Below are positions 1-64,000 of a DNA stretch of 64,000 bases, piece by piece. Position numbers and translations under genes: made by a program. A model generated the notes under the pieces. The model ran no database searches and was not told the DNA's origin. It saw nothing but the letters and a program-made list of their open reading frames with translations. Within the stretch, counting starts at the first letter, position 1, and the number at the start of each line of letters is the position of its first letter. Origin of the DNA: Eledone cirrhosa (Eukaryota); contig OZ024740.1 of the NCBI GenBank assembly GCA_964016885.1, forward strand, positions 91,698,001-91,762,000. The letters are read 5' to 3'.

Positions 1-94
1 TAACTCACTCAATATGCAAATTAGGCTGCTCAGCCGTTAATTTTCATAAGGAAAGTATATACTTTCGAACGTTCAACTATCTGGCAGATGGGTA

Positions 95-140
95 AACGGT
101 GCTGATGATAGCTAATTAAGCTTGAAACTAGTACATCGTT
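95..140 (+). ncRNA. Type I hammerhead ribozyme (family A)
   Basis: AACGGTG-CTGATGA-T-AGCT-AATTA-AGCT-T-GAAA-CTAG-TA-CATCGTT. Helix I AACGGTG/CATCGTT, palindromic helix III ACTAGT, predicted cleavage after GUA (A133). Helix I extends over 71-158. Confidence 0.85.
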
Positions 141-319
141 CCTGTGTCAGTGTTGAACAAAAAGCTGACGTGGTTGCCTTAACACCGTAGGGCATAAATT
201 CAGGCTGTCCGCTTTGTTGACAAACAAACGAACAAAGCGGCCGGCGTTATAATAAACGTCGGCTAAACTGATGCGTGCATATATGTATGTGTACCTGTAT
301 GCATATGTGTATACATGTA

Positions 320-444
<125 letters not shown>

Positions 445-681
445 GCGTGCTACTGTACGTCTGTATACATATGTGTATGTACGTATACATACATACTTAC
501 GTTTAAGTAAGTGCCATTCTAAGAGTGAGAAATGAAATTTCGTTTTCATTTTTTTCAACTCATCGTTTTCGGTATGGCTGACCGATTTAACTCACTCAAT
601 ATGCAAATTAGGCTGCTCAGCCGTTAATTTTCATAAGGAAAGTATATACTTTCGAACGTTCAACTATCTGGCAGATGGGTA

Positions 682-726
682 AACGGTGCTGATGATAGCT
701 AACAGGCTTGAAACTAGTACATCGTT
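682..726 (+). ncRNA. Type I hammerhead ribozyme (family A)
   Basis: AACGGTG-CTGATGA-TAGCTAACAGGCTT-GAAA-CTAG-TA-CATCGTT. Confidence 0.85.
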
Positions 727-897
727 CCTGTGTCAGTGTTGAACAAAAAGGTGACGTGGTTGCCTTAACACGGTATGGCATAAATTCAGGCTGTTCGCTT
801 TGTTGCCAAACAAACGAACAAAGCGGCCGGCGTTATAATAAACGTCGGCTAAACTGATGCGTGCATATATGTATGTGTACCTGTATGCATATGTGTA

Positions 898-960
<63 letters not shown>

Positions 961-1016
961 GCGTGCTACTGTACGTCTGTATACATATGTGTATGTACGT
1001 ATACATACATACTTAC

Positions 1017-1063
<47 letters not shown>

Positions 1064-1085
1064 GTATACAAATCAATACAATATA

Positions 1086-1163
1086 ATTACCTCATTACCA
1101 GAGGTTTCCCGAATGAGGCGAATACGAAAGAAACGTCTTCAATCGGTCGTCAGACGAGGCAAT
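1086..1163 (-). ncRNA. Type I hammerhead ribozyme, probably in the 3' pseudo-LTR of the PLE at 2377-3970
   Basis: Minus strand: ATTGCCTCGT-CTGACGA-CCGA...TCGG-GAAA-CCTCTGG-TA-ATGAGGTAAT, with a 10-bp helix I. Confidence 0.8.
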
Positions 1164-2224
1164 ATAAAACATGGGTAAATACTTGGAAAGTCTCATCAAG
1201 AAAAGCAAAAAAAAACAAAAATATATATAGACAAATGAATTAGAATATAAAATATATAAAAATATTTCAAGAAATATAGTTAGGTGTGTGTATATGTATC
1301 TATATACGCTCACAGATGTGCATATATGTGTATGCACATACGTATACGTATAGTGAAAAAGTGTGCGTAAATATATAATTTAGGGCAAATGTATATGTGT
1401 ATCTGTAATCTACAGACAGAATAGATACATCATAAGAATATGAAGGCGCGCGCATAAACACACCTACACACACGTACACTTATATGCGGCAGTAAAAGAG
1501 GTAAGGGAGTGTAATAAATAAGGGAAAGAATCAATCTCGATATATTTATAAAAATGGAACAATAATTTAGGAAGAAAAAAATAAAGAAAAGAAGACAAAC
1601 AAGGTACACGCATACACACACACGTATATCTCACAAAAGAAACGCAAAGATATACATGCTTATATACACACGCACACTTACACATCCATACGTTCGATAC
1701 GTACACACATACACACACACATACTTACACTCACGCATATTGACCTTTTTGCAATCACACGCATAAAAAAGAGGATGTAAAAAAAGGGGGAGAAGAAAAA
1801 AGAAACAAAACATAAAACCTAGATGTAAAACCACGGATATAAAGACACATACACATACACATATATATTTATATATATATATATATACACGCGCACATAC
1901 ATAGGGGCTCATGTACATATATAGAAAGTATACACACATTAAGGCGTTCAGACACATAGATACAGGGTGTAAAAAACTTGTGGATAAGTAAGTACAAATA
2001 TAAAATTACAAATATAAAATTGTAAGATTGGCTGCGCAAAAATAAAGAATAAAAATAAAAATAGAAAATATCTGAGGTGTAAAACGCAAGTGACTTATGT
2101 AATCATTTAGTGAAGCAAATAGGGAAGTAAAAAATGGAAAGTGAAGATATTAGGTAAGCGAATCGGAGAATAAAGAGGGAGGGGTGTGTTATTGGTGGAT
2201 GTGAAGTAAAAATTAAAAAAATAT

Positions 2225-2308
2225 ATAAAAATAAAAATAAAAATCAAAATAAAAATAAAAATTAAAATAAAAATAAAAATAAAAATAAAAATAAAAATAA
2301 AAATAATT
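2225..2308. repeat. (AAAAAT)n-type simple repeat
   Basis: Direct tandem repetition. Confidence 0.85.
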
Positions 2309-2376
2309 GAAATTAATAATAAGGATAAAAATGAAAGTAAATCAGAAAGGGTAATTATAAAGAGAATAATAATAGT

Positions 2377-3970
2377 TTATGGAGGATAAGTATCTGAAAG
2401 TGTGTTAAGTTTATATGAGCTGGAAAGCAGGTATGATTTAATGTGTGGGCAACTGGTGAACATTTCCGTCTTTGTGTTCAGGCAGGTCTTTGCTGATTTA
2501 AGATTTTGCAAGATCCAATATTTTTCAGTTATGCAGAGCGTGCATTTTCTTGTTCTTCTTGCATATTCTTTAGATTGGTTCAAAATTGACTAATCCAATT
2601 TATATTGGATGGCTTGGTCTTTCAAATCCCAAATTCGTCTAGCCAGAGCTGTTGTAAATCTTTTTTCTGGATGTCTAAAGGATGCGACATGTGAGTAATA
2701 ACGCGTTTTAAATTTGTCTTTCTTCATACCCACATATCGTTCACTGGTGGCTGGATGGTTGTTACTGATGGTTGTCACTTTAGCCTCATATACAATGGCT
2801 TTGGTGATGCATTTACCTTGTAATGGGCATTCACTTTTGATTATACAGGAGCAATTTTGATGTTCTCTAGGTGATTTGTTGTTGATGATATAGGACTTAA
2901 TAGGGGGACCGCAGGAATAGCTAATTTTGACACAGTTTCTGTTAAAGATCTTATAGTATCTATGTGTTCTAGGGAAATGTTTATCTAGGAGCTCTAGGAA
3001 TTGTTTGCCTACATTAGTTTTAACTGCTCGAGAGTAGGGGTGTGTGAACCCGATTATTTTTCTTTTCCTGTGTTTATGTTTAATAGAGTTAGTATAGTTG
3101 GGTATGTATTTAATTGGTTCGCTAAAACCGCTATTTTTGAGGGCTTTATTATAGTAGGGGATGCCTTATTAAAAATAGCTTCTGAGGAAGAGAGGGTGGA
3201 GTTCCTACGGCTAATATTAGGGATAAGGTTTTTAAAACTATAGGAGGATGGCAAGAGCCTTTATTTATATATGTTTAGTTGTCATTAGTTTTATGGTATG
3301 TTTTATAAGAAGCATTAGGCACATCTAGGTTTATATCTAGGAAATCTACATTGGAAAGTTTAGTGTCAATAGTAATTTTAAGATTAAAACTAGCGAAGGT
3401 TTTTATTAAGTCTTTCCTTAATATATCTATGTTATGGCCTATGGTGGTATGGGAAAGTATTAGACCATCGTCGCGATAAAGCCCAAAAATATGGTTAGGA
3501 AATTTTTCTTTAAGTTTATGTAGGAGGAATAGGCCGACCAAATCACAAACATCAGCACTGTCATAAGAGCCCATTTGAGACATCGAATGGGCTCTCTGTG
3601 TTAGATATTTTTACCCAAGTGTCATTATCAGTAAAGAGTAGAGTGTGTCTAGCGTGCAAGATGACATTCTCTTCAATATCGGAGATATTAGTAAACCCTC
3701 TAGCGAAATTTAAAGCTTTCGCTAAAAGGGTCTGAGTGATAGATGGGTAGAAATGTACAATGTCAAATTGGTTGAATCTAGAACTATTTTTGTTTTTTAT
3801 ATTATTAAACCAATGTACTTCGGAAGAGCTATTTATCCATTGAAGTAATTTAGACGACTTCTAATGTGTGTATTTATATTATTTAACATTTTTTTGCTGG
3901 CAAGACCAATATCAGTCTTAGCAGGGTTGATTAATCTACAACTAGGACGATTTATAAAGTTCTGTTTGGT
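2377..3970 (-). mobile_element. Penelope-like element, 5'-truncated and frameshifted (RT plus C-terminal GIY-YIG)
   Basis: RT motifs MGSYDSADVCDLVG, GLYRDDGL, VDFLDINL. Endonuclease region CSC..CPLQGKC..IVYEA, YVG..FKTRYYSH, CTLCITEK. Confidence 0.9.
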
Positions 3971-3974
3971 GGCT

Positions 3975-6420
3975 CCGGGGTTTACGGTGGTATTAGAGGC
4001 AGTGAGCCTATTCCTATGTATGCCAACTATGTGCTGGGCTACGGAGCATGTGGTTGAGTAGGCAGTTTCACCGTGTGCCTGGTGAATATTTTATGGTACT
4101 TGTGGGCCCTAGGGAAACTTTTATCCCGTACTCTAAAAAATGTTCTAGCCAGACTGGTACGTAGAGCCACCGAGTACGGAGTGTTATGTCATGTGACCTT
4201 CATGGTCCTATTCTTGCGCGGTTGTTGGGTGTCTGAGCACAGCTCAGGTCGAGCTCGGTTGGTGTCACTCAGGTGTGCGGAGCGGTCACTATCATGACGT
4301 CACTATTATGGGCCCACCGTGGGGCTAAAAACCTGCAAGGTGCGGCCTCCCTGCTGAATTAGGGTTCGGCGGGTGGTGAGGCCGGTGCAGGGGTGCCTAT
4401 GCTCCGGAGCACAGTGGTCTTCAGCGTTGAAAGTATTAGACCGGTTGGGTATGCGGGACCTTCTACCGGGGGTGGTGATGGATAGGGGCCTGGGAGTGTT
4501 ACTACTGGTCACTAAGGTATTAGGTGGGCGACTCATGCCCCTGAGGGTATTGGTCCGGGGTTCGCTTGGGTCATGTCGATCATGTCCCTTAGGGTTATAG
4601 CTGATCATATGGCTGTGGGACGCCTTAGCTAGCGCTGAGTTATAGTAATCAGCGTTACTATTGAAGATCTCTTTATTAGCCGACAAGTTAGAGAACCTGT
4701 CAGAGACACTCTTAACTATGGCCTTAACTATAGATCTAGGGTGATTAGACCCAGCGTTGATATACACCAGCTTCTCATTGGGTTTATGATATTGGTGGTG
4801 TAGCTTGGTGTTGAGGTTGAGGGTGGTGTCCAGGAAATTCACTACTTTTCTATTGCGTTCCATCTCGACCTTAAGTCCTACCTTGCTAAAGAAGTGCCTA
4901 ATTTCTCCTCTTCATATCTTCGACCATTGTGGTGATGTGGTCCACTACGGTGAATACAGCCCGCAACCCAGGTTGGGTATTTCTCTCCTGATCTCGTAGA
5001 GTATGTATATCCCAACCAAGTCCGTTAGCTGCGCGGAGACAATGGAGCCCATTGTAATGTCAACATTATTTGGCCAGTCGCTCCGGGTCCATATGTCTCC
5101 AGCGAATCGGATCAGGGTCTTTCTGGCGGCGTGTATTATTCGGACCTCATCGCGTGTTAGGTCTATCCACTTCATCGCGAATATAAGTGCCCTGTTCAGG
5201 GCTATGGGCGAGATAGAGGAGTAGTAATTGTTTATGTCTAGTTGTATGAAGCTAGTCCTATTTTTGTCAGGTAAAAATATAAACCTGTCCAGCACTTGGC
5301 CGGTGCAGGACCAGAGTTGTAAACATATTTACTCTTAAGTGTAAGCAGGATCTTATCTCAAATGCTTTTGCTAATAAACCTCATGTCTGACCGGGAGGTG
5401 GCTATCAGTCTGACCGGCAGGTTAAACTCGAAGTTTGGTATGTGGTCCTTAATGGTTGTCCTCGGCTACCGTGGTTAGTATGGGGCCGTCCTATCATATA
5501 TACCAAGACCAGATACGATCTCATAGGCCTAGATGTTGATATCCTCCAAGGTAGACTCGGGCGATTTTTTGTAGCTTTTTCTCAATTCCCTGAGGATTAG
5601 CTCATGATAAAGTTGAACGTCCATGCTGTAAAGTTTGTTGGTTTTGTCGGCATGTAGATTCCTTAAGCTCGGTAATTCTATTTTCCAGTCGTCTAACGTA
5701 CTCCCGATCCCGGTATGGTTGGTCGGAAAATTTGATGTTGGAAATGATGCCAATCATTTCGTTCTCGAACTCTTCCAATAGTCTGTTGTATGTTCTTCTT
5801 GATCTGAAGAGGCACTCCATTTTTTTTTGGGGGGGGGGGTTATTAATATTTGGGTTACCTCTAGCAGAGTGGTAAGCCCTCCACGTCACCTTACGTATTA
5901 GGGAGTCAGTACTCTTAGTGAGATTCCTGGTGTATTCTCTTTTACCTGATAACGGGATGTCCTTCAGTGATGCCAGAGTGGTGAGTTTATACATATTGGC
6001 TGCGGTCCGCTACTGTATGAAGCGCTCAACAGGATGTGGAGTGTGGGTGAGCAAGAAAGTAAGTGTTGGTAAAATCTAGTACTTCAGTATGCGGATAGGG
6101 AGCACTCAACGAAGATATAAATTCCGGAGTTATAAGAGTGACGAAACATAAATCAATTGCATAAACTCATAATCCTTTATTTACTGCTATATATATTTCG
6201 ATGAAAGCCATTGAATGGCTATAACCTCATCAGGCAGTTAGTCAGTTCTTAGATATGCCAGCTCTGTGTTTATAGTGTTGATGGTATCAGAGCATTGGGA
6301 CACATGAGCTTGTTAGGAATAATTTAATGTTGTCAGCAGGAATAGTTTTGATTTTCATTGGTCAGTTTGTAGATGGTAGTAGGGTTGGTATTTGACCTCA
6401 AAGAGGCAGGTGGTGTTGTA
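3975..6420 (-). mobile_element. Second Penelope-like element (N-terminus, RT and thumb; endonuclease end missing), disrupted
   Basis: ORF pieces 5602-5994, 4945-5295 (IQLDINNYYSSI, DITMGS..QLTDLVG) and 4306-4863 (VNFLDTTLNL, YHKPNE..YIN..SNHP). HHR lies upstream. Confidence 0.85.
6183..6238 (-). ncRNA. Type I hammerhead ribozyme upstream of the PLE ORF
   Basis: Minus strand: ACTGC-CTGATGA-GGT..AGCCATTCAATGGCT..ATC-GAAA-TATATA-TA-GCAGT. Confidence 0.75.
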
Positions 6421-6521
6421 AAGTTCAAACCGTCAGGCAAGATGACAACAGTTCCATATGACTGATTTTCACAAAAAGCATTCCTGATCAGATATATATT
6501 CAATTAAGTTTAAACCATTCT

Positions 6522-6591
<70 letters not shown>

Positions 6592-6809
6592 TAAGTTAAA
6601 AATGTACATCCACATATGTATACTGAAATACTAGTATGCATATGAATACACACACGTATACATATGTAGATGTACCGAGTTTTTCACTGGTCACTTTACT
6701 GTGAGTGTCCAGCTATTCTGTATGTAAACACACAGACAAACCGGTTTTTAGAGTCATACTGGTTTTTGAGGAAACACCTTTCCTCTATTCTCCAGAAAGC
6801 CAGACAAGG

Positions 6810-6854
6810 AATATTGAACTAGTTTCGATGTTGTTACATCTCATCAGCAATATT
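6810..6854 (-). ncRNA. Type I hammerhead ribozyme (family B, copy 1)
   Basis: Minus strand: AATATTG-CTGATGA-GATGT-AACA-ACATC-GAAA-CTAG-TT-CAATATT. Perfect helices I and II, palindromic ACTAGT helix III, GUU cleavage triplet. Extended helix I spans 6788-6881. Confidence 0.92.
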
Positions 6855-6900
6855 TACCTATCTTCCGGCCTCTCTAGAGAATCGTAAAAGCACATATCGT

Positions 6901-6958
6901 TATATGCTTTTTCTATGAAAATTAATAGTGGGCAGACTAATTTGCATAGAGCGTGAGT
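6901..6958 (-). promoter_or_regulatory. Conserved octamer-containing block upstream of the HHR (putative snRNA-type promoter), present in every family B unit and in family A (e.g. 3-62, 590-650, 20480-20540)
   Basis: Family B: ATGCAAATTAGTCTGCCCACTATTAATTTTCATAGAAAAAGCATATA. Family A: ATGCAAATTAGGCTGCTCAGCCGTTAATTTTCATAAGGAAAGTATATA. Promoter function is inferred only. Confidence 0.4.
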
Positions 6959-7275
6959 ACGTACCGGTTCAACGGAGACGATAAAAACAAATAACGAAAC
7001 GAAATTAAATTTCGTTTCGTTTGTAACTCACTTTTGTATGACTGACGCTTAAACAATTAAGTTAAAAATGTACATCCACATATGTATACTGAAATACTAG
7101 TATGCATATGAATACACACACGTATACATATGTAGATGTACCGAGTTTTTCACTGGTCACTTTACTGTGAGTGTCCAGCTATTCTGTATGTAAACACACA
7201 GACAAACCGGTTTTTAGAGTCATACTGGTTTTTGAGGAAACACCTTTCCTCTATTCTCCAGAAAGCCAGACAAGG

Positions 7276-7320
7276 AATATTGAACTAGTTTCGATGTTGT
7301 TACATCTCATCAGCAATATT
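7276..7320 (-). ncRNA. Type I hammerhead ribozyme (family B, copy 2)
   Basis: Same motif as copy 1, offset +466. Confidence 0.92.
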
Positions 7321-7741
7321 TACCTATCTTCCGGCCTCTCTAGAGAATCGTAAAAGCACATATCGTTATATGCTTTTTCTATGAAAATTAATAGTGGGCA
7401 GACTAATTTGCATAGAGCGTGAGTACGTACCGGTTCAACGGAGACGATAAAAACAAATAACGAAACGAAATTAAATTTCGTTTCGTTTGTAACTCACTTT
7501 TGTATGACTGACGCTTAAACAATTAAGTTAAAAATGTACATCCACATATGTATACTGAAATACTAGTATGCATATGAATACACACACGTATACATATGTA
7601 GATGTACCGAGTTTTTCACTGGTCACTTTACTGTGAGTGTCCAGCTATTCTGTATGTAAACACACAGACAAACCGGTTTTTAGAGTCATACTGGTTTTTG
7701 AGGAAACACCTTTCCTCTATTCTCCAGAAAGCCAGACAAGG

Positions 7742-7786
7742 AATATTGAACTAGTTTCGATGTTGTTACATCTCATCAGCAATATT
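7742..7786 (-). ncRNA. Type I hammerhead ribozyme (family B, copy 3)
   Basis: Same motif as copy 1. Confidence 0.92.
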
Positions 7787-8207
7787 TACCTATCTTCCGG
7801 CCTCTCTAGAGAATCGTAAAAGCACATATCGTTATATGCTTTTTCTATGAAAATTAATAGTGGGCAGACTAATTTGCATAGAGCGTGAGTACGTACCGGT
7901 TCAACGGAGACGATAAAAACAAATAACGAAACGAAATTAAATTTCGTTTCGTTTGTAACTCACTTTTGTATGACTGACGCTTAAACAATTAAGTTAAAAA
8001 TGTACATCCACATATGTATACTGAAATACTAGTATGCATATGAATACACACACGTATACATATGTAGATGTACCGAGTTTTTCACTGGTCACTTTACTCT
8101 GAGTGTCCAGCTATTCTGTATGTAAACACACAGACAAACCGGTTTTTAGAGTCATACTGGTTTTTGAGGAAACACCTTTCCTCTATTCTCCAGAAAGCCA
8201 GACAAGG

Positions 8208-8252
8208 AATATTGAACTAGTTTCGATGTTGTTACATCTCATCAGCAATATT
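8208..8252 (-). ncRNA. Type I hammerhead ribozyme (family B, copy 4)
   Basis: Same motif as copy 1. Confidence 0.92.
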
Positions 8253-8673
8253 TACCTATCTTCCGGCCTCTCTAGAGAATCGTAAAAGCACATATCGTTA
8301 TATGCTTTTTCTATGAAAATTAATAGTGGGCAGACTAATTTGCATAGAGCGTGAGTACGTACCGGTTCAACGGAGACGATAAAAACAAATAACGAAACGA
8401 AATTAAATTTCGTTTCGTTTGTAACTCACTTTTGTATGACTGACGCTTAAACAATTAAGTTAAAAATGTACATCCACATATGTATACTGAAATACTAGTA
8501 TGCATATGAATACACACACGTATACATATGTAGATGTACCGAGTTTTTCACTGGTCACTTTACTGTGAGTGTCCAGCTATTCTGTATGTAAACACACAGA
8601 CAAACCGGTTTTTAGAGTCATACTGGTTTTTGAGGAAACACCTTTCCTCTATTCTCCAGAAAGCCAGACAAGG

Positions 8674-8718
8674 AATATTGAACTAGTTTCGATGTTGTTA
8701 CATCTCATCAGCAATATT
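8674..8718 (-). ncRNA. Type I hammerhead ribozyme (family B, copy 5)
   Basis: Same motif as copy 1. Confidence 0.92.
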
Positions 8719-9139
8719 TACCTATCTTCCGGCCTCTCTAGAGAATCGTAAAAGCACATATCGTTATATGCTTTTTCTATGAAAATTAATAGTGGGCAGA
8801 CTAATTTGCATAGAGCGTGAGTACGTACCGGTTCAACGGAGACGATAAAAACAAATAACGAAACGAAATTAAATTTCGTTTCGTTTGTAACTCACTTTTG
8901 TATGACTGACGCTTAAACAATTAAGTTAAAAATGTACATCCACATATGTATACTGAAATACTAGTATGCATATGAATACACACACGTATACATATGTAGA
9001 TGTACCGAGTTTTTCACTGGTCACTTTACTGTGAGTGTCCAGCTATTCTGTATGTAAACACACAGACAAACCGGTTTTTAGAGTCATACTGGTTTTTGAG
9101 GAAACACCTTTCCTCTATTCTCCAGAAAGCCAGACAAGG

Positions 9140-9184
9140 AATATTGAACTAGTTTCGATGTTGTTACATCTCATCAGCAATATT
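9140..9184 (-). ncRNA. Type I hammerhead ribozyme (family B, copy 6)
   Basis: Same motif as copy 1. Confidence 0.92.
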
Positions 9185-9605
9185 TACCTATCTTCCGGCC
9201 TCTCTAGAGAATCGTAAAAGCACATATCGTTATATGCTTTTTCTATGAAAATTAATAGTGGGCAGACTAATTTGCATAGAGCGTGAGTACGTACCGGTTC
9301 AACGGAGACGATAAAAACAAATAACGAAACGAAATTAAATTTCGTTTCGTTTGTAACTCACTTTTGTATGACTGACGCTTAAACAATTAAGTTAAAAATG
9401 TACATCCACATATGTATACTGAAATACTAGTATGCATATGAATACACACACGTATACATATGTAGATGTACCGAGTTTTTCACTGGTCACTTTACTGTGA
9501 GTGTCCAGCTATTCTGTATGTAAACACACAGACAAACCGGTTTTTAGAGTCATACTGGTTTTTGAGGAAACACCTTTCCTCTATTCTCCAGAAAGCCAGA
9601 CAAGG

Positions 9606-9650
9606 AATATTGAACTAGTTTCGATGTTGTTACATCTCATCAGCAATATT
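9606..9650 (-). ncRNA. Type I hammerhead ribozyme (family B, copy 7)
   Basis: Same motif as copy 1. Confidence 0.92.
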
Positions 9651-10125
9651 TACCTATCTTCCGGCCTCTCTAGAGAATCGTAAAAGCACATATCGTTATA
9701 TGCTTTTTCTATGAAAATTAATAGTGGGCAGACTAATTTGCATAGAGCGTGAGTACGTACCGGTTCAACGGAGACGATAAAAACAAATAACGAAACGAAA
9801 TTAAATTTCGTTTCGTTTGTAACTCACTTTTGTATGACTGACGCTTAAACAATTAAGTTAAAAATGTACATCCACATATGAAAACCAGTATGACTCTAAA
9901 AACCGGTTTGTCTGTGTGTTTACATACAGAATAGCTGGACACTCACAGTAAAGTGACCAGTGAAAAACTCGGTACATCTACATATGTATACGTGTGTGTA
10001 TTCATATGCATACTAGTATTTCAGTATACATATGTGGATGTACATTTTTAACTTAATTGTTTAAGCGTCAGTCATACAAAAGTGAGTTACAAACGAAACG
10101 AAATTTAATTTCGTTTCGTTATTTG

Positions 10126-10182
<57 letters not shown>

Positions 10183-10344
10183 GTTTATTAAAATAACAGA
10201 TTAAAGTGTAAGCAAAGGATCGCTGCTTTCACCCTTAACGGGATTTTCTGAAACTAAAAAAGTAAATATGTGAAGGTAGAAATAAATATTTCAAAAAGCG
10301 TTAAAACTGAAGGAAGACAGGAAGACGATACTTTGGTTAGTGGA

Positions 10345-10730
10345 AACGTTCCCTGGCAAAGAACGGAAAAAAACGAGGATAATACGTAATTATTAGGAGC
10401 GGTGAAAAAAATTACACGCAAAGACAAAACCACATTTATGGTATAAAATAATTCGTAGACTAATATTCTATTAGGTGGTTCATATTCGGTTTCCTAAATA
10501 GAATTTTAGTCTACGACTTCAGTTATATAATTTACGTGGTTTTGACTGCGTGTAATTGTTCTGATCGCTCTACATAATGACGTATTATCTTCCTTTTTTT
10601 CCGTTCATTGCCAGAGGACGTCTCCATGAACCACCTAATAGAATATTACTCTACGACTTCATTTATACCATAGACGTGGTTTTGTCTTTGCGTTTAATTA
10701 ATTGTTTTCACCAATCCAAATAATGACGAT
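10345..10730. repeat. Imperfect inverted/duplicated repeat of a ~140-bp unit
   Basis: 10345-10480 is complementary to both 10500-10620 and 10625-10730. Confidence 0.6.
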
Positions 10731-10879
10731 AAACAATTAATTCATTCGGTCATCAGTGTTTACCATTGACAACGGTCAAAAATAGAGATATAATATAGAT
10801 ATAAACACATATATATTTTAGACTATATGTTTTGACAATATTTCTTTCGACACACGATTTCATATCAACAACCTCGCAA

Positions 10880-10953
<74 letters not shown>

Positions 10954-11067
10954 GGAACGAGTAGGACCCCGACGGCCGAGCTCAAGACGTTTCGACGGCT
11001 AATTCTGGACGGTATTGAGTATTTTGTTGCGTTATGTTCCACCTGGATCCTTACCACATTTCCTCCG

Positions 11068-11106
<39 letters not shown>

Positions 11107-11348
11107 TTGGAGTGAACATTTTAGTAAGTAAGTTAATTTTAAAATTTTTTTAAAATGTTCCTATTTTACGTCTTTTATATTATATATATATGTATATATA
11201 TATATATATATCTATATGCAAAAGTGTTATTTAAAATTGTTGGGTTACAAGTAGTAAATATTTTATAACTGATATAAAACACTCAACAAGTTTTGGAGTA
11301 GATATACGATATTAAACAAATGGAAACTATATTTATAAAACCATATTT

Positions 11349-11412
11349 ATTTCATTATATATATTTCAGCGATACCATATTAAAAATATGGCATGCCTTC
11401 TTCAGATAAAAT
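11349..11412 (-). ncRNA. Type I hammerhead ribozyme
   Basis: Minus strand: ATTTTAT-CTGAAGA-AGGC-ATGCCATATT-TTT-AATATGGTAT-CGCT-GAAA-TATATA-TA-ATGAAAT. Confidence 0.72.
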
Positions 11413-11520
11413 ACAATATATAAGCAGTTTTATAAATAAATTTGACGTACCATAAATATTGATCAACTTCCATTTGAGAAGTTGGTTTGGTAGTTATTTA
11501 TAAAACTGCTTATATATTGT

Positions 11521-11584
11521 ATTTTATCTGAAGAAGGCATGCCATATTTTTAATATGGTATCCCTGAAATATGTATAATGAAAT
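11521..11584 (+). ncRNA. Type I hammerhead ribozyme
   Basis: ATTTTAT-CTGAAGA-AGG.ATGCCATATT-TTT-AATATGGTAT.CCT-GAAA-TATGTA-TA-ATGAAAT. Confidence 0.75.
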
Positions 11585-11636
11585 AAATATAGTTTTATAA
11601 ATATAGTTTCCATTTGTTTAATATCGTATATATATA

Positions 11637-11696
<60 letters not shown>

Positions 11697-12220
11697 TAAT
11701 AATTTCCAGCTATTCGTGCTTACAGAGCGATATCAAATCTTCAACTATCCGTCACCACGTGTTGCGTCCACACAAGATAGCGGTTTCGTTTCAGTGGCGT
11801 GAAAAGATATTCGACAACTAGAAATAGCAGTCAAATTCTTTTCAACAGAAATAGCTCTACAATTAAGGAGCCATCTGATTAATTGGTGAAATATATTTCT
11901 TTAATGGGATATATACACGGAAGGTTAATCACACTTAAAGGTAAATATTACCTAAACTAGCTCTGCGCGGTTACACGCAAGCAAAAATTATCTCCTGTGA
12001 TTATTCATGTATATTTACATGTTAATCAATCTCTAGTTATTATAATATGCTCAGATTTATTTATCTTTGAGCTTAAATTCCCAGGATATATGGCGCATGC
12101 ATTTTGTCATGACACACATGATTTCGATTTAGATTAAATTCATTTAATTCATTTATCTTAATTTTGGACTTATATATATATATATACATATATATATGTA
12201 TATATATATATATATATATT

Positions 12221-14398
12221 TCTAGGACGGCTAAAATTCCCGAGATCTATGGACGAGTTCTCTCCAGCGGTCTCTGTCCCTCATATCACTGCCATGTTCT
12301 GCGTCTCCAACAGACCTGTGTTTGTCCTTAGAGCATCAACGTACCTTAACCTTGGTCTTCCTTTTCCAGTGTGACGATATAGGGGATCCCACATGAGCAC
12401 TTAGTTCAATGTCAACTCTGGATGCAGATGAGCATGTCCAGCTAACCTCAGTCTCCTCTCTCTCACTTTTTAGCTGACTTTCGGGAGGCTCCCATACAAC
12501 TCTGTGTTTTTCATCCTCAGTGTATACTGATTAATGTTCAGAGCCTTCCTCAGCATTCCTGTGTAGCACTCATCCACCATCTGAGTGATTTTCTTTGTCA
12601 GTGTCCAAGTCTCAGACGCGTACAGCAGCACAGACTCCACTACAGCAATGAAGAGGCGGATGTTCAGATATTTACGGAGGTCCGACTTCCACACCGATCT
12701 CAAGCTGTGGCACGCTGCCCAGGTTTTGCCCTTTCTCTCAACTACATCATCTTCCGTATTCCCAAACTTTGTTCCCAATACAGGAAATCCTCAACCAAAC
12801 TAGCGGCTTCCAGCCTACATTAGTGATCCCTTCTGGCTTCTCAACCTTCTCTACCAGAAGGAGAAAATGATGTTAGTGCGGAAGAGTTCCATGAGGAGGT
12901 GTGTAGAGTTGTCAATACCACACAAGCACACAACATCCTGCTTGTTTTGGGGGACATCAATGCACATCTGAGTAAGGAGGGCAGTGCATATCCTTGCTGA
13001 TACTTCCATAACAACAGCAACCAACAAGGAATACTACCGAGAGACCCTCTGCTGCAGGCGAACTTGATAGCGACCAACCTAAGGTTTAGGAAGAATCTGG
13101 GGAAGATGTGGACATACATCTTAGATATGCACCTGTCCAAGTCCCAGATTGATTTCATTCTGGTGATGAAAAAGTGGCGGAATAGTGTTCTGAACACAGA
13201 AGCATACAACTATTTCAGTACACTAGTTAGTGACCACGGGCTTGTTATGAGTGAGGTCCGGGTGAGCTTAAGAAAGGACAAGGCTCAGACCCGGAGAGCA
13301 ATATATGACTGGGGAGCTTTCAAGGAAGATGATAAGCTGCAGGAGAGGTTCACAGTGGAAGTGAGGAACAGGTTCAGTGCTCAGTGTGGAGAGACAGAGG
13401 AGAGGGAGATTAGATGGACTGAGGAGAGTGTGAGGAGGAGGTTGGGGCTCTTCATTATGCAGTGGCGGAAGCAAGTGAGACTCTGGTGCCGAGGAGAAAA
13501 AACAAAAGAAAGCACGTCACCTCTGCAGACCGAAAAGTGTGTGCAGCCAGAGAACACCTGAAAGCTGCCAAGGTCAATTCTATGCTGATCCTACGGAGGA
13601 GAGGATGCAGAGTGTGGAGGTGATGAGGAAAGAACTCTGTACCGCTTAGACTGAGGACGGAGAGGAGGCACTGATAGATAGAGAAGATCAGATGTGTGCA
13701 GAGAGCGGTTGAAAGGTATGGATGTAAAGAGAGCTGGATGATCATCAACGAGAACACAGGGAGGAAGAGAAGGTGTTCGAGTCAGAACTGGGGAACAGGG
13801 CCCGAGTATAGGAACAGGAAATGGCTAGACCATTTTAGGACCCCACTAGGAGAGCCTCCCTCCACAGCCCCGAGCACTTGGGAGATTAGGCGGCTGTTTG
13901 AAGAACTGGATATTGAGACAGAGCCCTTCAGCAGACAGGAGCTTCAGAGAGCCAAGAAGAAGATCAAGGACTTTAGGAAGACCTTTGTTTCTTTGGACCG
14001 TCAGTGCCTGATGAAGTTCTTACAGGCTTATATAATCCCCAATAAGATAGTGGACCTGATATCACTGCTCTACACCAACACCAAAGCCCAAGTCATTACA
14101 CCTGATGGGATGACAGAGTTCTTTGAGATATTGGTTGGAGTGCTCCAGAGAGATACATTGGCTCCCTACCTTTGTATCATCGTAGTGGACTATTGTGTGC
14201 GACTTGCACTGGAGAAACACCAGGACTCTGGCTTTACTGTTGCCCCGGCTCAGAGCACGAGAGTTAAGGCGAAAAAGATATCGGATCGGATGCCGACGAC
14301 ATAGTTTTGGTGACAAAAACAGTGAAAGAGGCAGATGATTTGATGCAGGAGGTTGAGAGTGTGTCTATGAGTGTGGGTCTGATAATGAATGAGACTAA
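12221..14398. mobile_element. RTE-type LINE with 5' inversion (3' part on - at 12221-12850; upstream APE/RT part on + at 12850-14398), disrupted
   Basis: APE motifs LGDINAH, SQIDFIL, SDH. RT motif GVLQRDTLAPYL. C-terminal [16 protein letters not shown]. (TA)n on both sides. Confidence 0.88.
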
Positions 14399-14725
14399 TA
14401 TAATATATATACATATATATATATATATATATGATGGCTGCCCTCTTGTTATCAACTATGGCTATGGCACGATATACCACTATTAATAATTATGAATTAA
14501 TTCTATCGTGCAAGCCTGTGCGTAAACATTTTTTAAAAGTGAAGAAAGACTGTGCACTGAGCCAATCCCGCTCTCTGAGTGATAGTAGCTATAACCAGAA
14601 AAGAAGAAAAGATCAACATCATCGGTTATTACTGAGCCGTAGGGTTTATGTCGCAGTCATCCCAGTTTCCTGAGTTGCTTCCCCTAGAAGAATGCCCTGA
14701 CAAAAACTAGGCGTCCTTCATTCCC

Positions 14726-14764
<39 letters not shown>

Positions 14765-15148
14765 AAATTGAGGTTGGTAATGGCACATGGAATATATAAG
14801 AGACAGAATACTTTTTTGTGAAAAAACATAATTTTATAAGGTAAGGAAATAATAAAGGGTATAAAAAATGACCGGTTTCGATGGGTCTGCAAAAGCCATC
14901 TTTTCAAATGTTGATTAATATTAAGAAAAATTAATAATACGAAGAGTTAAAATTTGAGACATGAAAATTCAAGTATAAAATTCATTGTGGGATTTCATAG
15001 CAGTTTTCATCAAGGTAGCAACAACAGGTTGACTGCTGTGTCCCTTTCTGGTAGTGAATGAGAAGTTATTTGGGGTGTGGGGTATTCCATGTGCCATTAC
15101 CAACCTCAATTTTCTCTATAACCTTCGTTTTGTGTAGAAAATTACACT

Positions 15149-15243
<95 letters not shown>

Positions 15244-15399
15244 TGTGTGTGTGTGCATGTGTATGTGCGTATGCATACTTACATGCTATGTTAGGGTGAG
15301 AAATAAAATTGTAATTTTATTTTCATCTTCAAATTATTCCCCACATATTCCTAAGAGTGTCGTAGGAACATAATCCACAGATACTCCTTTCAGCGGGTC

Positions 15400-17100
15400 C
15401 AGTCAGAAGCAACCGTCTCTTAAATGGAATTTTAACGAAGGCAGATTGACCTTAATATCGAAGAATTGTTGAATATATATTATCCGATTCAAACCTTTGT
15501 TATAAATGAAATGTTCCGATTGTTGAAATGAAGATACAAACAACAAGAATGTATAATATTTTATACACATTTTGTTTTCCTTCGTTAAAACATTCTTTAG
15601 AATTATTTGATTTTAACAATTTACCTCTACTTATACTGCTCTAGCTCTGATTTAAGTTCTCAACTTCTTATCAAGCGCGATATATTGCTAATGTTTTCAT
15701 ACATTATAAAGCACTTCACATTTTACTATTATCGTATTTTTTTTTATTAATTCAGTTCACACTGATTTTAGAATGTGATTTCATATTTCAAATCTCGAAT
15801 ATCTAGGTGATAAACATTGTTATATATTATCATATAATTCAAAATATATTACATAATTAGTGGTTCATATTGTTTAGTAAAGTCAATAGAATCGTAACAC
15901 GGTGTCGTCCAATAAGTGTTGTTTTCAATCATAATCTCTGATCTCTTTTGTTGGTGAACACGGTGTTGCGTTCAAAATACAACAACATTTAATTATTATG
16001 TGTTCAAAATATGGCCAATAAATGTTACGTTCGTGAAATAGTAGTCCAGGGCAAAAAATAAGATTGGTTTTCTCTAGCTATAAATAGCTCTAGGTGTTTA
16101 GATTCATAAATAGCTGTAGGTGTTTATAAACAGAACATATTGAAGTAAGATTGTTTCTGATCAATAGAATTGTATCCACTGGGGAATACTCGTTAAAACA
16201 ATAAGAGCTGCATCCCTGAAGATTTCTAGTAATAGGCCCAAGGTATGGGCATGGTCTATGGTTCAATGTGCACGAGGTTTAGCTAAAATGTCAGTTTCGT
16301 TTTATATAGGGCAACTCAAATTTTACACGCGAAAAATCATCAATTGTTATCTAGATTACTATCTTTTTTTTCTTAATAAGTAATGTAAATGACTAGAGTT
16401 TCTTCCAGAATAATCATATTTTAGAGACATTAAAGACCACCTTCAGTTCCAACCATGACTCTTAACTGTTCATTGCCTGTATCTCTCAGAGAAAATATAA
16501 TTAAATCCAATGTAACTCTGAATGTGTGCCCTGGTAAGTTACGATACATGTACATATCATGGCCATCTTCATTAACTCATACAAAAAACATATTTCAATT
16601 AAGATTCTTCAGCCATCCTTTGTTATCTGATGATCGTCATATGTTCCATCAATGTTTTCTCTATACACAATGTTTCTTTGCATAAGTTCCTTTTCTCTAG
16701 TGAATTTGCATCGTACATTTCGATAAATTTTGGCATTACGTTCAGCACATTTCTATAATTGACAATTCATCACACAATTATTATTTTTTCTATTCAGAGA
16801 ATTTCAGTATTTTTTGAGAGAGCACGTGACAAAGATCTTCGAAAAACATTTTCATCAAAGCATGAAACGCTGATTAAATTTTATAGAAGGATTTGCTTGA
16901 CTACAGCGTGTAATGGTTAGTGAAAAATATTTGACACATGGGTTTCAACTGGCGGAAATTATAAGCTGCAGACATCCATAAACATAGATATTAGTATGGA
17001 CATTTGTGGCATCCACAGAAGATTATGTCACGTAATGAGAAAGGAAAATGAATTTAAAAAGAGCATTGAAAATATTACGGTACTAAGCTGGTTTTGATCC
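15400..17100 (-). pseudogene. Possible highly decayed hAT-type transposase remnant
   Basis: Only faint similarity to hAT RWL and C-terminal dimerisation motifs in broken frames. Confidence 0.25.
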
Positions 17101-17710
17101 GCTATTGCTATGATTACCTATAGATATATACACACCATTTTCTTTAATCGTTTTGGAAGCCTCAACAATGCAGATGGGTAATTCTCCGGGTAACAGGATC
17201 CGGTGGTGAAGAGAGAGATGTAAGGGAATATAGAATGAGATGTATAGTGTGTAGAGGAACTTAGGAAAGAGCGTAAAAATAAAAATAATAACACGAGATA
17301 GAGTTACCTTGGTAGAGATTTAATTGTCCCTATATTTCGGATTCGCATCCATCAACTAAGGGGTTTTCCGGGAGGGGAAAGGTTATATGTCGGAGAGGAA
17401 CGGTACGTGTCCTCTGCTGTTTTTGAATAACTGAGGTATTCAGCCGAGCGCGGGCGCGCGCGGAATAAGTACGGTAAAGCAAAGGTCGACGGTCCAAGCG
17501 GTTCTTTTTATTGTGGGAATGGGATGGCGTTAGCTGTCAAATCATTGTACTATTTTTCTGTGCTGCTTTTTGGTATTAGCAGTGTAGTATATTCGTCTGG
17601 TAGTAGTAGACGTCTGCTTGGTCGGTGGATGGTGGCGTTGCTACACACACAATCGTTCGAATGCTACTGGGTGTGTGTGCGTGTCTTGTCTCTTTGTGTA
17701 TACCAATCAC

Positions 17711-19040
17711 CTAATTTCGCTTCTCTCCGATCGGTATTTCATTTGTGGCCCTAGGCATTTGATCAAAAGTGCTTGCTTGATTCGTAACGTGCAAACGTTG
17801 CGTTCTTTCTCTAGCACTGTGACAATGGGCCTTCAGTCTTTGTTTCCGCATTTGGTTATGTGTTTCCGGAAAGACGAGGCCCTGGATGTGTAGCAGCCGG
17901 ATTGTGCTACCGATATAGTAGTGGTTGCACTTGTCAAATACTACCTGATACACGCCGTATGTGCGTAAGCAACAGTTCGTATGGCGCATCGGGCAGTGTC
18001 TGAGGGAACATGCGTCAGTCGATTTCCCGGGTTTCCTGGAGAGGTATCTTCGCAGAGAGCGGCCCGAGTGGGCCAGGTGGTTGTCGAGGCCCTCTCTCCG
18101 TATAGCCTTGTGGATAGCGTTGGTGGTATTGTCGCCCAGGTATGGTATTTTAAGGAAGCACCTGCTTTGGTTGTTTCTCTGCCGCTTGCGTCTGGTGTCT
18201 ATTATTGTGTTTGTGGGCGAGGCGGGGTACCCGTTCGTCACCAGCACTTAGGGAAATCGTTTAATGTGGGTGACACCACTCAGGGGATCTCTGCATCTAT
18301 TTTTAATTCGCGTGAACTCGTTCGTGAGGTACCCTCTTTTAGCACTGTTTGGGAGGGCAGACTTGTAGTAGACGAACAAGTCCCAGCTGCCTTGCGGTAG
18401 AAGTTGGTTTGGATCCCTCCCTGCTCCGTGATGTTGAATCAGAAGTCGAGGAGGGCAAGTGACCTGCCGTCGCTGGGGTGTTCAACACCGAAATCAATCT
18501 TCTCGTCCGAGTTGCTGAACGTCTCATATATTCCGTTCGCCATCTCCTGGGAAGATGTGAGGATGAGGATATCGTCCACGTACCTTGAGAAAAAGGCGAC
18601 GGGGTTGGGGTGGCAGGTGTTGAGTGCATTGGGCTCGAGGCTGTCCATGTATGTGATCGCTAACATACCCGACAGGCTTGAGCCCATGGGCAGCCCCGAA
18701 GTTTACCGGTATGTTTGGTCGAGAAAACCGAAGTATGTGTTGCCAACGACGACGGAAAGGAGTTGGTGGATGTCAGTGGGGGTGAGACCGAAGCAGTGTA
18801 GGTCGGTAGATTGGACGCGTTCCATCAGCATATCAACGGCCGGGAGTGGCGGCACCAAGATGTAAAGAGCGACTATATCAAGGCTGATAGCATATATGTT
18901 AGCCTTTCTGATGTCGGGATCCACATGATGCAGGAGCTCCAACACCTCCTCGGAGCTGTTTACGTGTCCTGGCAAGGTATCTAGTATGGGTTTGAGTATT
19001 CTGGCTAGTAGTCATGACATTTTGTAGAGCTGTCCTTCCA
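17711..19040 (-). mobile_element. Penelope/Poseidon-type PLE fragment (RT plus GIY-YIG), frameshifted
   Basis: ISLDIVALY, MGSSLSGMLAITYM, SRYVDDIL, LKIPYLG, GVYQVVFDKCNHYYIGST. Confidence 0.88.
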
Positions 19041-19259
19041 CGCTCGATTTCAGCCTTCATGAAGTCGCTCTTTACACCTCGGTCCCGGCACTTTCGGCTG
19101 TGATATTTCAGGCTATTAATCTCATTTCAGATGCGAAGCTGAATTAGTCCAAGTCAAAACTATAGAGTTCTCAGAGGTTTCAAAGTTTTCTCCCAAAACT
19201 GGTTTAAAAATTTGCAGACGACATGGTTTTACTAACAGGTGTAGAACGTGGCAGTCGAC

Positions 19260-19760
19260 ATGATGTTACGTATCTTGATAGAATGTGATCACCAATAGGT
19301 TTGATGCCTAGTGATTTATGGATGGAATGAAAGTCAGATTTCCCAATCAAGCCTGCACAGAGCATTCCAATGTAGCAGATGGAGAAGCTAAATTAGCTGA
19401 GGGCAGGGTTCTCATGTGATGGAAGGCAAGAATAGGAGGAGAGTGTGCGGTAATGGGCTAGCTTCAACATTCGGTAATCAGAAGAAGAGATGTAGGTATA
19501 AAAGCCAAACTCACTATCTCTAATACTCTATTTATGCCAACCCTTACCTTTGGTCATGACACAAATAATTCGATCACGAATACAAATAGACGGAATGGGG
19601 ATCCTTCTTCGAGTTCTTGAAGTAAAGTTTCTCGAGAGAGTGCGTTACTCGAAGATCATATAATCTCCGCAGTTTGGGCCGGTATTTTTCCGTATTGAGA
19701 GATTACAGCTCGGTTACTATGGGCCTGTGTTTCGAATGTTTAAGGAAATAATTCTTGGAC
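19260..19760 (+). pseudogene. Decayed RTE-like LINE C-terminal fragment
   Basis: Remnant 'SIYANPYL/PTLTFGH' and downstream RTE-like motifs in broken frames. Confidence 0.35.
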
Positions 19761-19848
19761 AGATTTCACGAAATATGATTCAGACATTAATACTATGGTA
19801 AATTGAAATTTCAAATTTTGCAACTAGTTCTTATTTAAACACACATAG

Positions 19849-19931
<83 letters not shown>

Positions 19932-19946
19932 TATATATATATATAG

Positions 19947-20013
<67 letters not shown>

Positions 20014-20153
20014 TATATATATATATATATATATAAGTTGAAAAAAAATGAAAGCGAAATTTCATTTCTCACTCTTAGTATGGCACTTACTTAAATGTAA
20101 GTATGTATGTATACGTATACATACATATATGTATACAGACGTACAGTAGCATG

Positions 20154-20237
<84 letters not shown>

Positions 20238-20404
20238 CATATACATATATACATACAGGTACACATACATATATGCACGCATCAGTCTAGCGGACGCTTA
20301 TTATACCGCCGCTTTGTTCGTTTGTCAACAAACTGAACAGCCTGAATTTATGCCATACGGTGTTAAGGCAACGACGTCACCTTGTTGTTCAACACTGACA
20401 CAGG

Positions 20405-20449
20405 AACGATGTACTAGTTTCAAGCTTGTTTCCTATCATCAGCACCTTT
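20405..20449 (-). ncRNA. Hammerhead motif (family A), helix II degraded
   Basis: AAAGGTG-CTGATGA-TAGGAAACAAGCTT-GAAA-CTAG-TA-CATCGTT. Confidence 0.55.
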
Positions 20450-20685
20450 TACCCATCTGCCAGATAGTTGAGCGTTCGAAAGTATATACTTTCCTTATGA
20501 AAATTAACGGCTGAGCAGTCTAATTTGCATATTGAGTGAGTTAAATCGGTCAGGCATACCGAAAACGATAAGTTCAAAAAAATGAAAACGAAATTTAATT
20601 TCTCACTCTTAGTATGGCACTTAGTTAAATGTAAGTATGTATGTATACGTACATACATATATGTATACAGACGTACAGTAGCATG

Positions 20686-20763
<78 letters not shown>

Positions 20764-20930
20764 CATATACATATATACATACAGGTACACATACATATAT
20801 GCACGCATCAGTTTAGCGGACGCTTATTATAACGCCGCTTTGTTCGTTTGTCAACAAACTGAACAGCCTGAATTTATGCCATACCATGTTAAAGCAAACA
20901 CGTCACCTTTTTGTTCAACACTGACACAGG

Positions 20931-20975
20931 AACGATGTACTAGTTTCAAGCTTGTTAGCTATCATCAGCACCGTT
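20931..20975 (-). ncRNA. Type I hammerhead ribozyme (family A)
   Basis: AACGGTG-CTGATGA-T-AGCT-AACA-AGCT-T-GAAA-CTAG-TA-CATCGTT. Confidence 0.85.
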
Positions 20976-21212
20976 TACCCATCTGCCAGATAGTTGAACG
21001 TTCGAAAGTATATACTTTCCTTATGAAAATTAACGGCTGAGCAGCCTTATTTGCATGTTGAGTGAGTTAAATCGGTCAGGCATACCGAAAACGATAAGTT
21101 CAAAAAAAATGAAAACGAAATTTCATTTCTCACTCTTAGTATGGCACTTAGTTAAATGTAAGTATGTATGTATACGTACATACATATATGCATACAGACG
21201 TACAGTAGCATG

Positions 21213-21285
<73 letters not shown>

Positions 21286-21477
21286 TTACATATACACATA
21301 CAGGCCGTATGGCATAAATTCAGGCTGTTCAGTTTGTTGACAAACGGACGATGCGGCGTTATAATAAGCGTCCGCTAAACTGAAATAAACTAAAATATAT
21401 ATATGTGTGTGTGCATGCTACTGTACGTCTGTATACATATATGTATGTACGTATACATACATACTTACATATATATA

Positions 21478-21612
<135 letters not shown>

Positions 21613-21627
21613 GCATACATATATATA

Positions 21628-22113
21628 TATTTCTGAATTTGTTTAGCAAGATTCTTTATCTGAAAACGTGTGTTGAAACCGATATTGTTATACTTTGGGA
21701 GGGTCATGTTGCCAATCAGAAACACACGCACCAGTGCTCTCACTACAATTTATTATGAATTAAATTTATAAATTTAAGAATTTATAAATTTACGGTTGGT
21801 TATTGGTTGGTCCCACCACCGGACGGTTGTTCATATATTGTCAAAGTTCTTTCGTCACTCATTCTGGGACATCTTCAATGACACACAAAAACAAGATGGC
21901 GTAGGACAGAACAAAGGAGAGGCAGAAAACAAAGAAAATAATCCCCAGTCACTGAAGAAATTTGACAATATATGAACAACCGTCCGGTTGTTGAACTAGC
22001 CAACCAACCGGAAATTTATAAATTCTTAAATGTATAAATTTAATTTATAATAAATTGGAGTGAAACAACTGGTGCGTGTGTTTCTTATTGGCAACATGAC
22101 CTTCCCAAAGTAT

Positions 22114-22120
<7 letters not shown>
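21628..22120. mobile_element. Inverted pair of pseudo-LTR fragments related to the PLE at 27680-33193
   Basis: Shares GTTATACTTTGGGAGGGTCATGTTGCCAAT...; 21680-21850 is inverted at 21950-22120. Degenerate HHR core (TTGAAGA). Confidence 0.75.
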
Positions 22121-22177
<57 letters not shown>

Positions 22178-24490
22178 GAAGTGAATTGGTATAGCTTTAG
22201 CCGTCTCTTAATCACTCAATGACCTAACAAGTTTTGCATTGGGGGAAATACAAACGCAGTACTTAGAGTGTACACATACGTTGATCAGTAACATAAACGG
22301 CTAACGGGGGTGTTGATAATAGCATATCAAAGAAACCCGCTCTGATGCCGCACATTATATACACCTGTTTGTCAACTATAGCTTCATCTGAAAACACTAT
22401 TTACAGCACTTACGTAATATCACCATTTATTACGTTATTAGGATAGGATTACATCATAGTTTGCTTACACATACACACATAGACTATTCACACACATATA
22501 TTTATGTTTGATTTTCTGTGCGCGTGCATGTCTGTCCGTATGACTGAGTGCTGCAGCATTTGTAGATATGAATGTAAGAACATGAGACTAATGTATGAAT
22601 GAATGAATGATTGAATAGATACACTAATATAAAATGACACAAACTAGGTCAGCGGCTTTAGAGATTGAAACATGTACCTGGCGTAGTGTGGAGGATATTT
22701 TAAAAGATTAGAGTGGTTTTTGCTTGTTCACATTTAATTAGCTTTTCATTTTCAAAATGAACACACTTGAAGTAGAGAAATGTTTATTTTTTATTTTTCA
22801 TAAATCTATTTCTCATTCGTTTATTCAACTGTTTTGGGCAATTTGACAGAGAGAAATATTGACTTCAACCACATGTGTATCTATATATATAAACTTGTAA
22901 TTCCTGTCTGTTTGTTTGTTTTTGTTCACGAACTCCTCTTATGGCTTTGGAGATAAATCTTTTTACAATAGATTGGAAGCACTCAACTCATAGGTTTGAC
23001 AGAATTATAAATATTAATTCAAAATATTAACAAAATAGATATTCTTATGATCAATTATATTTTATTATACATATTTCAGAGGTACTGAGTTAAGTTCAAC
23101 AGTACGTCCTCATCATATAAAATGATATGATACATGACATACCCTGACATATTAGATGGTTAATATTTAGTCATGGTAGTGATTAACTTATGACAAAACT
23201 CAATATTTACAACCTAATATTGAGAAGATGAGATAACATAATACAAACAATAGAGAGGGTGCGTGTAATAGAGTTTAAGATATATATGGCATCAATGTAA
23301 CAGTTATAATTTTTTTTTATTTTAAAAACTACTGGAGAAAAAGGAGGGAAAGGAAAGCATAGAGGAAGAAACAGCTGATGTGATAATATATTTAGTAGGT
23401 GGCTTGAGAAAACAGATGAAAGATGATTAAAGAGAGAGAGAGACAAAGGAGAGCAATTTATGTTCAAGTTTATATACACAGATTTCCATATGTGTAACAC
23501 GTGTCCAAAATAATATAGTTGGCGGTTAATTTTCAAAATATTTAATATTTCAGGGTAACGAATCATAATTTAGGTTTTAAAAGTTAATAGATATGTGTAT
23601 TAATATTATAATATAATTCTGTTTAATTTCTAAAATTCAAATTTTATGAAAACAAATTCAAGGATTTACGAAACACGAGAAAGAAAATAGATATAATGTG
23701 TTTTTATCTTCACGAAGGTAATCTATACCAAAATTATTTATAATATTGACAACAGTTTCTATATATCATTTGTAAAATAATTATAGTTATAATTATTAAA
23801 GAATTTATTGTTAAAAAGTTTGAGTGCCTAAAGTATCAACCGGCCTTATAACTAAACTTAAAGAGGTCCGAATGTTTAATTATATATATATAAGTATCGA
23901 TCACAAAATAGAAAGATTATAGTTTATTATTTGTTTATAATTGAGGTGATACATTTCAAATATATATAATATAATATCATAATGCAATATAGTAAATAAG
24001 TTACTGAAAATATTGTTCAAAAATATATATAGTTTAAAATGTTGTTTAACATATTGCTAAAGAATTAATATTTCATATCAATTATTTTCATTTATTTGAT
24101 ATACACTATAAATATATAAGTCAAAACCATATGAGTCCTAATGATAGGGGCTAGATACAAAATAAATTTACAAATAAACGAAAATGAATTGTTGCGACAC
24201 TTAAATGTGCCCAATATTAAAAATATATTATAAATGCAATAGGGTTTTAATATAGTATAGAAAAATATATCTAAAATATTTTAGCGAATGTGATATAAAG
24301 AGGAGCTAAATATTTGAAAAAGCCGAAAGAATTCTAAATTTAATTGAAATAAAATAAAATAAAATAAAATAAGTTAAATTATATTAAGTTAAATTATATA
24401 TAAGTTAAATTATATTAAGTTAATGATTATATAAGTTCTACCTTCCAGGGAATATCGAACACTTATAACAATATAAAGTCATTTGAGTGT

Positions 24491-26100
24491 CTATACATTT
24501 TTATAATTATTAATTATTAATAGGGTCTCCTTTGTGAAGAGGTTGTAGTTAATTGCTATGGAAGAGTTGGTATATATTTTACTATTACAAAGCTTCGTCC
24601 AAAATATCGTGTATTTTAAATTGTCTTTTAATGACCATATAAGTTGTGATAAAGAAGTCGAAGACTTCCTATTAAAATTCGTAATTGAGCATTTGTGATT
24701 CGCAAATCTAGATTTAAATATCGAAGAAGTTGCTACTATGTAGTTGTATGTGTTGTTATCTGTTTTTACGGTGCATTTATACACCATATTTCTATCCAGA
24801 CAGTTATTTTGCAGAGAGCAATCTGGTTCATTTCTACAATTACATTTTGATTTATTATTATCTATATTAACACTATTATTAATAGCATTATATTGATTTT
24901 GGTTTAGAATTATAGACCATATCACTGATTTAGTTCTGGTTCTTTTCCCCGATTTATTCACAATACAGGTGTTTGAATTACAATTATTAGAATGTATAGA
25001 ATTTCGTTTACATATGCCATTATATTTATTACAATCGGATTACTATTGCCTATATATTCTATATTATGTTTATATCCTGCCTTTTTAAGCGCATCATTAT
25101 AATATTCAGCGTTTTCATCAAATATTGATTTATTGTCAGATATTCTATTTATACATTTTTGTGCGCTATTTACAATTGCTTTTTTCACAGATTTAGTGTG
25201 ATTAGAGTAATAACTAACGTAATTTAAATTTAGATTGGGCTTATGGAAAAGGGTAATAAAAACCATAGTTTAAGTTAAGGGTAACATCAATGAAATTAAC
25301 TATTTTGGTACCACTTTCTACCTCTAGTTTAAGGTCGTAATTTTTAAAGAATTCAATTATACTTTTTCTTTACCCTATTTAGGTCTATATTGTTGTGTTT
25401 AACAACCGTAAATAAAATATCGTCCCTATATAAACCACCGGTAATCTCTGGGAGTTTTCTATTTATCATATTTAAGATGAAAATCCCCAGAATACCCGTG
25501 ATTTGCGCTGAATCAGATGATCCCATGCTAATGTCGAAGTTTCCATTTCTTTCTGAGCGGGCCCAGTACTCATTGTTGAAGTTAATTGGAGTTCTTCTAG
25601 CAGTTAATATGATATCAATTTCATCCGTAGTTAGATCAATATGTTTATAAGCGTATGATAAAGCAGTATTTAGTAGGTTAGGCGTAATGGAAGAGTAACA
25701 ACTTGTTATGCCCCTCTTGATGAATTTACGTTTTTCTTAACATGTATATTTTTATACCATTCAATCACTTCGTTTGTATCCTACCACAAGGTCAATTTAG
25801 ACTTCAATTTCAAAATAGGTAGAATTATATCGATAATATTTTTACTGATTACTCCAATATCCGATTTGGATGGAGCAATCAATCTAACTGGCAGGTCCTC
25901 TTCAAACTTTCTTTTGTGATCTTTAAAATTGATCGGCGGATGTCTAGGTATAAGAGGCTCGGTTCTTCCTTCAATTCCTAACTTTGCAATTAATTTATAT
26001 GCATCATTATCGATGTCGGTAAGATATTCAGCCGGGGCTTTTTTATAATTCGTCTTTAGTTCTTTTAAAATCAAGTTATTGTATTCTTCTTTCTTTAATA
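24491..26100 (-). mobile_element. Penelope-like element (YRDD type), disrupted
   Basis: FKDHK..PVRLIAPSKSDIG, DISMGSSDSAQI, GLYRDD, CNCRNEPDCSLQNNCL..VYKC..YI. Confidence 0.85.
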
Positions 26101-26102
26101 AC

Positions 26103-26288
26103 TGTTTCTATTTTAGGCACAAGGCTAGCAAATACCCAGTACATTACTGGTACTTTAATTTATCGACACCGTAAAGATGAAAGGTAAAGTTAACCCCGAC
26201 GTGATTTGAACTCAGACCATAAAGGGACGTAACTATGCTAGAAAGCATGACGTCCAACCCTCTACCGATACTGCAAATTCACCGCCCT
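26103..26288 (-). mobile_element. tRNA-derived SINE (cephalopod-type)
   Basis: B-box-like GAGTTCAAATC and body TTTCATC..GGTCGATAAAWTAAAGTACCAG. Other copies occur in this window. Confidence 0.7.
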
Positions 26289-26299
26289 TATTATTAATT

Positions 26300-27075
26300 A
26301 TAATAAAAACAATATAACTTACACTCTAAACCAAACCAAAAAACTAGAACTAGAAGTATTATTTGGTACTCACCCCATTCTCATTAAGCGTTAAAACAAC
26401 TTTAGCAAAACTATTCTTTAAAGCACTAGACACATGTTTTCCTAAAGCCCACATATACCACTCAATCCTTAACAGACATACCATAAAACAATCCGAATCT
26501 ACTACTATGAACATAGCACAAAATATAAATAGAATTAATAATAGAAACTTAAATGTAAACCCTAACCAAAATAACCATAATAGCAATAATAATATTTCTA
26601 GCAATATCCAACATAATAGCACCGTTTGGAGCAACAACAACTCCGTAAAATGTAACTGTAGAATCAAATCAAGCTGCCCTTTACAAAATAAGTGTTTAGA
26701 TAAAAACCTATTCTATACATGCACAGCTAAAACTAGTGATCATATATTTAACTATGTCGGTGCCACTTCTACGAAATGTATAGGTCGCTGGAATAACCAT
26801 AAACACTCATTCAGAAAATCTGATGAAAAATCTCTTACTTCTCCATCTCATCATATATGGAACTTAAAAAGCAAGAATATAGACGATTCAATATCTTGGA
26901 AAACGATTTCGAAAGCACCTGCGGACCGAAACATGTCTTTATCAACACTCTGTAAATTCTGTATTGAAATAATTTTTTAATATAAATAACTGGCAAAACT
27001 CTTTTAAAATCAGAACATCATTTTTTAATTCTTGCAGACATCGCCAAAATTCTACATTCAGAAATATGTGTAATT
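26300..27075 (+). mobile_element. PLE GIY-YIG endonuclease 3' fragment
   Basis: CNCRIKSSCPLQNKCL..FYTC..YVGATS..RWNNHKHSF. Confidence 0.8.
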
Positions 27076-27199
27076 TATAATATTCCTATAAATCTTCAAA
27101 GTGTTCCTATCTTTTTTAACAATTTATATTTTTAATATATTAATATCTCTAAATAATAATATCTCCAATATCTGTAGTACTTTTACCTTTCAGCAAAAA

Positions 27200-27679
<480 letters not shown>

Positions 27680-27851
27680 TGTTATACTTTGGGAGGGTCA
27701 TGTTGCCAATAAGAAACACACGCACCAGTTGCTTTCACTTCAATTTATTATATATTTATAAATTTATAAATTTACAAATCTACAAATCTACAAACTTATA
27801 AATTTCAGGTTGGTTGGTTGGTTCCACAACCAGATAATTGTTTATATATAT

Positions 27852-27896
27852 AGTCATAGTCCTTTCGTCACACACTCTGTGACCTCTTCAGTGACT
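27852..27896 (-). ncRNA. Type I hammerhead ribozyme in pseudo-LTR
   Basis: AGTCA-CTGAAGA-G-GTCACA-GAGTG-TGTGAC-GAAA-GGAC-TA-TGACT. Confidence 0.72.
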
Positions 27897-28124
27897 GGGG
27901 ATTCCTTTCTTCGTTTCTGTGCCTTTCCTTTCTTCTATCCTACGCCATTTTGTTTCTGTGTGTGTGTTGTGTGCTCAGTTTGCGCATGCCCCACATCCGG
28001 GTGTCTGTGTGTTTGTGTTCATTTTTCTACTTTTCTATTTATATTTTACTATTTGTTTATTTAATTATTTATTTATTGTTGGTTGGTTGTTTGTTCTATG
28101 TGTGTGTGTGTTTTCATTTTGTTC

Positions 28125-30098
28125 TTAATTGTAAGTTGTGATGTTGCTGCTCCACTCATATTTTCTATTTAATTTTGGTTTTAATTCTTTAATGCTTACT
28201 GCCTCTGTAATTTGCCTAAACATTGCGTCTTTTCTGTGTGTGGATTCTATTTTTATTTCTATGCTCTCTAATCTACTCCTGTGTTCTATCTTAGCATGTT
28301 GGTAGAGCACAGATGATTCTTTATTATCTTGGAGGTCTCGCCAGTGTTCATTTATTCGTTCCCCTATACTACGAGCTGTCTCACATATGTACACTATATT
28401 TTTGTTTCTACATTGTCCTTCAGTACATCTCATGTTATACACTACATTTCTAGTTCTACAGTTAATATGGGGGCTTATTTTACAGGTTATACATTTCTTA
28501 TCTATACATGAGGGTCTTTGGAACGGGTATGTCTTGCTAATAAGTGTTTTTACGGAGGTACCAGGTCTCTCTACTATCTTAATATTGAGATTATGTTTAT
28601 TTAGGGCCCTTCTAAATTTGTAGGCTAGTTCGCCTTTAGGGGTTGTATTGATGAACATTACACTCTGGTATTTATTGCTATCATACCATGAGTTTATTCT
28701 ATTGGCCTTGTTCCTAGTTCTTTCTATTCTATTCCAAAATTTGCTCCTATACAAGGGGAAGGTCCCATTTATGTCATTATTTACCATTTTTTCCCATTTG
28801 GTTCTGGCTCCTTTATACACTCTGATTCTATCTCTCTGATTGTAGCCAGAGAACTGCATACGGTGGATGAAGTGTTGTATGTGTCTCTCTAGTTCTTCGG
28901 GGTTGCACATGCGGGACACATTTCTCATCACCCGTACCAAATCCGCAATCAGTATATTGATTTTGGTATGGTCCGAAATGGCTGAGTTTCGGTGGATCAG
29001 ATGTTTGGAAGCCATGGGTTTCGCATAATGGGAATGGAGGATTTGTTTTTGGTTGTTAATGGTATCTAACCAGAGCTCTGTGTCTAGTACAGGTAATCGA
29101 TGGTTGGGGTGTCTACTTGGGTAGTCTATAGTAACTCTAATGCTCTGGTGGATGGAGTTTGCTATTTGCTGGATACTTTCCATTGTGTTTTTCTCTAGTT
29201 CCTGACTGTTCTTTAGTGGGGGTGTCTTAACTACGATGTTTATATCATCTACGTAGCGGGAGTACATTATCAGGGTTAAGCTGTCTTCTAATTGTTCATT
29301 AAGTTTTTGTTTAAGTCTACTGTCCCACCATACCATGAATAAGTTAGCTATGTCGCCTGCAATGCTAACACCAATGGCAGCCCCTTCCTCTTGGGAATGT
29401 GTTTTACCATTAAATTTGAACATATGTTCCTTAAGGGTTAGTTTTATGCTGGCCCCTACCGCATGTGCAATCATTTTCTTCAGTTCATCGTGGTTTTCGG
29501 GTGTCCGTATGTCTCTGGTCCACCCGTTCCATCTATCTGTGTGGGTTTTCTTGGCCATTGAGGTAATGGTAGGTGGTCTGTCTCTTGCTGGTCTTGTAGG
29601 GCACAGGTTGCTAAGGTCATAAGTGTCTAGGTAACTATTACTATGGGTAAGCTTAAGTAGAAGTCCCAGCTCACTGGTATCAATCCCACGGAACTCAACC
29701 TTGCTCTCGCTGATCATTTCTTCGCATTTCACCACAGCAAAATCCACGTCAATAGATGGATACAGGGACACAACATCCATACTGCCTATTATGCAGTTTG
29801 TTAGGTCCCCAGATCGCTTACCTGCGCCGATTCTGCTGAGAAGGTCCTCCGTGCTGTCACACACATCTGGGGACATCTCAATGATGGGGCGTATGATCAG
29901 GGAGAGGAAGTAGGACAGTCTGTAGTTACTAGCAATGTTAGCCCCACTGACTGACCGTGTTGGTGGTCCCGCGACAGGGTCCCAGCACGTTTTATGGTCT
30001 TTTCGAAGCCCATACAACAGCGGCACGTCATTGTTCCAGGCCTGGAAGTTGTTGGCAGTCCTTTTGTTGGGCTGCATTATATTCGTCCACATCACCAT
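28125..30098 (-). CDS. PLE reverse transcriptase plus GIY-YIG endonuclease (C-terminal part of a frameshifted ORF)
   Basis: LYGLRKDHK, SMDVVSLYPSI, QEEGAAIG..GDIANLFM, YSRYVDD, NVVYNMRC..VYICETARSIGERINEH, RQITEAVSI..LN. Confidence 0.9.
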   Translation of the reverse strand: MVMWTNIMQPNKRTANNFQAWNNDVPLLYGLRKDHKTCWDPVAGPPTRSVSGANIASNYRLSYFLSLIIRPIIEMSPDVCDSTEDLLSRIGAGKRSGDLTNCIIGSMDVVSLYPSIDVDFAVVKCEEMISESKVEFRGIDTSELGLLLKLTHSNSYLDTYDLSNLCPTRPARDRPPTITSMAKKTHTDRWNGWTRDIRTPENHDELKKMIAHAVGASIKLTLKEHMFKFNGKTHSQEEGAAIGVSIAGDIANLFMVWWDSRLKQKLNEQLEDSLTLIMYSRYVDDINIVVKTPPLKNSQELEKNTMESIQQIANSIHQSIRVTIDYPSRHPNHRLPVLDTELWLDTINNQKQILHSHYAKPMASKHLIHRNSAISDHTKINILIADLVRVMRNVSRMCNPEELERHIQHFIHRMQFSGYNQRDRIRVYKGARTKWEKMVNNDINGTFPLYRSKFWNRIERTRNKANRINSWYDSNKYQSVMFINTTPKGELAYKFRRALNKHNLNIKIVERPGTSVKTLISKTYPFQRPSCIDKKCITCKISPHINCRTRNVVYNMRCTEGQCRNKNIVYICETARSIGERINEHWRDLQDNKESSVLYQHAKIEHRSRLESIEIKIESTHRKDAMFRQITEAVSIKELKPKLNRKYEWSSNITTYN

Positions 30099-30954
30099 AT
30101 GGGCATTGAGGGCTTTTTCTCTATCCTCATGCTCCTGTGGTGTTACCTCTCTTGTGTTAGTGATGTGGGTTGCATTGCCTGGATGTAGTTTGGCAGACTG
30201 TCAACCGACATTCTGCCAGACTTGTCTGTTGGAGAACATGCTATCTCTCCATTACGCGAGCGCTGCATGAGCTTACGCAAGCCATTTGCGGATTCTTCTC
30301 CCAGTTGCTGGGCCTCTATTCTATTATGCGTCTTGCTATACTGTTCTATAATATTTCTAAGTTCGGATTTAGCTATACTAAATTGTGCTTCTGTTTGTTC
30401 ATCGACCTGCGACGGCAACTGCGTGCGTTTGTTAAATGGCAAAGTCGTGGCGTGGACTCGTCGTAGGTCGAATGATTTATCGGAGGGGTTATAAAACGGA
30501 GAGTTCCAGGCTGCTGCTTTATGTGTACTAGTGCTATTATTATTGTTAGTTGTGTTGTTTCTATTTCTATTTCCACCAACAGCCTCAGCTTCATGGTTGT
30601 TTCTATGTCTCTCATAATTACTCCTGTCTCTTTCCACTGGCTCAATGTTGTTATCTACCCTATTTTGTGTGTCTGTGTGTTCGTCTTGGTTATTCTCTTT
30701 GTCCTTAGTCTCCCATCTCCTTTTACTTTTAATCCTATTACTTTCTCTTATTTCTCTGATTTCTGTGCTACTGTCATTACTTGTTTTCTGTGTCTGTGTG
30801 TTTGTTAAGAGTGTGGTGGTGGTGAGAGGCATTGAATGCGTGTGTGTTGTTGTTGTTGATGTGTGTTGTTGTTGATGTGTGTTGTTGTTGTCTCCGTGTG
30901 TATGTGTGTTATCGTTGTTGTGTGTGTTGTTATTGTTGTTTGTGTCTGCGTGTC

Positions 30955-31210
30955 TGTTGTTGTTGTATCTGGGTATGTTGCTATTGTTGTTGTTGTTGAT
31001 GTGTGTGTTGTTGTTATTGTTGTCTCCGTGTGTGTTATCGTTGTTGTGTGCGTTGTTATTGTTGTTTGTGTCTGCGTGTCTGTTGTTGTTGTATCTGGGT
31101 ATGTTGCTATTGTTGTTGTTGTATCTGGGTATGTTGCTATTGTTGTTGTTGTATCTGGGTATGTTGCTATTGTTGTTGTTGTATCTGGGTATGTTGCTAT
31201 TGTTGTTGTT
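30955..31210. repeat. 30-bp minisatellite (TGTTGTTGTTGTATCTGGGTATGTTGCTAT) within a (GTT)-rich tract in the PLE N-terminal region
   Basis: Four tandem copies at 31081-31200 plus one near 30955. Confidence 0.85.
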
Positions 31211-32179
31211 GTTGTTATTGTTGTTTGTGTCTGTGTGTCTGTTGTTGTTGGGATGTGTGTTGTATATGTGTGTGCGTATATTGTTGCTTTTGTTTTTGAT
31301 GCTCCAGCGTAGTTTTGTAAATTATTTTTCTATTTCTGACAGACAACTAATCATATTTACCTTCTTGAATGTCGCAAATTTGGGTGGCAGACGTAACACA
31401 GACATTTCATTATTATCTACTTCCGTGTTTCCATAAATGTTGGTATTTTCGTTGTTGAACTCTTCAGATAATGAGGTGTCGGCCATGTTGATACCGTCAA
31501 TTTTGTCGGGATATCTATTGGTATGCTCTATAGTATCCCGATTTAGCTTTGCCTGTTTAAGCCACTTTAATTTTCTGTTAAAGTGCTTATCACATTCTTG
31601 AGTAATGTACTGTTCTTCGGGGCGTATAAGGCTTATAAATGTTAGTTTTTCTGCTGGTGTGGTGATTTTAGATATTTCTTGTATTAGGTTACGCTTTAGT
31701 TTTTCTTGATGACTTAATTCTCTATAGATCTTCTTTTTTATGTTTAGAATTAAAGTTCGTTTTAGCCTATCTGCTTGTTTTTTGGTGAGTTGTAATCTTC
31801 TAACGTCGGTATTTATGGTGTTGGTGTAGATTCTAGAAGTGGTGCACAGTTTTATGAAGCGTAGTTGTCGAGATGTTATGGTTTTTCTTAGACAACAGAA
31901 CATGGTGGTTTTCAGTATCTTGTTAGCCTGGCTAAGGCTTACGATATTTCGTTTCTGAATTTGTTTAGCAAGATTATTTATCTGAAATCGTGTTTTGAAA
32001 CCGATATTGTTATACTTTGGGAGGGTCATGTTGCCAATAAGAAACACATGCACCAGTAGCATTCACTTCAATTTATTATATATTTATAAATTTATAAATT
32101 TACAAATCTACAAATCTACAAACTTATACATTTCTGGTTGGTTGGTTGGTTCCACAACCAGATAGTTGTTTATATATAT

Positions 32180-32224
32180 AGTCATAGTCCTTTCGTCACA
32201 CACTCTGTGACCTCTTCAGTGACT
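32180..32224 (-). ncRNA. Type I hammerhead ribozyme in pseudo-LTR
   Basis: Same motif as 27852-27896. Confidence 0.72.
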
Positions 32225-34155
32225 GGGGATTTCTTTCTTCATTTCTGTGCCTTTCCTTTCTTCTATCCTACGCCATTTTGTTTCTGTGTGTGTGTTGTGT
32301 GCTCAGTTTGCGCATGCGCCACATCCGGGTGTCTGTGTGTGTTTATGTTCATTTTTCTATTTTTCCATTTTTATTTTTCTATTTGTTTATTTATTTATTT
32401 ATTTATTGTTGGTTGGTTGTTTGTTCTATGTGTGTGTGTGTGTGTTTTCATTTTGTCCTGTGTGTGTTTTCATTTTGTGTGTGTTTTCAATTGTAAGTTG
32501 TTTGTTCTATGTGTGTGTGTGTGTTTTCATTTTGTCCTTAATTGTAAGTTGTGATGTTGCTGTTCCACTCATATTTTCTATTTAATTTTGGTTTTAATTA
32601 TTTTATGCTTACTGCCTCTGTAATTTGCCTAAACATTGCGTCTTTTCTGTGTGTGGATTCTATTTTTATTTCTATGCTCTCTAATCTACCCCTGTGTTCT
32701 ATCTTAGCATGTTGGTAGAGCACAGATGATTATTTATTATCTTGGAGGTCTCGCCAGTGTTTATATTGGAATAGAATAGAAAGAACTAGGAACAAGGCCA
32801 ATAGAATAAACTCATGGTATGATAGCAATAAATACCAGAGTGTAATGTTAATCAATACAACCCCTAGAGGCGAACTAGCCTACAAATTTAGAAGGGCCCT
32901 AAATAAACATAATCTCAATATTAAGATAGTAGAAAGACCTGGTACCTCCGTAAAAACACTTATTAGCAAGACATACCCGTTCCAAAGACCCTCATGTATA
33001 GATAAGAAATGTATAACCTGTAAAATAAGCCCCCATATTAACTGTAAACCTAGAAATGTAGAGTATAGCATGAGATGTACCGAAGGACAATGTCGAAACA
33101 AAAATATAGTGTACATAGGTGAGACAGCTCGTAGTATAGGGGAACGAATAAATGAACACTGGCGAGACCTCCAAGATAATAAAGAATCATCATTTCTTAA
33201 TTATATATGTTTTCAATGACACCCTCTAAAGCTTTTTTTTAAACGTAGATTAATAACCATTACCTGATTTTAGAAAAAAATTATCCTATTCAAGACGATG
33301 TTTAAGCATTCATATTTCTTTCGACTAAATAATTAATTAATCACACAATAACTCTTAAAAACCTTTATCGATTAACAAATAAAATTGGAGTTATCTTCCT
33401 TTCTCAATTATATAAACTTCGTTAATTTAATTTAAAACATTCTCAATGTCGAACAAGTTATCCAAATATATAAAATCATCATTTTAACTACCTATTTATT
33501 TACATAAAATAGAAAATCAACATATCTCGTAACTCATATTAAAAACAACCACATAAAGCTTCAACTACCTATTTACCTATTTAATTATCTACATTAAACA
33601 CAAAAACAACATTCCTCGTAACTCATATTATAAACAACTAATAATTGCAACTTATCTTTTTAATAAAAATACATATGCTATTATTAAAATATATATAGGT
33701 ATTTATATATTTAACCCACTACAATATTATAATCAGATAATAAATACTTACAAACATAATTCTACATATAACTATATACATAATATAGGTAAATATTCAA
33801 ATTTATTTCCCCCAAATTAACCTTTATAAGTGGTCTTCTTTTTCCTATTTTCTTTTTTTCCTTTTTACTTTTCCTTCTTCTTCTTCTTTTTCCTTTTCAT
33901 TTTTCTTTTTCTTCTTTTTTTCTTTTTTTTTCTTTTTTCTTGTTTAATTCTTTCTCTGTTACTAATACATCTAAACTTTCCATAGCGTTTAAAATAACGG
34001 GTTTTCAAGCATATAACTCAAACTTATTTACATATTCATATGCATACACTTCCATAAGTTTGAAAAATCCGTTCTTTAATCTCACCTCCCAAGGAAAATT
34101 CAACTGATAAGGTATGTTTTCCTGGGCTATGTCAACGTTTATAAAACACTCTTTG

Positions 34156-34218
34156 TATTTTATCTGATGAAAACGTACCAACATTTTTTGGTACCTTTGA
34201 AATATATATAATAAAATA
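34156..34218 (+). ncRNA. Type I hammerhead ribozyme
   Basis: TATTTTAT-CTGATGA-AAA.GTACCAA..TTGGTAC.TTT-GAAA-TATATA-TA-ATAAAATA. Confidence 0.75.
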
Positions 34219-34244
34219 AATATAGTTTATATTTATTTAATATC

Positions 34245-34770
34245 ATTTTATAGCCAACCATGTCACTCTTCTGTCTTGAATTATTATTACTCCATGTATA
34301 AACTACAAAGAAATCACCGCGAACTCGCAACATCTCTATGCAAACGTCTTGTTGATTAAAACTAAGCCATAAGTTAATACCGTCCACAACACGGTTATCG
34401 TTATGGGCAGTCCATTTAGATGTAGTCCAGTTAGAGTACTCGGTGTTGTGGATGGCATTAACGTATGGTTTAGTTTGAATCAACAAGACGTTTCCATAGA
34501 GATATTGCGAGTTCGCGGTGATTTCTATGTAGTTTATACTTGGAGTAATAATAATTCAAGACAAACGAGTGACATGGTTGGCTATATAATAAGGTATTTA
34601 TTTACATTGCTGACAATTGTTTCTTTGATCTGGTAGGACAGGAGTTCGCTACTCACTTGATGTTGCGTCAATCGACCTCCAATATTTTATTTATAACCGG
34701 TCGTTTCATCAGAGCGTGCGAAAGTGAGGAAGATACTCAAGGCATGGCTTTTATAGAGGAATGGTATTAT
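34245..34770. repeat. Inverted repeat unit (34245-34400 vs 34440-34590); 34540-34770 recurs inverted at 36360-36575
   Basis: Direct sequence comparison; matching ORF translations. Confidence 0.7.
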
Positions 34771-35080
34771 AGAGGAAAGGTATTTAAAAAAAGGTGGTAT
34801 GAGCACAGACATTCAATGAAGAACCGTTCACTAGTAAATTCCACAACCCTCGCCAATAAAATCTGGCAACTTAATAACATAAACCTTGATTACAATATTA
34901 GCTAATCGAAATTAGCGGCCGCAAAGGCCTATAGCCGCGGTATGTCCCAGTGTGGGCTCTGCAACCTTGAATTGCTACATATCTCAAGTAATGATAAAAA
35001 GCTACTCAACAGCAAAATAGAGAGGTCAATTTTCTGCAGATATAGGATTGCTACAAACTTCGCGAGATTTAAACCAGCGT
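34770..35080 (+). mobile_element. PLE GIY-YIG 3' fragment
   Basis: FKKRWYEHRHS..STTLANKIWQL, CGLCNLE. Confidence 0.7.
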
Positions 35081-35430
35081 GATTCGAACCAGCATCCCCT
35101 ATATTAAGGGAAAACCACGTAGCATTTAACATATAAAATCCACAATCTCACACAGCCCAATTCAGAACCATAATCTTCTATAAACACCTTCTAGCCTGCC
35201 TACATATATACCACTGGGATGGGGTAGTAATGTCTACAATTATGTTGTCAGCCCATACATCAATCCCATCTTTGCTGTTGTTTACTGCTTCGGACAAAAC
35301 AATTATATCTACGTATCTCACATTAGCACTCATGATCCCTAACAGATAAACTTGTTTCTAAATATATTATCTTATTACTCCTACACTCCTTGAAATCTTA
35401 TTTTCCTCTTATTATTATTATGATCATCAG

Positions 35431-35618
35431 GGCGATGGATTCGTAGTATCGGTAGAGGGTCGGACGCCAATTCTTTGACGCGTAGAGTTACGGCCCTTGC
35501 CATTCTGACTTCAAATCCCGCCGAGGTTAACTTTGTCTTTCATCCTTACGGGGTCGATAAAATAAAGTACCAGTAATACACTGGGTAATTGCTGGCCTTG
35601 AGCCAAAAGTAGAAACAA
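35431..35618 (+). mobile_element. tRNA-derived SINE, same family as 26103-26288 (partial copies at 36191-36305 and 52835-52911)
   Basis: TTCAAATCCCGCCGAGGTTAACTTTG.CTTTCATCC..GGGGTCGATAAAATAAAGTACCAG. Confidence 0.72.
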
Positions 35619-36598
35619 TTATTATTATGATCATCTCAATGTACCCCTAATTTTATTCATCATGTGCGCTTATTTACCATGCATATTTTATTATTTTATT
35701 ACTTTTATTGCCTCTAATGATGTTGTTATTATTGTCTTTTTTATACACTATTTGTTATTGATGTTGTGAAAACTAGTGCCCCCTTATTCGAACTAACAAT
35801 CGCAACTTTTAGAATATTCCACTTAAATACCGAATCTACAACTTCACTTAACACAACATAAAAAACATATATCTCTATGCACCCACCCTATCATTCTCAC
35901 TAAGTTGATACAACGAAATTACTTATCCGTCAACAAATAAATCAATCTCCGGTTTAATGCTAATGTGCTTTCAGACTTACAGCACACGCATATACCTCCT
36001 ACATACTGACTCCAAGTACATTATATCAGTTATCTCTCCACCACCTTAGTACTACATCTAATGTACCCTATAGCAGTTTTCACATGTCAATGTCATACAT
36101 CTGTATAATATCAGTTCGTTTAATATGCTAGGTTGATCATAATACTATATTTGTTACTTATATTGATGTTGTTATTTTAACAATTCATACCTGAGTTCAA
36201 ATCCTGCGCAGGTTGACTTTGCCTTTCATCCTATACGGGGTCGATAAAATAAAGTACCAGTAATGCACTGGTTAATTGCTGACCTTGTGCCTAAAGTATA
36301 AACAGTAATTTTAACTATTCATTATCTAGTTATTTTATTATCGATATTATTGTTCTGGTTTAATAACACTCCTCTATAAAAGCCATGCCTTGAGTATGTT
36401 CCTCACTTTCGCACGCTCTGATATAACGACTGGTTATAAACCAAGTATTGGAGTTCGATTGACGCAACATCAAGCGAGTAGCGAACTCTAGACCTACCAG
36501 ATCAAAGAAACAATTGTCAGCAATGTGAATAAAGCCCTTATTGTATAGCCACCATGTCACTCTTCTGTCTTGAATTATATATATATATATATATATAT

Positions 36599-37646
<1,048 letters not shown>

Positions 37647-37708
37647 CTTGTATGTATATATATATATATATATATGTGCTTGTATGTATATATATATATA
37701 TATATATG

Positions 37709-37870
37709 AAAATGTTTAACCTCGACGGCAGAGCTCAAGCCGTTTCGACGGTTTTTTTCTGGACTAAATTATATTTTTTGCGTTGTAATAAATAGGGCTA
37801 GTTATTACCACGCTAAAAATGAAATAACCGTCGAAACAGCTTGAGTTCAGCCGTCGGGGTGAAACATTTA
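37709..37870. mobile_element. MITE-like element with ~45-bp terminal inverted repeats; related sequence at 10965-11070
   Basis: AAATGTTTAACCTCGACGGCAGAGCTCAAGCCGTTTCGACGG / CCGTCGAAACAGCTTGAGTTCAGCCGTCGGGGTGAAACATTT. Confidence 0.55.
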
Positions 37871-37995
37871 CGTATTAGCCACTGTATTGAGTATTCTGGG
37901 CGTTATGGTCCATCTGGTTCCTTACCACACTTCCTTCGTTATATATATATATAAATATATATATGTATGTTAGCCATATAAATATATATGTGTGA

Positions 37996-38106
37996 AGGCG
38001 CGTGGCTGAGTGGTATTGAACTGTCAATTGTAAGGTTGTGAGTTAGATTCCTGGACCAGGTGACGCGTTATGTCCTTGAGCAAGACACTTTATTTCACGT
38101 TGCTCC
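37996..38106 (+). mobile_element. tRNA-derived SINE head (second family)
   Basis: A-box-like GTGGCTGAGTGG, degenerate B-box, core TGTCCTTGAGCAAGACACTT. Confidence 0.6.
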
Positions 38107-38878
38107 TTCTACCTGGAGGTGCGACTGATAGATAGTATTAGCAATTGGAAATACCAATGGAAACATTGTTTCCTCGGTCCGATTTGACGAAAGTCAATCG
38201 ACTGTAATATGTATGTAAAAGGTAAACAGAAATAACAGTACAATCTGTACAGTATATGGAAGGTATATATGATGTTATCGCTGATTTCGTGGATAATTTT
38301 AAAAGTACAATTGAAAATATAAATAGGTTTTAGTAAGAAAAGTGAGACGAATATATATAATCTTGTGTAATATGCAAACATACATCTTAACGATGTTTTC
38401 TTTCAATTTTAATTGACGCAAAATCATGGTTTTAATGACAAATTATGTATGGCTTATATAATTGAATGCACGCAGTATATCAAACACACGTACACACAGG
38501 TAGGTCCCTAATATATCTTAATAAATCGCACACAGGAAAGCAGACAACCACGCATATAAATAAATATATATATACAAATATAATTACACTCAAACATACA
38601 CAAATGCGCACACAAACGCACACACACACGCTCACACACGCACGCACACACACACACAGACACACACACACCCATATATAGATATATATATAAAGGGAGA
38701 GAGATAATATGTGTAGGTAAAACTCATGTATGTTTATGTGCGTATGATTCTGTGTATGTCCGTTTTTACATGCGATGAATAATAACTTTGAATTTGCTAG
38801 AAAATAAAATTAATACAAACAAAATATTTCTCGTAGGATATACGTGCATTTACATACATGCACTCAAACAATGATGTG

Positions 38879-38950
<72 letters not shown>

Positions 38951-39133
38951 TATATATAGTAATAGGATATACTTTCCTTCACGCACAAGGCGCCAAGGTA
39001 CGCATGTATTGTCCAACCAAATGCCAGTGTGGTTCAATGGCGGTTAATATATTAACGAGCCAAAACAAGGTTTAGCAAATAATGAAAAAGTTTCAAAATA
39101 AATTTTAAAAAATTGACTTTACCTACTATAGTT

Positions 39134-39217
39134 ACCTTTACCGATCGGTTTCGAATCCCAAAAATAAAACGGAGACCATACGGCCTTCGTTGTAAAGAAA
39201 GATTCTCGTCAGAAGGT
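39134..39217 (-). ncRNA. Type I hammerhead ribozyme (family C)
   Basis: ACCTT-CTGACGA-GAATCTT...GGGATTC-GAAA-CCGATCGG-TA-AAGGT, with palindromic helix III. Confidence 0.82.
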
Positions 39218-39889
39218 TCTTTTCATTCAAAGAATATAAAATTCCTGAATTTAAATCACAAACTAGCGCTATCAAAACTGTTCCTGGGATGAGAGTGGAT
39301 GATGTAGAAACAGGTTTATCAAGGGCCGAAGCAAAGATAGAGGCAAAAGGAGGTAGGTCAAACTAGCCACAGCTATTGCTAGCAGCAGTCAGAACGACCA
39401 AATTTGTTCTCAACGTTAGTGGAGGTAGTAGTAACGAATGCCGTGTGGTCTCCGTTTTATTTTTGGGATTCGAAACCGATCGGTAAAGGTAACTATAGTA
39501 GGTAAAGTCAATTTTTTAAAATTTATTTTGAAACTTTTTCATTATTTGCTAAACCTTGTTTATATTTGTTCTGGCTCGTTAATTTATTAACCCGCCATTG
39601 AACCACACTGGCATTTTGTTGGACAATACATACGTACCTTGGCGCCTTGTGCGTGAAGGAACGTATATCCTATTACTACTACTTCCACTAACGTTGAGAA
39701 CAAATTAGGTCGTTCTGACTGCTGCTAGCAATAGCTGTGGCTAGTTTGACCTACCTCCTTTTGCCTCTATCTTCGCTTCGGCCCTTGATAAACCTGTTTC
39801 TACATCATCCACTCTCATCCCAGGAACAGTTTTGATAGCGCTAGTTTGTGATTTAAATTCAGGAATTTTATATTCTTTGAATGAAAAGA

Positions 39890-39973
39890 ACATTCTGACG
39901 AGAATATTTCTTTGCAACGAAGGCCGTATGGTCTCCGTTTTATTTTTGGGATTCGAAACCGATCGGTAAAGGT
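39890..39973 (+). ncRNA. Type I hammerhead ribozyme (family C, helix I/II mismatches)
   Basis: ACATT-CTGACGA-GAATA...GATTC-GAAA-CCGATCGG-TA-AAGGT. Confidence 0.65.
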
Positions 39974-40079
39974 AACTATAGTAGGTAAAGTCAATTTTTT
40001 AAAATTTATTTTGAAACTTTTTCATTATTTGCTGAACCTTGTTTATATAAGTATATATATATATACATACATATATGTA

Positions 40080-40129
<50 letters not shown>

Positions 40130-41751
40130 AATATATCTATATCTATATATATGTATATATATATATAAATATGCGTGTGTGTTTTCGTGTGTGTCTGTAT
40201 AAGTGTGTGTGTGTTACTGTATTTTGTGGAGTGGCCGCTTTGTACTGCTAATTGTGATAATAGTAGTGATTATCACACCTTGCCAAAGGTAAAATCACTT
40301 ACATTAATGCAGTGATTAATTTCGTAAAAGTGCATTTGCAAACATTTAATTAATATAATTATACAAAAATGAAAGAAATTACCTGGGACTATAACAATTT
40401 TTAAATAGTCCTACAAGTTATAAAACAGTATGTCAAATAATTAGGTGATCTATAATTCTAAATAAAATCTAAATGCCTTTATTTCGGTTAATACTGAATT
40501 TTTTGTTCATTTCTTTTTCCTAGGGTTTGTATAATTAATTTGTTTTACATTAAGTACCTGAATTTTTTAAAGCATTAGCCTCCAAAATATTGCAGCATTA
40601 AATTCTATGGTTGGAGACTTTAATTCAATTTTCTCATAAATTCGATACTCTGCTCCAGACATTTTGTAAATAAATCCCACACATAATTAGGTACCCACAG
40701 CATCAGTGAGCACGGCTGTGTATTTTCAAGTTCTTTGTATTAGTGACTGCTAGTGCTGCCGAAGGAATTCAGGAAATACTTAGTGTTTTCGATCATTTCG
40801 GTGTAATCGACTGGCAGAATGTAGTATCCAATGTGTTAGAAAAGATCGCACTAGTTAACATACTACAACCCAAACAGATCGAGGGAAGTAATAATTCAAA
40901 CAGGTCTATTCAAAAATCCCCTAGCAAATGTAATGACTCATATAGATTATTGAACTAAAACTTGACATCAATAAGGGTTGTGATGAATTTGTACCATTCA
41001 AATTTGTATCAAAACGTACGACAGCAACCACTCTCAATATTCTGCGGTTGTAGCGAAAAAGAGCATCTCACAGCACCTTTTCAGAGGATAGATAAATTCA
41101 ATGTAAATTTTGAATATATTTATGTGACGTGGCAATGTTTTTCTATCTATTCCGTCTATGCTCTCTTTCCGTATTCATTTACTATATACCTCAGCTATCC
41201 TTATTTGGTTGAACTAAGTTTCTTATATATTTTCTCCTGTTTGAGGACTAAAACTTCTGTTTCGGGGAAAAGAAAAACCATCATTCACGTCTACAACTAT
41301 CATTTAAAGAAAAATGTGAGTGTGGCATGACCATTTCTGTCGTCGATAGTCATTCACGAAAGTTTGCTGAGATTGTTACGATTTAAGATTCTAACTGGGT
41401 TTATTTCGTCTATGTGTTTCAATGGCTGTAGTAATATATTGACACACCCGAAGTGTTGTGGTAATTTCACCAGGTATCACAAAACTGGGAATTTTTTTTA
41501 ATTATTCAATATCCATTCTAACATATTATTTTCGTTGATTTAGACTCTATTTAACAGGTGTATACCACAGTTTCGTGGTAAATTCTGCGAGCATTGTAAA
41601 ATGACGTCTTGCACCCTTGATGTGGAAATTTAAGATTAATATGTTTATGTTGAAAAGTTGCGTCTCATCATTCCCTATGGTTGTTAGAAACTTTTGAGGA
41701 GATAATAAATCAAACAGGACTGGGAACATAGCTGAAATACAGACTTTTAAC

Positions 41752-41754
41752 AGT

Positions 41755-41842
<88 letters not shown>
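41752..41842. repeat. (CAG)n(TAG)n microsatellite
   Basis: Direct inspection. Confidence 0.9.
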
Positions 41843-41949
41843 ACTCAATCCAGAAGATGTATTATTGCTGGTTTCGTAAGTTTAGTTTATTTTGAGTTTG
41901 ATGTTTATTTGCTTCAAGAGGGACATACGTATAGAACTTAAAGAAATGG

Positions 41950-43030
41950 AAGAGATATACCCCTCATTTTCAGTCAACGGTCACGTAACCTCGAATCGCT
42001 GGCCGAGATAAACGTCACCACCCTACAACCGCCAACCTAACCGATGTTACCACTAAAGACAGAAAGACCTCCATCGCCACATAACCATCCACCCCAATCC
42101 GACCACCAGCAACACCAGCAACACCACCACTACCACCCCCATAACAACACCAAGTACAAAAACATCAGAAGCTGCAACGGCTACAGTTATAACAGCAACA
42201 AAAACAACTGCAACGGAATACAGCAGCAGCAGCAGCCAAAAACGATAAAATTATATTCACAACCGTGGCTCCGAAAACTACAGAAATATTTAATCAGGAT
42301 GTAACTAGGAGAGAGCAATATTTGGCTCAGGCATCCAAATTATTAAAAGTTCATAAGATCTGGTCCAACATACATGTTCCGTCCAAGTGTGGGATTGGGG
42401 CAGCTGGAGTTGTTGTGTGGCATCCTAATCGAAACAGTACATGGAAGAGATGCGTCAGCATACGAGGTGGATGTCAGTTTGAAGGTGTTAAATACCTGGG
42501 AAATCAAGAAGGTCTGCAACATTACAAAGGAATAAAGAATAAAGATCAACACTGAAAACTGCGTGTGCTTGTAGCTCGGCACAAAGAGAAGCCATTTCAT
42601 GCCATTCAACCGCTTCGTCACAAGCTGGAAGGAATGACTGGTGACGTTCTTCGGTGTCTAATTTGGATTAAACATGCAGGTGGATCAAAACTGGGATGAC
42701 ATAACGTACAGGTTGGTCATTCTCCCCCAGAATTAGGCCAAAAGGAAGCTATACTTAAAAGGTCGGGTGAAGGTGGCTAACGCATATATCGCACCTGTCA
42801 TCTATTATCACCTGACCGTCATGTCTTTCCCCCATATAGGCTTTACCAAATTGCAGCATCTGATCTTCAATTTCTTGTGCAATTAATAGGTTCCATTGTT
42901 TACACAGTCCATATCATGCTAGTACCTTCTACGTGATGATCAAACATTGATTGAGGCTACGTCGCCTCCAGATATTCTTAAACTGTGAAAATGTGTGGTC
43001 GCCGTTTGACAGTGCAACTGCCCAGTTGAC
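41950..43030 (+). pseudogene. Decayed Tx1/L1-type LINE fragments
   Basis: Low-complexity ORF1-like tract. 'CVSIRG' region resembles the VSAYADD region of the element at 58420-63450. 'ANAYIAPVIYYHLTV' remnant. Confidence 0.5.
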
Positions 43031-43099
43031 ACTTTTAAAAATCTCTTTCTAAAATGTTCTTTCATTTCCACATGTAAAATATTCAATTCCAATATAACC

Positions 43100-44050
43100 A
43101 AATACTATAATTCACTATCTTCTGTCTCCCCTATGGCTTCTCCCGGTAGAAGCCTAAATTCAGTACATGTTGCTTTAAGCACTGTTTTCATATTAAGCAC
43201 AGAACATTTGGAGATCCCAAATTCCATAGATATTACAGCTGGACTGTTTTAACCAAAGAATATATTTGGTTTTCAGATTCCTAAACATTTTCAGGTTATC
43301 CATAAAGAAAGACTGATTTATGAATGGTCCATTATTTCTACATTTGCAACATATAGAGTTAGTTTTCTAGTTAGAAGGGCAATGACAAATATTAATGGTG
43401 AAATTGAGTTAAATTGAAAGATATATCTTTAATTTTTTACCTTTCCAATAGATACATTGTTGGACTACAATTTGGTATTCCATTCTAGCATAGTATTCAG
43501 AACATTCAATATATGCAGACATTCAACAATCCAATAATGAGAAAACATATCATATGCCTTCAGAAAGTAAAACCAGGCCATATACATATCAGTATGATGT
43601 ATTATCGATCACCAAATGATCTATGCTACATTTATATTATATATCCGTTGCTATATATTCTATATCCGTTTTGTTCTCTCTGTAGTATTCCATCCTGTAT
43701 TCGAAATGTATATCTCTTCTCCACATCTATACTATTATGTACATTCCTTATTATGTTCAGGCCTGCTATAGGACGGCAGTGTCCAATAGCTTTCCGCTGA
43801 CCTTTGAAATTTATTATAAGCGATCTTCTTCCCGTTATAAACCAAGAATGAATAGAAATATTCTGAAATATTTCAGTCAATTTGTTTACCATTTATTCAT
43901 GAAACGCATTATATCTCTTCAACCGAAGCCCATGGAGCCCTTCTGTAACAGGGCTCGTAATGTTTGGTACCTTGGCCATTGAAATATCCAATCGAAGTCA
44001 ACGATCTATTCAATAGGAAATGTCTTAACTTTCGATACTAGAAATACATT
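43100..44050 (-). pseudogene. Decayed non-LTR RT of probable restriction-like-endonuclease type (R4/NeSL-like)
   Basis: Broken frames give 'HCRPIAGLNII' and 'MYMAWFYFLKAYDMFSHYW'. Confidence 0.45.
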
Positions 44051-44755
44051 TTGCTGAAAAAGCTTGACGCGTAAAGTCGAAGACGTATGGAAAACTGAAA
44101 AATATCTGATCGCATTTTAAAATTCAATTCAATAATATAGAATACGATATTGTGAGGCATTCTTTAAAACTTTAAGACATTGTAGCATATTTCGATATTT
44201 TGAAGCCAAATATAACCGGCAACATTACAGAAATGATGAGAAGTGGAATTGTAAACATTCGTACACCTTTTTTTAAACAGTTAGATAAACATCAAAGAGA
44301 ACAAGTTCTTCAATATGTCCATTAGAACAATGAATATTTTAGCATAAATATACCTGATTCAATGTTTACTCATGCAAGACAAATGTATACTTTCAATTTA
44401 AAGCTATTAATCAGCACTTATTATGGTTTGGAAATGTTTAATTGTAGGGAATTAATATGAGAAGTTAAACAATTTAGTAGTACCCTAACATTAGAAAGAA
44501 GTGTTATCTATGAAGTAACAACACTATTCTTGAAACATTAGAATACAAATACACAGAATAAAAAATAATTAAATTATGTATATGAGTGTGAAGAAATTTC
44601 ATATATTAAGATTTTTCGAATTATTCATCATTTATGAACATATATTTATATATAAATGGAAAAAAAGAAATTTCATTTCTCACTCTTACGTACATGCACA
44701 TATGTATAAAGACGTACAGTAGTACGTATATACATACATACATGCACATATAAAT

Positions 44756-45692
<937 letters not shown>

Positions 45693-45706
45693 GAAAGAGA
45701 ATATGA

Positions 45707-45739
<33 letters not shown>

Positions 45740-45746
<7 letters not shown>

Positions 45747-46430
45747 GTATGGGTTTACCGAACATTTATTATAATCCTCGGTTTGTTTGTAATCAAACAA
45801 CCCGAATTTCTAGCCGAATAGTGTTAGGCAACCATCGTTGCCCTTTTGTTCAACACTGACAAATGAACGGTGAACTGGTTTCTAGCTTATTAGCTGTCAT
45901 TAGCACCGTATACCTTCCTGTCAGTCGATTGAACGTTTTAAAGTATATACTTTCCTTCTGCATATTAACGACTGAGTAGCCTAATTTAAATATCGAGTGA
46001 ATAGTCGGCCGGGCTTACCGAAAACGATAAATGGAAAAATGAAATTTCATTTCTCACTCTTAGTACGGCTGATACTTAAATATAAGTATGTATACGTACA
46101 TAAACATATGTATACAGACGTACAGTAGTATGTATATACATAAATACATGCACACATATATATATATATGTACGTATGGGTTTACCGAACATTTATTATA
46201 ATGTTCGGTTTGTTTGTAGACAAACAACCCGAACTTTTAGCCGTACAGTGTTCTGCAACCATCTTTGCCCTTCTGTTCCACACTTACAAACAAACCGAGC
46301 ATTATAATAAATGTTCGGTCAACCCATACGTACATATATATGTGCGCATGTATGTATGTATGTATATACATACTACTGTACGTCTGTTTACATATCTGTA
46401 TGTACGTATACATACATACTTATATTTATA
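45740..46430 (-). mobile_element. Diverged family A copy with inverted tail; HHR core mutated (CTAATGA) at 45866-45910
   Basis: Homologous to 1-1020. Minus strand: TACGGTG-CTAATGA-CAGCTAATAAGCTA-GAAA-CCAG-TT-CACCGTT. A fragment also lies at 44660-44750. Confidence 0.7.
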
Positions 46431-47471
46431 TATATTTACAACACAAATATATACGTTGTTTGCTAAGTCGAAAAGTAATACGGCATGAAAAGTGTTTCAT
46501 TATTGATGATGCAAATAATTAGGATCATTCCCTTAAAAGCGGTCGTCTCACATTTGTATATGTTCTAAAAGTATTCCTTGACCATTACAATACCTGGTGT
46601 AGGCTGCAAATTATAATTTCTTGTCTACGATTAAAAGATTGAAGCATATCGGGCATCATCATTATAACACCTTCAATGGAACAAAAATATATATTATATA
46701 CGTGTGTGCGTGTGTGTGTGTGTGTCTTTGCGTGTGCGCTAATTGTGTGTGACAGTGTGTTAATTTTTTTTTTGTGATTATCACCGTATATATATGGGGA
46801 AGCTATATACATACTTCATGAATGTGTTTAAAAATGACTGGCCGTATAATCACTGCGTATATGTATCGTTTGGTATTGTATGTATCAAAAATAAAACAAA
46901 CTTTGTGACAAACATGTATAGTCTCAAAGTCAAGGTAGACTAGTTAATTTTGAAATGAACAAACAGGTGTTACAGCTGTCATATCAAAACAATAAAACAC
47001 TCGTATAGAACCTGATGTGTCAATGTGTGTGTTTTAAAATGTGCGTTTCTACAGCTGTATTTAGACCTCAGTGTTTTAGAATTATTTTTGTTTAATGTGT
47101 AGCCTATCAGAGTGTTGGTGAGTATTGCTGTGTGGGTGTGTGAATGAGGTAGAGCAATGCATACGGTGTGAAGTGCAGATAAGTGAATGATAGATGGAAC
47201 ATTAGCTAAAAAAGGCAGGCATCTTTTCTCTCTGGGGGCTCATGGCTTGGGATCTGGTGCACAAAATGAGCCCTAGCACAGTAAGTTGACACGTGGAATG
47301 ACCGGCAGAGGTGAAATTGATTTCCGATCCGGATGACCCCTAGATGTTTAACCAATCCGTCAGTCAGTTGGTTGCCAGTTTGATCAATGTAAATATCCCG
47401 AATAGGGGGACCACCGACCGTAGACAAGGACTGTTGTAGTGCAAACATAGATCTTCCTAACATGAAAGAGA

Positions 47472-47535
<64 letters not shown>

Positions 47536-47620
47536 CACATATATATATATATATATATATATTGTCTACGGTCGTTGGTCCCCCTGTGCGGGCTATTTAT
47601 ATATATATATACATATATAC

Positions 47621-47659
<39 letters not shown>

Positions 47660-47660
<1 letters not shown>

Positions 47661-49879
47661 GGTCCTTTACACACGTACACACTTCCACCAACATCAACAC
47701 TTCTTGGCAGATCTTTGTAGACGCTGTCACATATAAATATGTACAAAACACACCCACCAAAACCTCTGAAAAAAATAAGTGCAGTATCCCACAAAACAGA
47801 AAAACAATTATCAGAAAAATAAAAAGAACAAACCAAAAAATGAACACACTAAAATACTGCCAACAGTAACACACACATTACATGGCCATCACCCTTGCTG
47901 GAGTCAAAAAAATATAACCTCCAGCAATGTATGATGACCATCATAAATAACCAGAGAATAGTTGAAGAGATGTGGTCCATTGAGAAAATAAAACTCAACC
48001 CCAAATTGTTCTTTTCATTCGCTAAAAAACACAAGGTCACCGTCTGCACTGTTGGCGCCCTAGTTGATGAAAATAGCACACTCCAGGGCAATGCCAAAAC
48101 CATGGGCAAGATACTGCAGAAACAATACTGCTCTGTTTTCAGCAACGCTGATATGGCCGCTCTGGGCCGTACCAGTGACATTAACCCCCAACACACTATA
48201 TTAGACATAACGTTTGGCGCTCCTGATGTCTTAGCGGCAATAAACCAAATTAAATACAATTCAGCAGTCGGCACCGACATGTTCACTGCTTGTGTCCTGA
48301 AGGTGTGTCGTCACCAACTTGATACTCCTGTTTCTAATCTGTGGAGGAACTCACTGGACACTGGCTATATTCCTGAAAACTTTCTGTCCCAGTCTTCAAA
48401 AAGGGAAATAAGTCACTTGCAGTGAACTATCGTCCGGTCTCACTCACCTCTCATATTATCAAGGGATTTGAGAGGGTGGTGAGATCATGACTAACCCACT
48501 TTCTTGAAAGCAACGGCCTGCTGAACTCCAACCAACATGGGTTCCGTAATGGAAGGGACTGCCTAACGCAGCTCCTGCATCATTTTGACGATGTTTGAGA
48601 GCCTTGGGAGAGGGCTCCAACACTGATGTCATCTACCTTGATTTCAGGAAGGCCTTCGACAGGGTTGCTCATAAGATTCTACTATAAAAACTATCCAATG
48701 TTGGTGTCTCTGGAAGGTTACTACAGTGGGTCAAATGTTTCCTGACAGGCAGAACCCAGCATGTTGTAGTCGAAGGAGTAGAATCAAGCCCTGCCAACGT
48801 CCGCAGTGGCGTCCCACAGGGCACTGTTTTGGGCCCACTTCTTTTTATCATCTACATTAATGACATTACTGACGTCATCTAACACAGTAACATCAGAATC
48901 TTCGCAGATGATTACAGGCTCCGAAGGGTCATCAATGAGCTGGGTGACCGGACTTGCCTTCAGTCAGACCTACTGGCTGTTATCCAATGGGCAGAGATGA
49001 ATAATTTGCTGTTGAATGAGGATAAATTTGAACTAATCAACTTTGGAAAAAAGGATGCCCTGAAACTACCATACTCTCTTGCTTAGGGTGAAACTCTGGT
49101 GGCTTCCAATAACATCAGAGACCTGGAAGTAATTGTGGACAACAATATAAGACGGGCCACTCATATAAACAGCACAGTTGATATGGCCCGCCGAATGTGT
49201 TCCAGGATTCTCAGAACTTTCGAGTCGAGATATATCCACACTGTTGTCCTTCTCATCTCCACTTTTGCCCGACCCCACATTGAATACTGTTGTCCACTGT
49301 GGTCACCCCACAGGAAACAAAGTATCATGAAAGTTGAAGCACCCCAAAGGTCAATTACAAAAAAGATAGTTGGCATGACAGGCCTTGACTATTGGGGTCG
49401 ATTAGAAAAGCTCAAACTTTATTATCTTCAACGTCGCCGTGAGCGCTACATTATTTGTATGATGTGGAAAATATCCCATCCACTTAGCCCAAAAGATATT
49501 GGCAGCATGTGTAGTGTACACGCAAGGCTTGGGCCTCGTGCTCTCCGCTCAGGACAAAAATCGCACTCGTATCACATAACAACCATACCGCAAAATTATT
49601 TCACCTCAATTGGCCCTGCACTCTTTAACATTACACCAAAACACATCAAAGCAGAGACAGACCCCATCAAGTTCAAGAAGTCTTTGGATAAATTCCTTCT
49701 AGAAATCCCGTATAAGCCTCCTACACCCGGATATGCCTCCGTAACCAATAACTCTCCGCTCGAGTGGGACATGGTGCCCAAACAGAGATTTGTAAGACTT
49801 CGCCAGGTGGTGCTATGAAGTTAGACATGGCCTGGGTCAATACTGGCCGAAACGTATCAACGTTATCAAAGTTAAAGTC
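47660..49879 (+). mobile_element. CR1-clade LINE, 5'-truncated, RT with stops and frameshifts
   Basis: NYRPVSLTS, NQHGFR, YLDFRKAFDRV, SGVPQGTVLGPLLFIIYIND, IFADD, RPHIEYCCPLWSPH. Confidence 0.9.
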
Positions 49880-49917
<38 letters not shown>

Positions 49918-49943
49918 TTATATATTTATATACATATATATTT

Positions 49944-50084
<141 letters not shown>

Positions 50085-52440
50085 TCGCGATGGGTGTCTT
50101 CTTCTTTCCACTAATCTTAGCCTATCAAAAATTGAAAAAAATAGAGCTTTCCTCAAACATTATTACAATCTTACTATAGCATTTGAAAATACTTGTAAAA
50201 TAGTCAATTTCCTAGATATAACTTTAGACTTATCTACGGGTATCTACCAATCTTACCATAAACCTAACCAAAACTTACATTACATACACTCACAATCCAA
50301 TCACCCTAGATATATCCTTAATAACCTACCATATAATATCTCACTCAGAATCTCTAACCTTTCACCTAACCAGGATGTATTCGATACAAAAGCGCCCTTT
50401 TATGACTTAGATTTAGCTAGAAGCGACCACAAAAACAAATTAGTCTATATACCTTGCACCAATAATACTTCAAACATACAACCCAATATTACCAACAAAC
50501 ACCAAATGAAAAGCCCACACCTAAATGCCACTCATACTACACCCAAAAATAACAACCTAAAACTTAATTTCTCTTCCTCTTCTCACATAAAATATAATGA
50601 CTTTCAAAAAACCATTCATCCTAATACTCCAACATGTTTTAACAACATTACTAACAAATTCCTAGAAATCAGACTAAAACACCTAAATCATTTAATCTAA
50701 CTAAACCTATATATAATAAAATCACTAATAATAACTCACTTAGTAAACATCCTGGTACATCGTATAAAAATATTTTTAAAAAATCGAAGGCGTAATAGAC
50801 GGGTTACTTGGTATAATGCTCCATTTAATCTACAAATTAAAGATAATATCCCTAAAAAAAATGTTACTATCCTAGAGAAACCCTTTCCCGCCAAACCATA
50901 AATAACATCAAATTTTAAATAGATCAACTCTCCAATTTTCCTACTCCACTACCAAAAATATACAACAAAATATAAGTGCGTACAAAGCATATAAATGTAA
51001 AAAGACCGCAAATGTACCACCAACACATCAAACCAACCAAAATAATAAATAAACCGCAACAAACCATCATCTCCTTCACGTATAACAAGTCGAGTAAATT
51101 CCACGTCAAATTTGACTAACTACTCCCCTGATATAATAATCACGAGTGGTTGTAACTGTAGAATCAAAATAAATTGCCCATTAAAGGGAATTTGTCTTAT
51201 TAATACTATTAGCACTAAGGACTCCACTTATTCATATATAGGAGCTACATCCACCCAATTTAAAGTAGGATTTAATACCCACAAACATAGTTTTATAAAT
51301 GCCGTATTAGCTAATACAACATCCTTGGCAGAAACAATTAATAATTATAGAATGAAGAATATCGATTACAACCTGATCTGGAGTGTGCTCAAAAGGGCCA
51401 CCCCTTATCAAAATAACAGATATGAACTATTTGAAATCATGAAATCTAAGGATATCCTATTAAATAAGCGACAGGAATTAATTATATCTTGCAATCATAG
51501 AATTAGAAGAACCTTCAAATATTTAAACCTAATTAATATACACCTTACACTTATATTTTACATATTATTATAATTGTTTTTTTTATTGAGTTAACCTATA
51601 ATTAGTACTTTACTACATAGAACTTCATCATTTTGTTTCCCTCTTACAGCTCTTTTCCTAAAATTAATACCTAAAAGTATACCTATGAATTAATTTAATT
51701 TCCTGTTATGAATCTAGATTCATTGTAGTTTATATAAGATTGGTATTTATTATTACTACCCTTAATCCAAAATGTTGCTTTCCTTCGTTTTTAACAACAA
51801 TCTTTAATAACATCTATTTCTTATTTATCATATTCATATGAATTAATATAAATCTATCCCTATAAGTATACCTCTCAATTAATTTAATTTATTGTTATAG
51901 ATCTAGATTCCTTGTGGTTTAAATAAGATTGGTATTTCTCTCTAATACCCTTACCCTAAAATTTTATTTTCCTTCGTTTTTAACATTATTCTTTGATAAC
52001 ATCAAATTTTCGTGTACCTTTCACTGGCTTGACCTCTTTTCATCCCCAAAGTATTCTTTTCATTCAAAGTATTCTTTTCATTCAAAACATAAGTCTGCAC
52101 TCCTCTACCCCTAAATTAAATTTCTACTACTACTATTCTATCAACTTGACCCCTAACGACTTTTCTATTGGTCAATTCAAAGCCTGTTCCCAAACAGACC
52201 TTTTATATTAAATATTTGTTGTTTTTTTTCAATAAACAAATCTCATCATTTCTGAAGACAGCATGTATAAGTGTAGGTATGTATATTTATTTTGATAGTT
52301 TGTAATATATTTACATAAATCTATATGATATACATACCAACACACATATACATCCTGGAAACGTTCGTAAAATGATGAATGTTTTAATATAAGGGACTTG
52401 TTCTTTGTTTTTGTTTCATTGTTTTTATTAATTTATACAT
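50085..52440 (+). mobile_element. PLE (YRDD type) 3' half with long 3' region ending in an HHR
   Basis: [51 protein letters not shown]. Confidence 0.8.
52243..52378 (+). ncRNA. Type I hammerhead ribozyme with ~100-nt helix II insert
   Basis: TCATCATTT-CTGAAGA-CAG.ATGTATA...TATACAT.CTG-GAAA-CGTTCG-TA-AAATGATGA, with a 9-bp perfect helix I. Confidence 0.78.
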
Positions 52441-52487
52441 AAATATATATGAAAAAGAACACAAGAGCGTCTACAACATCAACAGAT

Positions 52488-52547
52488 TTTTATTGGCTTA
52501 CAATGTTTCTTCCTTACGTAACCGTAGGATTCATCAGAGCTATAAAA
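52488..52547 (-). ncRNA. Type I hammerhead ribozyme
   Basis: TTTTATAGCT-CTGATGA-A-TCCTACG-GTTA-CGT.AGGA-A-GAAA-CATTG-TA-AGCCAATAAAA. Confidence 0.65.
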
Positions 52548-52691
52548 GGGGTTTGATTGGTGTTATGGACTCTACCAACCAAACATTCAAGAACAAAGAG
52601 TAAAGAGAGTAAAGAGCAAAAGTAGGGGACGATAAGTCTGATTTTGGTGCGGGAGGGTGGGGTGTGTTTCCTTGTTTACTAGCTGTATGTA

Positions 52692-52728
<37 letters not shown>

Positions 52729-52911
52729 AAAAAGGATGAAATCGAAAATGCAACTAGAATCTTTCAAAAATTGGTTCCTTTACCGGTTTCGCAGTCCTTG
52801 TGCTTTTAAAAAGCAGAATTGAGACGGAGAGTTTGTGGTTTTTCTCGGGGTCGATAAAATAAAGTACCGGTAATGTACTGGGTAATTGCTGGCCTTGTGC
52901 CAAAAGTAGAA

Positions 52912-53047
<136 letters not shown>

Positions 53048-54180
53048 GTATATATATATATATGTGTATATATATAATATATATGTATATGTTATGGAAT
53101 TATAATGGTACAATGTATGGCCCGTATTGGAGCATTTTAATCGAAGGGAAGTTCTATATATTATCGCAATTGTGAAATAACTAATTAGTTTCGTACACAA
53201 CGTGACCTGCCAGTTAATACTTCCAATGGACTTTTTTATTGAAGATTTGTTTTCAGATTATGTATACGACTTTGTAAGAAGCTTCATCAAAGGTTATCGA
53301 TAATTAAGGGTCGATTTAATCCTATATTCAATTTATTTGTTGCATCAGTATTTCATAGCATTATAAAATCAATGCATTTCAGAACGTTTTTATTTTATTT
53401 TCGTATGTGTTTTATTTTACGATAGTGTGAAATCCAGCATACTTTCTTTGGCAGTCTTTCAAACAATAGAAACAAATAGGTAGCTGATTATTTTTTTTTT
53501 TTTTTTTGCAAGACATTGAAAAACGTTAAGTACAATATAACATTATCGGTTTCAAAGAGAAGACAATTAATATGTACGCACGAGAAAATAACGTGCAGGT
53601 GAACAAATTGAGTAGCATCAATGTGCTTAAAAGTTTAGTTATAAAAACACACACAACTAAGTTTTTTCCATACTTAAAACTATTTTGTTTCTGATTGCAT
53701 CGAGTGATTTTTTTGTAATGTGATGAAGAAAATATTTTGAGTTTAAAACGACGTGTGTAAAAGTAAATATACGAGAAAAGACATGATATATACGAACAAA
53801 ACTAGTTAAGAAATCATGGAAACAGGTTAAGATGGTGTGTCATGTCACACTAGACTTTTTCCATTAATACAATATAGATTTTTTACAGCTAATGTCTTTT
53901 CACATTGGTATGTCTTTTATATTGAAATGATTTTATAAATTTGTTTAAAGTCTAATTAACATTTAATAAATGTGTAAATGTTAGGTTATATAATTTAGAT
54001 GCGAAAGTAACGCTTTTACTGTATTTGAAAAGTGTTAATGACACGATTCATTTAATACATTAAAAGAGGCTCACTTACATTAAATTGTTTAAGGAAGTTT
54101 ATTTTGCACTAACAATAATGTGTAATATATGTATATATATATATACATATAATTGAAATAATTATTTTCCTTTTTTTCAA

Positions 54181-54343
<163 letters not shown>

Positions 54344-54681
54344 TCTTCTCTAACTGTGCTTAACACTATAGCTAAATAATTACCGTACTCCCTCTCTCTT
54401 AAATATCTATATTTGTATGGTGAATTATTATTATTCATCTGTTGCCTTCGGTTGCCTCTCTGTGTTCACCTCCTCCTTCTTTCTCTCTACCCTTTTTCTC
54501 TCTATTTCTCTCTGTTTTTCTTTACATCCATTTCTTCTTTTTATCCGTCTTTCTTTCTAACTGTGCTTAACACTATAACTAAATATTTATAAACACTTCA
54601 CTACCAAGCCAGCTTCCTATCTTAATGGTCGCTTATATTTATGGTACGTCAAAATTATTTATAAAACTGTTTATATATTGT

Positions 54682-54746
54682 ATTTTATCTGACGAAGGCA
54701 TGCCATATTTTTTAATATGGTATCCCCGAAATATGAATAATGAAAT
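54682..54746 (+). ncRNA. Type I hammerhead ribozyme (same family as 11521)
   Basis: ATTTTAT-CTGACGA-AGGCATGCCATATT..AATATGGTATCCCC-GAAA-TATGAA-TA-ATGAAAT. Confidence 0.65.
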
Positions 54747-55067
54747 AAGTATGGTTTTATAAATATAGTTTCCATTTGTTTAATATCGTATATATATATA
54801 TATATATAGACGTTTGAAAAAAAGGAAAAGAATTACATCACTTCTGGTTTTTAAAAAAAATATGATTTAATGTTATAATATAATATTATAATATTATGGG
54901 TTTGTAGATACAACTCATTAACAAAGAACTTACTCGATCTACCAACTAACGATATTATAATATAATATTATAACATTAAACCATATAAATTTGTTAACAC
55001 CACGAGTGAAGTCATTATTTTTCTTTTTTTCAGATATACCTAACTGTACCAAGGATCTCACACATTT

Positions 55068-55157
<90 letters not shown>

Positions 55158-55380
55158 AAGAATTCATATCTAGTAACATATATATACATACGGATGCATA
55201 TCAATGTTAGCAAATATATAGGATTTGTCTTAATAACAGTGTGGTTCAATGCATGGAGTTGCAGAACAATAATATAAGAGACGTAAAATAAGAAAATTAT
55301 AAAATTAACTTACCTACTAAAATATCACTTCCAACTAATTAGTATCTGGAATGGAGTAAATATATTTTCCGAAGAATATA

Positions 55381-55520
<140 letters not shown>

Positions 55521-55613
55521 TATATACGTAGGTCCCGGGTTGAGTCGAGGATAACCACAGTAAGTAAGGTACTCAATACATGGCAGAGTAATTTTTTTTT
55601 ATTTCATAGAAGG

Positions 55614-55664
55614 AGCTTCTACAGGACTAGTACTGTTTCATTCAGATGAAATCTTCAGGAAGCT
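55614..55664 (-). ncRNA. Type I hammerhead ribozyme (solo pseudo-LTR-like context)
   Basis: AGCTTC-CTGAAGA-T-TTCA-TC-TGAA-T-GAAA-CAGTACTAGTCCTG-TA-GAAGCT. Confidence 0.72.
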
Positions 55665-56147
55665 GGGTGTCACATTAAGTTCTGGTATTTATACTTTTAG
55701 GTAGTGGTAAGGGAGGGGTGGTGGATTGGAGGCGGGGTGGGGGTGGGGTATTTAGATACATAGGACCACTTCATTGCACAGGCCGTTTTTTCTTTGGGGA
55801 GTGGTCAATTAGCCAGAGTGCTTTTTGAAATAAATAAATAAGTAAATAAATAAATAAATGAATAAATAAATAGATAAATGAATAAATAAATAAAATAAAT
55901 AAAAAATAAATAAATAAAAAAAAGTAATTCAACAAATATGTAGTAGGGAAATTTTTTAGGTGGGTTGGTAATAGAAATTAAACATTTAACAAGACCGCAT
56001 CATGGCACAGACTGGGGTGAGTGGTAAAGTTAACATACAAGCCACAGGTGGCCAGAGTGTTTTTGTAGAATGGAAAGAATAAAATATGTTTACATACTCA
56101 CAACCACATACAAAAACACTTACACACACATACATACCTATGCATAC

Positions 56148-56181
<34 letters not shown>

Positions 56182-56217
56182 GTGTGTATGTGTGTGTGCA
56201 CACCTACACATTCACAA

Positions 56218-56294
<77 letters not shown>

Positions 56295-56295
56295 A

Positions 56296-57140
56296 GTGTT
56301 TACACAACAATTTGTTCACCATACCGAGAACAATTGTTTCACCTTAGCGGATCTTCAGCCCGGAATGAGCATGGTTATAGGAACAGGACGGACAACCGTA
56401 CGAACGCGCATGCGCAGAAACCCGGTCACTTCACACAGGCACTAGTAGATTCCGTGCGAGAGGTGTAAGGGAGATAACTGCGAAAGTCCGAAACATTTTT
56501 TAGGTTGAAAATAAAATTACAAAGAATCAGTCCGGAGACTTGTAATTATGCAATAGGTGTGTGGCGACGTGTGGACAACGTGTGAAAAATTCACGTCTCG
56601 TGTTTAGCCAATTCTATTGCGTAATCTCTTTAGAATAGTTACTCGTTCGTCAATACATAAGCCACACGTCGGATTTTCCCTTGCGTATGGCTTGGACTTA
56701 GTGATGGCTTTCCATTGAATGGAGTAGTCTATACTTGAGTCCTTGAGGGACCATACGTGGCTCGCGAGTTTCGTGGATTAACGACTGTCCGGGTATCTGA
56801 AGGTAGACTGGTGGTTCAGGAAACGTTCCTTGAATCGGCCCTCCGCCATGCCCACATAGGATTTGACCTCCTGTAGTTCGTTTGGTCTGTTGGAAGTGAC
56901 CACAGCTTCATAGATTACAGCTGGTGTGTTGCATTGCTGTTGAAGGGGGCAAGCTTCAAGCTTACGGCAAGAGCAGCCTTATAGGTGTTGCTCCTAAGTC
57001 TGCTGGTGATGTGGGCCTTCATGTTCTTAGCGCAGGAGTATCCTAGTTTAATTTTGTGTCGGTTAAAGATGGAGCAGTATTTATGACCTATGGGGAAGTG
57101 TCTATCTAAGAGGGCTAGAAATGTTTTGACTGCTGTTTCT
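56296..57140 (-). mobile_element. PLE 3' fragment (GIY-YIG plus pseudo-LTR)
   Basis: FLALLDRHFPIGHKY..IFNRHKIKLGYSC, IYEAVV..SYVGMAEGRFKERFLNH, CGLCIDE. Confidence 0.8.
56324..56363 (-). ncRNA. Minimal type I hammerhead ribozyme downstream of a PLE endonuclease fragment
   Basis: CCGGG-CTGAAGA-TCCGCTAAGGT-GAAA-CAATTG-TT-CTCGG. Confidence 0.65.
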
Positions 57141-57149
57141 AACTCAATA

Positions 57150-58420
57150 TACACCTTTTATATATATAAATGATAAATGTATATATATATATATTAGTAA
57201 AAATGAAAAGAAAATGCTGACAATTTTTTCCCAGTGAAAAATAGCTTAATTTTGGAATAAGTATGAGTTAGTAATAAGTATAATTTAGTATTCAGTTTTA
57301 GTTTTAAGTTTTTACTGGTTGCGCATTTCTTATGCTTTTCAAAAATAATTTTGAGATAGAGTGCTCGTGATTTTTGCTCTTATCTGATCAGTTTTGTAAA
57401 TTATTTCTGTTTTATGTGAAAAAAGTGGCTTGGGAGGTATTAAGATGTGGTTGGTTGTTGAATGTCACGTGTAAACGCACTCTTTTTAAGACTATATAGA
57501 GCATTTGTAGATTTTTCCAAGTTGAAGGATAAGTATTTACCCTTAATTTTATTCTGAGTTAATACCTATGGGTTTTTTCCCTAGATTACTCAACATCTGT
57601 GGATAAAATTTCTGACTTAACTTTTTTTGAATTGAGAATGAATTATTTTCCCATATCTTAGGTTAAATATTTTCCATCTTGACGTAATAGTCACTTATAT
57701 GTATGAATTACTGTTGGCTTCTTGCTCACGTTAATTTCTCTATTTTCATATATATATATGTGGTTACCTCCGATTCAACCCGGAATAACGTACTATATAT
57801 ATATATATATAAACACATTTAAACATATGTGCTCAAATCGTAAGGGACCAGATTTGAACACATATATGTTAATATCTGTGTTTATCTTTCTTTTATGTTC
57901 AATTATATTACACGGCTCAGAAAAAAAACTTTCTAAGAGACTATTTTGAGTTTCTAACTCAATATATACATTTGATATCATCGACTCCTTTCACTTTTGG
58001 AAAGCTAATTTAAATGTCGTGTAAACTTGGCTGCTATTTTTAGTAGCGTATGTTTATGGGACACGCTAGGTTTTGATGCTATGTGCGTTATTTTATATTC
58101 GCACACTCTTCAGTCCTCTGAGATACTTAGAAGTGAAGGGTTTACTAACGTTAAACCCACTGATGAGCAAAGAATTGGTAATTTCCTTTGCTAAAATTGC
58201 GAAACAGCCTACCAAATGTTGTCTGTGTATCTGGCAGTTGCCCAATATCGGTATCTATTTGTTTTCTTGATTTATCATTTTTAATTGATTCTGGCAAACC
58301 CTATTGTTAATAGGTAGAATCTTTTTCACCCTAGCGAATCTAGTTCCTGACAATTTGTACACATATATGTTTATATCTGTGTTTATCTTTCTTTTGTATT
58401 CAGTTATATTACAGGGCTCA
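57150..58420 (-). pseudogene. Decayed PLE-like N-terminal/RT-start fragment with internal duplication
   Basis: PCNI.E.KRKINTDINIYV duplicated (~57860-57915 and ~58360-58415); GTTTCTAACTCAATATAC duplicated; weak RT-start motifs. Confidence 0.4.
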
Positions 58421-61074
58421 CATGATAGCAGGATCCGTCCTAAACGCGACAGCAGGTGTTCGACATGAACCAACATGTCAGCAATTTTCGGACACTGGAC
58501 GAGTGCGTGCAGGACAGTTTCGTCGCCCTCCGCGCATATCGGACATGCCCGACTGACGGCACCTCCATGCCTGTAGAGTTTATCCCGAACTGGCAAGGCT
58601 CCTCGGTAGCACTGCCAGGCCAGATATTTCTGGAAGTTGTCCATAGGTCCTGGCCAAAAAGTTCTTCCGAAGGGATTGGCTAGTTGATTTTCGTCGACGC
58701 CTAGAGTTTCTCCAAGTACGTCGTCGCTCTTCCCCTCCACTAATCCTCTATAGAACGCCGAGGTGGAGTTTCCACCGATCACATTGCTCGATTGGTCGAG
58801 GGCTGTGAGCGCCTGAAGACATTCAATTTAACCGGTCCGTCTATCCAGCGTCCGACGACGCTGTTGGAAGGCATGGACCTGCCTCCCCAGGTGCCGAGCT
58901 GCAGGTCCACTGACTTTTGCTGGTTGATCATTGCTCCTGTCACTGCTTCGTATTCTCTTAGTGTAGTGCCGATCGCCTCGATGTGTTTGGCGTTCGACAC
59001 AACTACGGTGACATCGTCCGCATATGCTGACACAAATCTCCCGCATCCTAGTTCGCGGGGGACGCACCTCAACTTCTCCAGTTTGTCCAGTAATGGCTCG
59101 ATAGTCAATACGTACATGAGGGACGAGAGGGGACATCCTTGGCGGACCGAGCGCATGATGTTGAACGGTTTCGACAGGTGACCGTTCACTCTCACCACAG
59201 AGCAGATGTCATTGTGCATGGCAGCGATCCAACCTCTGAAGGCGGGCCCAAAGCCAGCCGCCCTCAGGACTGCCGCTAGGTAACGATGGTCGACCCTATC
59301 GAAAGCTTTCGACTGATCTAAATTGATCAAGGACCCACCCGTGCCAGGTTATCTAGCTACCCTCTCTATGATGTATCGCATGAGGTGGAGGTTGTCGTGG
59401 ATGGATCTGTCGGGAATGGCGCATGTCTGCGCCTCTCCCACCAGACCACCAACGACAAGCGCCAACCTCCTTGCTAGCACCTTGGCCAAAATCTTGAACT
59501 CTGTGTTTAGCAGAGTCATGGGCCGGACATTTTCTATGTTATCCCCCTTGTTCGGATCCTTTCTCAGCAGTGCCACCGCTCCTCGGCTCACAGAACTGGG
59601 AATTCTCTCGTTCTGTTGCCAGTTGCAGTAGACGTCCGCCAAGAGGCCTCCGAACAAGTCTGGCATCTGTACGTAAAGTTTATAGGGCAGACCATCCAAA
59701 CCTTGCGATTTACCCCTTGTGCAGCCAGTCATTGCCTCCCTTACTTCAGCGGCTGTTATCGGCTTTTCGCAACATCTCGCCTCAGTCGCCGAGAGCCGCG
59801 GCAGTCCGTCGAGGTAGACACTAAAGTCCATCCCTCGACCCGGCCCACCTCTGCCCCCCAACAGCTGAGCGAAGTGTCGCTGAAAAGCTTCACACATTTG
59901 CCCGAGATCGAGTAGCATGTGCCCGTCGTGGTCCATCAAAGACGGGATCGTGGCTTTGTTGCCACGACGCGCCTCCGCCACTCGGGCCCATTGAACGGCT
60001 TTCGTCCCCTCGTGTCTGAGAGCACGCACCCTTGCTCTGACAACGCAGCCTTCGTGCTTTGCATTGAAGAATTGGTCAAGGGCCAATTTCGCCGCTAGCA
60101 CGTCGGTCGCAATGCCTTTGCTAAGCGCCTCGTGTAATTTTCTAACTAGTTCTCCCTCTGCTCTATTTTTCTCTATTGCTTAAGCCTTACTAAACTTAAT
60201 GGATTCTATTCTAATCGCTCCTTTCAGAGCAAACCACCACTTGTTGTTGGCGATGGCCCCCGTCAACGCCCGCTTAACTAGTTCGCTAATCCGGTCTCTG
60301 TAGGACTTGCGCGCTGGTAAGGACGCGTTTAGCTTCCAGTAGCCGGGTCCTCGTCTATGAAGCCTATCTAAGTCAAGCACACAGATCACGAATTTGTGGT
60401 CCGTGTAGCTGACTATCTTGAATTGTGGACAGCCTATGCAAGACCTATCTATTTCCCTACAAAATATTCTATGTAGATATGATCTGGATGACCAATGCGA
60501 TTTGTCCAAGTCCACATTGGCACATTCGGGAAATCCAATCGGTACCTGTCAGACAGTTCAAAACGCCTGAGCAGGTTGGTGAGGCTCTTGCACCCTCCAC
60601 CCCTATCCGCTAATCCCACACAGTCCCAGCGTGCATCTAAGATCCCGTTCCAGTCGCCCACTAACATTAAAGAGCGGGACGTTCCAAGAAAGGTCTCCAG
60701 ACGCCGGAAGAAATCAGGCCGCCCTGCTCCTGTCGGGGCATAGACGGCCACTAGCCTGAAAGCTTGGCGTCTCCGTTGGTCACGTCCAGCACCACTAACT
60801 TACCATCTGGGTCCAGGAAGTTGGCCCGCATGGCGAGATCCAAACCTCTCCGAAAAAGCACAGCAACTCCTCCACCCGATCCAAGACGGCTGGGAGATGC
60901 GTACACATCGTAGCCGCCGAAGATCGGTGCGAAGGCACGTGCTTCGGAGATTCTGGTCTTGCTGATGGCCACTACATCTATGTTTAGTGACCTGAGGTCG
61001 TTGAGCAGGTGACCCTGCTTCCATCACGGCCCCAAGCCACGCGCATTTATGCTGCCTATTCTGAGTGAGGTCAT
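58420..61074 (-). pseudogene. Tx1 ORF2 (APE-RT-Zn finger), frameshifted and internally deleted
   Basis: Starts MTSLRIGSINARGLG at 61074; ORF pieces 60751-60972, 60449-60751, 60180-60515, 59349-60101, 58779-59330, 58255-58782. Confidence 0.88.
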
Positions 61075-61109
61075 GTTTAAAATAGAGTGGAAAAGATGGG
61101 AAAGACCAC

Positions 61110-62749
61110 TTACCGTACTTTTCGAAGAGGAGGGATGGATTTTACATCCCTTTTCACTTGATCATCTGGTGAAGGGACCGTTGTATCGTCCCTTCGGCTG
61201 GTCGTCGGCTCTTCTATGAGTATGTCCGAATATACTCCTCGGTTGATAGTTCCTCCTAGGTCCCTGAAATCACCAACTGCGTTGGGGAATTACGTTTTAA
61301 TGTTTGTGTATTGTTTCTGTGCTATTTTTAGCAGTCTTATGTTAGTTGGCGTTTTGATTGGTGCTGGTATTATGTAGTCGTGTTGTGAAATGTCTGTGTG
61401 TTCAATTATGTAAGTCATTAGTTTCTTGTTGTGTGTATTTATTGCCGTGCATTTGTTTTTCTGGGGCTGGGGTGTGGTTCTGCTATTTTCTTGTCGTTTT
61501 TGCTGGGTGTGTGTGTTTTGTTGTTGTGTTTGCGATGTTGGTGCTTGTGGTGGTGGTGTTGAAGGTGTTGTTGTTGTTGGCGGTGGGGTTGTCGCCGGTG
61601 GTGATGGTGGTGCTAGTGTGGGTGGTGATTGTGTTGGTGGTGTTGCTGCTGTGAGTCTCTTTGCAGTAGACTTTGCCCTTTTTTTCATTTCTTTCCTCCC
61701 TTTTCAAAGGCGACGATGCGCTGCTTCTGCGTTTGTGCCTTCTTACCACCTTTTGCCATCCCTCTCCCACCTCACACTCCATCTGTGATTCTGTGAGGTC
61801 GGGGAGGGGTATCAGCTCCACTCTTTCACTTGTTGTTGTTGGTGATGTTTGCACTGGAGTCTCTGTTTCAGCTGCATTAGGTATTGCTGTTGTTGTTGTT
61901 GTTAATACTTCCACTGCTGCTGCTGTTTTTGATTTCCGTGGCGTGGGTATGGGTGCCACAGACCTATCGTTCCTGGTTGCCGCTTGTCCTGTTGCTGGTA
62001 GCCGTGGAGCCGGTTTCGGAAGGAGGGGGGTTTTCTCCTTTCTCAGGGTCTTCTCGTTGCAGAAGGCCCTGAAGTGAGTCTTCGATCCACAGCGAAAGCA
62101 TTTCAGGCGTTTGCCCTCAACACTTATGGGTAGTTGAGTACCGTTATCGAAGTCTATCACATCCGGGATAGCTTCCATGCACTCCTGGTTGGTTTGGATT
62201 AACATCTCAGTGGAGATGCCGACCCAATCTTCTCTTACTTTTTTCTGTACTTGCAGTACAGTTATTTTGTCCTCGATTCCGACGAGGACAGACGCGGCCA
62301 GCCAAGAAGGGGCCATCCCGGGGGGGCGTGGGTCCGTTTGACCCTCACAATTTTTTGCCCGCAGTAGGAGGGCACCAACACTATTTCCTCGCTCCTTAGG
62401 GTCACTACGGATTGAGACTTTGCGTCCTGGGGTGTGGCAAAAAGTACGTCTACGGTGGCATATTTCTTGCCTCGGGTGATGTGTGTTTTCCGCTGCCACA
62501 CACACCCCAAGGCTTTTTGTATTTGAGCCTCTGTGTCTCTTTCCACCCTACGGGATTTTGTACTTACTGTACGGTACGTGACCGTACAGTGCTGTTGGGT
62601 TTCGAAAAAATGTTCCGCTGCCTTTCAAATTGCTCGGTGTCCTGTTTTTGTCACCATCTTCTTCGCTTCCTCTAATTCCTCATTTGTTATGAGGATTGTT
62701 TCCAGGTTCTTCGCGATACCTGCAAACGAGATTGGTTTTTCTTTGCTGC

Positions 62750-62782
<33 letters not shown>

Positions 62783-63241
62783 CGTCAGAGTTGCTGTTAC
62801 TTTTGTTGTTGCTGCAGGTACTACGACTACTGCCGCCGCCGCTGTTGCTGTGGTTGCTGTTGTTGTTGCTGCTGCTAATTTTGTTGTTGTTTATGCTGCT
62901 GCTGATGATGTTGCGGCTGCTACTGTTGTTTTCATTGTCACTGTTGCTGTTGTTATTACGGCTGCTACTGCTATTATTCCTGACGTCAGACGAATGAAAT
63001 GGGTTTTCGTATTTCCCCGCACACCTGTTTCGTCGTTGTCGTCGTCGTCGTGGAGAATTTTTGCACGTTTTGCACGAGACTTTTCTTTTCTGTCGTCGCT
63101 TGCGAAAGAGAAGGGAGGGAGAGAGACACATTTAAAGAAGGGAGAGAGAGAGACAATCTTCTCTCTGCCGTAGTGACGATTGAGGAAGAAGAAGACAGAA
63201 TGAGTGGGAGTGACCTATGAACATTCTTTTTCGTAGCCATG
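61110..63241 (-). pseudogene. Tx1 ORF1 (Asn/Ser-rich N-terminus, CCHC knuckle, Thr/Pro-rich tail), frameshifted
   Basis: ORF pieces 62625-63131, 62262-62546, 61483-62505, 61290-61688. Confidence 0.78.
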
Positions 63242-63454
63242 TTGTTTTTTTGTTTAAAATAAATATTGGGCACAAAACCCCAATAAGCAGTTATTTAAGC
63301 CCGAACGGCCAAATATCGGGCAGAAAGACCCCTCACACGAGGGGGAGGGTGTTTTTGTCTACAAGTTGGTAAAAGTTTTAAACAATTTACAATTGTTATA
63401 GCGTTCAAAATTTACAATAACTTACAGAGCCGAGCCTCCGTCACCATACCATTC

Positions 63455-63488
<34 letters not shown>

Positions 63489-64000
63489 TTTTCTTTATTA
63501 ACCAGTGACCTGAGGTCGTTGAGCAGGTGGCCCTGCTTCCATGACGACCCCAAGCCACGCGCATTTATGCTGCCTATTCTATGTGAGGTCATGTTGAAAC
63601 GGAGTGGAAAATATGGGAAAGACCACTTACCTTACTTCTCGTAGAGGAAGGATGGTTAGTCCATCCTTTTCACTGCTTGTGGCCTCCTCCGGAAGGATGT
63701 CCTTATAAATCCTCCTGGAGAGTGTTTGTCGGAAGTCTCCGATGTCTTTGGGGAATTTTTGTTTCAGTGTCGTGTACATTTTCTGTGTGATGCGAGTGAT
63801 TTGTATGTGTGGAGGTGGTGTGAACTTTTGGGTTGTTGTGTAGTCTTTTTCTGTGATGCTGGTGTTGTGTTGCTTGTAGTGTAATAATTGGTTGTTCAAA
63901 TTTAATGCTGTGTAGTGTGTATCGTTTTGGTTGTTTTGTTTCTGTTACGCTTTTTGGTGACTTTTGTGGTGTTGGTGAAGGTGGTGTTGGAGTTAATGAT
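63455..64000 (-). mobile_element. Second Tx1-type copy: ORF1 end and ORF2 start, then AATAAA and (ATT)n
   Basis: 63505-63670 is homologous to 60987-61160; (AAT)n at 63455-63487. Confidence 0.8.

What the first reader, a model, noticed from the sequence alone, without database searches (positions are those of the whole stretch)
71..158. Sister family A keeps the same extended HHR fold through compensatory changes
Seen: families A and B differ in sequence but fold identically. Proximal helix I is AACGGTG/CATCGTT in A and AATATTG/CAATATT in B. The middle helix is CTGGCA/TGTCAG vs GCCGGA/TCTGGC. The distal helix is GTTCAAC/GTTGAAC vs TTCTCTAG/CTGGAGAA. Helix II is AGCT/AGCT vs GATGT/ACATC. Unpaired parts are retained: internal loop GATGGGTA vs GATAGGTA, loop II AACA (most copies) and helix III ACTAGT. 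Established: loop I-loop II tertiary contacts give fast HHR cleavage. Inference: selection on RNA structure indicates functional ribozymes and an old, diversified retrozyme lineage. Family A is at three separate loci here, two with inverted tails.
Basis: partly seen in the sequence, partly recalled or inferred. Interest (0 to 1): 0.75.

Follow-up and report, generated by a model that had tools for sequence, protein, structure and literature searches.

The report
Penelope-pasted hammerhead retrozyme sister families
This is one copy of a very abundant non-coding repeat whose related families keep a standard hammerhead (self-cutting RNA) fold through paired sequence changes; the RNA is predicted to cut mainly as a tandem pair, and the copies were likely pasted into the genome by a borrowed Penelope retrotransposon enzyme.

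Summary
The hammerhead is real and so is the covariation. Between A and B, 5 of 12 core-anchored pairs change on both sides and none break. Further families (G, E) and subfamilies add more such changes. A and B are true sisters over the whole monomer.

Helix I is the canonical 6 bp, and the 'internal loop' mostly pairs. A has a U·U mismatch at the base of helix II. The outer extension differs in geometry between families. The retained loops are generic type I features that also match human HH9. Helix III is 1 bp plus a palindrome, so folding favours a double hammerhead over a fast monomer.

About 57,000 cores occur genome-wide as back-to-back arrays in (TA)n. They end at two fixed internal sites, the Penelope 'tail' footprint. 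A, G and B also carry the host's U6 upstream 12-mer.

It is a new member of the known non-LTR retrozymes. Cleavage and circular RNA are untested. The scan noted the tail footprint and the U6-like promoter before, on other DNA of this genome.

The parts
71..158 (+). Family A type I hammerhead with helix I extension (copy 1; atypical 5-nt loop II)
102..133 (+). Catalytic core: CUGAUGA 102-108; U·U at 109/123; helix II 110-113/119-122; GAA 124-126; palindromic helix III 127-132; predicted cut after 133 (GUA)
   Evidence: sequence; pair tables
90..143 (+). Canonical helix I: 6 bp (96-101 with 134-139), UA bulge 93-94, then 3 bp (90-92 with 141-143)
   Evidence: same layout as Rfam HH9 in B
71..86 (+). 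5' arms of the distal (71-77) and middle (81-86) extension helices, pairing with 152-158 and 145-150
   Evidence: common variants keep pairing in 74 haplotypes
13..24 (+). 12-mer identical to an element at -77 to -79 of host U6 genes, with a TATA-like box at 56-61; candidate internal promoter
   Evidence: function inferred
1..1020 (+). Locus 1, forward arm: tandem A monomers with internal (TA)n, ending at the 'short' fixed end next to (TA)n; inverted arm of two copies lies upstream of the window
658..744 (+). Family A hammerhead, copy 2 (core at 689, loop II AACA)
20033..21300 (-). Locus 2 main arm: intact copy (core 20968) and damaged copy (core 20442), ending at the 'long' fixed end
21305..21480 (+). 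Locus 2 inverted arm ending at the 'short' fixed end
   Evidence: L024
44660..46430 (-). Locus 3: old A subfamily copy with broken core and an inverted arm, interrupted by an unrelated retroelement fragment in its internal (TA)n
6585..9880 (-). Sister family B: seven 466-bp monomers, each with a hammerhead (G-C at 10.1/11.1, GUU site); short end at 6585
9881..10128 (+). Family B inverted arm ending at the long end, next to (TA)n

Best explanation
Family A is a non-coding tandem repeat carrying a canonical type I hammerhead fold kept by compensatory changes across sister families; it is likely a non-autonomous retrozyme whose tandem transcripts are predicted to self-cleave mainly as a double hammerhead, and whose RNA is likely copied into (TA)n by a borrowed Penelope-like RT/endonuclease. 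Steps: (1) shown: core, helices and pair-preserving changes. (2) Inferred: transcription of arrays, possibly from the internal U6-like element. (3) Predicted: two neighbouring units pair their palindromic helix III, cut, and the monomer or multimer is ligated into a circle. (4) Shown: insertions are back-to-back arms in (TA)n with two fixed internal 3' ends and scattered 5' ends. (5) Inferred: a Penelope protein nicks both strands and starts reverse transcription at the two internal sites, running round the template to give tandem arms. Selection likely acts on the source elements, not for the host. The outer extension is likely part of the self-paired RNA rod rather than a special catalytic module.
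For: Covariation: A vs B 5 of 12 pairs changed on both sides, 0 broken; all six lineage pairs give 4-7 such changes with 0 broken, null at most 13 of 100,000. Twenty hand-picked representatives: 95.3% of cells paired vs at most 49% for slid partners. Within A, helix I pair 3 is G·U 22, U·G 27, A-U 10, U·U 2, never G·G or A·G. Within B, helix II switches between A-U and U-A in subfamilies of 4,289 and about 5,345 cores. The helix III centre is UA, GC or AU by family and always palindromic, a pair that cannot form inside one monomer. The double hammerhead is 7.6-15.4 kcal/mol below two single ones and is the free minimum for E. Ends: 50 of 54 B 3' ends fall at two sites. Junction 5' ends near the cut site: 0 of 38 (A), 0 of 40 (B), 0 of 10 (E). 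One short plus one long arm: 11 of 15 B, 3 of 4 E and 12 of 17 A insertions. Two internal RT start sites make the Penelope tail in vitro (PMC11167929). Coding elements with Hydra-clade motifs in this genome show the same two-end, (TA)n pattern.
Against: Cleavage and circles are untested. Rfam finds no hammerhead in A even at E 10, and B scores 36.5 bits, under the cut-off of 52. In A dimers the free minimum is an inactive fold 4-6 kcal/mol below the double hammerhead. In vitro, hammerhead mutants did not affect Penelope insertion (PMC11167929), and 8 of 9 Xenopus retrozyme dimers did not cleave (10.64898/2026.07.22.740005). The count of pairs with double changes is reached by 30 of 500 shuffles, and only 3-4 lineages are independent. 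No autonomous partner with sequence homology to A or B was found in 30 Hydra-type loci or 15 extended stretches. One B insertion has two long ends. The U6-like motif sits 43-44 nt from its TATA vs 47-51 in U6, E lacks it, and whole-promoter alignment was not significant.
Confidence: 0.7

Rival explanations
1. One reading: each unit is a fast monomeric hammerhead, with loop I-loop II contacts and the long extension driving efficient cleavage.
For: UA bulge and AAYA loop II are kept in all four lineages and match HH9. Extension pairs are kept within A and within B. A coral retrozyme monomer cleaves at about 0.8 per min (PMC7229834).
Against: Helix III is 1 bp plus a palindromic tetraloop; A, G and most E lack the 10.1/11.1 pair. 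Axolotl ribozymes with either defect cleaved 6% and 22% per hour as monomers and much better as dimers (PMC7229834). Extension geometry differs among A, B and E.
Confidence: 0.13
2. The fold is selected as a protein-binding or packaging scaffold, or as a protein-assisted ribozyme. Uncut linear multimer transcripts, not circles, are the template for the Penelope enzyme.
For: No array end or junction maps to the cut site. Unprocessed RNA was the main insertion substrate in vitro, and that hammerhead needed protein (PMC11167929). A keeps a mismatch next to the core.
Against: All catalytic core positions and an NUH triplet persist across lineages whose stems have turned over. Arms reach more than 30 near-identical units. 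Circles are shown for other metazoan retrozymes (PMC7229834).
Confidence: 0.13
3. The apparent covariation is a DNA-level effect (template switching in near-palindromes plus satellite homogenisation) with no selection on RNA.
For: The elements are rich in hairpins and palindromes and sit in tandem arrays.
Against: G·U pairs, bulges and the U·U mismatch are kept rather than erased, and the coding strand of A and B folds 7-15 kcal/mol better than its complement in three of four representatives (E and G show no such bias). A U·U intermediate exists at helix I pair 3. Dispersed two-armed insertions with fixed ends need retrotransposition.
Confidence: 0.04

Closest known systems
Metazoan non-LTR retrozymes (Cervera and de la Pena 2020, PMC7229834; passages read)
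   Same: Non-coding tandem units of low GC (34-39%), one type I hammerhead each, highly self-paired, tens of thousands of copies. A U·U at the base of helix II (Amex2) and a 1-bp palindromic helix III (Amex1) are both described in axolotl.
   Different: Monomers here are 416-590 nt (A) and 466 nt (B), above the 170-400 nt reported. A combines both weak features. Back-to-back arms with two fixed ends and a U6-like motif were not in the passages read. No RNA evidence here.
pDo500 hammerhead satellite of cave crickets (Martinsen et al. 2010, PMC2837043; abstract read)
   Same: Compensatory stem changes and a conserved core in a tandem hammerhead repeat, read as selection for function: the same argument as this finding.
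   Different: That study compares species; here diverged families share one genome and carry Penelope-type ends.
Penelope-like elements, Hydra clade and PAc (PMC8557442 passages and section 11; PMC11167929 main text)
   Same: Tandem plus inverted 5'-truncated arms, a tail at one end only, (TA)n targets, type I hammerhead with palindromic helix III.
   Different: No ORF. The tail is about 60 nt (A), 70 nt (B) or 27 nt (E) vs 30-40 bp. Canonical rather than minimal hammerhead. No homologous autonomous partner identified.
Retrozymes as non-autonomous PLE derivatives (bioRxiv 10.64898/2026.07.22.740005; parts 1-3 of 5 read)
   Same: Proposes PLE origin and mobilisation of animal retrozymes.
   Different: Its evidence is co-occurrence and pLTR homology in Xenopus. 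The word 'tail' has 0 hits in it. Here the evidence is the insertion footprint, without pLTR homology.

Membership tests
Canonical type I hammerhead ribozyme | CUGANGA / GAAA / UH core with three helices, helix I open | tested here: met
   B aligns to Rfam HH9 at E 1.1e-7 but under the cut-off; A has no Rfam hit
Canonical type I hammerhead ribozyme | 6-bp helix I, loop I bulge and loop II nucleotides for tertiary contact | tested here: met
   UA bulge and AAY(A/G) loop in A, G, B and E; the contact itself is not tested
Canonical type I hammerhead ribozyme | G10.1-C11.1 pair closing helix II (recalled as the usual state) | tested here: not met
   A: U·U 59 of 61, C·A 2 of 61; met in B (31 of 31, by pattern). 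U·U is a described natural variant (Amex2, PMC7229834)
Canonical type I hammerhead ribozyme | Site-specific self-cleavage | not testable with these tools
   needs in vitro transcription
Non-LTR retrozyme | Short non-coding tandem repeats with one hammerhead per unit, GC under 45% | tested here: met
   monomers longer than the reported range
Non-LTR retrozyme | Highly self-paired monomer | tested here: met
   circular folds z -6 to -12 against 30 shuffles each
Non-LTR retrozyme | Abundant circular RNA | not testable with these tools
   no raw RNA reads were available to test this
Penelope-mobilised element | Tandem plus inverted 5'-truncated arms, tail at one end, AT-rich target | tested here: met
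Penelope-mobilised element | Sequence homology to the pLTR or tail of an autonomous partner | tested here: inconclusive
   none for A or B in 30 loci of one Hydra-type family and 15 extended stretches; 150 of 92,002 candidates scored
Autonomous Penelope-like element | RT plus GIY-YIG ORF | tested here: not met
   no coding ORF in the monomers
U6-type (snRNA-type) promoter | Host U6 upstream element plus TATA at U6 spacing | tested here: inconclusive
   12-mer shared with 6 of 9 distinct U6 upstreams (3 loci), 0 of 7 U2; in A 94 of 120, B 46 of 64, G 4 of 7, E 0 of 9; spacing 4-7 nt shorter

The most novel reading that the evidence does not exclude
A, G and B form one lineage of self-transcribing retrozymes. 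They carry the host's U6 upstream element, cut only as double hammerheads, circularise, and are copied from one RNA into both strands of a (TA)n break by a Penelope enzyme starting at two internal sites. That would give a complete, testable life cycle for animal retrozymes.
Probability: 0.3. Interest if true: 0.7.

Novelty: new member of a known kind. Interest (0 to 1): 0.45.

Why it matters
Compensatory change in a satellite hammerhead is expected and published. The added value is the natural series of A, G, B and E variants. It separates what is kept (core, UA bulge, AAYA loop, palindromic helix III, paired rod) from what is free (stem sequence, the 10.1/11.1 pair, extension geometry). The insertion ends also name two RT start sites per family. 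Which enzyme moves animal retrozymes, and whether cleavage matters for it, is open in the papers read; these elements make both directly testable.

Tried and rejected
Rfam: no hit at gathering level in the window; no hammerhead hit for A at E 10, only repeat-driven miRNA matches. RNA evidence: no RNA holder listed. Four contig sets of unknown kind hold B in tandem or closed form; A was laid in two of the four. This says nothing on expression or absence. Partner search: one Hydra-type family only, with no homology to A or B beyond embedded copies and low-complexity matches, and a weak 34-nt match to E. That ORF has no Pfam hit and no BLAST similarity to the window's other PLE, so 'Hydra' rests on motifs. 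E as a sister of A/B: not supported outside the ribozyme (z 0.5-3.3). Whole U6 promoter alignment: not significant (125-241 of 1000 shuffles as good). A-family end mapping with one reference left 9 of 15 junctions with an unclassified end; it was redone with two references on other loci. Alignment A2 had one row on the wrong strand and was not used. R-scape is not available and no covariance model was built, because only 3-4 independent lineages exist. Martick and Scott 2006, Coats 1994 and Lunse 2017 were not held and were not read. No supplements were read; those of the 2026 preprint are closed and may list related invertebrate families.

Full report
Observation. Positions 71-158 hold a type I hammerhead: core at 102-133, predicted cut after 133. 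It folds at z -3.2 on the + strand and -1.4 on the other; B folds at z -5.4. A occurs at three loci and B as seven 466-bp units plus an inverted arm. The locus-1 inverted arm lies just outside the window. Exact-pattern counts in the 3.0-Gb genome are 28,552 A-type cores (control 1), 4,289 plus about 5,345 B-type cores (minus 20), 19,012 cores mostly of a 310-bp family E by the first 100 listed, and 637 further cores, many of an old family G. Only the first 100 places of each search were seen, so family labels for the totals are extrapolated.

Are A and B sisters? Yes. Outside the ribozyme they align at z 22-25 against shuffles, while E does not (z 0.5-3.3). A vs B is 290 of 407 aligned positions identical. 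G is a decayed relative of A at 65-72%.

Covariation. I anchored on the core and counted distinct haplotypes that passed a core pattern (A 66, G 12, B 31, E 7). I used 12 pairs and left out six: the 7th helix I position, 10.1/11.1, one outer pair and helix III. A vs B gives 7 same, 5 changed on both sides, 0 broken (4 of 100,000 random scatterings). The other five lineage pairs give 4-7 double changes, 0 broken. On 20 hand-picked representatives, 11 of 16 pairs show a double change and 95.3% of cells pair; shuffles reach the pair count 30 of 500 times and the cell measures 0 of 500. Relatedness inflates these, and the structure was derived from the same sequences. Within A, helix I pair 3 is G·U, U·G or A-U in 59 of 61 haplotypes. 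Among 74 A haplotypes, common variants keep pairing at 22 of 23 pairs; the exception is an A·G in 18 at one outer pair. In B (52 of 57 haplotypes), extension variants are mostly G·U/G-C/A-U swaps, but one middle pair is U·U in 18.

Helix I is 6 bp (7th position U·U in 54 of 61). The 'internal loop' pairs with CCU except a UA bulge. That bulge and loop II also match Rfam HH9 (B: E 1.1e-7, under the cut-off), so they mark canonical type I ribozymes in general (PMC4209133 passages). A has a mismatch at 10.1/11.1 (U·U or C·A; G has A·A). The extension is a paired rod of differing geometry: two helices in A, one 17-18 bp rod in B, a 16-bp rod in E. Whole monomers are strongly self-paired, so the extension is likely part of that rod.

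Monomer or dimer. Helix III is A-U plus a palindromic tetraloop whose centre is UA, GC or AU by family. In real tandem dimers the double hammerhead is 10.8 (A), 7.6 (A2), 15.4 (B) and 15.0 (E) kcal/mol below two single ones; for A and A2 an inactive fold is 4-6 lower still. The model ignores tertiary contacts and any palindrome gains this energy, so this is a prediction. Axolotl ribozymes with a 1-bp helix III or a U·U in helix II cleave poorly alone and well as dimers (PMC7229834 passages).

Insertion footprint. With overlapping loci collapsed by flank, 23 of 54 B 3' ends lie 228-233 nt and 27 of 54 lie 299-303 nt past the cut site. E ends lie at 138-139 and 164-170 (12 of 13 listed, two listed twice). 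A ends cluster near 262-272 and 320-331. Most abut (TA)n. Back-to-back arms carry one short and one long end in 11 of 15 B and 3 of 4 E insertions and 12 of 17 A insertions; the rest have an unclassified end, except one B with two long ends. Junction 5' ends are scattered and none of 88 lies at the cut site. This matches the PLE tandem/inverted/tail structure (PMC8557442) and the two internal RT starts shown in vitro (PMC11167929). Elements with Hydra-clade motifs are abundant here (92,002 candidates, 150 scored) and show two ends and (TA)n flanks, but none sampled is homologous to A or B.

Promoter lead. A 12-mer at window 13-24 equals the element at -77 to -79 of host U6 genes (6 of 9 distinct upstreams, 3 loci; 0 of 7 U2). 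It is present in 94 of 120 A, 46 of 64 B, 4 of 7 G and 0 of 9 E upstreams. The spacing to TATA is 43-44 vs 47-51. Internal Pol III and snRNA-type promoters are reported for schistosome and newt hammerhead satellites (seen only as a passage in PMC2220036). I had noticed the block; an earlier scan note prompted the U6 test.

Verdict. A real, compensated, canonical hammerhead in a new set of non-LTR retrozyme families with a Penelope footprint. The same kind of covariation is published for cricket satellites (PMC2837043 abstract). Paper searches found no description of the twin-arm footprint in retrozymes. The scan's earlier notes report it for this genome. Cleavage, circles, promoter use and the partner enzyme are untested. 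Interest 0.45.

Noticed in passing
window 27265-33191: A near-complete coding Penelope-like element (691-aa ORF at 28125-30200, - strand) flanked by two minimal hammerheads (cores at 32219 and 27891) with an inverted arm at 32763-33191.
   Followed up: partly
L252-L266 (e.g. L254:1615-3711): Very abundant PLE with Hydra-clade motifs; its hammerhead has a long helix II and an A-T-only palindromic helix III, followed by two fixed ends about 95 nt apart next to (TA)n. No Pfam hit.
   Followed up: partly
L143:1822-3042 and L152-L181: Family E, 310-bp monomer, same hammerhead layout and twin arms but no homology to A/B and no U6-like motif; one copy sits directly beside an A insertion.
   Followed up: yes
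L092, L093: B array in which two monomer variants alternate; could reflect a dimeric template or a higher-order duplication.
   Followed up: no
L268, L287, L220: Older single hammerheads with longer helices; two carry the U6-like motif upstream, suggesting further extinct relatives.
   Followed up: partly
L075, L048, L062: A and B fragments directly joined or nested at shared (TA)n sites.
   Followed up: no
window 9415-9880 laid on X4, X5, X6: B at about 97-99% identity appears as a tandem or closed unit in runs labelled as three other organisms, at low depth; relatives, contamination or RNA circles cannot be told apart.
   Followed up: partly
L303-L309: Some U6 genes of a tandem array have a small insertion between the upstream element and the TATA box.
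   Followed up: no
window 6233 and 34164: Further hammerhead-like cores belonging to other PLE ends.
   Followed up: no

Follow-up and report, generated by a model that had tools for sequence, protein, structure and literature searches.

The stretch of DNA analysed here (the window, 64,000 nucleotides, G000:C1:91698001-91762000, from a 3.0-Gb animal genome) opens with a promoter-like block which, judging from its sequence, is copied from host snRNA-type genes and lies inside the units of non-LTR retrozymes. The block probably has a promoter function. In the reading which we prefer, and to which we give a probability of roughly 0.55, it would be a compact built-in snRNA-type promoter, more likely to be used by Pol II than by Pol III, combined with a proposed mechanism of retrozyme propagation.

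Repeat units, families and the conserved block

The window starts with a two-unit forward array, the upstream continuation of which is an inverted two-unit array (L142). The features identified are listed in Table 1.

Table 1. Features of the window, with positions counted from its first nucleotide.
Position	Strand	Feature	Details
13-66	+	Promoter-like block	Inside non-LTR retrozyme units
13-24	+	12-mer TATGCAAATTAG	Octamer plus flanks; 5' arm of predicted hairpin 1
29-33	+	CTCAG, candidate PSE core	Resembles the TCAG core of host U1/U2/U4/U5
37-48	+	TTAATTTTCATA box	3' arm of predicted hairpin 1; sequence-variable
51-66	+	Palindrome GAAAGTATATACTTTC (predicted hairpin 2)	Includes TATA-like TATATAC at 56-62
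85-86	+	C/A step 30 nt past the TATA start	Predicted start A86, from the host rule of TATA + 30/31
81-149	+	Type I hammerhead, family A	Core CTGATGA 102-108, GAAA 124-127
13-599	+	Full family A unit	587 bp; internal (TA)n; T7 run 549-555
600-1021	+	Second family A unit	12-mer 600-611, TATA 643-649, core 689-695; ends TTTA at (TA)n
6587-9880	-	Family B array	466 bp x 7.1, 99% matches; 12-mer at 9744-466n, hammerhead core at 9643-466n
9881-10130	+	Inverted partial copy	5' side of the B array; ends at (TA)n
20030-21400	-	Family A array	12-mers at 21057 (CATGCAAATAAG) and 20531
27680-32700	-	Broken Penelope-like element, Neptune-like	Hammerheads 32219 and 27891 in terminal repeats; ends (TA)n
45740-46430	-	Decayed family A copy	12-mer (45992) and hammerhead core mutated

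The arrays consist of short head-to-tail units (310-590 bp) with a single type I hammerhead motif per unit: in each unit of families A and B, a minimal hammerhead of this type occurs on the same strand, 89 nt (A) or 101 nt (B) past the start of the 12-mer. The family A hammerhead at the start of the window has a palindromic ACTAGT stem III and a predicted cut after A133, and its stems I and II fold in prediction; none of the window hammerheads matched Rfam at the gathering thresholds. No ORF was found in the A and B arrays, where the overlapping frames are only those spanning microsatellites. The monomers are predicted to fold better than shuffled sequences (z = -9.66 for B and -6.45 for A), with 67-71% of the bases paired when the units are folded as circles. 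By these features, the anatomy of the repeats is that of the metazoan non-LTR retrozymes (Cervera and de la Pena 2020, PMC7229834; Li, Clavereau and Pollet 2026, bioRxiv 10.64898/2026.07.22.740005), with which they share the short tandem units, the single type I hammerhead, the low GC content, the self-pairing, the lack of ORFs and the co-occurrence of Penelope-like elements, a link already published. The unit sizes are at or above the 170-400 nt reported for metazoan retrozymes. No look-alikes were found in the other genomes of the scan.

In a random sample of 112 evenly spaced 10-kb stretches (1.12 Mb) from contigs C1-C7, 19 family A and 6 family B hammerheads were detected, which extrapolates to roughly 50,000 and 16,000 hammerheads genome-wide if the sample is representative. 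The sampled hammerheads (91 hits) form 26 clusters: the 12-mer is present in 4, a Pol II-type set of elements (see below) in 1 and neither in 21. Counted per hammerhead hit, the 12-mer is found at 5/11 in family A, 4/5 in B, 2/4 in C and 1/1 in E. Another hammerhead family (window 55658 on the minus strand, L180:6124; 5 sampled loci) carries TATAAATA about 30-40 nt before the core.

The octamers reported in the initial annotation at 14 and 601 (+), at 6940+466n (7 copies, -) and at 20523 and 21049 (-) were all located as claimed. The window contains 13 exact octamers versus 5.89 +/- 2.69 in shuffled sequences (1 of 100 shuffles reaches 13), 11 of them within repeat units and two, at 16704 and 46509, outside; this excess in the raw count comes from the repeat copies only. 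The composite pattern of 12-mer plus TATA gave 3 matches in the window, with 0.02 expected. The 112 stretches contain 21 exact 12-mers, versus 0-4 in five shuffles, and CTGANGA occurs 80-113 nt downstream of 14 of these 21, while 12-mers with one mismatch show no enrichment genome-wide (82, versus 93-107 in shuffles).

At one locus (L212, minus strand, offset 8810), TATGCAAATTAG occurs with a TATA-like word at offset 48, which is the spacing of host type-3 genes, and without a hammerhead; it is possibly an unannotated type-3 gene or a relic. Words resembling the 12-mer were also seen in three other repeats, namely TATGCTAATT(A/G)G, TATGCAAATGAG and TATGCAAATAAG (L173, L180, L185 and L199; L208, L309 and L015; L198 and L287), with no hammerhead core behind them.

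Three features are common to families A, B, C, D, E and I: the 12-mer, a C at offset 18 and, at offset 43-44, a TATA-like word. The spacers of these families (offsets 12-79) show 26-57% identity, and the hammerhead core lies 89 to 104 nt from the 12-mer, depending on the family. A Y/R step, identified by eye, was found 30-31 nt past the TATA-like word in all six families, and since it lies at varying distances from the hammerhead, the layout appears to be anchored on the promoter side. Families C, D and E are related (47-57% identity), so that perhaps two or three independent lineages are represented; family D consists of one decayed copy and family I of one truncated locus. In run X1, family A shows no variant at 5% or more in its 12-mer, its core or its TATA, and two in the box; the four runs consist of contigs without visible starts or ends, and are informative on variants, not on expression. 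Among 98 distinct family A copies, one column of the 12-mer is variable, TTGG occurring in 11 copies, mostly from one array.

Two observations of the initial annotation are accurate in themselves and lose their weight as evidence. The upstream ACTCAC is indeed shared by A and B, but it is not kept in families C, D, E and I, and it is predicted to pair with GTGAG farther upstream. In the decayed copy, which differs by 17% from its nearest relative, the octamer (TATTTAAATTAG) and the core (CTAATGA) are both mutated, as had been noted. The 98 family A copies (both lost in 1, the octamer only in 9, the core only in 4) give no evidence linking the two losses, and given these counts the joint loss, proposed as functional evidence, is uninformative.

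Host small-RNA gene promoters and the choice of polymerase

When aligned with host snRNA-type promoters, as had been proposed, the block was found to match them in sequence and geometry. The host 12-mer, with the consensus TATG(C/G)(A/T)AAT(T/G)AG, lies at -77 to -80 in seven type-3 promoters: those of U6 (L001, L002 and the C19 array), U6atac (L131), MRP (L252) and tRNA-Sec (L253 and L254). In all seven, the TATA box lies 47-49 nt past the start of the 12-mer and the gene starts 30-31 nt past the TATA box, and six of them have a CCT core at offset 16-18. The C19 array is counted through one representative, its 25 further copies not being counted separately. The rows left out (U6 L014, L015 and L143-L154; U6atac L132-L140; tRNA hits L255-L258) lack the element and appear by eye to be retrocopies or other tRNAs; since the best-scoring hit was retained for every one of the four gene families, the circularity of this choice is limited. 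In the C19 array (L007, L008, L010-L013), an insertion of about 190 bp was seen at the TATA box of 6 of the 26 fetched copies, the TATA word being repeated on either side.

In the host U1, U2, U4 and U5 genes, a TCAG-like core is present at -55 to -58 (18/18), with AATT 32-34 nt before it (18/18), a TATA-like word 23-31 nt after it (12/18) and a distal element, TTACYTCCCTTG, 201-214 nt before it (7/18). The 12-mer was not found within 110 nt of the start in any of 17 Pol II-type upstream regions, one of which has a word with two mismatches at -208. The octamer had been taken for the distal element of snRNA promoters; this does not apply to the present host, in which the octamer occupies a proximal position (-77 to -80) and TTACYTCCCTTG, near -260, is the distal element. 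The host Pol II snRNA genes (L061-L130 upstreams) carry no octamer and have a 3' box resembling AAA(T/A)CAGA; in the 12/18 with a TATA-like word, this word stands near -30. A single RNase P RNA gene (L141:1180-1500) has a Pol II-type upstream region with AATCAGT at -68 and two distal elements and, unlike U6, MRP and tRNA-Sec, lacks the 12-mer.

The proposal that each unit carries its own snRNA-like promoter gains from the host match in sequence and geometry, but a plain U6-type promoter does not fit, because the TATA offset is 43-44 in the six families versus 47-49 in the seven host type-3 promoters, that is, 4-5 nt closer and with no overlap. At offsets 16-20, the families have CTCAG, CCCAC, ATCAC, ATCTG, ATCAG and TCCAG, and a YCAG-like core stands 26-27 nt before the TATA-like word in 6/6 families, as in host U1/U2/U5. 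These cores are closer to the Pol II core than to the type-3 CCT in a post hoc test on families which are related to each other (summed Pol II-core score 20.0 versus -29.6 +/- 10.3). The match is good in A, D and E and weak in B, C and I (0.2, -0.7 and 0.8), the host tRNA-Sec gene L253 scoring 3.9 on the same matrix, above the last three. The type-3 CCT core is not matched by the families (-5.1 to 2.5, versus -1.0 to 7.0). In a genome this rich in AT, TATA-like words are frequent, and those of the block are also part of a predicted hairpin. Neither AATT at 32-34 nt before the core nor the distal TTACYTCCCTTG was found in the clusters of families A, B, C and E; in families A-I the 12-mer, which among the host genes sampled was seen at type-3 genes only, stands in place of AATT at core-33 and of the distal element.

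Alternatively, Pol III might use the block as a promoter of the U6 type (type 3); transcription would then mostly stop at T4-T7, and the full-unit circles would arise from occasional read-through. The restriction of the 12-mer to type-3 genes, its distance to the core, which is that of type-3 genes, the TATA-like box with a Y/R at +30 and the position of the first T4, 273-350 nt past the predicted start, all agree with this alternative, which we nevertheless regard as unlikely: the TATA offset and the unmatched CCT core speak against it, the T4-free stretch, as a sign of Pol III, does not stand out from shuffled sequences (261-586/2000 shuffles), and young family A has an internal T7 yet makes arrays. 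Oligo-T is described as the Pol III terminator (PMC4494074), and a Pol III transcript must pass the T5-T7 runs of the units for the promoter to be copied, whereas these runs, together with the absence of a host-type 3' box, suit read-through by Pol II. Use of Pol II, or mixed use of the two polymerases, appears more probable than that of Pol III alone. In Xenopus, as Lescure reportedly found in 1991, a 4-bp shift of the PSE decides between Pol II and Pol III. Small differences in the PSE help to decide the polymerase in insects, according to PMC1761439, and the U6 TATA box switches vertebrate snRNA promoters to Pol III, according to PMC2582628. The vertebrate H1 RNA promoter, described as compact and as having both Pol II and Pol III activities, differs from the present block in belonging to a single-copy host gene, with no ribozyme and with an additional Staf site (PMC11340601).

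Family H (L206, G000:C3:190.00 Mb) is a very young 310-bp hammerhead repeat, without 12-mer or octamer, in which a Pol II-type set was found in 11/11 copies: a distal element located 200 nt ahead of the core ACCAGT (201-214 nt in 7 host genes), AATT 33 nt before that core, and TATA 27 nt after it. The proximal pattern has 8 other matches in 2.24 Mb of strand. The family is dispersed, with 100% identical arrays on several contigs. The distal element of the family falls within stem I of the hammerhead, on its 3' strand, and would act for the unit that follows.

It seems quite improbable that the 12-mer is a POU-factor site, acting as an enhancer or chromatin opener, or the relic of a captured snRNA-type promoter, with no initiation in the unit. 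The octamer is a known Oct-1 site of vertebrate snRNA enhancers, as given in PMC2582628, the core and TATA matches are degenerate and the families share ancestry, all of which speaks for such a role; yet the spacing is constant within 1 nt despite the low identity of the spacers, and family H independently carries the complete Pol II-type set.

Predicted RNA hairpins, array ends and the Penelope-like element

The TTAATTTTCATA box, which the initial annotation had put forward as a PSE, is a near reverse complement of the 12-mer, its predicted pairing partner. In run X1, about 54% of the family A depth carries TTAATATGCATA in its place; the box variants T629A and T631G restore a C-G pair, bringing the predicted energy of the hairpin from -8.9 to -11.9 kcal/mol. 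The box also differs among the other families, and in family C a GAG of the 12-mer is matched by a CTC in its partner. Since the box pairs with the 12-mer and varies, it appears to be a matter of structure and not a PSE, and the folding of the promoter motifs into two RNA hairpins would account for it. When the families were folded singly, hairpin 1 was better than in shuffles (p<0.01) in 3/8 rows, which do not include D or E, and hairpin 2 (p<0.05) in 6/8 rows. In the 8-row alignment, the fixed-column pairing of hairpin 1 reached 58.8%, which is not above shuffles, the string being out of register and the loop lengths differing. No equivalents of hairpins 1 and 2 were obtained on folding the host promoters.

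Array ends, which read TTA or TA, abut (TA)n runs, and an inverted piece is frequent on the 5' side; there are two preferred ends, about 30-45 and 95-110 nt before the 12-mer (17 and 13 distinct end flanks in B and 21 at site 2 in A, site 1 in A not being counted; the broader tally is not de-duplicated across overlapping loci). In the anole element Poseidon, reverse transcription is described as starting at two internal sites and as needing downstream RNA, which extends about 55-60 nt past these sites (PMC11167929). As the two start sites of Poseidon parallel the two preferred array ends, a second, RNA-level role for hairpin 1 is possible.

Could the block act only as RNA, its two hairpins being bound by a Penelope RT or a host protein, and transcription being driven by flanking promoters? 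Both hairpins are predicted in the repeats and absent from the host promoters and, with array ends 30-110 nt upstream of the 12-mer, hairpin 1 could fall in an RT-bound region such as that described for Poseidon (PMC11167929). We find this very doubtful, however, because it would not explain why the 12-mer coincides with a DNA promoter element of the host, nor why TATA and Y/R stand at a fixed distance from it, family H spreads without the block, and the Penelope-like element of the window has only a word with two mismatches to the 12-mer, in its coding end. The initial annotation had mentioned a recognition signal for the Penelope RT as an alternative: given the host promoter match, this is unlikely to be the sole role of the block, and possible as a second one.

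The Penelope-like element itself, which contains no 12-mer, gave a weak RVT_1 match (E 3.1e-4); on inspection by eye, its GIY-YIG-like end is preceded by a cysteine linker, which makes it Neptune-like in the sense of PMC8557442. It shares no significant sequence or tail with families A, B and H (best E 0.081), and its protein gave 0 hits among solved structures. Next to the family A array, at about 21635-21800, there is a piece of the terminal repeat of this same Penelope-like element. AT-rich hammerhead motifs with a palindromic TATATA stem III were seen in the window at 11405 (-), 11528 (+), 34164, 54689 and 6233 (-); motifs of this kind often form inverted pairs, lack the 12-mer and are probably Penelope terminal repeats. 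Broken LINE-type RT frames are also present, at 58255-60179 (-) of the window (RVT_1 E 5.2e-19, zf-RVT E 4.7e-9).

Proposed mechanism, related systems and significance

In the preferred reading, that of a compact snRNA-type promoter within the unit, a POU-domain factor and SNAPc/TBP would bind the block, and transcripts would begin some 16-30 nt ahead of the hammerhead core (at A86 here) and extend into the unit that follows. A one-unit RNA would be excised by two hammerheads, probably acting as a dimer, and would then be ligated into a circle; the circle would contain the whole unit, so that a promoter otherwise lying upstream would be inside the template. A Penelope-type RT/endonuclease would copy the circle into (TA)n, and the outcome would be head-to-tail arrays, 5' inversions and a promoter of its own for each copy.

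Newt satellite 2, the promoter of which has an octamer/PSE layout, was rightly chosen as a precedent in the initial annotation. It is described as a hammerhead repeat transcribed by Pol II from an snRNA promoter (Coats, Zhang and Epstein 1994, cited in PMC2220036), and it shares with the present repeats the tandem organization, an internal snRNA-type promoter (predicted here) and a weak palindromic stem III; amphibian hammerheads with such a stem are reported to be weak alone and active as dimers (PMC7229834). The present repeats differ from it in having an unrelated sequence, at least seven families, host-specific elements and two promoter layouts. With the host type-3 promoters (U6, U6atac, MRP and tRNA-Sec), they share the 12-mer and a TATA box 30-31 nt before the start, and differ in the TATA box being 4-5 nt closer, YCA(G) instead of CCT, the hairpins, and the location of the promoter within the copied unit. 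With the host Pol II snRNA promoters (U1, U2, U4 and U5), they share the TCAG-like core, weakly in B, C and I, and its distance to the TATA-like word and, in family H alone, AATT and the distal element, whereas families A-I lack AATT, the distal element and the 3' box. Two other short retroposed elements are comparable: the schistosome satellite is also tied to small-RNA transcription, but through a Pol III internal promoter, according to PMC2220036, while SINEU is described in PMC4494074 as having snRNA gene sequence inside, with no promoter found. No report of an snRNA-type promoter in invertebrate retrozymes was found in the literature covered, supplements and most subscription papers lying outside its scope. 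What is new here, on the predicted structures and spacings, is the box as a hairpin arm and a non-U6 spacing with a Pol II-like core.

Retrozyme circles have been reported to be abundant in all the tissues tested, yet no host promoter is named in the main texts of the two retrozyme studies cited above: the word 'promoter' occurs twice in that of PMC7229834, both times for T7, and 0 times in that of bioRxiv 10.64898/2026.07.22.740005. Tentatively, we suggest that the retrozyme radiation may have co-opted the host snRNA machinery in two ways, giving a chimeric promoter lineage, in which the type-3 octamer block would be combined with a Pol II-type core and spacing, a combination present at no host gene sampled, and a complete U1-type lineage, in which a unit would take its distal element from the preceding one in the array. 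Circularity of the template would let the upstream promoter retrotranspose, and the same bases would double as hairpins, possibly for the Penelope RT.

The genome offers exact candidates (a start site, three motifs and their spacing), along with a natural comparison of two promoter layouts. The U6-type and U1-type promoter grammar of the host is defined, and the 4-5 nt spacing difference may bear on the choice of polymerase in an invertebrate. The case shows a way for an element to retain a promoter lying upstream of its start, which ordinary SINEs cannot do. If the two-way takeover is true, it would account for animal retrozymes being expressed constitutively at high levels, and snRNA-type promoters would have been seeded by the tens of thousands.
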